Positions 1 to 64,000 of a stretch of DNA of 64,000 nucleotides are shown one piece after another. The stretch is taken from the IMG/VR virus record IMGVR_UViG_3300044970_002808, positions 1-64,000 of that record; one strand, given 5' to 3'. The notes under the pieces were generated by a model. It saw only the letters and a list, made by a program, of their open reading frames with translations. It searched no databases and was not told where the DNA came from. Each line of letters starts with the position of its first letter. The stretch's first letter is position 1. The stretch is from an uncultured virus (IMG/VR IMGVR_UViG_3300044970_002808). Lineage: Duplodnaviria; Heunggongvirae; Uroviricota; Caudoviricetes. The position numbers and the translations under genes are program-made.

Positions 1-219
1 TCTTCATCTTCCGTGATTAGGGCTGTTGCTTGACGTGAGCTTCCTGTACTTGCTCCTGAAATTGCTGTAATAATATCACCTTTGTACACTCTATATGTTG
101 CGCGAGATGGAGCTTCATGTGCTTTGACAATCTTTGCTTTTTCATTTGCTTTTCAGGGGTGATTTGGTTTACTTATTTAGTGTAACATAGGGTTCAGAAT
201 ATGTCAAGGGGTTCATCGA

Positions 220-408
220 TTATTTATTTTTAGTCTTCTGAAGGCAATCTGGGTGTCTCTGAACCCACCCAGATTCATCGGGGTAAACTACACCAAATAT
301 ATGACAGCTACATTGGTTTCTTAAATCTGACTTGAAGAATTGGCAAAAATTCCCCTTGCTACTGGCACAAGTTTTTCCACCGCAATCAATATCTAAAATC
401 AGTTCCAT
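220..408 (-). CDS. small Cys-rich hypothetical protein
   Basis: 62-aa ORF with AAGG RBS-like sequence, co-oriented with neighbours. Confidence 0.6.
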   Translation of the reverse strand: MELILDIDCGGKTCASSKGNFCQFFKSDLRNQCSCHIFGVVYPDESGWVQRHPDCLQKTKNK

Positions 409-441
409 TGGTCTACCTTAAATCAGTTTGACTATCAGATT

Positions 442-987
442 CTAACTTCTGGAGTTTAACCCAGTTTTTTTTTTTTTAGTTTCACGCTCCCCAAAAACTA
501 TTTTTGCTAAAAACTCTTTAGCCCCCTGAATTTGGTCTAGCGTAAAGAAATTTATTCCTGCCTCTTCAGACCAGAAAGGATGTCCCACCATATCTGGAGT
601 TCCAACCACGATAATAGTCTTAAAGGGGAAAAAATGACTCAAGGAGGGGATACTAGAGACGATTTTATTCAAACCCTGGGCATAACCAATTTCAAAGGAA
701 GTACCATGCCCGCTTCCACAAGGTAGGTAGGCATAAATGATATTTGCTTTTTCTACCGCAGAGATGTCATCGTTGTAGATTTGCTCAGGATTATACCCGT
801 TTAATTCAGTTTCAGAGTTGTTAATGGGGCGGTCTAGGGCTTCAAGGGTTTTGGATTTATCCATAGGGTCTAAGACTTCTACTGGCCAAACCTTAACATA
901 GTTTTTAAGTTCATTACGCCAACCAGTGGCTTGGGGGTACGTTAACCCGTGGATACGTCCAGCCAGATAGATTTTTACTTGGGTCAT
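442..987 (-). CDS. nucleoside 2'-deoxyribosyltransferase-like protein
   Basis: KIYLAG, WR, DISAVEKANII and GTSFEIGYA motifs; GGAG RBS; upstream TTGACA/TATAAT promoter. Confidence 0.8.
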   Translation of the reverse strand: MTQVKIYLAGRIHGLTYPQATGWRNELKNYVKVWPVEVLDPMDKSKTLEALDRPINNSETELNGYNPEQIYNDDISAVEKANIIYAYLPCGSGHGTSFEIGYAQGLNKIVSSIPSLSHFFPFKTIIVVGTPDMVGHPFWSEEAGINFFTLDQIQGAKEFLAKIVFGERETKKKKTGLNSRS

Positions 988-1060
988 TTTAATTTCTCCG
1001 TTTTTTCCATTATATAGTTTATGTTTCTGGTTGTCAAGTGGGGATTAAAACCAATTAAAG

Positions 1061-1256
1061 TGCTATTGACGGGAATTGAACCCGCAAAATAGTCCTAAAT
1101 CTTCTGGCGAAACGCCCTTCCCTCACCCATAGCTTTTACAGATTTGGTGGATTCGCAAATTCCAGTTGAACCACTAACTAAAGGTTAGTTAATGTGGGTA
1201 TTCCTTTTCGGTTGGAGGTTTCCGTTTCAAACCTCTGGCTACCAAGCCACAATAGC
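1061..1256 (-). ncRNA. tRNA-like structured RNA (acceptor stem and T-arm enclosing a large structured insert)
   Basis: GCTATTG/CAATAGC-A acceptor stem; GCGGG-TTCAATT-CCCGT T-arm; several internal hairpins; promoter positioned to start at about G1. Confidence 0.7.
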
Positions 1257-1262
1257 ATTCTT

Positions 1263-1292
1263 ATTATATCTTGGGCTAATAGGTTTTGTCAA
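1263..1292 (-). promoter_or_regulatory. sigma70-type promoter of the tRNA-like RNA
   Basis: TTGACA-N18-TATAAT. Confidence 0.8.
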
Positions 1293-1295
1293 GTG

Positions 1296-1780
1296 GGTAG
1301 GGGGGTAGGTCGGTTTTTTCTTGGTTGACCCTTGCTTTCCCCCGCACTGCCCCAGTCGAGATAGGGTGTAATACAAATGTACTAGACATAAAGTTTCACC
1401 AGCAATTAGGGGGGTAGGTAGGGGGGGGTTCTTGGTTTTTTCTTGGGCTACCCCCTCACTTCCCCCATTAAACCAAGTTCAAACAGGGTATGAGTATTTA
1501 TACCTATTTCTAAAGGCATAGCTCTAAGAAAACCTATCAACTGGGGGGGTTATCCCAGTTTTTCTATGTCTGACCCTGTCCCTCCGGTTTGACCCTGCCG
1601 TAGATGGTTTCCATTATGGGAATCCCCGCAACGCCCGTGCTGGAATGGTTTGGCGATGTTGATGTCCTTTAAACCAATTTAAACCAATTAACCCAAAATG
1701 TACCAAATTATACATTTATTATTTCTTGGCAGGTCAAATGTTTGTTCTAGAGTTTAATTTGACCTCAGAACTCTTGCACC
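1296..1780 (+). repeat. non-coding module, diverged copy of about 60565-60935
   Basis: shared blocks GGTATGAGTATTTATACCTATTTCTAAAG, CCCGTGCTGGAATGGTTTG and AGGTCAAATGTTTGT..AATTTGACCTCAG. Confidence 0.85.
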
Positions 1781-1859
1781 AAACTTGACTGGGGATTTTC
1801 TCCCGTTATAAAAAATGTTAACTTTCATTAACATTAATTTCCTGTTTCACAGGGGGGTA

Positions 1860-2030
1860 AGACGGCTTAACCCCACTCCACAAGCTAACACGAGCTAACT
1901 GCCCGTTTTACCCTAGTTAAAGGGGGTTTAACCTTGATTGATTAAGCTTGGTTCTCACTTAACCAGTTTTTGTTGGGTTAACCCCAGTATAACAGAGAGT
2001 AGATTAAATGTCAAGGGGTTCGAGAAAAAA
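1860..2030 (-). repeat. promoter plus structured-leader repeat, copy 1 of 3
   Basis: near-identical to 15957-16080 (-) and 53215-53373 (+); TTGACA-N18-TATACT. Confidence 0.9.
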
Positions 2031-2117
2031 CTTTTAGACTTCGGGAAAACTTTATTCTAAAAGTCTAAGCACTGAGTTTCAGGTAAGGGGCTAAACATTC
2101 GCTAACAGGGGGAGGGA

Positions 2118-2210
2118 GGCAAACCAGTCAAGAATCGGGCGATAAGTCCAGAACCCCAAAAACTTGTTTAAGGCTAGGGTTCCGACCTTGCCCGATTAAG
2201 ACTGTCTGCC
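2118..2210 (-). ncRNA. candidate long-hairpin RNA
   Basis: 93-nt imperfect inverted repeat with G-U pairs favouring the minus strand; downstream of TTGACA-N17-TAGAAT (2252-2280); no ORF. Confidence 0.45.
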
Positions 2211-2419
2211 CATGTAGAATGGGCGAACTTGGTGTATGTGTTTACTATTTGATTCTAGCAAAATTGAAAAAAGATGTCAAGGGGCTAACAGATGAGTTTG
2301 GTCAAATAAGTTTAAATTGGCTACGGGGTGAAATTAGGGGGTGTCCCGTGAAAAAAAGAATGAACCCCCCCACCCCCCTAGTTGGCAATAAAAAACCCCT
2401 TTGGAAGGGGTTAGTCAAA

Positions 2420-2683
2420 TTAGTTGCAGTAGATGCCCAATGTCGGGGCTATCGTGTATTGGTAGAAATCTAATGATTTGATAAAGTCCATAATCACCCA
2501 GTCAGTAGATAAAGAAGACGCATACTTGTAAAGCATCTTACTATGGTTAGGAATGTCAACCATAATGGCTAAATGTCCTGCATGGGTGGATAATCTCTCT
2601 ACTTTAAGCCCTAAAGCCTCTGCTCTCATAGCTAATTCTTGAACAATTTGAAGTTTGGACGGCGGGGTTATTGGTCTTTCCAT
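2420..2683 (-). CDS. hypothetical protein
   Basis: 87-aa ORF between an upstream TTGACA promoter and a downstream hairpin terminator. Confidence 0.6.
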   Translation of the reverse strand: MERPITPPSKLQIVQELAMRAEALGLKVERLSTHAGHLAIMVDIPNHSKMLYKYASSLSTDWVIMDFIKSLDFYQYTIAPTLGIYCN

Positions 2684-2805
2684 AATGAGATGTCAAAAGT
2701 TTGATGCCTTTAATATAACATACCCCAACTGGTATGTCAAGGGTTTAGGGGACAACTAGGGGGGTTATCCCATTCTTGAAAAAAGCCTGGAACCCCCCCC
2801 ACTTG

Positions 2806-3267
2806 TTACCCCAGCCTTATCAAATGAAGCATGGTAGTAAGTTTGCAACCTGCTTTAGCAAATTTAGCTTGTAGAATCAAAGCATTGGTTCTGATTCGAC
2901 GAGAGTAAGTCCAGAGCTTTATAGCTTCCAGAGTGAAAAATAGTCCATGCTCTGGGATTAGGAAAATCTTTTGTAAACCCCCATTTGATAAGGATTTTAC
3001 TTCTTTCACGCAATTTTCAAACGACCAAAACTCGTTGTCAGGTAAATGGCATCCAGGGGGGATTTCACTTAACTCCTGATACAGACTGCCCTTCTCGTAT
3101 TCCAGCAATTTAGCCAAACCAGATACAGAGATACCTTTTAAACCAGATACTGGCTGAAAGTATAAATCTACTCCATAAAGAGAAAGAGACTGAAAAGGGA
3201 TTCCTTCAATGGGCTGAATGGAGTTAAAATCAAACACTTGCGTTAGACGGTTATCCATGACAATCAC
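2806..3267 (-). CDS. antirepressor-like DNA-binding protein
   Basis: GISVSGLAKLL resembles GMSQSALARLCGV of 21347-22186. Confidence 0.45.
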   Translation of the reverse strand: MIVMDNRLTQVFDFNSIQPIEGIPFQSLSLYGVDLYFQPVSGLKGISVSGLAKLLEYEKGSLYQELSEIPPGCHLPDNEFWSFENCVKEVKSLSNGGLQKIFLIPEHGLFFTLEAIKLWTYSRRIRTNALILQAKFAKAGCKLTTMLHLIRLG

Positions 3268-3308
3268 ACTAAAACTCTAATTGCTGATAACTGATAACTG
3301 ATAACTAA

Positions 3309-3935
3309 CTAATCGTCGCACGCAACCCGAAAACCAAAGTCGTCGTAGTGGATGACGGGGTTGTTCTGGAGGCGGTTAGCAGAACGACAGTAATAAGGGA
3401 AGATGTGCCAAGAACCGCCCCGCAGACAAATATCCTCACACCACTCCCAAACATTACCACTCATGTCATAAAGCCCCCAACCATTGGGCTTTTTCTGTCC
3501 TACAGGATGAGTTTTGTTATTAGAATTTTCGTCATACCAAGCGTACTCCCCTAACTGATTAGCATCATTACCAAAATAATAGTGAGTAGTTGTACCTGCT
3601 CGACAGGCATATTCCCATTCAGCTTCTGTGGGAAGACGATAGGTTTTGCCTGTGATTTCACTTAATTTTAGGCAAAAGGCTTGAGCATCGTCCCAACTAA
3701 CTTGTTCTACTGGATTTTGGGGACTATTTTCAAAGTAAGAGGGATTGGTTCCCATTACTGCTTGATACTGTGCCTGAGTAATGGGATATTTGCCAATGGC
3801 AAAACTGTTTACTTTAACTTGGTGTTTAGGCTTTTTAGAATCACTTTCAGAAGAACCCATGAGAAATTGACCTGCTGGTAAGCTTACCATTTCTAATGTT
3901 ACTCCGTTGGGTAGTTTTTCGGTAAATTGGTTCAT
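3309..3935 (-). CDS. FGE-sulfatase (CLec-fold) protein, copy 1; DGR-target-like
   Basis: FLMGS, RLPTEAEWEYACRAG, NGWGLYDMSGNVWEWC and RGGSW..GFRV motifs; start moved to MNQFTEK by comparison with copy 2. Confidence 0.9.
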   Translation of the reverse strand: MNQFTEKLPNGVTLEMVSLPAGQFLMGSSESDSKKPKHQVKVNSFAIGKYPITQAQYQAVMGTNPSYFENSPQNPVEQVSWDDAQAFCLKLSEITGKTYRLPTEAEWEYACRAGTTTHYYFGNDANQLGEYAWYDENSNNKTHPVGQKKPNGWGLYDMSGNVWEWCEDICLRGGSWHIFPYYCRSANRLQNNPVIHYDDFGFRVACDD

Positions 3936-4165
3936 TTTTTTTTTTGTTAGTCCCAAATAGTTGATAACTGATAACTGATAACTGATTATAGCGTTCGACT
4001 GGTTGTTTATCGTTACCCGTAATCTTGTTTTCCGTGTTTGTTTGCCTGATGCTATCTTATGCGATTCTCCCAGAAATGTCAAGTGTATGAGAGAATCTTT
4101 TTTTGAACAAGTGTACTACTGATAACTGATTAATTGTCGCAGACTAGCAACCAATAATTAATGAA

Positions 4166-5125
4166 TTAAGCTTTGCAATCTTGGAGAAAAGCCCATAAAT
4201 AATCTTTATGTTCGGTAAAATTATTTAGCATTTGATACACTTTTTGAGTATCAAAAACACCTGGATAAACACCGGAATAGGGTTGGTGGAAATATATTTT
4301 ACAGTAGAGACCATCTTCGCTTATTGCTAAACGATGTCCTAACTTTACTAGCATTTTTTCGAGCTTTACAGCAAATTCTTTTACACTAGAGGTAAGAAGG
4401 GGGAAATTAAAGGCGTTGTAAAAGAACATTTGATTGTCGCAGACTACCCGAAAACCGTCGGTGTCGTCGTAGTTGTGGCGGCTGTCGTAGTAACGGTAAG
4501 CGGAACGGCAGTCACACCGAAAGTCGCTCCAAGAACCACCCCGCAGTATTTGATAATCATTATCATTTGTTACCCAGGCACTGCCATTCTTTGGTGCATT
4601 TTCGTAGCTATCGTGCCAATTGTCTTCGCACCACTCCCAAACATTGCCACTCATGTCATATAGTCCCCAACCATTGGGCTTTTTCTGTCCTACAGGATGA
4701 GTTGTATTTTGAGAATTTCCTTCATACCAAGCGTAATTTCCTAACTGATTGGCATCATCACCAAAATAATAGCGAGTAGTTCTATCCGCACGACAAGCAT
4801 ATTCCCATTCAGCTTCTGTGGGTAGGCGATAGGTTTTGCCGGTTATTTGACTCAATTTCTGACAAAAGGCTTGAGCGTCATTCCAACTAATCCTTTCTAC
4901 CGGATTTTGGGGATTATTATAAAAATAAGAGGGATTGGTTCCCATTACCGCTTGATATTGTGCTTGAGTAATGGGATATTTCCCAATAGCAAAACTGTTG
5001 ACTTTAACTTGGTGTGGAGGCTTTTCATCCTCGCTTTCAGCAGAACCCATGAGAAACTCACCTGCTGGTAAGCTTACCATCTCTAGTGTGACTTGATTGG
5101 GTAGTTTTTCGGTAAATTGGTTCAT
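4166..5125 (-). CDS. FGE-sulfatase (CLec-fold) protein, copy 2, with C-terminal extension
   Basis: same motifs; tandem duplicate at 1190-bp offset, including promoter. Confidence 0.9.
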   Translation of the reverse strand: MNQFTEKLPNQVTLEMVSLPAGEFLMGSAESEDEKPPHQVKVNSFAIGKYPITQAQYQAVMGTNPSYFYNNPQNPVERISWNDAQAFCQKLSQITGKTYRLPTEAEWEYACRADRTTRYYFGDDANQLGNYAWYEGNSQNTTHPVGQKKPNGWGLYDMSGNVWEWCEDNWHDSYENAPKNGSAWVTNDNDYQILRGGSWSDFRCDCRSAYRYYDSRHNYDDTDGFRVVCDNQMFFYNAFNFPLLTSSVKEFAVKLEKMLVKLGHRLAISEDGLYCKIYFHQPYSGVYPGVFDTQKVYQMLNNFTEHKDYLWAFLQDCKA

Positions 5126-5525
5126 TTTTTTTTGTTAGTCCCAAATAGTTGATAACTGATAACTAATTATAGCGTCGGATACAGGAATTTGTGTTGTTTC
5201 GATTGGTTGTTTAGCGTTACCCGTCATCCTGTTTTCCGTGTTTGTTTGCTTGATTCTATCCTATGATATTCTCCCAGAAATGTCAACTGTCTGGGAGAAT
5301 CTTTTTTTGAACAAGTGTACTACTGGTAACTAAGCGAAGTGCGGGGACAAGTGGTGAAATTAGGGGTAGCCGTTATAAAAACCCATGTACCTACCTCCCC
5401 CCCCTACCAACATGAGTTAGGACAAAAAAAAATTCGCCCACGGAACAGTGTAGACGACCTAGAAAAAATAACTAACAAGGAAACCTTTTCTCTAATATAA
5501 CAAACCTTAAAAGATTTGTCAAGTC

Positions 5526-5852
5526 CTAAGTCAAAACCCCTTCAGGCATTTTGCTGGCTTTAATTTCAGTGAGTTCATCTACGGAAAAGCCGTCAAGACC
5601 TTGTAAAGCGACGTATAAATCCATATTAGTGGAGTCAAAGGTATCATTCTCTTTGTCGTAAAACACGCCGATATGACCATAAAGACCAGTAGCCCGGTCT
5701 AGTTCACGAACAAAGATGGATTTTAGGACAGGGATAGCCTTTGGGACAGTAGAATCTACCTTATATTCAGCAACAACTGGTTTGTCAGGGTGTGTGTCCA
5801 CGTTGGTAGAAATACTTACTGTACCTAAAAAATGGGATAGGGTAGCTTTCAA
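5526..5852 (-). CDS. small acidic protein, candidate immunity/inhibitor
   Basis: GGAGG RBS, TTG start, immediately downstream of the metallopeptidase-repeat gene. Confidence 0.55.
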   Translation of the reverse strand: MKATLSHFLGTVSISTNVDTHPDKPVVAEYKVDSTVPKAIPVLKSIFVRELDRATGLYGHIGVFYDKENDTFDSTNMDLYVALQGLDGFSVDELTEIKASKMPEGVLT

Positions 5853-5893
5853 GAAATTAATCCTCCGAGTTAAAATTTGGTCGTTCGAGACTA

Positions 5894-8800
5894 CTAATAT
5901 ATTGTAGCAGGTATTGGTTTTAGATGTTCAGGGACTTTAAGGGATTCTATAATCCCCAAAGTTAGAGCAAAATGTTCCTTATCTTTAAAATAAAATTCCG
6001 CCATATCTTTAGGACTAGCAAATCGTTCTATACCCATTGAAATTACTTCTGTGGAGGGGGAATTTTTATAAATTTTACCCACATAGGGGTGAACCCAGTT
6101 TCCGGGGTAAGCCACTTCGCCAGCAGGATAACCCTTTATTTGCTTAAGTTCATCTGAAGTTCTATTTTTAGCTAAAAATTCCTTAGCTAAGTTGGCAAAT
6201 TTAGGGTCAGACCCTTCCAGCAGGTGTGCCGCTTCATGAAAAACTGAGGGTTTAACATCATTGGAACGGGTTACAGATATAGAAAGATAATTATTTTTTT
6301 GGGGTTCTTGTGCATCGAATCCAGCCCAACTTCTTTTTTTTTCGCTGAGTCCAATACGGGGGACTAAGTTGTTCAGAATCCCCCCTGTAAGTTTATGAAA
6401 TTCAGCCAAAGCCTTACTAATTACAGGAGTGTGAGTTTTATAGATAGGGTCTTCAGTATTGGCTGGTTTAAGATTTTTAGTGTATTCACCTATTTGAAAA
6501 TTAGTTTGTCCCACTAGGAGGTCAGAGTTTACAGAATTATTATTATCAAGCAGTTCTTGATACAATAAGTTCATCTGTTTCTCAAGGTAAGTATCAAGAG
6601 ACTGCTTCAGTTTACGTTTTCTAGCAAAAAGTTTTTGGGCTTTTTCAACGTCTTCAGGGTTTTTAGGGTCTAAAGATTTTAGCTCCGCATTGATTTGGGC
6701 ATCTTGAGTTTCAAAAACTTTGACAAGTCTATCCAGTTTAAACTGGGAGATTTTAGATTTTGCAGAATTAATAGTATCAGTGTACTCTTTGGAAACCTGT
6801 TTAGGAGTAGTTGGTTTTGGCTCTGCGGGTTCTGGTTTAGGGTCTAAGTTTTTTTGAGTTAAGCTACTCATTAATTTTGTTTTAGGCGGCTCAGTCTGGT
6901 TAATACTATCTAGAACCCCAAGAATAAAATTAAAGTGATGGTTTGATTCTGTGTAGAGAGTAAATGCGTCTGTAGGGTTACGAAGTCTTTCAAAACCTGT
7001 AGATATAACCTCTGTGGCTGATACCCCTTTGTTGTATGTTCTACCCACATAATTATTTATAAAATCACCTTTATACCCTCTGTAGGTCATACCCCTGTGT
7101 TCGATGTCTTCCTCTTGCCCCGAATAACTATGTTTTTTCAGGAACTCCATAGATGCTTTTAGGAGTCCAGGTATGTGGGATTCCAGAATGTGAGCCATTT
7201 GATGGAAGGTCTGAAGTTTAAATACTTCATCACCGAGTCCAATAGCCCCGATTCTAATATGTGTCAATTTTTCTGGCTTATCTGGATGGTAGCGGACGTA
7301 ACTAGAACCATTTCTGTCTACGTCAATCATAGGAACCAATTCTCCCAGAAACCCCTTAGTAAGAGAGTGGAAATCTTTAACACTTTCTTTCACTAAATCC
7401 ACGTTCCTATCTGATTTATCTAGTTCTTGCCCATACAATGTGAATTTAGAATTTTCCAAAAGTTTCTCTAAGTCTAAATCTTTACTAGCTTCTTTGTAGG
7501 ATTCTAGAAGATTTTGAACATTTTTCTCGAATTTTGCCCTAAATTTCTTTTCAAGATTTTTGTGTTTTTTGAAAACCTCGTCAAATTGACGTATAACTTC
7601 TTCTCTGTCGGAGTCGGTTAAAGTAGGGTCGTCATACATACCCATTATTTTAGTGTTAAATTCTCTTAGTATACCACTTAGTTCTTGGAGTTTTCCTAGT
7701 GTTTTAGTATCGTTCAACCCATATTTAGAGCTAATTTCTTGTCCTCTTTGAGTGTAGTTATCTAGGGTCAAATTCTTTGCCTCAGCAGATTTATTTGGTA
7801 TTTCCTCAGCAGATTTATTTGGTATTTCCTCAGCAGATTTATTTGGTATTTTCCTAACAGATTTATTTGGTAGCCGGTAAGATTCAGAATTTCTAGTAGA
7901 GTTAACACGGTCAAGCGCACCAAGAATATAATTAAAGTGATGATTAGAATTTACAAAAAGTTTAAATGCGCTATCTGGATTACTTAAACGTTCAAATCCC
8001 GTAGATAAAACCTCTGTGGCTGAATTTTGGACGTAAAATCTACCCACATATTCATCTATAAAGTCCCCCTTATATCCTGAGATAGGTACACCCAGGTAAT
8101 CAAAATTCTCTAGAGTTCCAGTGTAACTATGTTTTTTCAGGAACTCTAGAGACGCTTCTTTGAGACCAGGAACATGAAGCTCAACTAGGTGCGCCAATTC
8201 ATGGAAGGTCGCCTGCCTCAGAGGAACTTCCCCCTGTCCAGATGTCCCAATGCTGACTATTGAACTTTGTGCGGGTTTATTAGGGTAAACGGCATAGCTA
8301 TTACCTTCATTGTTAACATCCAACAAATTGGGAAAGCCTATAATATTGCCGTTAGTGAGATAGTGAAAATCTTTATAGGCTTCCCTCACCATATCAACGT
8401 CCTCATTTAAATCTCTTGGAAAACCATTTCTTACAAATCTAGTCTTTAAAATTACTTTATCCATGTCTAAATCTGAAGCATTTTCTCTATAGTCGTCTAA
8501 AAGTTGTTCAACTTTTTTCTCAAAGTCTTCATAGGCCTTCTTTTGTGTCTCCAATATATCGTCATTAATTTTTTTTAGTTCCTCCATGTCAGAAGGCGTT
8601 AATGACGGTTTTTCTTGGAAACTGAGTAATTTGTCTATTAACTTCGCCAGTCTGCCTAAGAACTTATTATCACTCAACCCATATTTAGAGCTAATTTCTT
8701 GTCCTCTTTGAGTATAGTCATCTAGGGTAAAATTCTTTTTCTCAATAGGTTTAGCATTAACTGGCACAGTTGACACAGAATCAGGTTTAGACGGTGTGGA

Positions 8801-9157
8801 TTTAGACTTATCTGATTTATTTTTTGCGTAATTAATTAATTGTTGTTTTAAAGCATCACGAACCCTTTGTCTAAATTTGGCGAAGGGGGAGGATGGTTTA
8901 GTTTTTTTAGCCTCGGAAGAAGTGGGTTTAGTGGCTTTTTTCTTATCTTTTTGGGGCTTAACCACATCAGGTTTAGTAGCCCATTTACCAGTCAAGGGGT
9001 CTCGTTTGTGCTTAGACGGGTCAAAGGAAAAAGCTTCCCCTTTAACATTAGTACCTTTAACAACCCCCATACCATCTTTAATATTACCGCCACGGGATTT
9101 CCCGGGGTCTTGGGGGGAATTAGGGGAGTATAATTTTCTACCTTTGCGTCTGGCCAT
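5894..9157 (-). CDS. large protein with three zincin-like HExxH repeats; probable virion/minor head protein
   Basis: HELAH, HQMAH and HEAAH, each followed by YVGxxY..TEVxSxGxE; basic N-terminus with FDPSKHKRDPLTGKW; late-type motif upstream. Confidence 0.7.
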   Translation of the reverse strand: MARRKGRKLYSPNSPQDPGKSRGGNIKDGMGVVKGTNVKGEAFSFDPSKHKRDPLTGKWATKPDVVKPQKDKKKATKPTSSEAKKTKPSSPFAKFRQRVRDALKQQLINYAKNKSDKSKSTPSKPDSVSTVPVNAKPIEKKNFTLDDYTQRGQEISSKYGLSDNKFLGRLAKLIDKLLSFQEKPSLTPSDMEELKKINDDILETQKKAYEDFEKKVEQLLDDYRENASDLDMDKVILKTRFVRNGFPRDLNEDVDMVREAYKDFHYLTNGNIIGFPNLLDVNNEGNSYAVYPNKPAQSSIVSIGTSGQGEVPLRQATFHELAHLVELHVPGLKEASLEFLKKHSYTGTLENFDYLGVPISGYKGDFIDEYVGRFYVQNSATEVLSTGFERLSNPDSAFKLFVNSNHHFNYILGALDRVNSTRNSESYRLPNKSVRKIPNKSAEEIPNKSAEEIPNKSAEAKNLTLDNYTQRGQEISSKYGLNDTKTLGKLQELSGILREFNTKIMGMYDDPTLTDSDREEVIRQFDEVFKKHKNLEKKFRAKFEKNVQNLLESYKEASKDLDLEKLLENSKFTLYGQELDKSDRNVDLVKESVKDFHSLTKGFLGELVPMIDVDRNGSSYVRYHPDKPEKLTHIRIGAIGLGDEVFKLQTFHQMAHILESHIPGLLKASMEFLKKHSYSGQEEDIEHRGMTYRGYKGDFINNYVGRTYNKGVSATEVISTGFERLRNPTDAFTLYTESNHHFNFILGVLDSINQTEPPKTKLMSSLTQKNLDPKPEPAEPKPTTPKQVSKEYTDTINSAKSKISQFKLDRLVKVFETQDAQINAELKSLDPKNPEDVEKAQKLFARKRKLKQSLDTYLEKQMNLLYQELLDNNNSVNSDLLVGQTNFQIGEYTKNLKPANTEDPIYKTHTPVISKALAEFHKLTGGILNNLVPRIGLSEKKRSWAGFDAQEPQKNNYLSISVTRSNDVKPSVFHEAAHLLEGSDPKFANLAKEFLAKNRTSDELKQIKGYPAGEVAYPGNWVHPYVGKIYKNSPSTEVISMGIERFASPKDMAEFYFKDKEHFALTLGIIESLKVPEHLKPIPATIY

Positions 9158-9287
9158 TATAAATTGGGGGAATGATGCTTCTGTACAGGACATTGGGCGT
9201 ATAGATTTTTCTCAATACCCACCCTGTTTAAGATTGATAAAATCCTATACGCCCAAAGATTTAGGTAGGGATTGCGGGAAAACCAGT

Positions 9288-9686
9288 ATGGAACCAATAA
9301 AAGTTAACATATTAATAAGACAAGGAGCCAGCTATAGGGGTAAATCTTTACTATTAGCGGGTAACTATAGTGACTGGGAGTTCGCTTGGCAAATTAAGAG
9401 AAAACATAAGGGAACTCTATTGGCAGAAGGAGACTTTGAAATAGTTAATGATGATTTCGTAATAGGGGATATTACCTATGAGAACCACACATTAATAACT
9501 CCAATTATGGTTTATCAGACCACAACCTTATTACCGGCGGCAATGGGGAATATAGTTGGGAGGGATGCTTGGGTATATGACTGTGAAATGAAGTCCCCCG
9601 ATGGGCTAATTGTACACAGATTTTTTGAAGGATTGGCTAATGTAAGCCCGGAAGTGACTACGGAGGTAATTCCCGATGGCAATTGA
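9288..9686 (+). CDS. putative virion structural protein (BppU-like N-terminal domain)
   Basis: NILIRQGASY and WVYDCEM..EG..NVSPEVT pattern; ATG 32 nt after the late-type motif; the longer track ORF overlaps the opposite gene. Confidence 0.55.
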   Translation: MEPIKVNILIRQGASYRGKSLLLAGNYSDWEFAWQIKRKHKGTLLAEGDFEIVNDDFVIGDITYENHTLITPIMVYQTTTLLPAAMGNIVGRDAWVYDCEMKSPDGLIVHRFFEGLANVSPEVTTEVIPDGN

Positions 9687-9828
9687 ACTGAATGGAGAAA
9701 TATTATTTTCTAATGAGACTAACGGGGTGTATGTAGTTACCACCCCTGAGACTTTAGTTCAAACAATAACATCCACAAATAATGTCTTCTATGTGACAAC
9801 AGTTTTTGTCGGGTTAAACCCAGTATAA
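9676..9828 (+). CDS. 50-aa hypothetical protein
   Basis: GGAGG RBS, ATG overlapping the previous gene; MAIELNGEILFS... Confidence 0.45.
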   Translation: MAIELNGEILFSNETNGVYVVTTPETLVQTITSTNNVFYVTTVFVGLNPV

Positions 9829-9846
9829 CAGAGAGTAGATTAGATG

Positions 9847-11154
9847 TCACGTTGACATGGTGAAGTTTGGTTCTAGTCCTGAGTCTTCTGTTTCTAGGAC
9901 GGAGAAATTTACCACTTGACCACCGCAGAATTTAGCGAACCCTTCTTTGACTGAGGAAGTGAGATTAGAGAAGTCAGCAGAAACACGGACGTAAGTGGCT
10001 TTTACTTTTTGCTCCATCTTGTTTAGGACTTGTCTCTGGATATTATAAAGATTCTGCCAAGCGGCTTTAAAAATATCCTTATCAGATTTGGGGGGTTTTC
10101 TAAGCTTTAAAGAGTAAGGAGCGTAGTTTAATGGGTCGTCAGAATAAACGAATTGGGAAACCCACTCGTAAAAAAGAACCTCACATTTGCCTTTGTTCCA
10201 AGCATTTATTTGCCTTCTACTGTAGGATTTTCCTACTTGCCATGGGAACATCTTTTCTAAAAGCATAGTAATGGAAAGGGGATTGTTATCAAGGTCTCTC
10301 CCCAATTGATTGCCCCAACAACCCTCGTGTTCAATTGGTATGCCCATACTAGAGTAGGTTTTAACGGCTCCTACGTTATCATAGAAATTAACCCAAGCTC
10401 TAAAGATACCCTTCTTATCAAGTTCAGCCTTAAACGTATGGAGAGCCTCGGCAAGTTCACCACAGGGGCGGTTAAATTTATTTTCGCTGAACTCTAGAAT
10501 GGAGAACATATAGTCAAGATAGGTGTTGGTGTGTTCACGCCAGTGAGCCATAGTCTGGTCAATATAGGCCTTTCTCCCATCTACATCTTCAGGGGGGATG
10601 CAAGAGTAAGCAAAAAAATCCTCATTACGGATTAAATCATCCGCACTACGAACCTCTTTAGGTCTAAGTCTAGGCTCTCCTTTCTCAACACTTCTAACTA
10701 AATCATGAAAAATTTCGTGGGTAAAATCCATTGCAATTTGTAATTGTAATAGGACAGCACTACCCGCCGCAACAGTCTGAGAGCCAGTTAGTTTTACGGC
10801 TTCTGTTTTCTTTTTGAAGGGAGTGTTAACCATAGTGGTTAATACGGAACCCATAGCGGCGTTGTAAGCGGCTTGTAGACCCTTATTGGAAGTAGCCTTA
10901 GTTTTCGGGGGGTTATAAACGGGTAAAAGTTTTTTTAGGAGTTTATAGATGTCCACGAAATGACGGCTGGTATAGCCAGTGGGTGTGACAACTTTCTCTA
11001 CAAAAAGTTTAAATTCTTCGTGAACGGCGATAAAAGTGTCGGTATCCACAATTTCCGCCTCTAAAGCTTCGATAGAGACGTTATTAAAGTCTCTGAAGTC
11101 CATTTCGACTTCTACTGTGGAAGTTTTTAATATTTTGTTGGCTGTTCCTAACAT
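9847..11154 (-). CDS. hypothetical protein in the replication region
   Basis: 435-aa ORF with its own TTGACA/TATACT promoter. Confidence 0.7.
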   Translation of the reverse strand: MLGTANKILKTSTVEVEMDFRDFNNVSIEALEAEIVDTDTFIAVHEEFKLFVEKVVTPTGYTSRHFVDIYKLLKKLLPVYNPPKTKATSNKGLQAAYNAAMGSVLTTMVNTPFKKKTEAVKLTGSQTVAAGSAVLLQLQIAMDFTHEIFHDLVRSVEKGEPRLRPKEVRSADDLIRNEDFFAYSCIPPEDVDGRKAYIDQTMAHWREHTNTYLDYMFSILEFSENKFNRPCGELAEALHTFKAELDKKGIFRAWVNFYDNVGAVKTYSSMGIPIEHEGCWGNQLGRDLDNNPLSITMLLEKMFPWQVGKSYSRRQINAWNKGKCEVLFYEWVSQFVYSDDPLNYAPYSLKLRKPPKSDKDIFKAAWQNLYNIQRQVLNKMEQKVKATYVRVSADFSNLTSSVKEGFAKFCGGQVVNFSVLETEDSGLEPNFTMST

Positions 11155-11260
11155 AGGTGTCTTTGGGGTAGCAATAACTAAAGTATAACAGAGGGTATGG
11201 CAGGTGTCAAGGGGGTTGAGAAAAATTTTTTAGGTTTTAGCCACCCCCGTAGGTCTAAAA

Positions 11261-13255
11261 CTAATCCACCATCAGTTTTAAAAACCCCTTAGCAAGGTTA
11301 GTTAGGACTTTGTGAAACCCTAGATATACGTCCTCATCGTCTAAGTCTTGGACATCTGAGATAATTTGGTTATATAGGGGGTCATAGCTTTTACTGCCTT
11401 CGTAGTAGCTCACGATTACGGATAAGTCCCTACGAAGTTCGTAACCTCCAGTAGTGGTTAACCCCTTAAGCATATTTTCTATGATGTTAGCGGGGCTATT
11501 GTGTTGGGAAGCTAACTCCAAGCCTTTTAGTATTGCATTATTTAATCCTGTAGCGGACACGGATTCTACTATGGCGTAGGGATGACCTTTAGGTTTCCCC
11601 CTTTTCTCAAAATCAGACTTTAAATAGCGACATAAATCAATACCTTTATTTCCCATAAAGGCTCTTTGAGCTTCGAGAAAGAACACTGCGAGTTGGTCAT
11701 CAAAGTTAGCACTAGACTCGTAGTATTCACCAATCCCACTCTTGGAGTCAATTCCCGAAAAAACCATACAGAATCTCCAGAAGTGAACCATATCCTTTGT
11801 AGCATTTTGAACTGTACGGATTCTCAGTTCTTTATGGAGGGCTACAATGGTTTCTTCCAGACGGTTAGGATTGGTTTGAGCCATAGTAGCCCCAGTCATC
11901 CTCAGCATCTGATTATAAGTTTCATCTGATAGCGAAGGAAATTTTTTGGGGTCACGGGGCAATACGGACTCAGTGTAACCTGCCACTTTGAGGAACTCTT
12001 CGGAGGACAAGTGGAGTAGCCAAAACCCCAAAACATCGGTAGTGGTATTAAGTTTTTTAGCCAGATAATTCCAATGATGCCAAGTTCGGAAATCAGGGCT
12101 ACCAGAGGATAACCCAGTACCCACCATTTTCTTTAATTCTGTCTCCTGGTAAATAGAGAGCATATTTACCCTGTCCTTAATACCGTCATCAGCATTATAC
12201 AAGTCACGAGCATTCCACTCGTTAGAACAAGCAATTATGACAGTTCGAGACTTAACGTTTATTGCGTCAACTCCTTTATTTTCGGTGCGTAGTACACCGT
12301 TACTAACCAATTGCTTAGTCAGCCCGGAGTGTAACATTTTTTGTTGGGTGGATTTGGTGAGGTCATCCAGATAAGCCAGATGGGAGACAGCAATTTCCCC
12401 CCAACCAAATCTGCCAAAGTTATCAGCCATGGTTTGGATGTCATAGCCGCAATTTTTCAGAGCGTCCATTACAAAGGTCATTAGAGCCGATTTACCCAAG
12501 CCTGGTTCACCCAAGACAATGCCCATAGAGCGAAACTTATGGTTAATGTCGATTCCCTCAACAGTTGTGGAATCACCACTTCCAACCACAATTCTCCCGA
12601 CTAATAAGAGGAACATTTGACGTTCTGCTTCGGGAAAGATGGACAACAAATCTTGGGCTGTAACCTCCTGAATGCGGGGGTCAAACCAAGATTTCTGGGG
12701 AACTATATATTTCCCACCAGTACCACCCCTTAAACTGATGCCAGAATTGTATCGTTTGGTTTGCTCACCAGCCAACATTAAAAGAGCAGTATTAAAAACT
12801 GGTCTACGATTGTCCCCATTGTGAAACACTAAAGGTTTCCAGTATTCCCAAACTTGCTTGCTACAATGAATCTTAATCGTGTTTACTGCGTCCTCCAGGG
12901 TGTCCTGGTGTTCCATTGGCACAATTTTCTTTTTCCAATGGAAATCCGAAGGTGGTTTGTAGCCATCCCCAGTGGAAGCTACCGTGTAGGGACAGTCAAT
13001 ATAAATTTTGTGTCCAGCTAAATCACCCTTTGGATGGGGGATAAGCTCTAGCCCATGTTGAGCCAGAACTCGCATTCCCTCCCGATAACGGGTGAAATCC
13101 CCCATAAACTGACCCTCATCATCAGAATCTCTAGGGGTTTTTTGTTCTTGCTGGTTCTCAAATCGGTTTTCATGGGGGTCACAACCCTCATGGTTGAATT
13201 TGTCCACGCTATTTTTTTCTCTTGGAGTTAACTTTCTCGTCATCACTGGCCGCAA
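11261..13255 (-). CDS. SF3/D5-like helicase (primase-helicase family)
   Basis: Walker A GEPGLGKS, Walker B LAYLDD, ENKG, motif C IIACSN, DR finger. Confidence 0.8.
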   Translation of the reverse strand: MRPVMTRKLTPREKNSVDKFNHEGCDPHENRFENQQEQKTPRDSDDEGQFMGDFTRYREGMRVLAQHGLELIPHPKGDLAGHKIYIDCPYTVASTGDGYKPPSDFHWKKKIVPMEHQDTLEDAVNTIKIHCSKQVWEYWKPLVFHNGDNRRPVFNTALLMLAGEQTKRYNSGISLRGGTGGKYIVPQKSWFDPRIQEVTAQDLLSIFPEAERQMFLLLVGRIVVGSGDSTTVEGIDINHKFRSMGIVLGEPGLGKSALMTFVMDALKNCGYDIQTMADNFGRFGWGEIAVSHLAYLDDLTKSTQQKMLHSGLTKQLVSNGVLRTENKGVDAINVKSRTVIIACSNEWNARDLYNADDGIKDRVNMLSIYQETELKKMVGTGLSSGSPDFRTWHHWNYLAKKLNTTTDVLGFWLLHLSSEEFLKVAGYTESVLPRDPKKFPSLSDETYNQMLRMTGATMAQTNPNRLEETIVALHKELRIRTVQNATKDMVHFWRFCMVFSGIDSKSGIGEYYESSANFDDQLAVFFLEAQRAFMGNKGIDLCRYLKSDFEKRGKPKGHPYAIVESVSATGLNNAILKGLELASQHNSPANIIENMLKGLTTTGGYELRRDLSVIVSYYEGSKSYDPLYNQIISDVQDLDDEDVYLGFHKVLTNLAKGFLKLMVD

Positions 13256-13338
13256 ATAATTTGTCCTTGTTGAACCCAGTTTGACAGACCTCCCCCAGAA
13301 TTGTCAAGGGCTGATTTAAAGTGGTTTTACTTTAGTTT

Positions 13339-14181
13339 TCAAATGTTTTTCAAATGTTTTTCGTATGCAGTAAGGATACGCTCATCATAAGGTGGGCGAT
13401 GTTGGTTGTAAGCCGGGCCATTATAAGAACGAGCAAACCCTTTAAAATCTTTTCGTCTCAGGGAAACCACCAAAGCATTACGAACTAAAAACTGCCCTAA
13501 AGCTTTTAACTGGTCTTTAGGGCTGTGCATGGCTTGGAAAAATTCTTCAACTGTAGGGTAGCCAACCACTTCATAGTTGAATCCCATAATCTGGAAAGCC
13601 CCAAAGGATGCTGATTGTAATGCCGCTTCCCGGTCTAAAAGCATAGCCGCCTCTAAGCGTAGGTATTCCCCCTCAGAACTACGGGAGTTCAATAAGGGAG
13701 AGTATTTGCGAGTAGAGAGTTTAGGATGGGAAGAATCAAATTTACGGTTAGTCATACTAGAGAAAACGTGGGATTCAAATCTAACGACGGGTCTGCCATC
13801 ATCCTGAAGTCCCCGACCAGAAGATTCAACTTCGGCAACTGCTTTCAATAAGGCGACCTCTAGATTAAGACTTTTAGCCAAGGCTTGGAAATCTGCCTCC
13901 GCCACTGGACTCAAATCATATTTAAGGGTATCCGCCGGTTTAGCAGTATCTGCCAACAGTTTTGTGATGAAACTCTTACCGATAACTTGTTTTTCAAAAT
14001 TATTAAGTTTATATTTCTCAGAGGCTTGTTTAAGGGCTAGTTCTGTCCCTTCCCCCCAAATACCGTCAATTTCTAATTTATAAAAGCCTATTCTGGCTAG
14101 TTCTATCTGTAAGTCTTTTAAAGTCTCTGAATCAGCTTTTAGCTGGTCAAAGGTAACGGTTTTAGCAGGATTCAAGGTCAT
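13339..14181 (-). CDS. endolysin: peptidoglycan-binding domain plus N-acetylmuramidase (DUF3380-like)
   Basis: IDGIWGEGT; AVAEVESSG, FESHVF, SFGAFQIMGFNY and FARSYNGP motifs. Confidence 0.9.
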   Translation of the reverse strand: MTLNPAKTVTFDQLKADSETLKDLQIELARIGFYKLEIDGIWGEGTELALKQASEKYKLNNFEKQVIGKSFITKLLADTAKPADTLKYDLSPVAEADFQALAKSLNLEVALLKAVAEVESSGRGLQDDGRPVVRFESHVFSSMTNRKFDSSHPKLSTRKYSPLLNSRSSEGEYLRLEAAMLLDREAALQSASFGAFQIMGFNYEVVGYPTVEEFFQAMHSPKDQLKALGQFLVRNALVVSLRRKDFKGFARSYNGPAYNQHRPPYDERILTAYEKHLKNI

Positions 14182-14245
14182 AAAAAATCAAGTCCAGATT
14201 AAACAAGGGTCTAAATCTGGACTTGGGCGTTAAGTGGTTAGAGTT

Positions 14246-14533
14246 CTAGCCTAAAGTTTGGAAAACTACATAAAGTTGACGTAACAATTCAGAATATACA
14301 TCAACCTCCTCAGAATCTAGCTTATGATTACGGAGTACGGTGGTTAATGAGTCAATAGTGTTTTGAACATTATCACAAAGCAGACCTGTATTTAGGTCAA
14401 ACTCGGTAGGAAACTTACACTCGAAGTCAGATTCTTCGTCATCCTTAAAATCACATCCCAAATCATCGCACTCACAGTCACCGCAATCGGTGGGAAGGAG
14501 TTCATTCATTTCTGATACCATAATGTTCCCCAA
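14246..14533 (-). CDS. acidic Cys-rich hypothetical protein
   Basis: 95-aa ORF behind a promoter repeat. Confidence 0.55.
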   Translation of the reverse strand: MGNIMVSEMNELLPTDCGDCECDDLGCDFKDDEESDFECKFPTEFDLNTGLLCDNVQNTIDSLTTVLRNHKLDSEEVDVYSELLRQLYVVFQTLG

Positions 14534-14609
14534 GGGTAAAGTGTTTGTTTTAACGGGTCAACTTTGTGTTGGGCGGTTACTCCCTGTATGACAGAGAGTA
14601 GATTAGATG

Positions 14610-14876
14610 TCAAGGGGTTACTTTAGCCAAAGCCAAGTAAGGGGCTAATGCTTTCAAAGGTAGAGTGACTCTTAAAGCTACCAAAGCATGAAATCGTAAG
14701 TCCTCTTTTTTGATACCCTCAGCAAGTTCTATGGCTTCGGGTATTAGTTCTGGGGGTAAATTAGGGGCTAACGCCACTAACCCTTGGGAACGTTCGGCTT
14801 CCGTGTCGAAACTCTTTACAATTTCTAAAGCTTTCCGCATCAAATTCTCAGACATTTTAGACTCCAGTATTTCCAT
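14610..14876 (-). CDS. short helical-repeat protein
   Basis: LVALAPNLPPELIPEA / ALVAL / ALAPYL repeats. Confidence 0.55.
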   Translation of the reverse strand: MEILESKMSENLMRKALEIVKSFDTEAERSQGLVALAPNLPPELIPEAIELAEGIKKEDLRFHALVALRVTLPLKALAPYLALAKVTP

Positions 14877-14930
14877 TAAAGAGATGGTGAAGGGGGCTTT
14901 GTACCCCCCCTTCGGATTAGGTAAAAATGC

Positions 14931-15845
14931 CTACCAATCTAGGTCGATGTCTCCACGGCTGGGGAAATTCTCAGAGGGTACGACTAGAGACGCATTAACC
15001 TTAGTATTTCCATTTGCCATTTTTGTTTTGTTTACTACTCGGAGTAAGCAGGTTTTAGTAGGGGTGATTACCGGGCCAGCCTCAAGAGTACGGACAATGG
15101 CTTTGTTGGACATAATCTTCATACCATCTTCAGTGGTGAGGATGAAAAATCCACCATTGTCACTTTCTTTAAATTCATACCCTACGATAGTGTATTCTGT
15201 ACCGTCTTCCAAATCACGGAGGGGTGTAGCAGAACTACCACCAGTCGGGGGTTCAGCCAAATAAGTAAAGAAAGTACCTTTTGTGAATGCCCGACGCATT
15301 TTTATGGAATCGTTTTTACGTTTTTCCATGTCCGCTTCAGCAAAACGTGCGGCCAAGTCGAAGGTCAAACCATCGGGGAACTCATCGCTTTCGGGAAGGA
15401 CAATGGTGATGCCACTGTCGGAAGGCATGGATGCGATGCCTTCGATATTGGCGAAAGCCATGTAGGGTACGAACAAGGTTTGACTGAAACGAACTCCTAG
15501 GTTGTAACCAGTTTCACCGTTTTCAGCAGGTTCGTCTTCAAACAAGCTGGGGTTTGCTTTTGCGTATGCCGAACTCTGTAATAATGTGTTAGAAACTTTA
15601 TAAAGGGTGGGGCTATAGAGTGCTTTGAACACCCCATTTTCCGCTTTTACTGTCAGAATGGAGCCATCTGGGTCGAACTTTTCACCAACTTGGTTTAAAA
15701 TGTAACTGAGTTGGGTGGTTAAGGTACGTCCAATCTTAGAGTTTGGAACATTGGTATAAACCTTGTCCCAAAACTTACCAGAGTATAAGGAAATTACTTC
15801 ATTAAAGGAAACTACGGAGGGTACTTGTGCAGTTGAGGTTGTCAT
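14931..15845 (-). CDS. putative single-stranded DNA-binding/annealing protein
   Basis: replication context, beta-rich C-terminal domain, acidic-aromatic tail DIDLDW. Confidence 0.4.
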   Translation of the reverse strand: MTTSTAQVPSVVSFNEVISLYSGKFWDKVYTNVPNSKIGRTLTTQLSYILNQVGEKFDPDGSILTVKAENGVFKALYSPTLYKVSNTLLQSSAYAKANPSLFEDEPAENGETGYNLGVRFSQTLFVPYMAFANIEGIASMPSDSGITIVLPESDEFPDGLTFDLAARFAEADMEKRKNDSIKMRRAFTKGTFFTYLAEPPTGGSSATPLRDLEDGTEYTIVGYEFKESDNGGFFILTTEDGMKIMSNKAIVRTLEAGPVITPTKTCLLRVVNKTKMANGNTKVNASLVVPSENFPSRGDIDLDW

Positions 15846-15956
15846 AAATTTGTTGGGTTTTGTTTAGATTTGGTTTTTGTCGGGTTAACCCCAGTATAAC
15901 AGAAGGTATATTAGGTGTCAAGGGGTTTGAGAAAATTCTTTTTGGGCTTTTCTCTG

Positions 15957-16080
15957 CCGCTTTACCCTAGTTAAAGGGGGTTTTAACCCTGATTGATTAA
16001 GCTTGGTTATCACTTAACCAGTTTTTGCTGGGTTAATAACCCCAGTATAACAGAGAGTAGATTAGATGTCAAGGGGTTTA
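15957..16080 (-). repeat. promoter plus structured-leader repeat, copy 2
   Basis: matches 1905-2020 and 53225-53342. Confidence 0.85.
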
Positions 16081-16276
16081 GGTTATTTCTTTTTTCCTGT
16101 TTTTTCTGTTCAATCCAATCCTGGAGTACCGTCCTCCAATCTAGATGGACTACTTCATCAGAGCCATCGAAGATTACCTTGAGTATGGTGTACTCACCAC
16201 TTTCCAGACCTTGTTGCTCAACCTCTGTCAAAACTGGGGTTTGATATGTTTCGCACGGTGTAATTATAATGTACAT
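16010..16276 (-). CDS. hypothetical protein
   Basis: 88-aa ORF with promoter; its 3' end runs into the repeat. Confidence 0.5.
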   Translation of the reverse strand: MYIIITPCETYQTPVLTEVEQQGLESGEYTILKVIFDGSDEVVHLDWRTVLQDWIEQKKQEKRNNLNPLTSNLLSVILGLLTQQKLVK

Positions 16277-16325
16277 GGTTGAATCCTGAAGGTTAACCCC
16301 AGTATAACAGTTTGAGCGAAGTTTG

Positions 16326-17231
16326 TCAAGTCAACTCAGGACTTAGGAAGTCATAGTACCCATGTACTGTTACTCTTTGACCAGATTCAACAAACCAGTC
16401 GTGGGCTTTCTTCAGGTGCTTAAAACTAGAATTGGGTTCACCAGAGTTAACCACTTGACGTACCTGTAGTGCGTAGTTAGCTCTTTGTAAAATATCAAAT
16501 TCAGGGGGAGGGTTGAGTAGATTAATCACTTCGATAGGACTACCTTTGATGAGATTATCACTCTTATCGCCTTTTTCAACTTTTATATCCCAAATTTGGG
16601 GGGGAGAGTCAATTTTACGTTTTTCCCGTTTTAAGGTGTGAGCAAATACACCCGCCTCATCACGGAACCGAGGAGTCCATTGCGCCATACTGACCCAGAG
16701 AGAGGTGGGTTCCACAAAGGGTTCCAATAGGGCTTGGTCTAAGGTCATACTGTTGAGGACACCATTGTTAACCAAACCCATCCAGTCAGAGTCTATCGTG
16801 TGGAGAAAAACCAGTCTATTACTTTTGCTTCTTACAATGGCAGAGGCTATATCATCTGCCTCAAATTGGGGGAATCTTAAATAGTGAATAGGGCTGTTAG
16901 GGGCAGTTACATAATCTAACCCAGCTTGGTTAACCTCATACCATTCATCGGTTTTAGAGGGTCTACCACCTTTATACTCCGGGAATCCTCTCTCTCTAAG
17001 GTAGGCTTCTCTCCAGTAAGGGCTACTATCATCTACTACCACCACTGTATGGGGGAAATAAGGAAGACCAGTAAACCCCCGATTCAATGTAATAGCCCAT
17101 GTAGCCTTTAACCAAGTTGAGGCAGTAGCGGCAGGAAGATTGGCTTTAATAAACTGGTACTGATGGTAAATCTGGTACACTGCTACCCTAAAGTCGTTAA
17201 CAATAATAGGAGCGTTGGTAAATTCAGACAT
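16326..17231 (-). CDS. 5'-3' exonuclease / RNase H (FEN-like)
   Basis: VVDD..YWR, EYKGGR, FEADDI, TIDSDW and GDKSDN acidic catalytic motifs. Confidence 0.85.
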   Translation of the reverse strand: MSEFTNAPIIVNDFRVAVYQIYHQYQFIKANLPAATASTWLKATWAITLNRGFTGLPYFPHTVVVVDDSSPYWREAYLRERGFPEYKGGRPSKTDEWYEVNQAGLDYVTAPNSPIHYLRFPQFEADDIASAIVRSKSNRLVFLHTIDSDWMGLVNNGVLNSMTLDQALLEPFVEPTSLWVSMAQWTPRFRDEAGVFAHTLKREKRKIDSPPQIWDIKVEKGDKSDNLIKGSPIEVINLLNPPPEFDILQRANYALQVRQVVNSGEPNSSFKHLKKAHDWFVESGQRVTVHGYYDFLSPELT

Positions 17232-17422
17232 AGTTTTTAGTCCTTATAGGTCTCACATATAATATGCCTGCAATCCCGACTTTAGGTACAAATAAAAAAT
17301 CAACCACTGGGTGTTATCAGTAAATTCTCGTTAACTTCATGAAACTTAATCTTCATAATCTCGCAGTCTAACCAGACAAATACGCCCAATTTGAGAGTGT
17401 AGTCACACAAATAAAAAAGTTT

Positions 17423-17902
17423 ATGACCCTTATTGACGAAAAGATTATCCCCCAGTTCTTAGATGACACTGAGCCTTTGGGTGAAGTAACTGTAAATGGT
17501 AAGACCTATCAGGTAACTAGCCCAGAGAATCTTTTAGAAGAACAGTATATTGCCTATTTTGCTGGACGGAGCGAGGCTATGGATGCCTACATTAATATTT
17601 TTGGACAAGAGGATGAAAATGGTACTGTGGTGCTAGTACAGACCAAAGATGCCAAAGATGCTGTACGGAAAGCTAAATTAGAAGCCCAGATGTTAGCCCC
17701 CGCTCGAAAAATGATTGAGGCACTGCTTGGCCAACCAGTAGGAACCTTTAAAAGATTACGCTCTAAAACCATCATGGGTATTTATAACCATTTACAAACA
17801 CTACTGGATGAAATCGGGCAAACACCAGAACAGGATGGTGTTACCCCCGTTCAACAGGAGGAATTAGATGTCCCTTTGGATTCCAAAATCGAGCAAGAGT
17901 AA
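17423..17902 (+). CDS. tail assembly chaperone (gpG-like)
   Basis: VTVNGKTY, acidic 159-aa protein, in-phase slippery heptamer near its end, late-type motif upstream. Confidence 0.6.
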   Translation: MTLIDEKIIPQFLDDTEPLGEVTVNGKTYQVTSPENLLEEQYIAYFAGRSEAMDAYINIFGQEDENGTVVLVQTKDAKDAVRKAKLEAQMLAPARKMIEALLGQPVGTFKRLRSKTIMGIYNHLQTLLDEIGQTPEQDGVTPVQQEELDVPLDSKIEQE

Positions 17903-17910
17903 ATCTCTAT

Positions 17911-18213
17911 GTGGAAACTCTAATCGATGTTTTACCCGTATTTTACAAAATGGGAATTAGCCGTAAACAATTACTATCTATGCCACATTGGGAAGTCATG
18001 AATGCTTTAGCTGGTCATTATAAACATCGGGCTAGGGACATTCTTGACATGACCGATGCTGTTGCGTTAGGTTCTGGATTTGGTGAACCAGAGGAAAAAG
18101 AAAATCTCCGCAATATGATTGCTGGTAGAGCAGGTTTCCCCCGGATTAAAACCAAAGTCCCCAAGAAATTTACGGGTAAATCTTGGACTTCTGATTTAAT
18201 GGGGGCTATTTAA
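17911..18213 (+). CDS. tail assembly chaperone, frameshift part (gpT-like)
   Basis: -1 frame, open back to C CCT TTG at 17872; MGISRKQLLSMPHWE pattern. Confidence 0.6.
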   Translation: METLIDVLPVFYKMGISRKQLLSMPHWEVMNALAGHYKHRARDILDMTDAVALGSGFGEPEEKENLRNMIAGRAGFPRIKTKVPKKFTGKSWTSDLMGAI

Positions 18214-18785
18214 TGTCCAGGTCTAAAAAAGATATTGTGGTAAATACGGAGGGAAGTCTACCAGATTTAGTAAAGGAGGCTATTTGTTTCTATAAGGGTT
18301 GCTACCCTGAATACTCATTCTCGGAAATCTGTCGAAGGGTAAATCGGAAGATAACTCCTTTGGATATTAATGAGAATCTAGTAGTCCGAGTTATTGAGGC
18401 TGAACCTAATTTGGTTGCTAAATACCGGAAGGGCGGGGCTGAAGCCGTCAAAATGGGCATGGAATTAAAGGAGTTAAAGTATGCTACTTTATATTCCCGG
18501 GTTCAGTTCTTGGCCGAGGTAATGGATATGGGTAAGTCTGGCTACAGTGACCAAAAAGTTACTGGTCGGGGTGATGTTATCGAATTAGTTTCTAAAAATC
18601 TTTCTGCCTCTTTGGAAGCACATAAACAACTTACTGCCATCATGTTTATGGTAGAGGGTGCTACTGAAGTAGTCAGTGAAGAAGACTATGTTGATGTCGC
18701 TGTTTACCCTCAATTCCTAGAACCCGCCCCAAATCAGATTGAGGCTAGTGCTGAATTAGCCCCCGATTCCGTTGAAAACGTTTAG
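18213..18785 (+). CDS. putative terminase small subunit (DUF2280-like)
   Basis: N-terminal HTH-like segment; YATLYSRVQFL..KNLSASLEAHKQ pattern, recalled similarity only. Confidence 0.35.
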   Translation: MSRSKKDIVVNTEGSLPDLVKEAICFYKGCYPEYSFSEICRRVNRKITPLDINENLVVRVIEAEPNLVAKYRKGGAEAVKMGMELKELKYATLYSRVQFLAEVMDMGKSGYSDQKVTGRGDVIELVSKNLSASLEAHKQLTAIMFMVEGATEVVSEEDYVDVAVYPQFLEPAPNQIEASAELAPDSVENV

Positions 18786-18808
18786 TCACTAACAACCATA
18801 AAAACAAC

Positions 18809-19444
18809 ATGGTCAATATTGCCCACGGATTGAAACCCAAGAACCGCTATCAAGAACAGTTTCTACGGTCTTTACGGACAAATACCATTTCTATTGGTGT
18901 TGGTGAGGCTGGTACAGGTAAGACTCTGATTGCGATGTATTCCGCCCTTTTAGCTCTTAATAATCCAGATGACCCCATTAATAGTGTTTTATATGTAAGA
19001 CCGTTTGTAAGAGACAGGGATGAGGTTGATATTGGGGCTATGCCAGGTGATTATGGGGAAAAAGTAGATTCATTGGGAACTCCCCTATGGACTAATCTTT
19101 CTGAAATTGCCCACCCTAAAGATTTCCAGAAGCTCCGTTCTACTATAGAAATTAGCCACATCGGTAATATTAAAGGAGCTAGTTTGTCTAATACCTTTAT
19201 TATTTTTGATGAGGCTGAGGACGCTACTGAACGTCTGTTTAAAGCCGTGGTAACTAGAATTGCACACGGTTCAAAGCTCTGTATTATCGGAGACCCCACC
19301 CAATGTAGTTTGAAAACTGAAGCCTATTTACCAATTGCCGCAAACCGGTTGAATGATGTGGAAGGTGTTGGGGTAACTTTCTTTCCGAAGGGTACGTCGG
19401 TTCGCCATCCAATTCTGGCCAAAATTTTAGAAGCACTAGGTTAA
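18809..19444 (+). CDS. phoH: PhoH family ATPase
   Basis: GEAGTGKT, DIGAMPGD, FIIFDEAED, TRI, GDPTQ and VRHP motifs. Confidence 0.92.
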   Translation: MVNIAHGLKPKNRYQEQFLRSLRTNTISIGVGEAGTGKTLIAMYSALLALNNPDDPINSVLYVRPFVRDRDEVDIGAMPGDYGEKVDSLGTPLWTNLSEIAHPKDFQKLRSTIEISHIGNIKGASLSNTFIIFDEAEDATERLFKAVVTRIAHGSKLCIIGDPTQCSLKTEAYLPIAANRLNDVEGVGVTFFPKGTSVRHPILAKILEALG

Positions 19445-19472
19445 TCTAAAGTTAATCCTGAATTAAATATTA

Positions 19473-19509
19473 AACCACCTTGACGGGTGGTTTTTTTGTT
19501 GCTATAATA
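19473..19509 (+). promoter_or_regulatory. intrinsic terminator overlapping a sigma70 promoter
   Basis: ACCACC-TTGACG-GGTGGT-T-run; TTGACG-N17-TATAAT. Confidence 0.7.
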
Positions 19510-19537
19510 AACGGGATACCTATTTCTGGACTAAACT

Positions 19538-20242
19538 ATGTCTAATTTATCTTATAACGGACAAATCATCGAACAGCGTCAGACCGATAACTATGTCAAT
19601 CTGACGCAAATGGCTAAAGCTAATAATGTTCAGTTAAAACATTTCAATGAAAGTGAGTTTGCCAAAAAGTATCTGAAAGCCTTACAGGAGTCCATTAGTC
19701 GGGATTCCCGACTTATGGAAGTGAAAGGTTTCGGTGCTGATAAAACCACTTGGGGTCACCCTTTAGTAGCAATCGCTTTTGGTCAGTGGATTAGCCCAGA
19801 GTTCCATGTCTGGTGTAATTTTAACATCCAGACCCTAATAACTAAAGGGTCTGTAAGTTTAGCCCCCGTAGAACAGCCTCAGTTACCCCCGAATAAAGTA
19901 GCCCTAGAGATTAGTCGGGACGTGCGAGAAATTACGGATAACCTAACGGACAACCCAAGATTAGCCCAATTCTTAATTGACCATGCGATTTCTGGCATTA
20001 TGCCAAGTCAGGCTACTTTAACTGGGGATTCCTTGCAAGGAGTTGTTGAGATTGCACTAGAAATGGGATTTCAAGTTGACCACAGCAGTCGGTCACAGCT
20101 TGGGAAGTTTGTGAAAAAACTTTGTGGTCAACTTAACCAACCTGAGAAACGGTTAGTTAACGGCACAACACGAGAAGTTGCTTGTTATCCATCAAACCAC
20201 CCTGAAGTGAGACAGGCTATAACAAACTTCTTCACTAAATAA
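19538..20242 (+). CDS. KilA-N domain antirepressor-like protein
   Basis: YVNLTQMAKA and TWGHPLVAIAFGQWISPEFHVWC motifs. Confidence 0.9.
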   Translation: MSNLSYNGQIIEQRQTDNYVNLTQMAKANNVQLKHFNESEFAKKYLKALQESISRDSRLMEVKGFGADKTTWGHPLVAIAFGQWISPEFHVWCNFNIQTLITKGSVSLAPVEQPQLPPNKVALEISRDVREITDNLTDNPRLAQFLIDHAISGIMPSQATLTGDSLQGVVEIALEMGFQVDHSSRSQLGKFVKKLCGQLNQPEKRLVNGTTREVACYPSNHPEVRQAITNFFTK

Positions 20243-20333
20243 TTAAACAAAGAACCACCTTAACCGGTGGTTTTTTTGTGCCTAAACGATACCGCCCAAA
20301 ATATTCTTGAATCCCCCTGCCCACTGAGAAAAT

Positions 20334-21176
20334 ATGTACTCCCCCGTTGAAGCTTTTACCACTTGTGTTGGTTATTCGGATTTTTTGTCTTGGTCTTTAC
20401 TTTTCAATCGTCCGCAGTTCGATAATCTGGTAGTCCTCACTACACCCCAAGACCTGAAAACCCAAGAGGTATGTTCCTTTCACCATGTTCAGTGTTATGC
20501 TACTGAAGCTTTTTTTGCTGAGGGTCAAACTTTCGGTAAATCCCAGGCAATCGATGAATTTTTGAAGTCTAATATTTTATCTAAAAGCGGTTGGCTAGTC
20601 CACTTTGACTCTGATATTGTTCTACCCCCTCGCTCAATGAATCATATCCGAAAAGAGCTTATAGAAACCGATTGTATTTACGGTATTGACCGAGTTAGTG
20701 CAGTAGGTTTTGATAAATGGACAGATTATGTTAGCGACCCTAACGTATTTTATGAACAGGAAGTCTGGCTCAGATTAGACCGTTTCCCGATTATGCCCCG
20801 TGTCTTTAAGGATGGGTATTATGTCCCCATTGGATTCTTTCAAGCTTGGTATGCTCCCAATAGTGAAAATTCCTACCCTACAGTCCATCAAAATGCCGCT
20901 AGAGCCGATATGCTATTTGCTATGCGATGGGGAGGACAGAAGCGCAAATTAATCGCTAATGCTGTAGGAATCCATTTAGAGTCAGAACATGGAAATCTAG
21001 GGGTTAACTGGAACGGACGGAAAACCCCCCCCTTTAAGTCTAGAGTAATTCCAGAACAAGGAGGAGAGTCTGTCTTAGAACTGTGGGAACAAGGGGGAGA
21101 GTCGGTCTTAGGAGTGTGGGAACAATTAGAAAAGGCTTTAGAAGAATTTAAGGATATATGGTTCAGTAACTATTAA
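20334..21176 (+). CDS. GT-A fold glycosyltransferase-like protein
   Basis: WLVHFDSDIVLP DxD motif, GFFQ, AARADMLF, IHL. Confidence 0.7.
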   Translation: MYSPVEAFTTCVGYSDFLSWSLLFNRPQFDNLVVLTTPQDLKTQEVCSFHHVQCYATEAFFAEGQTFGKSQAIDEFLKSNILSKSGWLVHFDSDIVLPPRSMNHIRKELIETDCIYGIDRVSAVGFDKWTDYVSDPNVFYEQEVWLRLDRFPIMPRVFKDGYYVPIGFFQAWYAPNSENSYPTVHQNAARADMLFAMRWGGQKRKLIANAVGIHLESEHGNLGVNWNGRKTPPFKSRVIPEQGGESVLELWEQGGESVLGVWEQLEKALEEFKDIWFSNY

Positions 21177-21234
21177 CAGGCAAGAAAAAACCCCCTATAC
21201 TCTAGGGGGTTAAATAAACCAAACAAGGAACAAA

Positions 21235-21306
21235 TCTGGGTTGTGGGAGTCGAACCCACCTATGCCGTCTTATGAGGACGGTGCTTATCCGATAAGCTAA
21301 ACCCAG
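21235..21306 (-). tRNA. tRNA with CAT anticodon (elongator Met or Ile2)
   Basis: CTGGGTT/AACCCAG acceptor, GCTT/AAGC D-stem, CCGTC-CTCATAA-GACGG, GTGGG-TTCGACT-CCCAC; no encoded CCA; promoter at 21332-21361. Confidence 0.93.
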
Positions 21307-21346
21307 AAGGTCTTTTGCTCCAGACCTCTTTATTATAACTTAGCCG

Positions 21347-22186
21347 TTATGGGTTTGTCAAGTCTAAACCCAAAAGAATTTCCTCAATCATCGGGATGTC
21401 TTCCCGTCGGTAGAAATACTCAGTGCTGATTCGTTTTTTCTTGCCGTTTTTTAACCCGTAGACATGGCGTTTGGGGGGTTTTTCACCCATTAAGGTTTCC
21501 CATGCTTGAGCAACTTGAAGGCGGATTTTGCGGAACTCTGTGTTAGTGAAGTCTAAAGCCTTTGCTTCTAGGTAATCTTTTAGGGAGAAATCTTCCGGCA
21601 GATAAAAGGGCAAACCTTTTAGTCCATTTTTCCACCCATCGATTTTAGGATAGACCGTGACTACTTTTTTGAAGTCACGGATTTCTTCTCGCATTTCCCG
21701 TACTTCACCAACTAAACCCGTCATGACCATTTCAATGTTAGCCAGACGGTCTGAGTCAGAGACATAACCAGTGACAGATTTAATCCATGTGTCGATTCCG
21801 ATTGAAGCAAAAGCTAAAAGACTTTTTCGAGCCACTGGATTAGCGGCTTTTGATTCAAAACCGTAATAGGAAATGATAGCGGCGGCGGCTTTACTGTTGA
21901 CAATGTTCGCAAGATTAACACTGTCGCAATCCCCTTTCAGCGTCTGGGAGAAAACCTTACCTTGGAAGGGTTTCAAGCATTCTGGGACTGTTTTTGATTC
22001 GGGGGTTTCTTGAGAAAGATTTGCGATAACCCGACCCTCTGAGAACATACTCCCACGTTGAACTCCACATAATCGGGCTAACGCAGACTGACTCATGCCA
22101 CAGGTTTTCCCGTCTGCACTGACAAAAAATTGCAATTCCATATCTAATTCGGGGACTTTAACAGTTGTGGGTTTTACGATTTCCAT
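21347..22186 (-). CDS. antirepressor-like DNA-binding protein
   Basis: GMSQSALARLCGV..IISYYGFES..FASIGIDTWIK pattern plus coiled coil. Confidence 0.65.
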   Translation of the reverse strand: MEIVKPTTVKVPELDMELQFFVSADGKTCGMSQSALARLCGVQRGSMFSEGRVIANLSQETPESKTVPECLKPFQGKVFSQTLKGDCDSVNLANIVNSKAAAAIISYYGFESKAANPVARKSLLAFASIGIDTWIKSVTGYVSDSDRLANIEMVMTGLVGEVREMREEIRDFKKVVTVYPKIDGWKNGLKGLPFYLPEDFSLKDYLEAKALDFTNTEFRKIRLQVAQAWETLMGEKPPKRHVYGLKNGKKKRISTEYFYRREDIPMIEEILLGLDLTNP

Positions 22187-22192
22187 ATTTAC

Positions 22193-22614
22193 CTCTTTAG
22201 TGTTTTCTGATTACTTTAACAGTATAACTTAGTTTTTATGGGTTTGTCAACCCCCTAACAAAAAAAAATCCCCAGCTAGGCTAGGGTTATTAAAGTTGAG
22301 TCAGTATAGTTAATCCCGGAGCCAAATTATTAGCACTGATAAAAGCAACAAAACTTGCACCAAAGCAAGCGTCGTGACTACGAAAACTAGGACTACGGGA
22401 ACTAGGACTACTTGGCTAGAGTCAGATGTGTGCAAAGTACATTCAGTTAAAACTACTGGGAAGTGCGGGGGGCATTCGTAGGTAAGTATGTTTTTCATAT
22501 TTCTCTTTGGTGTTTTCTGATTACTTTAACAGTATAACTTAGCCTTTATGGGTTTGTCAACCCCCAACAAAAAAAAATCCCTAGCTAGGCTAGGGTTATT
22601 AAAGTTGAGTCAGT
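22193..22614 (-). repeat. about 112-bp direct repeat (terminator, promoter, RBS) at 22193-22305 and 22503-22614
   Basis: near-identical copies seen directly. Confidence 0.9.
22310..22498 (-). CDS. small membrane protein
   Basis: long hydrophobic C-terminal stretch; flanked by the repeat. Confidence 0.6.
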   Translation of the reverse strand: MKNILTYECPPHFPVVLTECTLHTSDSSQVVLVPVVLVFVVTTLALVQVLLLLSVLIIWLRD

Positions 22615-22618
22615 TTAA

Positions 22619-23209
22619 TTAGCGATAATCACCATCGCCTTTAATAGTACCTGCCAATTTTCGGGCAGATAGCTTTGCCATGTTCAAGTTCATTACACTG
22701 AGAAGGTTGTTAAACCCGACCCGGAGGGCTAACTCATCAAGAATGACGAACAGGGACATTACCCGCAGTATAGACGGCAGGATAGCTAGGGATTGGTATG
22801 CTTCATCCCCCCGTAGTTGTTTTTTGTGAGTACCAGCGAAGGAGCCAGCATCAATTACTGCTTTTTCAAACACTTTACTCATTCTTAGGGTAGAAGCATA
22901 GCGTAACGAATCTGGTCTGCTCAAAGAGTATTGTGAAAATAAGGTGGACAGTGGGGGGAGTCCCAGATGCTTAACTATTCGACACAAGTAGTAAACTACG
23001 TCCCCCAGTTCTAGGGCGATTGCCTTAAGGTTAGTGTCATCTTGAGCTATTTGGTCATTATAGCACTCGATGGTTTCAGCTAACTCATTAACCAAACCCA
23101 GAATGGAATAAGTCAGGGCTACTTCATCGGGGTAAACTGCTGTAGAGTCCGTAAACTCCATATATGAGTCTAGGTAAGCCAAATTTTCTGGTGTTAATTC
23201 AAATCGCAT
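22619..23209 (-). CDS. mazG: MazG-like NTP pyrophosphohydrolase
   Basis: LGLVNELAE, ELGDVVYY and NMAKLSAR..GTIKGDGDYR motifs. Confidence 0.85.
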   Translation of the reverse strand: MRFELTPENLAYLDSYMEFTDSTAVYPDEVALTYSILGLVNELAETIECYNDQIAQDDTNLKAIALELGDVVYYLCRIVKHLGLPPLSTLFSQYSLSRPDSLRYASTLRMSKVFEKAVIDAGSFAGTHKKQLRGDEAYQSLAILPSILRVMSLFVILDELALRVGFNNLLSVMNLNMAKLSARKLAGTIKGDGDYR

Positions 23210-23380
23210 AGGTTTTTAGGTCTTTAAGGTCTGTATGTTCCCAACATAACATACCGCTTATTGGTTTGTCAACATATTTTATCCATAAGAAAAAGCTATC
23301 AATGAAGTATAAGTAAATCTTATCGCTAGGGTAAGCCCCCATCGCCCAATCTAAGACAGAAGCGATTGAGCGTAGAGATA

Positions 23381-25996
23381 ATGGCAAAACCTGGAAAATT
23401 AAAATTATATTTACACCCGGGACAACAAGAAGTATTCGGAGACCCTGCCAGATTCAAGGTTTTGGTTTCATCGAGGAGATTTGGGAAAAATTTAGAAGAA
23501 AACACCCCTATTTTGACCAAAAATGGTTATAAACCGATTAAGAAAATTTTCACTGGGGACACTGTATATAATGAACAGGGTTTACCTGTAAAAGTTTTAG
23601 CGGCTACCGAGGTATTTGAAGATGATTGCTACGATATTGTCTTTGAAAATGGACAGGTTATCAGAGCAGGGAAAAACCATGAGTGGGTTTTGGAGCTAAA
23701 CCGTAAGTTAGAGTCTAACACATGGACTACTGAGGAAATATTCTATTACCATCAAAACATTCAAAAGGGAAGTAAAAAACTTAATTTATCTGTTCCTCGT
23801 AAAATTTTGCATCCGTGGGAAAGCTTTTTTATAGCCGATGTAATCCCTGTTGGAAGACATCGAACTAAGTGTATTCAAGTAGAAGGAGGGATTTTCCTAT
23901 GTAGTAAAAGTAACATCCCTACCCATAATTCCAGGCTACTATTAACTACTTTAATCGAAAGGGCTATTAATTACAACGGCAACTATGATAAAGCTTCACC
24001 CCCCGTCGTTTTGCTCGTTATGCCTAGCTTAAAACAGGCTAAACAAATCCACTGGGAACCACTTGTAAATATTCTAGATGGACACCCAGCAGTTAAAAGA
24101 ATTTTTAAGTCTGAATGCAGAATCGTTTTTAAAGGAAATAAACCAGACATCATCCTCAGAGGAGCCAATGAAGATAATGGCGACAATATGCGGGGGTTGA
24201 AGATATATTTTGCTGGATTAGATGAGATGCAAGATATAAAACCTATTGTATGGACGGAAGTGATTCGCCCTGCTTTAGTTGATACTAAAAATAGTACATC
24301 TCTAATAATTGGCTGTGTTAATCCCAATACAAAGGTACTAACTCTCACTGGAATCAAGGAAATTAAAGATTTCGACTCTGATACAAAAGAGAAAGAGTAT
24401 TTACCCATTTCTGAGGACATCTATGGAATAGGTAGAGAGTTCCACAAAGCAGATGGCTTCTTTAACAATGGTATCGTGGAAACGAGAAAAATTTCAACCA
24501 GCTACGGGTTTACTTTAGAATCCTCCCTGAACCACCCTATCCTGACCAAAGATGGATGGAAGAAAACGGGTGAACTGGAAGTTGGGGATAAGGTAGCCAT
24601 AGACTATGGGATGGAAGTCTGGGGGAACATTGACCCCTTAGCTGATTTTGAAGGGACTGGGACTGAGATAAACGGCTTAAGTATTTCAGGTGGGATGACT
24701 GAGCAGTTAGCCCATTTCTTAGGGTGGGGCATAGCACAAGGGAATTTTGCCAGTGCTTTTCATAATAGCGATGATTTAGGCAAATTCCTGAACCTATTAA
24801 AGCACTTAGGTATGCGAAAGTTTTTCCCCTCTTGGTTGTGGAACGGAAAAAGAGAGTGGGCTGTGTCTTTTATAAAGGGATACATAGTAGGGGCGGGTTT
24901 GAGGAATGACCAAAAAAGAATAGTCCTCAGAAGCCCGTCAAAAGAGCTTTTAAGAGAGATGCAATTACTACTGACTAATTTAGGGGTAGTGGCGTGTCTC
25001 GGAGGGGATGGGCTGGTTTTAAACGGGTTTAACCCCAGTGAACCCTTAAAAAATCAAGACTATTACTGGGATACAGTAAAAACCCTTGAACAATCAGAAT
25101 GTCAGACTTTTGATTTCACCATTCCAGAAACCCATTCTTTCTGGTCTAACGGGTTTATCAGTCATAATACGCCCAAAGGGGCAGGTACATTTTTCCATAG
25201 TCTCTACCTACAAGGTGGTGAAGTTCCTAATTGGGCTAGTTTTTTAAAAACAGTTTATGATAATCCCTTTATTCCCCTTGATGAAATCCAAAGAACCAAA
25301 GAGTCATTACCCGAAAAAATCTTTAGACAAGAATTTTTAGCATCTTGGGAATCTTTTGATGGTCAGATATTCTCAGATTTAGATAAGAGACACTTACTGG
25401 ATGATGACGATTTACCGACAAAATTTGACCAAGTATATATCGGAGTGGACTGGGGAGATGTGAATCCTGCCCTAGTAGTGGTGGGAAGACGGGGAGCCGC
25501 TTATTTTGTGATTGATTGTTGGGAAAATCCCAACCCTAAAGCGGCCATTGAACAACGAGTCCACAATGAGAAAGCCATTGAGTTAGCCAGAACGCATGGT
25601 GTCAACCGTGGATATGCTGACCCGTCACAACCGGGAAGAATTTTAACCATGAGAAAAGCGGGTGTTCCCAAGTTAATGGAGGGCTATAATAGGGTATCAG
25701 AAGGTAATGGGGTGGTTAACACTTTATTACACCAAGATAAACTTTTTATTGCCAAATCCTGTAAAAGGGTTTTTGAGGACATGACTGCATATCACCGAGA
25801 GTCTAAAGAAGGGAATGTTACCGAGAAAGTGGCTGAAGGGCAAAGAGACCATTTTTGCGATGCTTTACGTTACGTTTTGGCTACTTTGGAGCATCGGAAT
25901 ATTGAGAATATCATCGATAGTATGGGTGCAAATACCCTAATACCCAGTGTCCCCCAAGATGATAGTCTCTACGGAAATTATAATTCTGGCTATTAA
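23381..25996 (+). CDS. terL: terminase large subunit containing two inteins
   Basis: SRRFGK/S Walker A, GLDEMQD Walker B, G/TPKG, GVDWG and DHFCDALRY nuclease motifs. Confidence 0.95.
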   Translation: MAKPGKLKLYLHPGQQEVFGDPARFKVLVSSRRFGKNLEENTPILTKNGYKPIKKIFTGDTVYNEQGLPVKVLAATEVFEDDCYDIVFENGQVIRAGKNHEWVLELNRKLESNTWTTEEIFYYHQNIQKGSKKLNLSVPRKILHPWESFFIADVIPVGRHRTKCIQVEGGIFLCSKSNIPTHNSRLLLTTLIERAINYNGNYDKASPPVVLLVMPSLKQAKQIHWEPLVNILDGHPAVKRIFKSECRIVFKGNKPDIILRGANEDNGDNMRGLKIYFAGLDEMQDIKPIVWTEVIRPALVDTKNSTSLIIGCVNPNTKVLTLTGIKEIKDFDSDTKEKEYLPISEDIYGIGREFHKADGFFNNGIVETRKISTSYGFTLESSLNHPILTKDGWKKTGELEVGDKVAIDYGMEVWGNIDPLADFEGTGTEINGLSISGGMTEQLAHFLGWGIAQGNFASAFHNSDDLGKFLNLLKHLGMRKFFPSWLWNGKREWAVSFIKGYIVGAGLRNDQKRIVLRSPSKELLREMQLLLTNLGVVACLGGDGLVLNGFNPSEPLKNQDYYWDTVKTLEQSECQTFDFTIPETHSFWSNGFISHNTPKGAGTFFHSLYLQGGEVPNWASFLKTVYDNPFIPLDEIQRTKESLPEKIFRQEFLASWESFDGQIFSDLDKRHLLDDDDLPTKFDQVYIGVDWGDVNPALVVVGRRGAAYFVIDCWENPNPKAAIEQRVHNEKAIELARTHGVNRGYADPSQPGRILTMRKAGVPKLMEGYNRVSEGNGVVNTLLHQDKLFIAKSCKRVFEDMTAYHRESKEGNVTEKVAEGQRDHFCDALRYVLATLEHRNIENIIDSMGANTLIPSVPQDDSLYGNYNSGY
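23489..23929 (+). other. class 3 mini-intein (147 aa) in the TerL Walker A
   Basis: starts NLEENTP; W in block B (NHEW), C in block F (TKCIQV), ends PTHN|S. Confidence 0.85.
24314..25168 (+). other. class 1 intein (285 aa) with degenerate LAGLIDADG remnant
   Basis: CVNPNT start, SLNHPI, TFDFTI, SHN|T; FLGWGIAQG and FIKGYIVGAG remnants. Confidence 0.9.
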
Positions 25997-26052
25997 GGGG
26001 CGAGGGTAGGGACGCTCATGACCTAAGTAGAAGACCTAACCCCGCCCACCCT

Positions 26053-27942
26053 ATGCGATACCCTGAGAAAGTCCCGTTTAATCAGTTAGAAACTTATCAC
26101 CCCGATGTACTGGCTAAAAAATACATCTATGAGACTGCTGACGATTTGTTAGCGGGGGGTAATCAGATTAGGGAAAATCTGGAGAAATACCTCTGCAAAA
26201 AGCCAGATGAGGATGCAGAAGTCTATAAGTACCGCAAAAAGATTTTTACCTACACACCTATTTTAGGGCAATGTTTAGCCCAATTAATGAATCGGATGAC
26301 TGCTTCAAATCATGTTATTAATGGTTTGGGAACTCAAGGAGACGAGGGGAAGTTCTGGGCTAAATTTAGGGAATCCGTAAATGGAAATAACCAAAAAGAA
26401 AAGAACTTTATTAAAGAAGTATTTTACAGACTTTTGAAGTATGAACGAGTTTATGCAGTAATTGATATTGAATATACTGAGAACCTACCTAAAAACCGTA
26501 AGGAACAAGATGAACAAGGTTTAATGCCTTATATTGCCCTATATGACCCCTGTAAAGTAGTCCACTATGACGAAAAGGATGGACGGTTACAATGGATAAA
26601 AATTAGAGAGTTAATGACTGAATATGACCCAGTGGGTATCCCTAGAGTATACCTAAACTGGACTTTTATTGATGATAAAGAAATAAATATTTATTCGTGT
26701 CCAGTAGAATTAGCAAAAGATGGTACACCTAGTCCTGTCTTGGGTTTTGACTTAGAAACTAAAGAATACATGGTCAGTAAGAAATCAACTATTGAACATG
26801 GTAGAGATAGTATTCCGGTAGTTAAGATTCAAGCCCCAGAGAATCTATGGGTAGTCAAAGAAGCCATTTATTTGGTTCTAGAACACATCCGAGTTCACAA
26901 TAATCTTTCCTATACTGCTAATTTGGCTGGACAGATTCAAAGACTATTTACTCCGATGGCGGAAACTGTTGATAAAATGGTGGACATTGAAGAAGCCAAA
27001 CAACAAACTGGTAATCATAGAGTTTTGATTGGGTCAGGATTTAGCTTTAATGAGACTACTGGTTCAGCGATTTCCACTATTACAGGCTATTTACAAGGTA
27101 TTGAATCTAGAATCAAAGATTTAGTATTTAGTAACGGTATTTCTGCTGGTACTGATAGACCAATGCAAGAGTCTGGTGTGGCTAAAAGTATGGACTTTAT
27201 TAGCCAAGAACAAGCTTTGACCGCCTACGGTGAGGAATTGTTAAGATTCTTAGAGAACTGTTATAAGTTAGTAGCCTTAGCCCACGGTTTACCCCCTGAT
27301 AAAGCCGAAATGATTTCAGTTTCAGGGTTGAATGAGTTCGTTCTAGATTCTGTTGATGCTAAGGTAGACCGCCTTGCCCGATTGGAAAAACTAGAAACAC
27401 CAATCGCTGACACTGCGATGAGATTGGTAACTGAAGATTTACAACGAGCTTTAACTCCTAATGCTTCTATTGATGAACAAAATACTATTCAAAATGAAAC
27501 TAAGGAATCCTTCAAACCAGAAGAACATTTTGAACTATCTATGGAGGAATTAAGTTCTTTAGTTCTGAATCAGATTGTATCAGTTAAGACAGCACAAGAA
27601 TTGTTAGGATTTGACCCTGAAGCAGAATGGGAAAACATATCTGAACAAATGCGAAATATGCAAGAGATTCAGGCAGAAGCAGAACCAGAACCAGAACCAG
27701 AAGGTGAAGGTGAAGGTGAAGGTGAAACAGTAGCAGTTGACCTTGATATGCAAATCCAGGAAGTGGCAAGTGCTTTATCTATGGCCACTGATGCTACTGT
27801 AGTTGAGGTTCTAGACGGTGTAGGATATGTTGAGGGAGGAGATAACCTACAAGGGATTTTAGATACCTTAATGGCTGAATTATCGCAGAAGTTGGAAATC
27901 CCCCTAGAGGAGGTTAAATCTATGGTTTCGGAGATGGAATAA
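26053..27942 (+). CDS. portal protein
   Basis: follows terL; YLCKKPDED..YKYRK and QESGVAKSMD patterns; acidic C-terminal extension. Confidence 0.85.
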   Translation: MRYPEKVPFNQLETYHPDVLAKKYIYETADDLLAGGNQIRENLEKYLCKKPDEDAEVYKYRKKIFTYTPILGQCLAQLMNRMTASNHVINGLGTQGDEGKFWAKFRESVNGNNQKEKNFIKEVFYRLLKYERVYAVIDIEYTENLPKNRKEQDEQGLMPYIALYDPCKVVHYDEKDGRLQWIKIRELMTEYDPVGIPRVYLNWTFIDDKEINIYSCPVELAKDGTPSPVLGFDLETKEYMVSKKSTIEHGRDSIPVVKIQAPENLWVVKEAIYLVLEHIRVHNNLSYTANLAGQIQRLFTPMAETVDKMVDIEEAKQQTGNHRVLIGSGFSFNETTGSAISTITGYLQGIESRIKDLVFSNGISAGTDRPMQESGVAKSMDFISQEQALTAYGEELLRFLENCYKLVALAHGLPPDKAEMISVSGLNEFVLDSVDAKVDRLARLEKLETPIADTAMRLVTEDLQRALTPNASIDEQNTIQNETKESFKPEEHFELSMEELSSLVLNQIVSVKTAQELLGFDPEAEWENISEQMRNMQEIQAEAEPEPEPEGEGEGEGETVAVDLDMQIQEVASALSMATDATVVEVLDGVGYVEGGDNLQGILDTLMAELSQKLEIPLEEVKSMVSEME

Positions 27943-28037
27943 AGTTTTGCAAAACCCTTGACAAACTCTGATAGACCGTATAACATATAAACAGGGGTCA
28001 ATAACCCCTAAACAATTTAGACTTTGAGGTTATCCGT

Positions 28038-28202
28038 ATGTTGGCTTTAGGTTTCATCGCACTAACCCTTGTAGTATCTTGGCTGGTTTGGGAGAACTTG
28101 AATGTGATTTCCAGACTAATTTTGCTTAATTATATAGTCTATGGGGTTTTGGCATTAATTTGTGTAGCTACTACTATATGGCTATTTCAGATATTATTCT
28201 AG
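28038..28202 (+). CDS. 54-aa two-TM membrane protein (moron-like)
   Basis: GAGG RBS, TTGACA upstream at about 27958, strongly hydrophobic; absent from the ORF track. Confidence 0.55.
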   Translation: MLALGFIALTLVVSWLVWENLNVISRLILLNYIVYGVLALICVATTIWLFQILF

Positions 28203-28264
28203 TATCTGGGGTCTAGCCCATTAACACGCCCAAGCCCAAATTAGAGCTTGGGTTAAAACTTTTA

Positions 28265-30844
28265 ATGAAGAAACGAAATAATAAAAGAAAGGGGTCAGCA
28301 GTTCAAGACAAAGTAAAAACTGTAGGGGGGGCGTATAAACAAAAAGCCTTTGGGAAATTTAGTGTTTGGAGGACGTTTAAAGAATGGTTAGTCCTTCGTA
28401 ACGAGGACGGGACTTTTAGAGACAAAGGAGCCTCAAAAGCCTATACCTCCAAGTATAGTGAAAACACCAGTAAACCCCAGTCAAAAGGGAAAGCAAAAAA
28501 GAAGAATACAGATAACCCCGGTCAATTAAAGGACACAGTATTAGAAAAAGTATTAAAAAATAAATCCCAAGAACAAACCACAGAAACCAAGAAGACCCCC
28601 GAAGAAAAGACTGATGGGTTAGGAAAACAGGCTTCCAAATTCATAAAAAGTGGCTTAGGTTTATTGTCGGAAATTACCGCAGGAAGAACCAGTTTCATAG
28701 GAGATAGAGATAGAGCAAACCCAAGAGGCGGGGCAGATAGAGACCTTAAAGAAGCAATCCAAACCATTAGACAATTACAATTGGATTATGGGGAAACAGT
28801 TGTAAGGGAATTATTTAAAACCCATAACATAGCTCTAATGTCTGGGGTTAATAGAAATAAACTACTTAAAGAAACATTAAGATTACTGAAAAAATCTTAC
28901 CCTGAAGTGTTTAAGGGAGATACGCCCATTAGGAGCATGGAAGAAGTAAGAAAAAGGTTTGAGGAAGAAATCAAAGATACTACTTTTGATGAAGCTGTAT
29001 TGCGCTTATTGGGGAAAAGTAGTAGAATAAAAGGTTTTATTTCCCCCTTAAAGTGGGAAACCATACCTGAAAATTCTAAATTCACCAGACCCTACAAGAC
29101 CAGTGAAGATTTTGATAAAAAAGTCGAGGATAAAATCTCCACGTTTAGGAAAATGGTGAAAGATGGGATTTATGATTATGAGTTGGTATCTAGAGACAGC
29201 GAAATGAAATCTGCTATAAATACTTACCTCAGTGAATTAAACACAAGAATTGAGGAGAATATAGAAAAAACAGTAGAAATGCTGTATTTCAAAGCCATAA
29301 ACAGCGAACCTAAAAAGGATAAAGATGGTAACTTAGTACCAGTGGAAAGTAAAGAAGAAATTAGGGAAAGAGTTGAAAGAGCATCAGAAAATCTTATAAA
29401 TTATGTCTCAGGATTAAGTTCTAATTATGAGGAGTTCAAGGGGAGATTGGTTTTAGGGAATAACTTCTCAATACCACTGGAAGTATTAAGAAAGTTACCC
29501 TCCGTGGAACTATTGCAATTTTATGAACAGGTAAAATATGAAGTAGCTACAGAAAATACCTCATCTACCTTAAGGTTTCTGTCTATGGACTTGGAGTTAC
29601 AAGAAGTCTTAGACTATGGCGGGAAAAGATTAGGTGAGAAAAGCATATATGAGTTACACCATGTAGAACAATTTGCTTCCTTTGATAGAGATGGGAATCC
29701 TTATGTATCCATAGAAAGGACTCAAAAGAATACCAAGAAAGGTGAGGTAGTTGAGGAAAAGTTAAAAGCTGTAAGTAGGGAAGATTTTGATAATGTTGAA
29801 GTGGTTAGAAATGAGGATGGCAGTATAAGTCATTTCGTGAAGCAGTATTATGACCTGGATGCTAAAGGCAACCTAGTTAAAAAGGGTGAAACCATTATGG
29901 CGGAATTACCCTTAAGCTACTATGAAAAGGGGTGGGAAATCCTAGAAAAAGATGGTTTTATTTCTGGGTTTAGAGATAAAGAAACACAGGAAGAAGTTTC
30001 ATGGCGTAAAGCAATAGATGAAATGTCTCATACAAGCCAGACCTATTTGGATATACCAAATATTATACACCAGAGTAAAGGAGAGAACCCCATGTCTTCC
30101 TTGCTTCATCCCGTTGACCAATTCTTGATAACCCCAGAAAATGAATCATTAAGAGCTAAACTCTCAAGAACTAGAGAACTATCAGAAAGACTAGGATTAG
30201 ACCCTTCTATTGGTGGAAAAATCGATAACGGGTTAAAGAATGGCGTAATGGGAACTGGAAAGGGGGCTATTGAGTCTAGTGTACATGAAAAATTCAGGGA
30301 TGAACTCACAAAAGTCAGAAAAATGCAATTATTGGATACTCTCTCTAAGGCAGTAGATGAACTAAAGGGTAAACTACCCCCTGAAGATTTTGATAGATTA
30401 GACGCAGAAGGTATATATACCTACTACAATGGTGTTGTTTTAGCTGAACAGAACTTGCAACTGGGTTCGTTATCTGGTAAAATTAGGATAATGGAATCCA
30501 CCATTGAAAAAATAAAAGAGTTTTCAGACAGTGCTACCATTAAAAAAATGGAGGATTCCTTAGCTAAACTAAAAGAAACCTACTCTAAAGGCATTTTAAG
30601 TCGGGATAACTTGGAGGCTAGTCTAGAAGTCACAAGAGGGAAAATTCAGGATGAACTCAATCTCCGAAAAATTAGTGGGGGTTTCTTACTTAAAATCATT
30701 AAGAACCCTGAGCTATGGGGTCTACCCCCTGATGCTACCAAAAAACAGGTTCTCAATGCCATAGTGGGGGAGATACGCAATAGAAAGGGATTAGACAATT
30801 TCCCCAGTTTTAACGACAATATGGAGCTTATAGAAAATGATTGA
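28265..30844 (+). CDS. large basic protein with LHH-like nuclease motif
   Basis: YELHHVEQ..MAELP..IIH..LLHP; RNEDGTF N-terminal motif; late-type motif upstream. Confidence 0.55.
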   Translation: MKKRNNKRKGSAVQDKVKTVGGAYKQKAFGKFSVWRTFKEWLVLRNEDGTFRDKGASKAYTSKYSENTSKPQSKGKAKKKNTDNPGQLKDTVLEKVLKNKSQEQTTETKKTPEEKTDGLGKQASKFIKSGLGLLSEITAGRTSFIGDRDRANPRGGADRDLKEAIQTIRQLQLDYGETVVRELFKTHNIALMSGVNRNKLLKETLRLLKKSYPEVFKGDTPIRSMEEVRKRFEEEIKDTTFDEAVLRLLGKSSRIKGFISPLKWETIPENSKFTRPYKTSEDFDKKVEDKISTFRKMVKDGIYDYELVSRDSEMKSAINTYLSELNTRIEENIEKTVEMLYFKAINSEPKKDKDGNLVPVESKEEIRERVERASENLINYVSGLSSNYEEFKGRLVLGNNFSIPLEVLRKLPSVELLQFYEQVKYEVATENTSSTLRFLSMDLELQEVLDYGGKRLGEKSIYELHHVEQFASFDRDGNPYVSIERTQKNTKKGEVVEEKLKAVSREDFDNVEVVRNEDGSISHFVKQYYDLDAKGNLVKKGETIMAELPLSYYEKGWEILEKDGFISGFRDKETQEEVSWRKAIDEMSHTSQTYLDIPNIIHQSKGENPMSSLLHPVDQFLITPENESLRAKLSRTRELSERLGLDPSIGGKIDNGLKNGVMGTGKGAIESSVHEKFRDELTKVRKMQLLDTLSKAVDELKGKLPPEDFDRLDAEGIYTYYNGVVLAEQNLQLGSLSGKIRIMESTIEKIKEFSDSATIKKMEDSLAKLKETYSKGILSRDNLEASLEVTRGKIQDELNLRKISGGFLLKIIKNPELWGLPPDATKKQVLNAIVGEIRNRKGLDNFPSFNDNMELIEND

Positions 30845-31316
30845 TTTTGACTTGACCGAAAAAGAATTTGATGAAGATGCTTTTGATGATGTTTATGATG
30901 CTGTCCCCAGTGTCATAAAGTACCTAAAACTTGTCAAATCCCTTCCTGCTAACTTTTGGGATGAGGTCAAACCTTTAGACCCTGAGAAACCGTATGGGCG
31001 GGTTGAGGGCTATGCTCTAAATTGGTCTTTTAATAGAGCTAAACACAATACCCCCGATGCTTGGAGATTAATAAACGACAAAAACATTACCAGTGTAATG
31101 CCCTGGTCTATGGGTTTAGATGACCCCTTACAGGTTTATGATTGGGATGTCCGCAGGGGTTTAGCTTTTACTATTCATGAAAAATTTGAAGATGAATTTG
31201 ACCTTGAAGACTTTGTAATGCCCTTCATCCATCCCCTAGTGCTACCTAAAAACTATACCTTCTGGTTGGATATGAGGGAAGCAATTAAATTTGGCAGATT
31301 GGGAGACCAAGCCTAG
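30837..31316 (+). CDS. acidic protein, candidate immunity partner
   Basis: 8-nt overlap with the upstream gene; followed by a terminator. Confidence 0.55.
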   Translation: MIDFDLTEKEFDEDAFDDVYDAVPSVIKYLKLVKSLPANFWDEVKPLDPEKPYGRVEGYALNWSFNRAKHNTPDAWRLINDKNITSVMPWSMGLDDPLQVYDWDVRRGLAFTIHEKFEDEFDLEDFVMPFIHPLVLPKNYTFWLDMREAIKFGRLGDQA

Positions 31317-31323
31317 ATACTGC

Positions 31324-31348
31324 AAAACCCCAGTTAATGGGGTTTTTT
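31324..31348. terminator. bidirectional intrinsic terminator
   Basis: AAAACCCCA-GTTAA-TGGGGTTTTTT between convergent units. Confidence 0.75.
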
Positions 31349-31355
31349 GGAAAGA

Positions 31356-31427
31356 CTAAGCCTTTTTAGGTTTTAGGGGTTTGGGCTTAGGCATTTTGGG
31401 TTTCTTACAACCAGAACTTTTTTTCAT
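31356..31427 (-). CDS. 23-aa Lys/Pro-rich micro-protein
   Basis: MKKSSGCKKPKMPKPKPLKPKKA*, between two terminators with a late-type motif upstream. Confidence 0.5.
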   Translation of the reverse strand: MKKSSGCKKPKMPKPKPLKPKKA

Positions 31428-31529
31428 GCCAAGTTAAAATATAAAAGTTTCCTATTTTAGTTTGAGCGGTAAGAAATAAAAAACCCTTAGAACTCTAAGG
31501 GTTGCAATTAGCTCTAGACGGCTAAGTAT

Positions 31530-32168
31530 TTACGCAATCGAGGAGTCACCGTAGACCATGCGTACACCGCCAGCACCGGGTAAGCCCGTTATCGTTAGTT
31601 TTAATTCTTGCTGGCTTTGTAAACCAAAAACAAGCCGGCTACCGTTAATCGAAGTTAAAGCACCGTTGGGGAAAGTAATAACGGTATTTTCCCATGCTTT
31701 AAAAAGAGCAACGTCAGCATCAAAAGCGTCTTCAGCTAACTGAATCGTCGCATAAGTTTTACCGTTATAGGTAGTGGTAGTAGGAGCAGTAGTGCCAGGG
31801 TCAGCTACAATAGGGTAGGGTTTGATAACTACTTTTTGACCGGTGATAAGCTGACCAGCTTGGTCAGTTACTTCCGTTTTGGTCATAGTGTAGTTAACAG
31901 CGTTAACCGTGTCAGTAGCGGTTTCAAGGGGAGTGCCGAAAAGTAAAGCGATTTGAGCGGCATTAATTTCAGCAATCGAAAGTTCAAGCTTCGGCTCGAT
32001 ACCAGTCTTAATGTAGCCAACGGGTTTGGAGGAAATTTGGGATTTAAGTTGGAACTCATCCCGTTCAATCATGATAACCGCATCATTAAGCTGGTCATCA
32101 TTAGTCAAAGTAATCTTGGAAGCACCTTCACCGATTTCGATTAGCGCAGGGCCGGCACGTTTTGCCAT
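31530..32168 (-). CDS. major tail tube protein
   Basis: 212 aa, beta-rich, end of the head-tail block, late-type motif, GAGG RBS, terminator. Confidence 0.75.
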   Translation of the reverse strand: MAKRAGPALIEIGEGASKITLTNDDQLNDAVIMIERDEFQLKSQISSKPVGYIKTGIEPKLELSIAEINAAQIALLFGTPLETATDTVNAVNYTMTKTEVTDQAGQLITGQKVVIKPYPIVADPGTTAPTTTTYNGKTYATIQLAEDAFDADVALFKAWENTVITFPNGALTSINGSRLVFGLQSQQELKLTITGLPGAGGVRMVYGDSSIA

Positions 32169-32231
32169 TAAAGTAGCCTCAAATATAGAGATTTCAAGTA
32201 TGAAATTGGGCGTTATTGTCTGTTAAGGAAT

Positions 32232-32711
32232 TTATTCAACGATTGGCAAGCTTAAATTAATGCTCAACGGTTGGAAATTACGGTTCAGGGGTGGGGAGTC
32301 TCTAAGCAAAATCCGATAATCTACAGCCCCAGAGTAAATTTCTAAGGAAGGAGTAAACGTGGGGGGTAAACGTCTCTCACAAAACCAGTGAAAAGCCTGT
32401 TGATTGGGCATTAAAAGTTCAAAAGGACTACTGGAGTCTAAAGTAGAAATAAGTAGTTCTTGGACTTGTCTATTTCGGAAATAATCGATACTAAAGATGG
32501 CTAAAGAAACTAAAGGATGAAGTAATTCTCTGGTAATAATCTTACCTTCCACAGAATCGGAAATAGAACTAATACAGACAATTGTTTTATTTTGTGTGAG
32601 TTCTTTTTGGCTTCGAGGATAATTATTAGAAAAAGTAATCCCTGAAGAAGGGGGAAATTTGGAGGTTAGTAGGGTGAAAATAGCCGATTCTAGCTTAACA
32701 ATACTTAACAT
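32232..32711 (-). CDS. tail terminator/completion protein
   Basis: size and position before the tail tube gene. Confidence 0.5.
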   Translation of the reverse strand: MLSIVKLESAIFTLLTSKFPPSSGITFSNNYPRSQKELTQNKTIVCISSISDSVEGKIITRELLHPLVSLAIFSIDYFRNRQVQELLISTLDSSSPFELLMPNQQAFHWFCERRLPPTFTPSLEIYSGAVDYRILLRDSPPLNRNFQPLSINLSLPIVE

Positions 32712-32935
32712 TAAAAGCCTCCAATTTCCTTCTTAAGTTCATCTGAAAGGGGGCGCATTTTGGGGTCTAGGATTTCTTCCGGAATAGAAGTCTTGCTAGA
32801 AAGAAAGATAGTATCACTTGATACAGAAACAGTAACGCCCTCAGTTCTTTGGGCAACCATTTCGGCTTTTTCCAAGAGATTAACACGCACATCTTGTTTA
32901 AACCTATTAAGTTCTGAATTATTTCTTCTAATCAT
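32711..32935 (-). CDS. putative tail completion protein
   Basis: position and translational coupling. Confidence 0.4.
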   Translation of the reverse strand: MIRRNNSELNRFKQDVRVNLLEKAEMVAQRTEGVTVSVSSDTIFLSSKTSIPEEILDPKMRPLSDELKKEIGGF

Positions 32936-33359
32936 CGGCTAGTAACTCCTGAATCTGTGTCCAAGAATAAGGAACACCTTCATTAGAATTGACCGTAACT
33001 GGAGATAATGCCGATAGATTGTAATTAACTTCTTTTACAACAGCAGGAATAATGCGGACACCTTCAGACCAATTAATAAATGCGTAATCCCCAACTAAGA
33101 CCTCTGCATTAGGAATAGCCATTTTAAACCTGAAAATACCAGAAGCATTGGAGCTAAATTGAAGTCTTTCATGGATTGTACCATCCTTAAAAGATATTAA
33201 AGGGAAAGACCCTACTAAAAGGGGAGTGTTATCCGAACTCTCAAAGGGGTTAGAGGCAATACTCGAAGGACGGACAATGTGTACCACACCCGCCTGTAAA
33301 CTATCGACAATTTCTCTAACTACATCAACTAATCCTAAGTCATTTAAATTTAGACTCAT
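32928..33359 (-). CDS. putative head-closure/head-tail joining protein
   Basis: position, AGGAGG RBS, late-type motif. Confidence 0.45.
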   Translation of the reverse strand: MSLNLNDLGLVDVVREIVDSLQAGVVHIVRPSSIASNPFESSDNTPLLVGSFPLISFKDGTIHERLQFSSNASGIFRFKMAIPNAEVLVGDYAFINWSEGVRIIPAVVKEVNYNLSALSPVTVNSNEGVPYSWTQIQELLADD

Positions 33360-33399
33360 AAAAACCTCCTGCTGTCATCAGATTGGGCGTTATTGTCTG

Positions 33400-36042
33400 T
33401 TAACTCGCAGTTAAGTAGGAGTAATTACAGTCAAATGTTTTACCAGAGTCGGAAGGGTGAAAAAGGGCAATTCCTGTGGTGATGTTGAAAGAAACTAAAC
33501 CACCTGAAGGAGGAGTAGCACCATTAAAAAGTAGATTAGAATTAGGGACGGATACACCACCAAGAAATACAGAAGTAGTACCCACTAGACCGGTAAAATT
33601 TGAATTTGCAGAAGCGGGTAAAGCTAGACTATAGGGGGGTGAGGATGGGACAGTTAAATTTGCTACACTGGCTTGTGAGGTTACACTAGAGGTAGTTAGT
33701 GTAACAGAGCTATCAACATAGCGAGCATTATCACCTAAAACCCCGTAACAAACTGGAATTGTATAGAAATCAGTGGTTGTAAAAGCAGTACCCGTCACAC
33801 CGTTTTCAAATCTGACAGAAAGACCGTCTAAAATGGCTTGAGAGTCACTATGGGAAGTTTTTGAGCCATTGTGACCTTTAACCCAGGCAGAACCGTCCCA
33901 ACCCCAATTTTCCCACTCATAAGAACAAGTATAAACATTTCCAAAAGAAAAGACTAAATTTCTCCCTAAGTAGACAATACTACCAGGGATTAAAGATTGA
34001 GCAGAGGGGTAGTCAGGGTTCCCAGCCTCTACTCTTACAATAGAGCCATTTTTTAGTGAATTATAGCCGCCTTGAGAATAGGCACTAGAATAGTAAGTGT
34101 TATTTTCATCAAAAAACCCAAAAACAGGGATATTGCTTACGGTATGGGTAAAAACATTACTCAAAACAGTATTGTTAGTAGAACCAAATGTAAAAGTTCT
34201 TAAACTTGATGAACTGGAAATTACTATCCAAAAATCACCAAAAGTTGAGCATTGGATAGTATTTTCTAAGTCGTATAAGCCAGAAGAAGAAAAAGCGTTA
34301 ATGGCATTGCCATTAGCAATAGCCCGTGACCACCAAATGATTCTACGGTCAGAACCATTAGTTAGGTAAAGAGCTAATTCCCCATTAGGACGATTAGCTG
34401 ATTTACAACCAACAATAGATTTAGCACTAAAGAAACCTAAATCAGTAATCCAAGTGGAAGAAGGAGTGAATAGAGTACCCCAGTTGTCGGAGCATCTAAA
34501 GCCGTTAGATACGACAGCCACAAGAATTAAACCAGTTTGGTGGTAAATACTGGTAACTCCGTGAGTGGGTTCATTCAAGATTAGAACTACAGAATTGTTA
34601 CCCCCAGCAGGGTTTATTCTCCAAAGTCCAGTGTTAGAGCAAGCAACGTAGATAAAACCATTATCAACTTCTACTTGTTTAATATTTGTAACTGGTAGAT
34701 TAGCGTTAGAAACTGTTATATCATTATTGGCATCAAAAACTTTATATTCCCCATTAAAAATGTCTATCAAAACTAAACCTGTAGCATCCCAACGTATTAG
34801 TTGACGCTCTGAGAAAGCTTTATAGTTTAAGAAATCTTGATGACCGTGTGAGTCAGGAAATGGGGTAGAATTATTACCCCTTGAGAGATGGGGTGGGGTG
34901 TCAATAATTTGCCCCCAAGAGTTCCCGTTGTAGTGGGTAAATCTTTGACGTTCTAACTTATAAGTTGCTGAACCCACATTGCCAGAATCCACAATGCGAA
35001 CACGGTACATATCAGGGTAGATACCCGTCCAAGAACCAGAAGGAATAATTTTACCAGTCCCGTTAGCACTCCATGAAGCATCGTAGAAAGCAGAAGGTGC
35101 GCCATTTCTTTTACCCCACGAAGTTTGAATAGGGGTACGGTTAGGGTCGGCAAATTTAAAGGCAGAAACACATCGATTGTTATTACTGGGGATAACTCCG
35201 AAAGCTAGAGAATTAATAACTCTACCAGTAAAAGCGTCTAAACCTACAGATGTACCACCAAAAGAGAAACTAGGGTTGGAGGATGTGCTGTTATTAATTC
35301 TCCAATTAGCTAAACCAGAACTCCCATTTTGGATAGGTTGCGCTGAAATGTTATTGGAGTTTCCTATGGCAAAAAAATTGTACTTGTCAGGGTTAGGGAC
35401 ACTGGTAAAACTAGGAGTTTGCTGGGGTCTTCCCGCAACACCGTCCCCAATTAATGAATCAATAAATTCAAAGCCAAATAAACGTCTCCCTAAGTGTCTT
35501 ACTAAATCTCCCCCTAGTGGTAAGCCAAAACCAGGGGTATTAATAAAATAGACCCGGTAAAAGATGTCTATGGTCTCGAAGGGGGCTTGAGTTACAGGAG
35601 AATCGAGTCTAGCATAGGCGTATGCGTTAGCCGTCGTAAAACCAACACCCGCCGCACCCGAACCCTTATCTACTATTGCCACAGTTTGAAAAGTGCGACT
35701 ACTCCCAGTAAAGGGTAATCTCCCCCTTAACTCACCGTACATTGGTGTAGCCCCCATAGCTTCTACCCAGGTTTTTTCGGTAGCTCCGGAGGGAATTTGG
35801 CACTCATCAATAATGCCTGGAACAGATATGGTGTTCTGGTTTGGGGTAGCAGTGGAAGTAGAGATTACAATATTTTTAGGGTCAGAAAATGGGTCTTTTT
35901 TTAGACCTGAAACAGACCCATCCAAGTTAAGAGTTGCCTGATACCCCCGTTGAGTAAAAGTATTATTTTTTATAATTTCTTCTTGTTTACCCGTTTTAGT
36001 GTCTGTAATAACAAGTTTTACTTCCCCAATAGCTTTTAACAT
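33400..36042 (-). CDS. tail fibre/receptor-binding protein
   Basis: 880 aa, S/N/G-rich, propeller-like repeats, end of the tail-tip operon. Confidence 0.6.
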   Translation of the reverse strand: MLKAIGEVKLVITDTKTGKQEEIIKNNTFTQRGYQATLNLDGSVSGLKKDPFSDPKNIVISTSTATPNQNTISVPGIIDECQIPSGATEKTWVEAMGATPMYGELRGRLPFTGSSRTFQTVAIVDKGSGAAGVGFTTANAYAYARLDSPVTQAPFETIDIFYRVYFINTPGFGLPLGGDLVRHLGRRLFGFEFIDSLIGDGVAGRPQQTPSFTSVPNPDKYNFFAIGNSNNISAQPIQNGSSGLANWRINNSTSSNPSFSFGGTSVGLDAFTGRVINSLAFGVIPSNNNRCVSAFKFADPNRTPIQTSWGKRNGAPSAFYDASWSANGTGKIIPSGSWTGIYPDMYRVRIVDSGNVGSATYKLERQRFTHYNGNSWGQIIDTPPHLSRGNNSTPFPDSHGHQDFLNYKAFSERQLIRWDATGLVLIDIFNGEYKVFDANNDITVSNANLPVTNIKQVEVDNGFIYVACSNTGLWRINPAGGNNSVVLILNEPTHGVTSIYHQTGLILVAVVSNGFRCSDNWGTLFTPSSTWITDLGFFSAKSIVGCKSANRPNGELALYLTNGSDRRIIWWSRAIANGNAINAFSSSGLYDLENTIQCSTFGDFWIVISSSSSLRTFTFGSTNNTVLSNVFTHTVSNIPVFGFFDENNTYYSSAYSQGGYNSLKNGSIVRVEAGNPDYPSAQSLIPGSIVYLGRNLVFSFGNVYTCSYEWENWGWDGSAWVKGHNGSKTSHSDSQAILDGLSVRFENGVTGTAFTTTDFYTIPVCYGVLGDNARYVDSSVTLTTSSVTSQASVANLTVPSSPPYSLALPASANSNFTGLVGTTSVFLGGVSVPNSNLLFNGATPPSGGLVSFNITTGIALFHPSDSGKTFDCNYSYLTAS

Positions 36043-36043
36043 A

Positions 36044-37321
36044 TCAGCCTATTACGACCCCCCCTAGATTTAAGTCAGTTACGGTGGTAATACCACCTAT
36101 AACTGAAACTTGGGCGTTCCACGAACTCTCAGCAGAAAGGAAATTGGAAGAAAGAGGTAAGTAGTCTTCATAAGAGTTAGAGCCAACCACGCTCATAGTG
36201 GTATCCCAAACACTTTCTGGAAAAAGTTGACGGTTTAATAGCTCCAAAACCTGGCTTTCCCTAAAAGAATAAGCAGTTTTTATATCACTAATAGTGTCCG
36301 AACCGTAGCCAAAACTATCAAGATGAATCAGAGGGTCAATATAGAAAATTTCGGAGGGTACGGCAAATTTGTAACCACCAATATCATAGTTAGAGGTTAT
36401 ACGGAAAGTGGTTTTAGCTGGTAGAGTAAAAGAGTTAAATTCAGTAGTAGCTAAGGGTTCCCAATTGGGATTGTTGTATACCTCGATAGTGAAATTGGTC
36501 AAAAAATCAGCTTGAGAAGGTAGAGTCCATCTAAAACCGATAGAATCGATGTCTATTTTGCGTTTAAAGTAAGCCCCATTAGAGTCAGAGGGGGAAAAGA
36601 TTAATGGGGGAATGACCTTTAAACCGGCGGGGTTTTCAGAGAAAGATGTGTATGCACTAAGCCCCCCCAAAGCATCGAAACTGGTTGGGGAAGGTACTAT
36701 CTCCACAAGACTGAAGACATCAAGGTTATCAACCAATGCTATTTTGAGGATTATCCGCCCGTTAACAGTATTAAAAACACCACCTTGAGAAGTTATTACA
36801 GTGCTTAAACTGTTAGGCTCTGAAAAAGTTACAGGAGAACCTGATTCTTGACTCCAGACAACATAAATTGTGGAGGCTATAGCACTAACAGAAGTTTGGG
36901 TTTGTAATGTGACATATATTTTGGAGGGGGCAGAAATGAAGACATTACTGGCCTTTAGTTGTGTTCTTATGCTGTAGATACCACTGTATAGAGTTTTTAC
37001 AGTGGGGGGGCTTGTAAAATAAAGTAAAAATTGACCTAGAGATTTTTTCAAAGCCTCATAGTAAATTTCTTGCCCGACAAAAAAGTTAGGGGGGAAACCA
37101 AACCCCCTCCCAGAGCTATAAATATTTTTATAGAAATCTAATAGTTCCAGAATTTGAGACTCATTAAGCCCTTCAAAAAAAACGTCCAACTTAGCATCCC
37201 TACCACCAGTGTATTGCATAGCTCTACGCTCTTTCCCTGCTTGGTCTTCAATGGTTAGAAGTCCGAAATCAGGGAGAGTAAAGCCCTCAATTCTTGTAGG
37301 GTGAAAGTTAGGGAAACTCAT
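36044..37321 (-). CDS. tail protein with Dit-like N-terminal domain and Ig/FN3-like domains
   Basis: FP..P..LPDFG..GKERR shared with three paralogues; WSQESG and FRWTLP. Confidence 0.6.
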   Translation of the reverse strand: MSFPNFHPTRIEGFTLPDFGLLTIEDQAGKERRAMQYTGGRDAKLDVFFEGLNESQILELLDFYKNIYSSGRGFGFPPNFFVGQEIYYEALKKSLGQFLLYFTSPPTVKTLYSGIYSIRTQLKASNVFISAPSKIYVTLQTQTSVSAIASTIYVVWSQESGSPVTFSEPNSLSTVITSQGGVFNTVNGRIILKIALVDNLDVFSLVEIVPSPTSFDALGGLSAYTSFSENPAGLKVIPPLIFSPSDSNGAYFKRKIDIDSIGFRWTLPSQADFLTNFTIEVYNNPNWEPLATTEFNSFTLPAKTTFRITSNYDIGGYKFAVPSEIFYIDPLIHLDSFGYGSDTISDIKTAYSFRESQVLELLNRQLFPESVWDTTMSVVGSNSYEDYLPLSSNFLSAESSWNAQVSVIGGITTVTDLNLGGVVIG

Positions 37322-37752
37322 AGAATTTGGTCAGGGAAACTATCAGGGTTGGGCAGTGATACAGGCGATACGGATATTAGGTAGGTATCAAAAGAGTATA
37401 CATCTTGTCTAATGGTTTTTATACTAATTGGACGGTCAAAACGCCAGACAATATTTTTCAGGAGATTGGAATAGGCATTTGTCAATACTAGAGGGTGTCG
37501 CCAAATAGATAGGGGTAGTGTAAAACTACCAAAAACACCTCTGGTATTCTTATAAAAGTTTAACACATTTCCTACTTCAGAAGCATTACGGTTAATAAAC
37601 TCTAGTTTGACTTTGGACTTTGTGCTTTGCTCTGATAGGACTTGTCGAACTTCCCCCCCATCAGGGAATGTCACTATATGAATACCATAAGGAGGTAATT
37701 CAATCTCTCGCATAAAATCGGGAGTTATAGCAGGAAAAGAAAGATTGCTCAT
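37318..37752 (-). CDS. Dit/gpM-like minor tail protein
   Basis: FY..TRG.FGSFTLP..WRF. Confidence 0.6.
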   Translation of the reverse strand: MSNLSFPAITPDFMREIELPPYGIHIVTFPDGGEVRQVLSEQSTKSKVKLEFINRNASEVGNVLNFYKNTRGVFGSFTLPLSIWRHPLVLTNAYSNLLKNIVWRFDRPISIKTIRQDVYSFDTYLISVSPVSLPNPDSFPDQIL

Positions 37753-39602
37753 TGGAAAATAAACTCCAGATTAGTAAAATCGAAAAGCTTATCCGACCAA
37801 ATTACGGCATCGATACTTATTTCTCCTGATTCACTTATGGAAAGAGATTGTATACGATAAACTTTATTTTCAATCATATCTCTACCAACAACCACAGGGT
37901 CATACAGGGATACGGGCGACGGTAGTTCACTAAGATTCATATAAGTTTTACCACCCACTTGTTCCAGAGTAAATGGCAAATCAGTGATAACTTCACCGGT
38001 AGTCTGGAGTTGGATTGTAGCACGGTAATCGGAAGTTATAAATGGTGAAGGGTAACGAGATAAAAGAACTCTTTGTGTTTGCCCCAGAGTATCATAATCC
38101 TCCGTCTCAGTCACATAACCAGACAGTTCATAACTAAATTCAGTGGTCTGATGTTGAACTAAAATGGCTTCACCAGGGGATAAGAATAAACCCTGAGTGG
38201 CAGTTCTAAATCGAATGTTACGGTCTTGTAATCGTTTAGAGTTAAGAGTTACCCCAGCCACTGTTTTAGCCTGTTCAGGATTGGTAATCGAAGGAGCTTG
38301 GATAGTGATGGAGTTTAACTTTTCCCAGCCATTATCTAATTCTTGTGTACGGGCTATAACGGCGGTAGCAGGGCGTTGATTATCAGTACCATCCGTATAG
38401 ACCACAATCACTTGGTTAACGCTGGTATCTTGCCAAGGTAGAACACTTTCTTCAAAGGAATCTTTAAGGATGTTGGATGAGTTAAAAACTGCTATTGGTA
38501 ATCTATCCTCGTTCTCCATAGTCAATCCGAATAACCCATTAGGTGAATAAGGGTAGAGTAAGGATAGACCAGCTTCTTGAGTTACTTTAGAAGATAAACT
38601 TTCCGTTTCCGAGATAACCCCGTCCCAAAAGAATCCATTCTCTCGGACAAATTTTCTAGTCTCTACAATTGAGGGGTAATCAATGTCCTCATCCCCATCA
38701 ATAACAGCACCTAAACCACCTTCGGGGTTAATTAGCCAATCCACATAAATATCTGGGAAATAATTAGAAGCCGCATAATTAAAAACAATATAGCGGTCTT
38801 TTGGGTTTAGGGTAATACCCGCCGTGATACGGTTATTAGATAAAGCTGTAACACCACCCTCTTGTTTAGTATCTAAGTTTCTTACTTTGGTTTGACCAAT
38901 GGTTAACTCAGGGATTTCTGAATAGTCTACGGTAGTATCAGTAATTTGATTTGAAGGGGTCAGAGATTGTTGAGTCCCATAGTGAAGATGATTACGAATC
39001 TTTCTCCCTTCTGAGACAAAGAAAGATACTTCAGGTGATGAACTTATACGGTCAGAGGCCTTTATTTTCACTCCCACTATTGCTACACCCTTGTAGTTAG
39101 CAATTTTACTAATTTCGGAGGGTATGACAACTTCTGAAACAGTGGTAATTCGGATGGGCGCACCACTTTCTGACGATACTATTCTCTTTTCCTCATCATA
39201 GTTAATGGTTTTTGCCATATCTTGGTTAGAAGGTTGCGATGAGAACTCCCCCCTTAAGCCTACATTTTTTCCTCTTAGAGTGTAAGGGGTAGTTATTTCC
39301 GCATTTTCCCCCGTACAACTTAATTTTATGGTATTTGATGTGCTACTAGGGGCAGTAGTATACGGTTTTAACTTAACATAATAGCGACCATAAGGGAGAT
39401 TACGAATCTCAAACTTAAACTGTTTAGCATTCTCAGATTTCTCTCTAATAAAAATTGTCTTTAAGAATTGCCAATTTCCTTCAGAAAAAGCTATTGGTTC
39501 ACCTTCCTCATTAGTCAGAGGTTGTATGTATACATCAAAGGCTATCCCATAGGGAAAAATATCTTCAAAATTAGCTACGTCAGCTTGCGTTTTACCACCC
39601 AT
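37749..39602 (-). CDS. tail tip/hub protein (gpJ-like), C-terminal part
   Basis: Y.GVAIVGVKIKASD, EGRKI, FNSSNILKDSF and LSPGEAILVQH patterns. Confidence 0.75.
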   Translation of the reverse strand: MGGKTQADVANFEDIFPYGIAFDVYIQPLTNEEGEPIAFSEGNWQFLKTIFIREKSENAKQFKFEIRNLPYGRYYVKLKPYTTAPSSTSNTIKLSCTGENAEITTPYTLRGKNVGLRGEFSSQPSNQDMAKTINYDEEKRIVSSESGAPIRITTVSEVVIPSEISKIANYKGVAIVGVKIKASDRISSSPEVSFFVSEGRKIRNHLHYGTQQSLTPSNQITDTTVDYSEIPELTIGQTKVRNLDTKQEGGVTALSNNRITAGITLNPKDRYIVFNYAASNYFPDIYVDWLINPEGGLGAVIDGDEDIDYPSIVETRKFVRENGFFWDGVISETESLSSKVTQEAGLSLLYPYSPNGLFGLTMENEDRLPIAVFNSSNILKDSFEESVLPWQDTSVNQVIVVYTDGTDNQRPATAVIARTQELDNGWEKLNSITIQAPSITNPEQAKTVAGVTLNSKRLQDRNIRFRTATQGLFLSPGEAILVQHQTTEFSYELSGYVTETEDYDTLGQTQRVLLSRYPSPFITSDYRATIQLQTTGEVITDLPFTLEQVGGKTYMNLSELPSPVSLYDPVVVGRDMIENKVYRIQSLSISESGEISIDAVIWSDKLFDFTNLEFIFQ

Positions 39603-41176
39603 TACTTTTTACCTCCTGCTTTCCCAGAATCAGCATCAACCGGTTTTCTACGAGAGAAAAACATACCTTCAAAATTTATCACAATATTGGTCACTTTTTT
39701 ACTGGTTTGATAATAAGATTCCCAAACACAATAAATGTCATCATCTTCTGATATATTGACTGAGGGGGTAATAGTGATTTGACGGCTTGCATCGTTTTTC
39801 TTTAGTACCCTAAATCTAGCAGAGTTAACCTCATAAATTTCAGCAGGTGTGAAGCGACTCCAATTTTCAATGGAATCTTGCTCATCCTCATAGACTACCA
39901 GTGTGGCAGTATCTTGAGTAGAGTTCACAACATCTACCCCGAAATTACCAGTGGGGAAACTTATACCCACAGAAGAAGTTATGTTTATGGATGTCCCCAT
40001 ATCATAAATTACCCCCTTAGCTGGAAGACTACCCCAATTCACACCAGAGTACGCCACTAGGAGATTTCCATTTTGGCTATATTTAACCACTTTATTACCC
40101 CCGTCATTACCCAACTCAACTTGAAAGGTGTCATTTACTGACCAAGTTGCACCGGAGATAGTTACTGGTGAACCGTTATGGATTACAACGACGGGATAAG
40201 TAGTAACAGACTGGGGGGTAACTACAATGTCGTTAAGGATGCCATAAGTAATATTATTACTACCCCTAGTACCATAACCTACCGCTACCCTACGATTGTT
40301 TGTTAGACTCCAACCTATACTACCGCCCCCATCCCTAACATTTTCATTGGACTGGGCGTAGGCATCGGGGTTACTTGTTGAACCCGCATTTTTTGTTATT
40401 AGGACTGAATTACCATTGCGCCCAGAAACATAACAATTAGAGGTTTGCCAAGTATTAATTGCTACCGTTGTCCCTTGTTGGGAGGTAGATTTAGATTGCG
40501 CTCTTTTGGACGAACCAAGTAGATTATAGGTGTTAGGAGTTATACACTGACCAAAGAAGTTAAATTCGGTAGGTAAACTACCCTGTGCCGCATCATTATA
40601 GTAAGTAGGAGTCCCAATTAAATAATTAAAGGTTAAATCTTCAGCATAGAATCTCTCTATTGTTTGGCCATCGATAAGCATTAGGCTGGAATCTATAGTG
40701 CCTATTTCCCCTAAGCTAAGGGCAATAATATTGTACTGATAAGCTGAATCACCAAGATTTTCCACTTTACAAGCAATTAGTTTCCCAGTAGCCCTAACTC
40801 CCCCTTTAGGGTTTTTGCTTCTACTAGCATAAATAATTGGAATAGCGGAGCCTTGTATTGCTATATCATCCCCAGACATGGAGGAAAAAGAAGAACTAGG
40901 CGCACGGGGTTTTTTCTTCTTTTTAGGCTCTGAGCCAAATAAGGCAGAACCCAGAGCAAATCCTAGAGTTAAACCGGTGAAAAGGAAACTTGTACCCCCC
41001 GTGAAAAACCCGATTGCCCCCCCTACAATACCCAGAGCAATTGCTCCACCCATTCTCCCATTATAAATTTTTAAATCTTCACTAACCACGGACACGGGAA
41101 CATTGGCAAGTTTAGACTCTGTTTTTAAACTTAGACTAAAAAAGAAGTCTTGAAAATTTTTCTCAGGGTTAATCAC
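39602..41176 (-). CDS. tail tip protein (gpI/J-like), N-terminal part
   Basis: Gly-rich hydrophobic segment, QGSAIPIIYA, LSLGEIG. Confidence 0.7.
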   Translation of the reverse strand: MINPEKNFQDFFFSLSLKTESKLANVPVSVVSEDLKIYNGRMGGAIALGIVGGAIGFFTGGTSFLFTGLTLGFALGSALFGSEPKKKKKPRAPSSSFSSMSGDDIAIQGSAIPIIYASRSKNPKGGVRATGKLIACKVENLGDSAYQYNIIALSLGEIGTIDSSLMLIDGQTIERFYAEDLTFNYLIGTPTYYNDAAQGSLPTEFNFFGQCITPNTYNLLGSSKRAQSKSTSQQGTTVAINTWQTSNCYVSGRNGNSVLITKNAGSTSNPDAYAQSNENVRDGGGSIGWSLTNNRRVAVGYGTRGSNNITYGILNDIVVTPQSVTTYPVVVIHNGSPVTISGATWSVNDTFQVELGNDGGNKVVKYSQNGNLLVAYSGVNWGSLPAKGVIYDMGTSINITSSVGISFPTGNFGVDVVNSTQDTATLVVYEDEQDSIENWSRFTPAEIYEVNSARFRVLKKNDASRQITITPSVNISEDDDIYCVWESYYQTSKKVTNIVINFEGMFFSRRKPVDADSGKAGGKK

Positions 41177-41616
41177 TTTCCGCCCCCCTTAACACATTTC
41201 CAAGATTTAACTATTCGTTGTTTAATTCTTCTAAGGGGGATAAATGCGCTAGTTCCAGTACCAGCACTCCCTGTATATACCACATATTTTTGGTTCATGT
41301 GTTCTACAATAACTCCTAAACCGTGTTTACCCCACCAATCAATAAGAACCAGGTCTAAAGTTGATATTACTTGGCTTTCTTCTCGTTCCAGAGTATCACA
41401 AAGTTCCGCCAATTTACCAGTAGGTAAATCAGAATCAGAGCCATACTCCCCATAGACCCAATCATAACCATTAATCTGCTCACAATTAAATTTTCTATAG
41501 ACTTGGTTCGTTAACCCAAAACAATCCAGTCCTTCTTTATAGGATTTACCACCCCAAGCATAGGGGATACCTTGAAAGTCAAATACTGAGGGAGTGGGTG
41601 TATATGGTGTTTCCAT
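41173..41616 (-). CDS. NlpC/P60 tail tip protein (gpK-like)
   Basis: GIPYAWGG..GLDCFGL..HGLGV. Confidence 0.85.
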   Translation of the reverse strand: METPYTPTPSVFDFQGIPYAWGGKSYKEGLDCFGLTNQVYRKFNCEQINGYDWVYGEYGSDSDLPTGKLAELCDTLEREESQVISTLDLVLIDWWGKHGLGVIVEHMNQKYVVYTGSAGTGTSAFIPLRRIKQRIVKSWKCVKGGGK

Positions 41617-41619
41617 GGT

Positions 41620-42108
41620 TTATAAGGGTCTATAGTTAGTTTTTACACTGTTCACATACGGTAGCTCTGGGAACACTTCTGGGTCAAATACTTTAGAGGG
41701 TATTTGATTAGAAATGGCATCTACAGGGGAACGACAACTGACATTCACTACTCCCTTTTGAAAAGAGTAGGAAGATATTCGGGTATTTTGTGTTTCATAA
41801 ATAGCCCCTTCTTCTTCGGGAAAGATTGTGTAAACTCTAAGCTTACACCCTCTAATATCAGTCTCCCTTAATAAGTTTCTGAGTGTTTCAGTGTTGGCCA
41901 ACATTATCTCCACTGAAGACGAACTTATCTCCAAATCTTCTTTACTAGATAACATACTGAAAGGAAGATAGAGATAATTCTCCCCTTCAAAGCTGTAGGG
42001 GGCTGTCTGAAAATTCTGGAAGTAGTATTCTGTACCTTCCTTTGTTTTCAGATACACCAATCTTCCATAGAAATGTTCAGGTGATAAATGGGGGGCTTGG
42101 GCTGTCAT
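41620..42108 (-). CDS. minor tail protein (gpL-like)
   Basis: FEGENYLYLPF and IPSKVFDPEVFPELP patterns; synteny. Confidence 0.65.
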   Translation of the reverse strand: MTAQAPHLSPEHFYGRLVYLKTKEGTEYYFQNFQTAPYSFEGENYLYLPFSMLSSKEDLEISSSSVEIMLANTETLRNLLRETDIRGCKLRVYTIFPEEEGAIYETQNTRISSYSFQKGVVNVSCRSPVDAISNQIPSKVFDPEVFPELPYVNSVKTNYRPL

Positions 42109-42143
42109 CAGTTTTCAACTTTTCTATAGTCTGGGCGTTATTG

Positions 42144-42536
42144 TTACTCAATTACTGAAATTAAGGGTACATCAAAATTATAAATTTTTGTAAAGACTGT
42201 AACAATTTTAATGGGGGCTTCAAATCGCCAAAGAGTTGTATCCCCTAATAAGCTAATACCGGATTGGTAAGCACTAGGGTGAAGATTAATTCCTTCAGGG
42301 AGTATGAAGGCCTCCTTCATACCCTTAACCAGACCCCAAAAATTGATTAGAGACGAAACTTCAATTTCACTTCTCCCCTCATATTTTAACAATATTTTGG
42401 TATGGTTCCCTGTTTGATGGACGAATCTCCGAGTCTCAGACCCGTCATCATTCTCGTATATTTTTACACCGAAATCTGGCAACTCTAAGTTGTCGATAAC
42501 GTTGGGAACTAGGGAGGGATAAGTAAATCCAGACAT
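42144..42536 (-). CDS. Dit/gpM-like minor tail protein
   Basis: paralogue of 37318-37752. Confidence 0.6.
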   Translation of the reverse strand: MSGFTYPSLVPNVIDNLELPDFGVKIYENDDGSETRRFVHQTGNHTKILLKYEGRSEIEVSSLINFWGLVKGMKEAFILPEGINLHPSAYQSGISLLGDTTLWRFEAPIKIVTVFTKIYNFDVPLISVIE

Positions 42537-42538
42537 GA

Positions 42539-42961
42539 TTAGGTTGCGGTTAGGATACCGGTGTTAACTGGAATATCCACTTGGAACGTGGCTCCACTTG
42601 GGGTAAAAGCAGTGTTAAACTCTAAAAAACATACTGGTTGGTCGGATGTAGCAGGACTTCCACTAGCTTGTTTCACAATTACCATCCCAACTATTGGGGC
42701 GGAGTTTGCAGTAGTCAAATTGTTCCAAATAGGATTTGAGAATGTCCATCTGACAGTCGAAGCCGTCGGGTTGTCCAGTATTCTTCCAGTTAAAGCCTGT
42801 ATTGCATAATTACCCCCTGTAGCTTCGGTCAACCCGGTTCTTTGGGTTACAGTGGCCGCAGGACTGGCTGTTACTAAACACGCATAAAACGTATCCCCAT
42901 CAAGGTCTAGTAACGCTTGTAGAATTTTAGTTTTAGCATCGTTGAATAAAAATGATGGCAT
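42539..42961 (-). CDS. virion structural (fibre-associated) protein
   Basis: DLDGDTFYACLV..TEATGGNY pattern; late-type motif. Confidence 0.55.
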   Translation of the reverse strand: MPSFLFNDAKTKILQALLDLDGDTFYACLVTASPAATVTQRTGLTEATGGNYAIQALTGRILDNPTASTVRWTFSNPIWNNLTTANSAPIVGMVIVKQASGSPATSDQPVCFLEFNTAFTPSGATFQVDIPVNTGILTAT

Positions 42962-43004
42962 AGGTCTTTATCGGGTTTACTAGACTTAGTTTGGGCGTTA
43001 TTGT

Positions 43005-44777
43005 CTAAGTTCTCAGGGTTCCTAGAGAGAAAACCAATTCACTAGCACTACTGTTACTAGATACCACGAAGGTTACTCGTTGTCCCGTGGTTACTGTCTT
43101 GGCCGTCGTACTATTAACAGTTTGACTAGAGCTAGTCACGTTAATACCACTTAATGCTCCCACATTTACCCCATTAATTTGAACGGCAACAGTACAAGTT
43201 CCACTGGTAGTAAAGACTGTTAAGTTTTCAATACTAAAGCCATATCTAGCACTGGCTATTAAAGTGTATGTTTTGTTTGATGGGGAGTCAATTTGCCCAT
43301 CCATGGATTCTGTAAGGGCTGTCGTTGCTAATGCCCCCGCTCCAGATAAGTTAAGCCCGTTCCCAATCGATTTTATAAAGTTAGATAGCTTTTGGAAATA
43401 CCAATTGTTACTTCCATTACATATTAGTAATCCTAACTCATTTTGACCTAGTGTTAAACCGTTACTATGGTTTATTGTTACACCCGATGAGGGATTTACA
43501 GTAATGATACAATTACTATCATTTCTTACATAGCAGTACCAACCGTTAATAAATAAAGTATTTTGAGTTAAAGTTAAATTAAAGTTACTGGTGTTGACAC
43601 TATTTGCAAGAATTTTCCCAGCTTGATTGGTATTTAAATCTAAGTTACCTCCGCTCTGAGTTTGAAGGGACTCCACTGGCAAATTATTACCACCACTAGA
43701 ATTTCCAGTAGCCAATTCTGTCCCTACTATATTCCAACGTGTTCCTTTCTTTATCAACTGAATAGAAGTGTTTTCAACGTTAAAAACCCTACTATTTTGC
43801 CCCTGTATTGTTTGACCCGCAGGAGCGTTCAGGGTAAAACTATTTAACCCAAACCCCGTGGGGCTTTGGCTACTTGTACCGGCATAATCCGAGTAGATGA
43901 TTATTGAATTATCAGGGGCATTTGAGGGTAAAGTTGTGGATGCCACACCACTACCTGTATTCACCAGATGGATTGTTCTTAATGTCGATGTAAAAGTCCC
44001 AGAAACTATTGTGCTTTGCATTTCATCCCATCCTGCTAATTCATAGTAGCCTGTACTACCTTGTGTTAACTCTAGTGTTATAGATTCAAAACCCATAAGC
44101 ACCGGTATTATGGGAATCACTATGGGAAGACTAAAGTTTAGACTGCCAGATGATGCCCCCGCCCCCGCATTAGCCAAAGTAGTCAGACTAGCTAGACTAA
44201 AGTTTAAATTAGTGAGTAGGGCGGTAGTTCTAGGAATAACTGTTGAACCCCCCTCGCTAAAATCCAACTGGATTGAATCAAAATCCCTACTAACAAGAAG
44301 GGGGGCTAGTGTTATTCTCGAAGGTGTTAAACTTAAAACCACTGATTCCACAAACCCCACTACATTTCCTGAACTTTGGGATGGTGGTTCTTTCAGCGAA
44401 ATAAGGTTTATTTCGGTCTGGTAAATATCACTTATAATTGTTTTTATTATTGGTTGTCCTAGGAAACGCCAAGTTTCTGTGTCGTCTAATCCTGCCAAAG
44501 AGTTAGTGATTTCATCAGGACTCAAGTAAAAACTTGTTGGCAGGGTAAAAGCTTCAAATGTCCCCTTTGTATCCCTGTAAAAGGATAAAAGAGTATTTAC
44601 CTCTGTAGCCCTCATCCCCGTATAAAGAACTCTTAACTCTGTTTCATTCCCTGTAGTCTCTGTAAAACGTCTAATTTCCCGTCCTAATTCGTTTTCATGT
44701 AGTTTTAGCCCGTAATCGGGTAGTTTATCCACATGAAAGAAGTTGGGGGCTAGATTTGACGGAAATTCTAAAGGCAT
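43005..44777 (-). CDS. Dit-like domain fused to tail-fibre-like modules
   Basis: LPDYG..GREIRR N-terminal domain; repeated fibre-type units. Confidence 0.6.
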   Translation of the reverse strand: MPLEFPSNLAPNFFHVDKLPDYGLKLHENELGREIRRFTETTGNETELRVLYTGMRATEVNTLLSFYRDTKGTFEAFTLPTSFYLSPDEITNSLAGLDDTETWRFLGQPIIKTIISDIYQTEINLISLKEPPSQSSGNVVGFVESVVLSLTPSRITLAPLLVSRDFDSIQLDFSEGGSTVIPRTTALLTNLNFSLASLTTLANAGAGASSGSLNFSLPIVIPIIPVLMGFESITLELTQGSTGYYELAGWDEMQSTIVSGTFTSTLRTIHLVNTGSGVASTTLPSNAPDNSIIIYSDYAGTSSQSPTGFGLNSFTLNAPAGQTIQGQNSRVFNVENTSIQLIKKGTRWNIVGTELATGNSSGGNNLPVESLQTQSGGNLDLNTNQAGKILANSVNTSNFNLTLTQNTLFINGWYCYVRNDSNCIITVNPSSGVTINHSNGLTLGQNELGLLICNGSNNWYFQKLSNFIKSIGNGLNLSGAGALATTALTESMDGQIDSPSNKTYTLIASARYGFSIENLTVFTTSGTCTVAVQINGVNVGALSGINVTSSSQTVNSTTAKTVTTGQRVTFVVSSNSSASELVFSLGTLRT

Positions 44778-44838
44778 CCGAAATTAAGGCAGGTTTCTTT
44801 TAGTTTGAGCGATTAAGTAGGTAAACCCCTAAATCTGG

Positions 44839-47800
44839 TCAAAGCCCCAATTTACGCCTAGTGTTGGGGGAATTTTTTAATGTACCAAAAACTTCCATTT
44901 TAGCCCGTTCCACTGATTGCTCAATGGCCGACTTGAACATTTGTTCGGTAACATAATTTTGACCTGCTATGGTAGTGCTGGTGTACGACAGTTCAATTGG
45001 TGGTAAGCTGTATTCCTCATTACCACCCATATATTGGGCTATCGTTTTTTCAGCATCCGTTTTAACTGGAACGGGTATTGCACTCTTACTCTTGTTGGCT
45101 TCTGCGGTCGGTAGATTGGGCATCCCTAAGTTTTTGGGGGGTTGAATCGCCCCCATTTTCAGACTGCCAGAGTTCAAGGCATAAAGATTTTTCTCACCAC
45201 CAATTCTGGACATACCAGCGTTGGTTAAAATCCCCTCACCAGGAGTTAACATGGCAGGTACAGTATCGGTAGTACCAGCACCGGGTACAACCCCCCCGGA
45301 GTTATATCTTTTACGCTTCCCAGAATTAAATAGGGACATGATAAAGGGTAATGCCATCATACCCATGCTCATCCAGTTCATACCCCCCATTCCCCCTAGA
45401 AGTTTAGATAACCAACCTCCACCCCCTTGTTGGGGGGCGACACTGAGCATATCTAAATTTTCCAATGAGAAAGCTGGGGTAGCACCAAATCCTTGCCCTT
45501 GCCCTTGTTGTAGCCCTAAACCCATTAAGAAATTGCCAGGGTTTAATCCTGAACCCGTTTGAAGATTGTCAAGGATAAGTCGGTCTAATCCTGTACCCAT
45601 TTGGAGATTAGTTAGGGATTGGAAGTTAGAAGTGGGGGTTGAAGCCCCAAACCAATCTACCGGTATATCCCCCATTAACCCTGAAACAAGAGTTTCATTA
45701 GGAGTAGAACTTCTTAACTGATTCTGTAGATTTCTACGAGTGCGATTCTTCTCATTTTCAAACATCCCCCTTCTTAACTGGTCATCCAGAATCCTCCGGG
45801 TGTCCTCATCCTTAAGCGGTTGTGGTACTTCTGGTTTCCCAGTTCTCTCTAGGGTTCCCCCTGTCAATCCTTGTCTCTTTCTCTCTTTGAACAAACGATT
45901 AAACTCTGCGTTGGCAGGGTTGTTATTCAATTGGTAATCTACTGCTTGTTCATTGACAACTGGTTTAGGTTTAGGTTGGGGTTTAACCGGAGTTTGCCCA
46001 ACACTGGGGGGAGCAGGTAAAACATTAGACTGGGAGCCAGTTTGAGGCTTTGTACCGGGTTTTACGTTAGGAGGCTGGGGTAGAATCTCAGCACCAAAGT
46101 TACCAGGATACTGGGTGTTAGCGGTTGAAGAATATTGAGGATTAGCTGTTGGGTTTTGTACAGTATTAGAGCTTAACTTAACTAAAATCTCTTTCAGTGT
46201 AGTCTGACTTTGCAACAGCGTGTTTTTGATGTTTTCTTGAATGGAAGTTTGTAAGGCAATATTTGTTGCCATACCTTCTTGACCATTCGCAGAACCTATT
46301 GAGATTAATTTAGATAATTCAGCGTCCTTAGTGTTGTTCGCAATTTCCTTGGCCAAAGTTGAATACATCGTAGAAGCCGCTTTGCCCGCATCATCTATGT
46401 TGGCAGAGGAAACTATTTGACGACGCATTCTCTCGTTTAACTCTTTTAATGCTGTTTGTTGTTGGGCATCTACAGCTAAAATTTGCTCTCTGAGTTTTTC
46501 CTTCGATTTCGGGTCGTCAGGGTTGGACATTGCGGCGGACTGGAAGTTTAAATTAGCCCCCACCCTACTAAAATCAGGCATACTTGGGTTTAATATCCCA
46601 GATGTGTCTCTTTTAGTTAGCATATCCTTGAAGGGGGATACAATCACATCCTTCAATTGTTCCCAACCTATCCGTCCAAAGTCTTTGATTAAACTCTGGG
46701 AAAAATCTCTCATTCTATCAGCAAAAGATTTACTGGAGTCGGTGAGAATATCATAAAGATTGGAGAAAGCCCCATCAACAGTATTGGCTATTTGAACGTT
46801 TGCACGATAGCCTTCATCCAACTCTAAGACAGATTTTTCAACTTGGACTTTTAAGTTGTTGTACGCCATCACACGGGCATTCCCAACTTCATTGTCTATT
46901 GCTATGAGTCGAGATTGGTACTCAACATATTTTCTAGCTATTTCCGCTTGAGCTTCAGGTGTGTTATACATACCCTTAGCCGCATTTGAGTCCATGTTGG
47001 CTAATTCTGCAACTATATTAGCTCTTTCTTCAGCACTTTTGAGAGTAGCTTCTGTTACTCTTTTTATTGCATCAATACGGGAATTTTCTAAATCTATAGA
47101 AGCGGCTTCCCTACGAGTAGACCTGGAATCCGACAATCCGAGAATTTGTGACCGGGCAGAATTAGATTCCATCAATGCACTTTGAGCATTACCCCTGGCA
47201 TCCTCTTGGACTTTAGCTATTGCCAATTTCCCTAATTCCCCTCTTAGTGCATCATTGATTTTTTGAAGGGCTATTGTGGCTTGTTTTTGTTGCTCTAAAT
47301 ATTTCTTACCTTCTTCTAGTCTCTCACGGTCAACTAAACTCAGGGAACCAAATACACTATTCATGGTCTCAAGTTGAGATTCCATTAACTGTATTTGAGT
47401 TTCTAAGTCGAAGATAGATTTAGTAATTGCTTCTCGTCTTTGCTCTACTTCTGTTACAGCATCTGAGACACTACTGAATCCTCTGCTAAGACCTCTAGCT
47501 CCTTGAAATAACTCAATAAAGCTGTTGAAGTAGGTTATATTGGCTTTAATTTTGGAAGTCTCTAGGAGATTTTTAGCTTCTAACTCTAACCCCCCTCTTT
47601 TTGCATCATTCACACCTATAGATGCCTCACCCATCGATACTTTTTGGGCAAAGAATTGGTCAGGGAACACAGCCCCCAGTGAACGGTTTAGCTCTACTTG
47701 TCTTCTTATCTGTGAAGATTCTTGTTGTAGTTCTAAACTCTCTTGTTGATTTTTGAACAGACTATTTTGTAAGTCCCCCACAATCGTCAATAAACCCGAA

Positions 47801-50800
47801 GAAGCTCCACCAGGCATCACCATACCCATCAATTCATTACTTCTTTGTCTAGACCGTTCTGATAGGTCTTGGAAGAAAGTATTTACCTGACGGAGTAGGG
47901 AAGCAAGTGCGTCTCCTAACGCTTCCTTCAGCATCCTGGGAATTTGCTTAAATACACCTTCTAATCCTGAGAGGGCTTTAGCATCCTGCGCCCCAAAACC
48001 ACTAGGATTTGTCTGTTGAATAACTTTTAAGGCTTGTATTTGTTGAGCTAATTGTACCCCTTGAGTTCTTACCCCATCAAAGAGTTGAGTGGTTTTTACC
48101 ATAAACTCACTGTTACCCCCGAAAGATGAGGCTAACCCAGTTGCTGTGTTTGTGGCTTGTTGGAACGTTTGGGCTACAGCATTTCTTATTTGTTGGGTAA
48201 GATTACGCTGAATTAGCTCATTCTGTTTAGCAATCTCAGCCCTTTCATTCTGTTTCTCTTTGATAGCATCTAATTGCCCTTTTATCAAGTCTTTAGATAG
48301 TGCATTAACATTTTTATCAGGGGATGCTTTAGGTACAAATACTGGTTGCCCCGTACCCTCATAGTTGTCCTGGATGCCCCCACCTACCTGCGGGTTTACA
48401 TCTTTAAACTGATTAGCAAGGTTGTTCCGACGGTCAACAAAGAATTGGTCTATTTGTCTTAGTTTTGTCTGATTCCCTAACAGGGTATTTTCTGCCTGAC
48501 TTAAGATACCAAAGAATTGCTCCAAATTAGCATTTACTTGTCCTTTAAATGCCGTAGCCAACACAAAAGATTGACGCTCCAATTCTAAAGATTTTTGCCT
48601 TAGTTGGAGAATCTGGTTTTCTTGCTCAATTCTGCTCCGGTTCATATCGTCAATAAGACGACGGTACTTTTCTAGGTCAGCAGGAACACCTTCTTTTACT
48701 GCCCCAGGTTTTTCTAAAGGTTTTGGTTTATCCGTGTTTAAATCTTTAGTCAATGCAATTAAATTCTCATTCATTGCATTTCTTTCGGCAAACGGGGTTT
48801 TATTGTCGCTTACCTTTTCACGGGCTTTTGTGATAAATTGTTCTAGGAACGTTGTGCTGTCCCCTACAATTTCCCCAGACTCAATCTGTTTCTTAATTCT
48901 ATCCCACGCAGGTTTTAATTGTCCCTTTTTCCGTAGGGCTTCCTCTAATTCTTTGGTTGTGTCTTGTGTTAACTCTGAAGCAGTTTTGGCTATGTCAGCC
49001 CCTTCTTTCTCATTTCTCCTTACCGTTTCTAAGACATCTGCTTGACTTAATAAGAAGGCTTCCCCCTCTTTACCTTTGGTTTTACCAGAAGATAGACCAG
49101 TAATTGTTTGTAGATTGGTAATTTTGCTTCTGCTTGCCGTTTCTCTTAGGGCTTGCTCCGCAGAACTTCCCTCTAGACCTGCCCCAGTACGAATTAAGGC
49201 ATTCAGACGTTCAGGGGTTTTGGATAATGCCTCTGTACCGAAACTACCCGAAGATAAATCTGCTCTGTTACCCTCACTATCTTGTTCTCTTACTTTCCCT
49301 GTTTTCTCATCAAAAACTGCATTATTACCAAATAAGTCCCGGACTCTTGATTGTTGGGCTTCTAATGTGGCGGCTTGACGGTTTTTAAGATTCCCATTTT
49401 CCTTAGCGATTTCTGCCAGTATTTTAGGATTTAGGAATGACCCCATACCAGCCGTTGATAAATCCATTGGGGGGGGATTATTCCCCTCCCTAGGCATTAG
49501 AGTTTCTATAAGATTTTCACGGGTTTTAGGGTCTGAGTCGATTGTTCCTGTGGCCTTTCTAAAATCCCCATCTATTAATTCGTAAAACTGACTCTGACCC
49601 TCCCCTGTACCTCCGGTTATATAGTAGATTCTACCGTTAGCTTCTACCCTTTTCATTCCTTGTTGGATTAACCCAACACTGGTAGATTCATCCACATCCG
49701 CAAAACTTTCTGGGGCTGTTACTGCCCCAAACATTCCAGCATGAGACCGTTCTCTCCCAGTTCTTATATAACTTTGTGTGGCAGTAGAGCTTTTACCCTT
49801 AATGGACTTTGCTATTTGTTTAGCTTCTTCCTCCGATACTGTCCCTAGTGCCTCGGAGTTTGTAATTTTAATTCCCTCTACATTGCCTACTTGACTCCCA
49901 TAGTTAAATACTCTTTCACTAACCTCTCCTACTCCCCTGATTTTTAGTTCTTCTGAAACTTGTCTTACTTCGGACTCTACCCCCGCTTTAGATAATGCAC
50001 CAGTGGCTTCGTTTATCAAAGGTAGAAATGACTTAAATGCTACTGCTAGGTTTTGCATTAACCCCGCAAAATCCGATAACAGATTGTTAAGATTTAAAAA
50101 TACTGTATCTACGTTTTCCCCTTTAGATACAAATTCTATTGCTGAGTTTAACCAGTTCTCAAAGATTCTACCAACATTACCCATTGTACTGGAAATTCCA
50201 TCCACAAATTTATCAATGAGTTTATTCTCTGATAGATTGCCAAATACTTCGCCTAATTTTTCAGATATTCTTTCCAGTGGCCCGGAAAACTTCTCCATAC
50301 CAGCAGTTAACTCGTTGGCTACTTTGTTGAAAAATAGCACCATTTGAGTAAAACCAGGAGCCAATTTAGCGGCAAACGATTCCACGTTTTCTTTGGTGGA
50401 TTCGATTAACTCCATTGCCCCCTTTAATCCCTTTTGGCGCAGTCGAATGAAGTCGGGTAGTAATTCCCCGTCTTTCTCATTATTAAAGTTGGCAAACTCT
50501 CGTTTTTGTTCTTCTGCTTTTTCACGTCCTTCAAGAGTTAAGTTTCTATAACCAATTTGGAAGGTGTCTCCACCACCGAACAGATTAGATACCCCTCTAG
50601 CCCTCATATCTGCTTGTTCTTGTAACCCTAGACTTTTGTAATAGTCTCCTGTTACATTCTCCATCCCCGCAATTCCCACTGCCTCACCCTTTTTCAGGAT
50701 TGAATCCATCACAGTGTCTAATCTAGCAAATTCTGCGGCAAAGTCTCCAGGATTTCTTAATGCTGTTAGTAAATCTCCTTGCCCATCCTCTCCCTGATAA

Positions 50801-52677
50801 TACTTGGACACTACCCCGTACATCTGGCGGTTTACATTACCCCCACTTATACCGTTGTAGATGGTTTTTAACATTGTACCCGCTACTTCAGGGGTACTTA
50901 AGTTAAACATCGTTGCAAACCCTTGCATCACATCTCTCATCGGGATTCCAGCTACGGCCGCCGCAGATAGCGAATCCTGAGTTGCATATTTAAATCTATC
51001 AAATTGGGCAGGAGTGGACAGTCCCAATGCGGCGATTTCTCTAACAATAGTTTTTATACTATTTTCAGGGAATGCCATTTTAAATTGCTTTACTAAGATG
51101 CTGGTTTCATCTAATTGGTCTCCTGGTAACTCTACTGCTTCCCCTAAACCAGCAGTTTGATACAATGCCCCCCGTCTCATTTCTTCGGGGGTTGTTCCAC
51201 CTATAATCTCATTATAATTAAACCCGGCTTTTACCAATTGTTTGAATAGTTCCGCAATTTCTACCCGTCCATAAGACAGGTCAGATGCAGTCAAGGTAAC
51301 TGCCCTCTGTACGTCCTTAGATTTTGTGTTAAATTCCTCACTATCTTGTCCAAAGCCTTCCCTTTTCCCCGTAACATATAAACCCATGTTTATACGCCTT
51401 TCTTCTTCGGCAAAGTTCATCATCCCACGGGCTACCGTGTTCATATAACTGCCGAGAGTAGCTTTAATGACCTCCATTCTGGAGTTTAAAGCTAACTGAA
51501 GTCCGTTGGCCAGGGCTTCTGCTATTGCCGCCCCTAGAAGACTTCCCACCGGGCCACCCACGACTCCCCCTAAAGCCGCTCCAAATCCACCTCCGAATGC
51601 AGACCCCGCTTCACCCCCCGCTTTACCCATTTCTTTGGATATGCTTTGGGTTGCTTGGGTAGCACTTTCTCTCACTGATGCTATGGTGTTCACTGACGTT
51701 GAACGAACACTATTGGCTAAAGAATAAAGTCTTTCGGCTTCAGCCATCGCCGCAGTTGTACCCAAGACTTGTAACTGTTGAGCCTTTTTGGATAATTCGT
51801 TAGCCGTACCTTCTACTGTTCTTTCGTAGTCTTTTATGGCAGATTCTACACCTTTAGACAGATTGTTTACTGCCTTTTGTGCTGAATCCACTCCTTCTTT
51901 GGCTAATATTTCTGATGCTTGGTTGTATGCTTCTCCTACTCTCTCAGCAAATTTCTTTCCGGACTCTCCCAGTGCTTTATCTGCTATGTTTACTGCTTCT
52001 TGGGTTTTCTTTAAGGAGCTTTCTAGTGCCTTCTCAATTTCTTCCGCAGGTTTGGACAAATTATTTCTGATGTCAGCTAAATTATTGGCTAGTGTTGACC
52101 CCACACTTAATGCCTTTAACTGGACTTTTTGTAACCCTCTCTCTATTTGCGAGAAATCCATCGCAGATAGTTGTTTCGCTAATGTTTCAGCCGCTTTCCC
52201 TACAGCTTTGTCCTTAGCATCTGTAGATGCAGATGCTAAATTCTTTATCTGGTTTAATTGGGCTTGTACCTGTTGTTGGGTATTCTCTAAAGACCTTTTG
52301 GTGTTTAATTCTACATCCTTTAAGGCCTGGTTTACTTGTCCTAATGCCGCAGTTGTAGTGGTTGCTACATCTCTTAGACCCTTTTCTGCCGCTTTATTTA
52401 TATTTCCTAAAGATTCTGTGGCTTCTTTCTCAATTCTCTTGGTTTGCCCCATAGCCTCGTTCAGACTTCTTTGGACAGAGTTACCAATGCCACGACCTAG
52501 ACCTTCAAAACTTCTGGCGAATCTTTGCGATACGTCTTCTGTAAATGTGAAGATTAACCGATTTACAGAACTTTGCAATAAGTTCTCAAATTGGTTTAAG
52601 GTTCTTTCTGCTGGACTTGTATCTAATCCTATCGAAACAAATAGTGACGATACATTGTATCCTTGCTGTTCTGGCAT
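44839..52677 (-). CDS. tape measure protein
   Basis: 2612 aa, helical, SLFVSIGLDT start, GTTDTVPAMLTPGEGI C-terminal motif. Confidence 0.92.
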   Translation of the reverse strand: MPEQQGYNVSSLFVSIGLDTSPAERTLNQFENLLQSSVNRLIFTFTEDVSQRFARSFEGLGRGIGNSVQRSLNEAMGQTKRIEKEATESLGNINKAAEKGLRDVATTTTAALGQVNQALKDVELNTKRSLENTQQQVQAQLNQIKNLASASTDAKDKAVGKAAETLAKQLSAMDFSQIERGLQKVQLKALSVGSTLANNLADIRNNLSKPAEEIEKALESSLKKTQEAVNIADKALGESGKKFAERVGEAYNQASEILAKEGVDSAQKAVNNLSKGVESAIKDYERTVEGTANELSKKAQQLQVLGTTAAMAEAERLYSLANSVRSTSVNTIASVRESATQATQSISKEMGKAGGEAGSAFGGGFGAALGGVVGGPVGSLLGAAIAEALANGLQLALNSRMEVIKATLGSYMNTVARGMMNFAEEERRINMGLYVTGKREGFGQDSEEFNTKSKDVQRAVTLTASDLSYGRVEIAELFKQLVKAGFNYNEIIGGTTPEEMRRGALYQTAGLGEAVELPGDQLDETSILVKQFKMAFPENSIKTIVREIAALGLSTPAQFDRFKYATQDSLSAAAVAGIPMRDVMQGFATMFNLSTPEVAGTMLKTIYNGISGGNVNRQMYGVVSKYYQGEDGQGDLLTALRNPGDFAAEFARLDTVMDSILKKGEAVGIAGMENVTGDYYKSLGLQEQADMRARGVSNLFGGGDTFQIGYRNLTLEGREKAEEQKREFANFNNEKDGELLPDFIRLRQKGLKGAMELIESTKENVESFAAKLAPGFTQMVLFFNKVANELTAGMEKFSGPLERISEKLGEVFGNLSENKLIDKFVDGISSTMGNVGRIFENWLNSAIEFVSKGENVDTVFLNLNNLLSDFAGLMQNLAVAFKSFLPLINEATGALSKAGVESEVRQVSEELKIRGVGEVSERVFNYGSQVGNVEGIKITNSEALGTVSEEEAKQIAKSIKGKSSTATQSYIRTGRERSHAGMFGAVTAPESFADVDESTSVGLIQQGMKRVEANGRIYYITGGTGEGQSQFYELIDGDFRKATGTIDSDPKTRENLIETLMPREGNNPPPMDLSTAGMGSFLNPKILAEIAKENGNLKNRQAATLEAQQSRVRDLFGNNAVFDEKTGKVREQDSEGNRADLSSGSFGTEALSKTPERLNALIRTGAGLEGSSAEQALRETASRSKITNLQTITGLSSGKTKGKEGEAFLLSQADVLETVRRNEKEGADIAKTASELTQDTTKELEEALRKKGQLKPAWDRIKKQIESGEIVGDSTTFLEQFITKAREKVSDNKTPFAERNAMNENLIALTKDLNTDKPKPLEKPGAVKEGVPADLEKYRRLIDDMNRSRIEQENQILQLRQKSLELERQSFVLATAFKGQVNANLEQFFGILSQAENTLLGNQTKLRQIDQFFVDRRNNLANQFKDVNPQVGGGIQDNYEGTGQPVFVPKASPDKNVNALSKDLIKGQLDAIKEKQNERAEIAKQNELIQRNLTQQIRNAVAQTFQQATNTATGLASSFGGNSEFMVKTTQLFDGVRTQGVQLAQQIQALKVIQQTNPSGFGAQDAKALSGLEGVFKQIPRMLKEALGDALASLLRQVNTFFQDLSERSRQRSNELMGMVMPGGASSGLLTIVGDLQNSLFKNQQESLELQQESSQIRRQVELNRSLGAVFPDQFFAQKVSMGEASIGVNDAKRGGLELEAKNLLETSKIKANITYFNSFIELFQGARGLSRGFSSVSDAVTEVEQRREAITKSIFDLETQIQLMESQLETMNSVFGSLSLVDRERLEEGKKYLEQQKQATIALQKINDALRGELGKLAIAKVQEDARGNAQSALMESNSARSQILGLSDSRSTRREAASIDLENSRIDAIKRVTEATLKSAEERANIVAELANMDSNAAKGMYNTPEAQAEIARKYVEYQSRLIAIDNEVGNARVMAYNNLKVQVEKSVLELDEGYRANVQIANTVDGAFSNLYDILTDSSKSFADRMRDFSQSLIKDFGRIGWEQLKDVIVSPFKDMLTKRDTSGILNPSMPDFSRVGANLNFQSAAMSNPDDPKSKEKLREQILAVDAQQQTALKELNERMRRQIVSSANIDDAGKAASTMYSTLAKEIANNTKDAELSKLISIGSANGQEGMATNIALQTSIQENIKNTLLQSQTTLKEILVKLSSNTVQNPTANPQYSSTANTQYPGNFGAEILPQPPNVKPGTKPQTGSQSNVLPAPPSVGQTPVKPQPKPKPVVNEQAVDYQLNNNPANAEFNRLFKERKRQGLTGGTLERTGKPEVPQPLKDEDTRRILDDQLRRGMFENEKNRTRRNLQNQLRSSTPNETLVSGLMGDIPVDWFGASTPTSNFQSLTNLQMGTGLDRLILDNLQTGSGLNPGNFLMGLGLQQGQGQGFGATPAFSLENLDMLSVAPQQGGGGWLSKLLGGMGGMNWMSMGMMALPFIMSLFNSGKRKRYNSGGVVPGAGTTDTVPAMLTPGEGILTNAGMSRIGGEKNLYALNSGSLKMGAIQPPKNLGMPNLPTAEANKSKSAIPVPVKTDAEKTIAQYMGGNEEYSLPPIELSYTSTTIAGQNYVTEQMFKSAIEQSVERAKMEVFGTLKNSPNTRRKLGL

Positions 52678-52796
52678 CCTCAGTTATACTCCAAGCGGGG
52701 TCTAACTTAGCTTTGGGCGATTTTTCTCAAACCCCTTGACAAACCCTAGATAACCCTGCTATACTGGATTCAACCAACTAAAGGTACTTATCTGAG

Positions 52797-53135
52797 ATGT
52801 CTAATAATTCTTCTGTAGACAATAATTCTTCTCCCAATTTAGGGTGTTTCCTTAATATTATTGAGAGAGCTACTAAAGCAGGCTTGGATGCAATAATTGT
52901 GTACAATTTATCCCGTGGTCTTTCTCTCCATGTACACCATCAGAATCTGGGGAAGGAAACCTACATTCTATACCTTGATTCCACAGAAGCTGAGTTTGAT
53001 ACTGTCTCAGAGTATGTAGACCGTGTTGAGGAGGAGGCAAGGTTAATAAAATTAGGGGAGGTAGTCCTGTCTAAACTGTCCTACGAGAAACAAGAAGCCA
53101 TTATTTTGTACGTCCTAAAGTCTTACCCTAAATAA
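52797..53135 (+). CDS. hypothetical protein
   Basis: 112 aa, TTGACA/TATACT promoter at 52736-52765. Confidence 0.6.
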   Translation: MSNNSSVDNNSSPNLGCFLNIIERATKAGLDAIIVYNLSRGLSLHVHHQNLGKETYILYLDSTEAEFDTVSEYVDRVEEEARLIKLGEVVLSKLSYEKQEAIILYVLKSYPK

Positions 53136-53214
53136 AGGTTCTGCTTTAGACCCACCTTTGTTGATATTTATTAACATTTACGGTAGTTTTCTACTAAGGT
53201 AAAGTCTAAAGGTT

Positions 53215-53373
53215 TTTTCTCAAACCCCTTGACATCTAATCTACTCTCTGTTATACTGGGTTTAACCCAACAAAAACTGGTTAAGTGAGAACCAAGCTTA
53301 ATCAATTAGGGTTAAACCCCCTTTAACTAGGGTAAAGCGGGCAGTTAGCTCGTGGAGTGGAGTTAAGCCGTCT
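53215..53373 (+). repeat. promoter plus structured-leader repeat, copy 3 (upstream of the sigma gene)
   Basis: matches the reverse complement of 1860-2030. Confidence 0.9.
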
Positions 53374-53392
53374 AAAATTAAAAACCTCTGTC

Positions 53393-53884
53393 ATGGAATA
53401 CTGTCATCTAACCATCGAACAACAAGCCTGTGAAACGTCTAAACTAAATTTGGTTAAATCCCAAATCCCCGCTATCCGTCGGGCTATGAGAGATACAGCA
53501 GTATGGGGCGAAGATTACTTTCAGGAAGGTCTTTGCCTAGTCCTGGAAAAACTTAAGACTTGGAACCCTAACAAAGGAACGCTCACCAGCTATTGCTGGT
53601 TGGATATTCGCAAAAGGTTCCGCCTTATTCGGCACAAAACCTCTGTCATGGAATGCCAACTTCGAGATTTTTCCCTAGACAATATGGCATCCCTAGTCGA
53701 TTCCACTGAATACCAAATGACCCTGAACCTCTTCTGGTCAAAACTCACCCCCCTCCAAAAGCAAATTGTCCGCAAACGTCTAATGGGTCTTACCCAAGAG
53801 GTAATAGCTAAAACTCTGGGTCTTACCCTGCGAACTTATAAGTCAGAAGTCAGAAAAATTAAGAAATTAGGAGCAAATTCTTGA
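53393..53884 (+). CDS. phage sigma-70 family factor
   Basis: region 2 EDYFQEG..WNPNKGTLTSY and region 4 LTPLQKQIV..GLTQEVIAKTLGL. Confidence 0.75.
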   Translation: MEYCHLTIEQQACETSKLNLVKSQIPAIRRAMRDTAVWGEDYFQEGLCLVLEKLKTWNPNKGTLTSYCWLDIRKRFRLIRHKTSVMECQLRDFSLDNMASLVDSTEYQMTLNLFWSKLTPLQKQIVRKRLMGLTQEVIAKTLGLTLRTYKSEVRKIKKLGANS

Positions 53885-54834
53885 AACCTACCCAATACCA
53901 CGCTAAAATCATCGAACAAAGTGTCAATTCCACAGGCGACACTATAACCACTTTTCAAATCAGGATTCCCCGATTTGTCCTAGCTCAACTCAATAAACAC
54001 CGTATTTTGTCCTCTAATACCGAGTCGAATCGGGCTGTTCCGATTAAGAAAAAAGACCGAAAATTAGTAGAGAATTTCTATCACCCTGACCAATGGGGTA
54101 CGAATAAGTCAGGAATGCAAGCTGGTAAACCCCTGTCGGGTCTAAAGGCTAAATTAGCTGACCTTGTATGGTTCTGCTCCATGCACTCCCAACGGTTTTG
54201 GGCTAATTTATTGAACCTGCTTGGGGTTCATAAAGAAATAGTGAACCGACTTACTGAGCCTTTTCAAATGGTAGAGGTAGTGCTGACCGGCACTCAATGG
54301 TTCAACTTTTTTGAACTTCGTACTTCCGAAAAAGCCCAGCCAGAGATTAGAAAGGTAGCCCTCTTGATGCTTGAGGCTTACCAAAAATGTTCTGCTTATA
54401 GCATATCAGATGGTGGTTTACATCTGCCCTATGTAACCCATGAGGAAAGAGAACTGTACAAAGGTAATACTCTTTTACTCATTGCTCTGTCAGCCTCTCG
54501 TTGTGCGAGAGTGTCTTACCTCAACCACGAAGGGAATATGGATGTGGAAAAAGACGTTAAACTATTTATACGTTTAGTTAGCTCAAAGCATTGGTCAGCT
54601 TTAGAGCATACTGCCGTAGCCATCAACGCATCTGTGATGTGTGGCGGGTTTATTGGTTGGGTTCCTGCCCGTAAACTTTTTACAGGTGAGTCTGGTGACT
54701 CTGCTATGGAAAAAGATACCAGGATTCTTAATGGGACTCAAATTCGCCAAGTAACTACCCATTGGGTTATGCCATTTAACTCTGATTTAGAAGCAAAGGA
54801 CTTTTTTGATTCTGACCAAGATACTCATCTTTAG
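53881..54834 (+). CDS. thyX: flavin-dependent thymidylate synthase
   Basis: AQLNKHRILSSNTESNRA, HKEIVNRLTEPF, FFELR..AQPEI and SRCARVSY motifs. Confidence 0.85.
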   Translation: MKPTQYHAKIIEQSVNSTGDTITTFQIRIPRFVLAQLNKHRILSSNTESNRAVPIKKKDRKLVENFYHPDQWGTNKSGMQAGKPLSGLKAKLADLVWFCSMHSQRFWANLLNLLGVHKEIVNRLTEPFQMVEVVLTGTQWFNFFELRTSEKAQPEIRKVALLMLEAYQKCSAYSISDGGLHLPYVTHEERELYKGNTLLLIALSASRCARVSYLNHEGNMDVEKDVKLFIRLVSSKHWSALEHTAVAINASVMCGGFIGWVPARKLFTGESGDSAMEKDTRILNGTQIRQVTTHWVMPFNSDLEAKDFFDSDQDTHL

Positions 54835-55063
54835 GAGCAAAACCCGTCCCTTTGACCACGGAAAACTAGGACTTTCATTAAAAACCTTGACATCCTGACT
54901 ACTCTGGCTGAGACGGAAACGGATGAGGCAAAGGATTTGCTCGACCACTGGTTAGAACAGCACATCAAAGATTCTGAAGGATGGGGTTGTCTTTTCACCT
55001 CATCCCAGGGTTGACAACGGTATTGTAGTCTGTTAAACTGAACACAACTAACAAGGAGTTTAT

Positions 55064-55513
55064 ATGACTAAGGGATTTCTCGAATTAGGCGATGTCTTCA
55101 TCCTACGGGGTCAAGATTGTTTTGAGGGAGAACCTTGTGGGGGGGCGATTTTTGAAGTGACTGAGTTAAAGCAAAATGGGGATATGGCAGTTGTTTTTTG
55201 CCGAGGAAAGTACTACCTTGCTTGGACTAAAATAAAAACAGGTATCGTACCTCAAGTAATTTGGTTAATTACCGAGAATCCCCCCTTCAAAGGCGGTACT
55301 GTACAATTTCTACCCCCAGAAGACAAAGACATGGCACGTCAAGCAGAAATCGCTACCCGATTGGAATTGGAAGAAGCCATGGATGACCTAAAATATTGGT
55401 CTTGGCATATTCAAGATGGGGTAGACTACTCTGATGTCTTGATGAAAGCCAAGCAACTCCAGTTCCTAATCGAAACAACAGAAACCTGTAAACTACCTCC
55501 CTTTTCTCAATAG
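55064..55513 (+). CDS. hypothetical protein
   Basis: AAGGAG RBS, TTGACA promoter. Confidence 0.6.
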   Translation: MTKGFLELGDVFILRGQDCFEGEPCGGAIFEVTELKQNGDMAVVFCRGKYYLAWTKIKTGIVPQVIWLITENPPFKGGTVQFLPPEDKDMARQAEIATRLELEEAMDDLKYWSWHIQDGVDYSDVLMKAKQLQFLIETTETCKLPPFSQ

Positions 55514-55866
55514 GCGACAAAGCTAAACCCTGACTCTCCCCCTTTGAACGGGGAGTTTCTTATATCTAAGTTGGTGTGCCAAGACAATTCTTTTAGTCTC
55601 CGCAGACCTTCTTTTTTCAATCCCAGTACCACTTTTTCATAGTTCAAAGTTATACCCTCTACCTGTTCTACATAGAGTTTCTCTACATATTGTTGTATTT
55701 TACTATCTATTTCTTCCACTTTGTCCAGTAAAAATAAGATTCTTTCATAGCGCACTTGGTCTTCAATCACTTCTAGCATGAACTGCACATCAGCTTCATA
55801 CTTAGGAAATTCTTCATACCCAAGTGCTATTTTAATTCTAGATATTTCATCTGGTGTGAACAGCAT
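55507..55866 (-). CDS. putative head-tail adaptor
   Basis: helical 119-aa protein downstream of the MCP; late-type motif. Confidence 0.5.
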   Translation of the reverse strand: MLFTPDEISRIKIALGYEEFPKYEADVQFMLEVIEDQVRYERILFLLDKVEEIDSKIQQYVEKLYVEQVEGITLNYEKVVLGLKKEGLRRLKELSWHTNLDIRNSPFKGGESGFSFVAY

Positions 55867-55983
55867 TTTTATCTCTTGGCAGGTGTTTTATTTAGTTTGA
55901 GCGTTATTGTTTCACCAGTGTTAAGTTTTGTTAAGATATGTTAAGTTTTGTTAAGACTGTTAAGAAAAAAAATAGGGGTGGGT

Positions 55984-56289
55984 CTAAATAGAACCCTGAC
56001 GGAGTGAATCCCTGTCCTTTAAGCTTTTGGGACAATTTCCCTGACGGAGTATCACAGCTTGAGGGGGAAATCTACCCGCCAGTAACTCCCCAGCCTCAAA
56101 AACCTGAAAGCCTTGCGTTGTGAGCTTTTCAGCTAGTCGAGCAGAGGCGAACTCCCCACCATTAATAATTGCTTTGTGGTCAACTCCTGCCATTCTTGCC
56201 ACGCCACGAATAGATAAAGTGCCTTGTTCGCTGGCATCCTGTTTCAGAAAAGCCAATAATTCTTGCTGATTAATAGGTACGATTGACAT
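55984..56289 (-). pseudogene. truncated antirepressor-like gene
   Basis: LSIRGVARMAGVDHKAI HTH; ends after a 12-bp direct repeat CCCTGACGGAGT (55994 and 56039). Confidence 0.45.
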
Positions 56290-56440
56290 TTTTCACCTAT
56301 AATGGTTGTACCTCTCCATCATAGCACGATTTTCACTGGATTGCCAACCGTTTCCTCGTATAGATAGCCGTACACTTAGGCGTGGGGTAAGGACAAAAAA
56401 CCACCCCCAGTTAAAGGGGTGATTTAGGGTTTAATAAGTC

Positions 56441-57487
56441 TTAGGCGACTTTAATATTACGGATAACTCCAACGTTTTTCCGAGTGGCTAATTGCAACTG
56501 GGCAATACAACCAACTACGAAGTTGTCCACATACAAGCTAGTTTGAGCCAGTTGGCGCATTAAGGTATAAACACCATTAGCCGAAAACGAGTTCTGTACG
56601 GGTGCGGAATAGAACGTTAAGTCTTCACGACGTAAGAAATACATTACACCTTCGTCAACATCAGTACCGAGAGCAGTGGTAATGGCAGATTCAGCCGCAG
56701 TACGGGTACGGTTACAATACACATCATCGATGATTGGGGTTCCCATGTAACCAGCCACGTTGAATCCTAAGTCCACCAAAGGAACTCGGTTGCCGTCAAA
56801 AGTCATGATTTGGAAGCTACGATTGGCTTCAAAGACTTTCTTGTATTGTTCAACGACTTTAGGGGTAGTTAGGATTAGGTCATACCGACCAGGACGGTAG
56901 CGGATTTTACGGTCTAATTCCAGCATAAAGTCGGTTTTTAAGGCTTGGCGTTTGTCGGTTGCGGCCGCTCCAGCATCCCAGCAATCTACGACCTGTCCTT
57001 GCCATAAAGGGTAGGTCGCTGAAGGAATACCCGCATAATCTCCAGTACCAGCCGCAATGGATAGACCGATGATTCCTCCATCAGAAATCGCACCAGTTCC
57101 ATTGTATAATTTACGGTTTAAGGTAGTAGCTTGTTCGTCTACTGCATTACGCATTTGTGCAGACAGCAACTGACGTAATTCTGCATTGGAAACCATTTCT
57201 TTAGCTTCCTCAATCTCTTTCAAGTTCAAGGTGAAAGTAGATTGTAACGAAGAACTATTGATGGGTAACTGTGCCGGAATAGTTACGTCTTGGCTGGCCG
57301 CAGGTGCTGAACCAGTAATTGCTACTCCCGTTGCTTGCGTTCCACCAACTCCTACAGACCACTGGATATTGGACTTACGTTCGGGTAACTTCGACAGCAA
57401 CGACAAGAAGGTTGCTTCACGGTTTACCTCTTTGGTCAACAATTCCGAAAAAATCGTGTTGACTACTGCTAAATTAAGCTTTGCCAT
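56441..57487 (-). CDS. major capsid protein (HK97 fold)
   Basis: 348 aa; LYNGTG..GGIIGL and YMGTPII patterns; terminator downstream. Confidence 0.9.
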   Translation of the reverse strand: MAKLNLAVVNTIFSELLTKEVNREATFLSLLSKLPERKSNIQWSVGVGGTQATGVAITGSAPAASQDVTIPAQLPINSSSLQSTFTLNLKEIEEAKEMVSNAELRQLLSAQMRNAVDEQATTLNRKLYNGTGAISDGGIIGLSIAAGTGDYAGIPSATYPLWQGQVVDCWDAGAAATDKRQALKTDFMLELDRKIRYRPGRYDLILTTPKVVEQYKKVFEANRSFQIMTFDGNRVPLVDLGFNVAGYMGTPIIDDVYCNRTRTAAESAITTALGTDVDEGVMYFLRREDLTFYSAPVQNSFSANGVYTLMRQLAQTSLYVDNFVVGCIAQLQLATRKNVGVIRNIKVA

Positions 57488-57655
57488 TTTCTAATTTTCC
57501 TATTATTTTCAGTAGATTCTTTTGTGTTTTATCCCACACAGGGTTTCTACTGTTCAATAGGCCGTAGTCACCTCTATAATAGGAAATGGGCGTATCATCT
57601 TTAAATCCGGTTACTAAAACATTAACATTCGTTAATATGTAAGGGTAGTAACTCC

Positions 57656-59086
57656 CTATTGGGGTAGCTCAGTTAAGAATTTTATTAGGATTCCTCTGGC
57701 TCCATTTAAATCTCTGTCTAAACTTTCGTTACTCTGAGATTTGATTACTTTCCTCCCACCTAGATTAGCTATTATTTCCCCTGTCCATGATACGGTTTTG
57801 GAGGTATAAGCCTCAGAAACTATTATTAGTTTTTTACCAAATTTATTGGCTTTGAACTTTAATAATTCCTTAAACTCATAATGTCCAAAATTTAACATCG
57901 AACGGGTAGTAGATTTATTGATTTTTCTGCCTTTCTTTTTGACCATTTCACTGGTGTTAAAGCAGGGTAGAAGGATTACATCAAAGTTATCTACTAAAAA
58001 TCTGCTAATTTTGTGGTGGAGTTCTTTCCTCAGATTTCTTACCTTTAATGTGGTTCGTTGTTGCCACATTCTTAGATAATCAATCCGACTTTGGTTTTTG
58101 GTTTTAGCTATTTTAGATTGGATTTTGTCTGCTTTATGACAGAGTTTAGCCAATCTCTTCAGGGCTTCTTCACCAAATTTACCAAAAACTCCATTAGACG
58201 AAAAAATAGTTTGGAAAGTTCTAACACCAGGGTCTAATGCTACAATCTTTAGGTCTTGGTTTTCGACTTCTGGATTATTAGCAATATCTTCAGTATAAAT
58301 TAGGTAGAACAATCCCCCAGTAGTTGTGAGGGTTAGACCATCAAAACTACCCCTTGTGTCTGATTTTAGGGGGGTTTCTAGTTTTAGGTTTCGGGGGGCT
58401 AACACTCCCTTAGCTGAGAGTATTTCCTTTTTTAGGTTGATAGTTTGTCGGGGCTTTTTTCTAGATTTGAATTTTAACTCAAACCTTTCAACTAACCCCG
58501 CTTTTAATTGGGCAAACCCTACTTGTTGGGCATTGATAGCTTCGGTGATAGCCTCCTTTACTGTATTTATGTTTATGCAATTGGTTAACCAAGTGTGTTT
58601 CTCCAACCAAAATTGAAAGAATGTGTCACGGATGTCATAGCTTGACAAACCTTTTCTTTCTTTCTTAGTCTTTAAATCACAATTAGCCCCAATTTTACCG
58701 TTTTTCAGCAAATCTACTGTTTTGTTGTAGATAAACCGATATTGGGAGATTAGCTCATTCAGTAGGTTCTGTTGGGTTCTGTCGGGGTAAAGTCTTATCT
58801 TCCTTGATATTTTTGCTGTATTTCCTAAGCCCGTAGACTCTGCAACTGAAAATATGGAGGATTGATAGTAAGTCTTGGGTAAGTTCTTGTTCGGGACTTG
58901 TTTCAGTGTTGTTGAGAACCACGATTGTTCCACCGTTCTTGAGAACAAGGTATTGGAACAATTCAAATCCAAATCGGCAGAGTCTATCTCTGTGGGAGAT
59001 AACAAGAGTGAACTTATCTCCTGAGAATAATCTGTCCAATAAGGTTTGAAGTCCTTTTCTTTTGAAGTTAAGTCCAGAACCGACAT
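57656..59086 (-). CDS. tnpB: TnpB RNA-guided nuclease with Fanzor-type catalytic arrangement (start uncertain)
   Basis: KIRLYP, ALDPGVRTF, DVILLP, SEAYTSKT and LDRDLNGARGI motifs. Confidence 0.9.
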   Translation of the reverse strand: MSVLDLTSKEKDFKPYWTDYSQEISSLLLSPTEIDSADLDLNCSNTLFSRTVEQSWFSTTLKQVPNKNLPKTYYQSSIFSVAESTGLGNTAKISRKIRLYPDRTQQNLLNELISQYRFIYNKTVDLLKNGKIGANCDLKTKKERKGLSSYDIRDTFFQFWLEKHTWLTNCININTVKEAITEAINAQQVGFAQLKAGLVERFELKFKSRKKPRQTINLKKEILSAKGVLAPRNLKLETPLKSDTRGSFDGLTLTTTGGLFYLIYTEDIANNPEVENQDLKIVALDPGVRTFQTIFSSNGVFGKFGEEALKRLAKLCHKADKIQSKIAKTKNQSRIDYLRMWQQRTTLKVRNLRKELHHKISRFLVDNFDVILLPCFNTSEMVKKKGRKINKSTTRSMLNFGHYEFKELLKFKANKFGKKLIIVSEAYTSKTVSWTGEIIANLGGRKVIKSQSNESLDRDLNGARGILIKFLTELPQ

Positions 59087-59351
59087 CTGTAATGACCTCC
59101 GAATGAGGGTAGACTGATTTCAAGAAACCGACCTGTCTATTTAAATCTTCAGACTGTTTTCTTGAGCTAACCCTAGCATAACAGATAACTGAGGGTTTGT
59201 CAAGAGGGTCGGCTAAATAGGATTCAACATCGTAATATCGTTGACCTGCGGGGTTTTTAATCCCCTTAATCAAACCGTCATCAAAATATTTTCTAAGGGT
59301 ATGGGGGTGAAGCCCTAATTTGGAGGAGGCTATTCTAGAAGGAACGAGCAT
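58755..59351 (-). CDS. tnpA: IS607 transposase (MerR-type HTH plus serine recombinase)
   Basis: LGLHPHTLR, YARVSS, DVGSGLNFKRKGL and RDRLCRFGFE motifs. Confidence 0.95.
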   Translation of the reverse strand: MLVPSRIASSKLGLHPHTLRKYFDDGLIKGIKNPAGQRYYDVESYLADPLDKPSVICYARVSSRKQSEDLNRQVGFLKSVYPHSEVITDVGSGLNFKRKGLQTLLDRLFSGDKFTLVISHRDRLCRFGFELFQYLVLKNGGTIVVLNNTETSPEQELTQDLLSILHIFSCRVYGLRKYSKNIKEDKTLPRQNPTEPTE

Positions 59352-59453
59352 AAACCAGTTATCAGTGTTCATAAACAAATATGAGCGTTTATAAACAAAT
59401 ATGTACTTAGACAATAACGCTCAATCTAAGTCTAAATATTGGTAGGTGTTAAG

Positions 59454-59771
59454 ATGCGTATATTTCAGTTGGAATTGGAAAAGTTTGAGACCCATTGCAA
59501 TATTTCTTTCCTTATCTCTGGTCTCGACTCCGCCCCCTATGAATTGGCTGAACGCCTTGCCCTACTAGGTTCTTCTGACTATAACAACCCTATCTGTGTT
59601 AGTCTTTCTGTTATCCGTTGCAATGCTTTTGATGGTATCATTCGTGACCTACTAGCTCTTTCTAAACTACCCGAACTTAACCCGTTTCTGACTTTAAAAC
59701 TAATTAAGGTAGTCGAGGCTCTATACTGCCTGACTACCCATGATGGACTCGTTTGGGGTAATTTGGGATAG
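59454..59771 (+). CDS. hypothetical late protein
   Basis: ATG 30 nt after GACAATAACGCTCAA; AGGT RBS. Confidence 0.55.
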   Translation: MRIFQLELEKFETHCNISFLISGLDSAPYELAERLALLGSSDYNNPICVSLSVIRCNAFDGIIRDLLALSKLPELNPFLTLKLIKVVEALYCLTTHDGLVWGNLG

Positions 59772-59809
59772 GGGAGAGGGGTCTAAAGCAGAACCCTCTT
59801 AACCTTAAC

Positions 59810-60427
59810 TTAATCTTCAATAAACAAATCTTCCAGAATGTCCCGTTTCCCCTCTGTGGGGGCAGGGCTACTGTTTTGGGGTTTTAACCCAGCACCCCTA
59901 GCTTTGGATGTCGGGGGTAACAGACTTTTACCGAAATCAGTTTCTAGGAATTTTCCTAACGCCTCATCCACACTTTCCACAGTATCCCCATTTTTGACAA
60001 AGGCTACACCATCTTCGTAAACTAAGTTATCCCCGTACTGTAGCTTAAAGGCTTTGGTCGCAATTCCTAAGTCTAGGGGCTTAAATTTGGATATGGTTGA
60101 GTTTAAGATGTTTTCTAGTTCTTTGGCTACGATTTTTCTGTCTTTTTCCTTTGACTGTTCCTTCAAATCTTCAATCTGTTTCTGTAGAGCCTGAAGACTT
60201 AGTTTCTGTTTGGGTGTCTCCACTTCCACTTCTAATTCTGGCTCAGGTTCGGGTGCTTTTGTGGTTTTTTTATCCCAGGATTTTTGTAGACTACTCGCCA
60301 ATCCACTGTTTTTTCGGTCTACCTCGCTTAAGATGCCTGCCTTTAGCGTTCCCAATTCCCCTTGTAGTTGGTTTAGAAACGCCTGTTGCGATTCCTCTAA
60401 TACTTGTTTAATTTCTTCCGGTGTCAT
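59810..60427 (-). CDS. capsid scaffold protein
   Basis: coiled coil, upstream of the MCP, late-type motif. Confidence 0.7.
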   Translation of the reverse strand: MTPEEIKQVLEESQQAFLNQLQGELGTLKAGILSEVDRKNSGLASSLQKSWDKKTTKAPEPEPELEVEVETPKQKLSLQALQKQIEDLKEQSKEKDRKIVAKELENILNSTISKFKPLDLGIATKAFKLQYGDNLVYEDGVAFVKNGDTVESVDEALGKFLETDFGKSLLPPTSKARGAGLKPQNSSPAPTEGKRDILEDLFIED

Positions 60428-61361
60428 ATCACTTTAATTGTACACTAGGGTTTACATTTTCTGCTTTGGGCGTATCTAAACTAACAGGGGTCTGAATCCT
60501 AAAATAACCCCCCTAGTTGTTACTGAAGTCCCGACCCCGTAGAGTTTCTAGGTTAACCCGTCAACTGGGTAGGTAGGGGGTGGATAGGTTTTTTCTACGG
60601 GGGAGACCTAATTCCCCCCGCACTGCCTTCGACTAACCCTTCTGCTCAAGGTATGAGTATTTATACCTATTTCTAAAGACATAGCCCTGTTTTAACCCAT
60701 CAAGTGGGGGGGTTGCTTTGGTTTTTTATGCCTAGGACATCAATTCTTCAGTTAGCCCTATCTACTCCAGTTTCGACTTGGCAAATCCCCCGCAAACCCC
60801 GTGCTGGAATGGTTTGACGATGTTGGTGTCCCTTAAGCCCCAGTTTGTCCCAAAATGTATCCATTTATACATTTCCTAAAAATGGGTAGGTCAAATGTTT
60901 GTCCTAGAGTATAATTTGACCTCAGGACTCTTCCCCTATTATAACTTGGGCGTGAATATTTTGCAACCCTTAAAACACTGAACTTTTGACAGATTTTTAA
61001 ACTTGGTCTAACCATCATCAACAACGGCAATTAAGTCCTAATAGGGGAAGTCAGGGGGCAACCTGGAAAACCTTGTCCTGTCTGGGTTTCACCTGGGTCT
61101 AAGGGGGCAAGTGGGGGGGGGGTTCGGAGAGAATTTCAGATTCAAGTAACCCCCCTACTTGTTAGACCCGTAGTACACTTGTACCAGACTGGGTTGAACA
61201 TGGCCAGACTGGGTTTCATCTGAGTCTAAAGGGGAAACTAGGGGGGTGAAAAATGCCTCGAACCCCCCCAGTTGTGGATTTATATAGTACAAATGTATTA
61301 AACTGGGGTTGAACCAGGCTAAAACAGGTCAGACCAGGGGCGGAGTTATAACTGTCCGTTA

Positions 61362-61935
61362 TAAAAACCAACCTAACCCCCCCTACCCCCCTAGTATAGA
61401 ATAGTTGGGGCTGGTTGGCTAAGACTGGTCTGGCAGAGTCAAACCCCGTACTATGTCTTTAGAAATAGGTATAAATACCCATACCCAAGGTAAAAGGGGG
61501 TCTAGGGGTCAAACCCAGTTAAGCCCTGTTAAACTTGGGAGGGATGAAATAAGGGGGGTCGCCCAGAAAAACCAACCTAACCCCCCTACCCCCCTAGTAA
61601 GGAATGGCTGGGGCTGGTTGGCTTAGGCTGGGGCTGGCAGGGTCAAACCAGATTCAACCCAATCCGACCAAGTGGAATCAAGGAGGTCTCCATAAAAAAA
61701 CCCAAGAACCCCCCCACTTCCACCCTTAGCTAACTGGGTCAGGTTGGGTTGAAGGGGTTAAACGGGGTCTGGTCGGGTCAAACCCCGTACTATGTCTTTA
61801 GGGATAGGTATAAATACTCATACCCAAGGTAAAAGGGGGTCTAGGGGTCAAACCCAGTTAAGCCCTGTCAAACTTGGGGGGGATGGAATAGGAAGGGTCG
61901 CCCTGAAAAAAGAGAACCCCCCCCTACCCCCCCAG
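61362..61935 (+). repeat. nested direct repeats in a non-coding region
   Basis: about 83 bp at 61362/61567 and about 135 bp at 61438/61777. Confidence 0.9.
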
Positions 61936-62073
61936 TTCATCTTTGTCTAGTACATTTGAACCACCCCCCAGCTTAACCGGGGCAGACTGGGGGTTGACAA
62001 TAAAAAACCCCTTCCAAAGGGGTCAGGATGGGTCAGGTAGGGTTGAGGATGGGTCAGACCCCGTTAGACCCAA

Positions 62074-62565
62074 TTAATCCCAAAAGTCTGAGGGTAAAGG
62101 TTCGTCTGAATCTTCACCATCGATTTTAGGTTCATACCTACCATCGGATAAATAAGGAGAAGACCCTATATCATGGTTCAAACGACACATAGCTTTGGTA
62201 TCAGAATCCATACGACGTTCGGTATATACTTTAGGTCGTTGCCCTGGATTCATTTGGTCTTCAAGAGCTTGCATTAGGAGTTCTGCTTGATTCTTCCGAT
62301 ACCATTCAGCCGCCCTGCGTAAGTGAATACCTTCTAGACGACTTAAATGTTCTTTAATCACAGCATGGACAGTCCCTTCATCTGCTCTATGTTTGGTATA
62401 CTGTTTTCCATATTGGGAACGAAATCTATCTCTTAAAGTAGTCCAGGGAATATCGAACCGTTCTGCTAAAGTCCTAACAGACACCCCTCCCAGTTTATAG
62501 ATTTGGAACAATTTTTTGGTTTGTTCCACGACCTCTTTGCTCATTCTAACGTCTTTCTTTCTCAT
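62074..62565 (-). CDS. HTH DNA-binding protein
   Basis: SVRTLAERFDIPWTTLRDR; GAGG RBS; late-type motif. Confidence 0.7.
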   Translation of the reverse strand: MRKKDVRMSKEVVEQTKKLFQIYKLGGVSVRTLAERFDIPWTTLRDRFRSQYGKQYTKHRADEGTVHAVIKEHLSRLEGIHLRRAAEWYRKNQAELLMQALEDQMNPGQRPKVYTERRMDSDTKAMCRLNHDIGSSPYLSDGRYEPKIDGEDSDEPLPSDFWD

Positions 62566-62714
62566 ATCCCTCTATAAATAGTTTTAGAATCCAATTTCTG
62601 GATTGGGCGTATAGTCTAAAAGGCTGACCCTGAGCCAATCTTAGGTATGATAAGACACTCAAAGAGCTTTAACCGAAGAAACATTTCTCAACAAATCCCC
62701 ACCCCCCCCCAACC

Positions 62715-62840
62715 CAAGATAATAATGGTAAAAATTACCATAACTCTTTTTCCACCTAAGATAATAATGGTGAAATTCACCATAACTCTTTTTCCCCCTC
62801 AACCCCAAATAATGGTAAAATCCACCATAACTCTTTTTCA
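62715..62840. repeat. three 42-45-bp repeats with palindrome ATGGT-N7-ACCAT
   Basis: palindromes at 62725, 62767 and 62812, each followed by AACTCTTTTT. Confidence 0.9.
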
Positions 62841-63129
62841 TAATTGTCTCACAATCCTTTAGGTTGACCAGAGAAAACCAATACCGACCAGGAGTTTGAT
62901 ATACATCATTATACATCATTTTGGAGGCGAAATTAGGAAGGTTTAGGGTTAGGGGCTGATTTCAGCCACACAAAAAGCACTTTTTGACCATATAATTATA
63001 TAACTATACAGTTATATATTAGTTCATTTGTACTGTTCAAGGGGGTTAAAGTTATCCACACCCATCACCCAAAAGGATGACCCCTTATCACCCATTAGAA
63101 CACAACAAAAATGTGTGGTTGTTGACGGT

Positions 63130-63369
63130 TTAATTACGGTCAGCAAATTCCCTAGGGTCTAATAAATCGAAATCGGATAAATCATCAAAGCGTTGAGGTT
63201 CAGGAGGTTGACGGTAAGCCAACAGTAAACCAACAATGGCTACAATAGTAATGGCAAAGACCATTAAAGAAGCTAAAAGCAATAAAAAAACCATTATGGA
63301 AAGGGGTTTGGGACTTAATAATAATATGCTTGCAATAAGGGGAATAGGTACAAAAAAATACCCACCCAT
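63130..63369 (-). CDS. small membrane protein (start may be 63294)
   Basis: hydrophobic helix plus charged tail. Confidence 0.5.
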   Translation of the reverse strand: MGGYFFVPIPLIASILLLSPKPLSIMVFLLLLASLMVFAITIVAIVGLLLAYRQPPEPQRFDDLSDFDLLDPREFADRN

Positions 63370-63415
63370 GACTGGGGGGCTTGGTAAGGCTGAATCAGAC
63401 CCAGATTAGGGCGGA

Positions 63416-63700
63416 TTAAGCAGTTAATTTAGTAACCATCGCCGAAACGAAGGAAGCAGGGGTAGTAACACCAACAGTAGCGGCAATTGCCTGAATAGCA
63501 TTAACGAAAGCGGTATCTTCGATAGCAAACTCTAAAAGAGCAATGATGGCTTGACGTTGAAGTAATTGGTCAGCATTAGCAGTACCATTCAAATCATAAC
63601 CGTAAGAAGCACGAACGATGTCAACACCAGAGTTAACATATAAAGGGTCTAGTTGATAATGTCCACTTGCGGGGACTGGGGGGGCAAAAGTTAAAGCCAT
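63416..63700 (-). CDS. capsid cement/decoration protein (Mic1 gp47-like)
   Basis: LDP.YVNSGVDI..YGY..NGTANADQLLQR..VTTPASFVSA.VTKLTA recognised from memory of the Mic1 cement protein; late-type motif. Confidence 0.8.
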   Translation of the reverse strand: MALTFAPPVPASGHYQLDPLYVNSGVDIVRASYGYDLNGTANADQLLQRQAIIALLEFAIEDTAFVNAIQAIAATVGVTTPASFVSAMVTKLTA

Positions 63701-63899
63701 ATTTTCTATCCTAGCTAGGAATAATTATCTTGTCCAATATAGTTTGGGCGTACACCTCTTCCACCCCTAGTACAAGTGTACTAGACCAAGGGTTAAAGGG
63801 GAGTTTAGGGCGTAAAAAACATTGCAGGCACAAATCTGAGTCTCACGTCAGCCGATGAAGCCCACCCTTTGGTACACTTGTACTAGACATAGGGAAGAT

Positions 63900-63960
63900 G
63901 GGTTAAGACTGGGTTAAGACTGGGTTAAGAGAGGTTAAGAGAGGTTAAGACTGGGTTAAG
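63900..63960 (-). repeat. six CTTAACCY units at 10-11-bp period
   Basis: units at 63900, 63911, 63922, 63932, 63942 and 63953. Confidence 0.85.
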
Positions 63961-64000
63961 TGTAATAGTATTGCAGGCACGAATAAGGCTTTCCCGCCAA

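What the first reader, a model, noticed from the sequence alone, without database searches (positions are those of the whole stretch)
1061..1256. 196-nt RNA with a tRNA frame enclosing a possibly pseudoknotted core
Seen on the minus strand: GCTATTG..CAATAGC-A acceptor stem; D-like hairpin TGGCT-TGGT-AGCCA; hairpin GAGGTTT-N7-AAACCTC; canonical T-arm GCGGG-TTCAATT-CCCGT. About 125 nt replace the variable loop. They contain CATTAACTAA/TTAGTTAGTG, TGGA/TCCA and GGCG/CGCC hairpins, plus crossing helices TACCCA/TGGGTG and CCAAATCT/AGATTT(A)GG. A TTGACA-N18-TATAAT promoter places the start at about G1. There is no G3-U70 pair, and it is short for a tmRNA or a group I intron-containing tRNA. Inference: a tRNA-mimic or tRNA-scaffolded ncRNA class I do not recognise, perhaps an anticodon-nuclease decoy, ribosome ligand or ribozyme.
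Basis: partly seen in the sequence, partly recalled or inferred. Interest (0 to 1): 0.88.

Follow-up and report, generated by a model that had tools for sequence, protein, structure and literature searches.

The report
Phage tRNA-shaped RNA with hidden message
Viruses of the bloom-forming cyanobacterium Microcystis carry an unannotated 196-base RNA gene shaped like a transfer RNA whose extra middle part appears to hold a short start-less protein code, so it may act on ribosomes like a miniature tmRNA; this is inferred from sequence and untested.

Summary
Real, unannotated RNA gene (1061-1256, minus strand, 12/12 promoter). No Rfam family or ARAGORN call. Homologues occur only in Microcystis-type phages, as two sequence types about 74% alike (35 distinct sequences). 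The tRNA frame co-varies. Two features were missed. (1) The 'anticodon' loop GAAACG pairs with an internal CGUUUC strand (one compensatory variant). (2) A start-less frame at 1136-1156 reads ANPPNL-stop (ANPPNLAKIE-stop in Ma-LMM01 types). All five substitutions in its six shared codons are synonymous; it is the only such window of 118 tested (0.055 expected by chance). It begins Ala-Asn with A at -4, like the E. coli tmRNA tag. Best reading (0.45): a tRNA-mRNA hybrid that works like tmRNA but is not one (no G3-U70, keeps D-stem and anticodon arm, no degron-like end). Main rival (0.33): non-coding tRNA decoy. Against: only two types, a helix could explain part of the synonymy, one lineage has a broken acceptor stem, and there are no expression data. 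This scan reported the RNA three times before on other DNA; the short notes I saw mention neither feature.

The parts
1263..1292 (-). sigma-70-type promoter (-35 at 1287-1292, -10 at 1263-1268); predicted start at G1 = 1256
   Evidence: 12/12 match; TTGACA plus a -10-like hexamer ending 6 nt before base 1 in 46 of 46 loci counted among L001-L050. Start site inferred, not measured.
1061..1256 (-). the whole 196-nt RNA, to the discriminator A; CCA not encoded
1250..1256 (-). acceptor stem, 5' strand (third pair U-A, not G-U)
   Evidence: two pairs change on both sides; 7/7 in 30 of 33
1236..1249 (-). D arm: 5-bp stem, 4-nt UGGU loop carrying the GG of a tRNA elbow
   Evidence: one compensatory pair, 100% paired in 22 sequences
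1215..1235 (-). anticodon-position arm; loop U-GAA-A-C plus 3-4 extra bases (GAAACG at 1223-1228)
   Evidence: two compensatory pairs; loop length varies 7-9 nt, core AAACG constant
1199..1204 (-). 5' strand of the helix closing the insert (P2-like), pairs with 1086-1091
   Evidence: 6/6 in 33 of 33, two compensatory pairs; weak in the window type (-2.5 kcal/mol as a duplex)
1195..1200 (-). 5' strand of crossing helix, pairs with 1124-1129
   Evidence: -7.4 kcal/mol duplex; different 7-bp counterpart in LMM01 type
1172..1194 (-). A/U-rich hairpin upstream of the reading frame
   Evidence: three compensatory pairs; tolerates indels
1162..1165 (-). 5' strand of 4-bp helix Pa, pairs with 1104-1107; closes the loop that holds the frame
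   Evidence: 4/4 in 32 of 33, three pair combinations, two independent double changes
1157..1161 (-). invariant AAUUU directly before the frame (A at -4; last triplet UUU)
   Evidence: no variable column in 33 sequences; UUU in 35 of 35
1136..1156 (-). start-less reading frame, A-N-P-P-N-L-stop (ANPPNLAKIE-stop in LMM01 type)
   Evidence: synonymous-only variation; no conserved start codon
1124..1129 (-). 3' strand of crossing helix
1109..1114 (-). CGUUUC strand complementary to the anticodon-position loop (6-bp long-range pairing)
   Evidence: 6/6 in 33 of 35 incl. compensatory variant L516; 5/6 in 2
1104..1107 (-). 3' strand of helix Pa
1096..1102 (-). near-invariant AGAUUUA linker, partner unknown
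   Evidence: two single-sequence changes in 33; unexplained
1086..1091 (-). 3' strand of the P2-like helix
1069..1085 (-). canonical T arm
   Evidence: 15 of 17 bases as in E. coli ssrA (read by eye), but nine tRNA isotype classes also reach 14/17 or more
1061..1068 (-). acceptor stem 3' strand and discriminator A
   Evidence: replaced by unrelated bases in 5 of 46 loci

Best explanation
A phage tRNA-mRNA hybrid that works like a miniature tmRNA. Shown from sequence: promoter, co-varying tRNA frame, closed inner domain, anticodon loop complementary to an inner strand, start-less frame with synonymous-only change. Inferred: the host polymerase starts at G1; host enzymes trim the 3' end and add CCA; a synthetase other than AlaRS charges it (Phe if the GAA loop is read, Leu if not); EF-Tu brings it to a stalled ribosome; its own anticodon arm, already paired with the inner strand, stands in for SmpB or for a codon-anticodon helix; after peptidyl transfer and translocation the ribosome resumes at GCG (possibly with GAA re-paired to the UUU just before it), adds ANPPNL(AKIE) and stops. 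The likeliest benefit is freeing ribosomes during infection with a tag that is not a degradation signal; the Pro-Pro could instead slow or hold ribosomes.
For: Of 118 gap-free six-codon windows with 4 or more substitutions (59 sense, 59 antisense, 33 distinct sequences) exactly 1 has no amino-acid change, and it starts at GCG; 0.026 + 0.029 such windows expected by chance. In the last nine bases all four possible synonymous transitions occur and none of the other five (1/126). Stop is UGA in 29, UAA in 4 LMM01 types; the window type stops at the next codon. Indels flank the frame but do not enter it. No conserved start codon: in-frame AUG absent from 8 of 31 LMM01 types and both window types. 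tmRNA tags have a resume codon and no start codon (PMC8012679, passages), and A at -4 sets their frame (PMC2481249, passages); ours has A at -4 and begins Ala-Asn like E. coli ANDENYALAA. Anticodon-loop pairing has a compensatory variant. The CrPV IRES is a precedent for an RNA that mimics an anticodon bound to a codon and starts at Ala (PMC5723415, passages).
Against: Only two sequence types; five substitutions carry the test, and the random model ignores structure. A helix between codons 4-6 and the strand before the T arm (4/4 in 33 of 33) could account for three of the four clustered changes. I noticed the frame by eye before testing it. No G3-U70. The upstream run differs from tmRNA at -5 (A, the harmful U85A) and -3 (pyrimidine, disfavoured). 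The tag ends in L or E, and differs in length between types. 5 of 46 loci have a broken acceptor stem, and a complete 88-kb genome has only that copy. 2 of 3 sequences with A in the loop keep the mismatched C. GAA:UUU pairing alone is unstable (+1.3 kcal/mol). My isotype comparison did not single out Phe. No transcript, charging or peptide data.
Confidence: 0.45

Rival explanations
1. Non-coding tRNA mimic: a stable decoy or inhibitor that binds a host tRNA-handling protein (anticodon nuclease, synthetase, RelA, RNase P, SmpB) or plugs the ribosome, with the anticodon masked so it cannot decode. The frame is a by-product of structural constraint.
For: Elbow features (D-loop GG, canonical T loop) are invariant while the acceptor can be lost. 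A helix can explain part of the synonymy. T4 rnaC/rnaD and T5 RNA1/RNA2 are annotated stable RNAs of unknown function. A TLD-only phage tmRNA is proposed to inhibit tmRNA (PMC4131195, passages).
Against: Does not explain the GCG-to-GCU change, the C/U change at the first Leu base, UGA/UAA exchange, or why the one synonymous-only window starts at Ala-Asn with A at -4. A masked anticodon is a poor bait for an anticodon nuclease (inference).
Confidence: 0.33
2. tRNA-framed mRNA for an ordinary small protein started at AUG/GUG, the frame only giving stability.
For: In-frame AUG 14 codons upstream in 23 of 31 LMM01 types; GUG 6 codons upstream in the window type.
Against: No start codon is shared; Ma-LMM01 itself has none in frame, and four more isolate loci have the same two-base-shorter form. 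The upstream codons change amino acids freely.
Confidence: 0.07
3. tRNA with a self-splicing (group I-like) intron, or a ribozyme on a tRNA scaffold.
For: Crossing helices can be drawn in the order of group I P3/P7, and AGAUUUA is near-invariant. Phage tRNAs with unexplained introns exist (PMC6784885, passages).
Against: No Rfam intron or ribozyme hit to E 10. Removing the insert leaves a 9-11-nt anticodon loop, not a working tRNA (sequence). Helix Pa has no group I counterpart (recalled architecture).
Confidence: 0.07

Closest known systems
tmRNA (SsrA, Rfam RF00023), incl. 79 phage sequences and CDS-less forms (PMC11915505, passages)
   Same: tRNA ends joined to an inner domain closed by a helix next to the T arm; start-less frame beginning Ala-Asn and ending in a stop; A at -4; T arm 15/17 like E. 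coli ssrA
   Different: 196 nt against about 360; no G3-U70; has a D stem and an anticodon-position arm, which tmRNA lacks (PMC8012679); tag has Pro-Pro and no Ala-Ala end; Rfam matches only 15 T-arm bases, 13.3 bits against a cut-off of 47
Dicistrovirus intergenic IRES (CrPV)
   Same: RNA-internal anticodon:codon mimic, start-less translation from Ala (PMC5723415, passages)
   Different: cis element of a eukaryotic virus mRNA with no acceptor end; here the paired strand is not directly followed by the frame; analogy only, no sequence test
Phage T4 species 1/2 RNAs (rnaC, rnaD) and T5 RNA1/RNA2
   Same: phage small RNAs annotated as stable or tRNA-like, function unknown; in Ma-LMM01 the gene lies 100 nt from a tRNA-Tyr gene
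   Different: my model scores them no higher than ordinary tRNAs (best 16.6 bits over those loci; none in the T4 genome); own promoter rather than a tRNA cluster
Intron-bearing phage tRNAs of Lak megaphages (PMC6784885, passages)
   Same: oversized tRNA frame with conserved insert
   Different: no insert-free version found in any scan; removal would not give a normal anticodon loop

Membership tests
tmRNA | G3-U70 alanine identity pair | tested here: not met
   U3-A70 in all intact acceptors
tmRNA | tRNA-like domain without anticodon arm (place taken by SmpB) | tested here: not met
   co-varying D stem and anticodon-position arm
tmRNA | start-less tag frame with resume codon and stop | tested here: inconclusive
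   present by sequence pattern, 1 of 118 windows, 0.055 expected; translation not shown
tmRNA | frame-setting upstream run (U at -5, A at -4, purine at -3) | tested here: inconclusive
   A at -4 met; -5 and -3 not met
tmRNA | hydrophobic degron end such as Ala-Ala | tested here: not met
   ends -NL (2 of 35) or -KIE (33 of 35)
tmRNA | Rfam/ARAGORN recognition | tested here: not met
tmRNA | SmpB binding, charging, trans-translation activity | not testable with these tools
   no SmpB gene in 5 phage records searched; the host's SmpB would be present
tRNA | 7-nt free anticodon loop and short or class II variable arm | tested here: not met
   loop expanded by 3-4 nt and complementary to an inner strand; 129-nt insert
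tRNA | acceptor stem, discriminator, D-loop GG, T arm | tested here: met
   (acceptor broken in 2 of 33 distinct sequences)
group I intron-containing tRNA | recognisable intron core and exons that rejoin to a normal tRNA | tested here: not met
   no Rfam hit to E 10; no 3' anticodon-stem exon before the T arm (sequence)
T4 rnaC/rnaD, T5 RNA1/RNA2 families | sequence/structure homology | tested here: not met
   covariance model at tRNA-noise level
candidate viral RNAs of PMC10690425 | identity with a listed candidate (e.g. DNAVirus_4872/4873, 98/97 nt, opposite strands, Microcystis host) | tested here: inconclusive
   motifs absent from the readable files; alignment files could not be read; listing

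The most novel reading that the evidence does not exclude
An SmpB-independent, non-alanine trans-translation RNA: a charged tRNA carrying its own message in the variable arm, whose anticodon loop pairs with its own internal strand to enter the ribosome and set the frame, adding a non-degron Pro-Pro tag. It would be a second, all-RNA route to ribosome template switching, used by phages.
Probability: 0.25. Interest if true: 0.97.

Novelty: new variant of a known kind. Interest (0 to 1): 0.8.

Why it matters
tmRNA with SmpB is the only known RNA that makes a bacterial ribosome switch template (established knowledge; PMC8012679). A 196-nt phage RNA doing something similar with its own anticodon arm would show how a tRNA can become a tmRNA (an open origin question, PMC5041485, passages), give a testable role to one of the unexplained tRNA-shaped phage RNAs, and reveal a new way for phages to manage host ribosomes. 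It is present, unannotated, in cultured phages (Ma-LMM01, MaMV-DC), so it can be tested directly. Even as a decoy it is an undescribed structured RNA shared by unrelated phages of one host.

Tried and rejected
Exact patterns miss distant relatives. No RNA holder was listed, so no reads were laid; this is no evidence on expression. The Ma-LMM01 transcriptome paper PMC5780444 has none of six search terms (term search only). Origin from tRNA-Phe: a resemblance to cyanobacterial tRNA-Phe is recalled only; comparison with 203 tRNAs from fetched loci (no host tRNAs among them as far as known) did not favour Phe. ARAGORN at a relaxed score calls the region tRNA-Phe with an intron, among 173 calls, so it was given no weight. 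RNase P-like and group I-like readings were considered from recalled motifs and dropped. Helix GAAUUU/AGAUUU was dropped as sterically incompatible with Pa (inference). Ten literature searches listed no description of this RNA; the library lacks most subscription papers, and unread supplements of PMC10690425 and the tmRNA database of PMC11915505 (not checked) could hold it.

Full report
Observation. A 12/12 sigma-70 promoter lies at 1263-1292 (13 promoter-like sites in 3.5 kb against 6.0 in shuffles, two of them 12/12). The next gene (nucleoside 2-deoxyribosyltransferase, 442-987) has its own 12/12 promoter starting 24 bases after the RNA; no terminator-like site was found there. ARAGORN and Rfam find only tRNA-Met at 21234-21307 in the window. 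At E up to 10 Rfam matches 15 T-arm bases to tmRNA (13.3 bits, cut-off 47) and one opposite-strand chance hit. The fold has z = -2.37.

Context. The window is a 72.9-kb virus record, 72% complete, whose major capsid protein is 82% identical to that of Microcystis phage Mic1; the host is inferred from that. blastn finds the RNA at 74% in 9 records, all Ma-LMM01/MaMV phages, unannotated, 100 bases from tRNA-Tyr in Ma-LMM01; flanks are unrelated. Mic1 and a complete 96.8-kb relative lack it and also lack the neighbouring gene. So it is an accessory gene shared by unrelated phages of one host. A complete scan gave 53 family loci among 75 (48 LMM01 type, 5 window type). No third type and no true cellular copy was found (see Tried and rejected). 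In all, 35 distinct full-length sequences; most statistics use the 33 in hand.

Structure. Acceptor, D stem, anticodon-position arm, the hairpin at 1172-1194, a P2-like helix (1199-1204 with 1086-1091) and helix Pa (1162-1165 with 1104-1107) all show changes on both sides: 12 of 41 pairs, against 1.0 in shuffles and 0-2 in slid controls (22 of the sequences; that alignment misplaces the window's loop gap by two columns, so the loop pairing was recounted). Most changes are the single split between types; Pa has a second, independent one (L006). The crossing helix UACCCA/UGGGUG is real in both types with different letters; in the LMM01 type it competes with the longer P2-like helix (-5.1 against -6.2 kcal/mol), so the interior may switch. 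The loop GAAACG is complementary to CGUUUC at 1109-1114: 32 of 35 have G-C, 1 has A-U (L516), 2 have the A-C mismatch. The U variant occurs only in an A-loop sequence, which chance would give about 3 times in 35. All 46 loci counted keep TTGACA and a -10-like hexamer 6 bases before a purine at base 1, so the 5' end is probably the primary start. CCA is not encoded.

The frame. After invariant AAUUU the window reads A-N-P-P-N-L-stop; the LMM01 type reads ANPPNLAKIE-stop. Codon variants: Ala GCG/GCU, Pro CCG/CCA, Asn AAC/AAU, Leu UUG/UUA/CUG, stop UGA/UAA; no amino-acid change in the six shared codons in 35 of 35. The codon two before GCG varies E/K, and indels lie just upstream and just after the window's stop. 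Of 118 windows tested one is synonymous-only and it starts at GCG; 0.055 expected over both strands; single-window probability 0.001. No start codon is conserved. tmRNA tags likewise lack a start codon (PMC8012679, passages); E. coli's begins GCA AAC after an A at -4, the main frame determinant (PMC2481249, passages). That most tmRNA tags begin Ala-Asn is recalled, not from a call. Limits: the frame was spotted by eye first; five substitutions carry the result; a helix of codons 4-6 with the strand before the T arm could explain three of them; G/A variation at the LMM01 stop position also occurs in the window type, where it is not a stop.

Mechanism. Most likely (0.45) the RNA is read by ribosomes as a tRNA-mRNA hybrid. 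Steps shown are sequence patterns only; transcription, CCA addition, charging, ribosome entry and tagging are inferred. In tmRNA SmpB fills the missing anticodon arm and binds the five bases before the resume codon. Here an RNA arm sits in that place, is tied by the 6-bp pairing to the strand next to Pa, and exactly five bases separate Pa from GCG. The last three are UUU, which GAA or AAA could read in the P site, though that pairing is unstable alone. The CrPV IRES is a precedent for such mimicry (PMC5723415, passages). Whether host SmpB is needed is open; none of 5 phage records encodes one. The charged amino acid is unknown. The tag lacks an Ala-Ala end and holds Pro-Pro, a known slow motif (recalled), so rescue without degradation and ribosome trapping are both possible.

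Against. A lineage with a broken acceptor (5 of 46 loci; sole copy in a complete 88-kb genome) keeps the core intact, which fits a role without charging, or recent decay. The upstream run misses the tmRNA pattern at -5 and -3. No expression data could be obtained. The non-coding decoy reading stands at 0.33.

Comparison. It fails tmRNA membership on G3-U70, on having an anticodon arm and D stem, on the tag end and on model recognition. Described phage tmRNAs are standard or TLD-only forms (PMC4131195; PMC11915505; passages). T4 rnaC/rnaD and T5 RNA1/RNA2 are analogues in shape only. Ten literature searches listed no description; unread supplements of PMC10690425 list two Microcystis-phage candidates of 98 and 97 nt that I could not compare. 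Three earlier notes of this scan describe the same RNA in other phages; I saw only their short summaries, which call the function unknown. Another note rejected a tag-like frame in a different phage RNA, a reminder that such frames can mislead.

Verdict. Real, undescribed RNA family; new variant of a known kind by function if the frame is read; interest 0.8; SmpB-free template switching 0.25, worth 0.97 if true.

Noticed in passing
L005:119-156 (also L009, L017, L041): Second, truncated copy: damaged promoter plus the first ~35 bases of the RNA, then a terminator-like hairpin, about 1.25 kb upstream of the full gene.
   Followed up: partly
L008:1370-1567, L030, L050, L032, L010: Lineage whose 3' acceptor strand is replaced by unrelated bases while the core is intact; only copy in the four records checked.
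   Followed up: partly
window 1803-2041: Dispersed repeat with partial copies at 53202-53373, 15957-16078, 15873-15942, 9800-9849, 14563-14619, 11182-11233, and many in two related genomes; overlaps a promoter-like site.
   Followed up: no
window 1300-1576: Three 32-base repeats spaced 122 and 123 bases, upstream of the RNA's promoter, with partial matches at 60647-61993.
   Followed up: no
window 3309-5125: Two tandem FGE-sulfatase-domain genes, a domain often diversified by retroelements (recalled); not examined.
   Followed up: no
window 23366-25996: Terminase large subunit with an intein carrying a LAGLIDADG-like domain.
   Followed up: no
window 57656-59414: Resolvase plus TnpB-like pair (IS607-type element) beside the capsid gene.
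   Followed up: no
L195:483-703 (+): Another tRNA-framed RNA with a ~150-base insert in an unrelated phage contig; 15.6 bits only with my model.
   Followed up: partly
L231:570-707 (-), L229:490-587 (-), L217: Further tRNA-ended RNAs with inserts (about 140 and 100 bases; L217 looks tmRNA-like), not members of this family.
   Followed up: no
L160 and L137: L160: a tRNA-like unit nested inside another tRNA's anticodon loop; L137: long structured RNA ending in a T arm.
   Followed up: no
L171, L172, L173: LMM01-type phage DNA inside Crocinitomicaceae and Acidimicrobium metagenome bins in GTDB, probably mis-binned.
   Followed up: no
L689:614-695: tRNA gene next to the RNA in MaMV-DC, not annotated in that record.
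   Followed up: no
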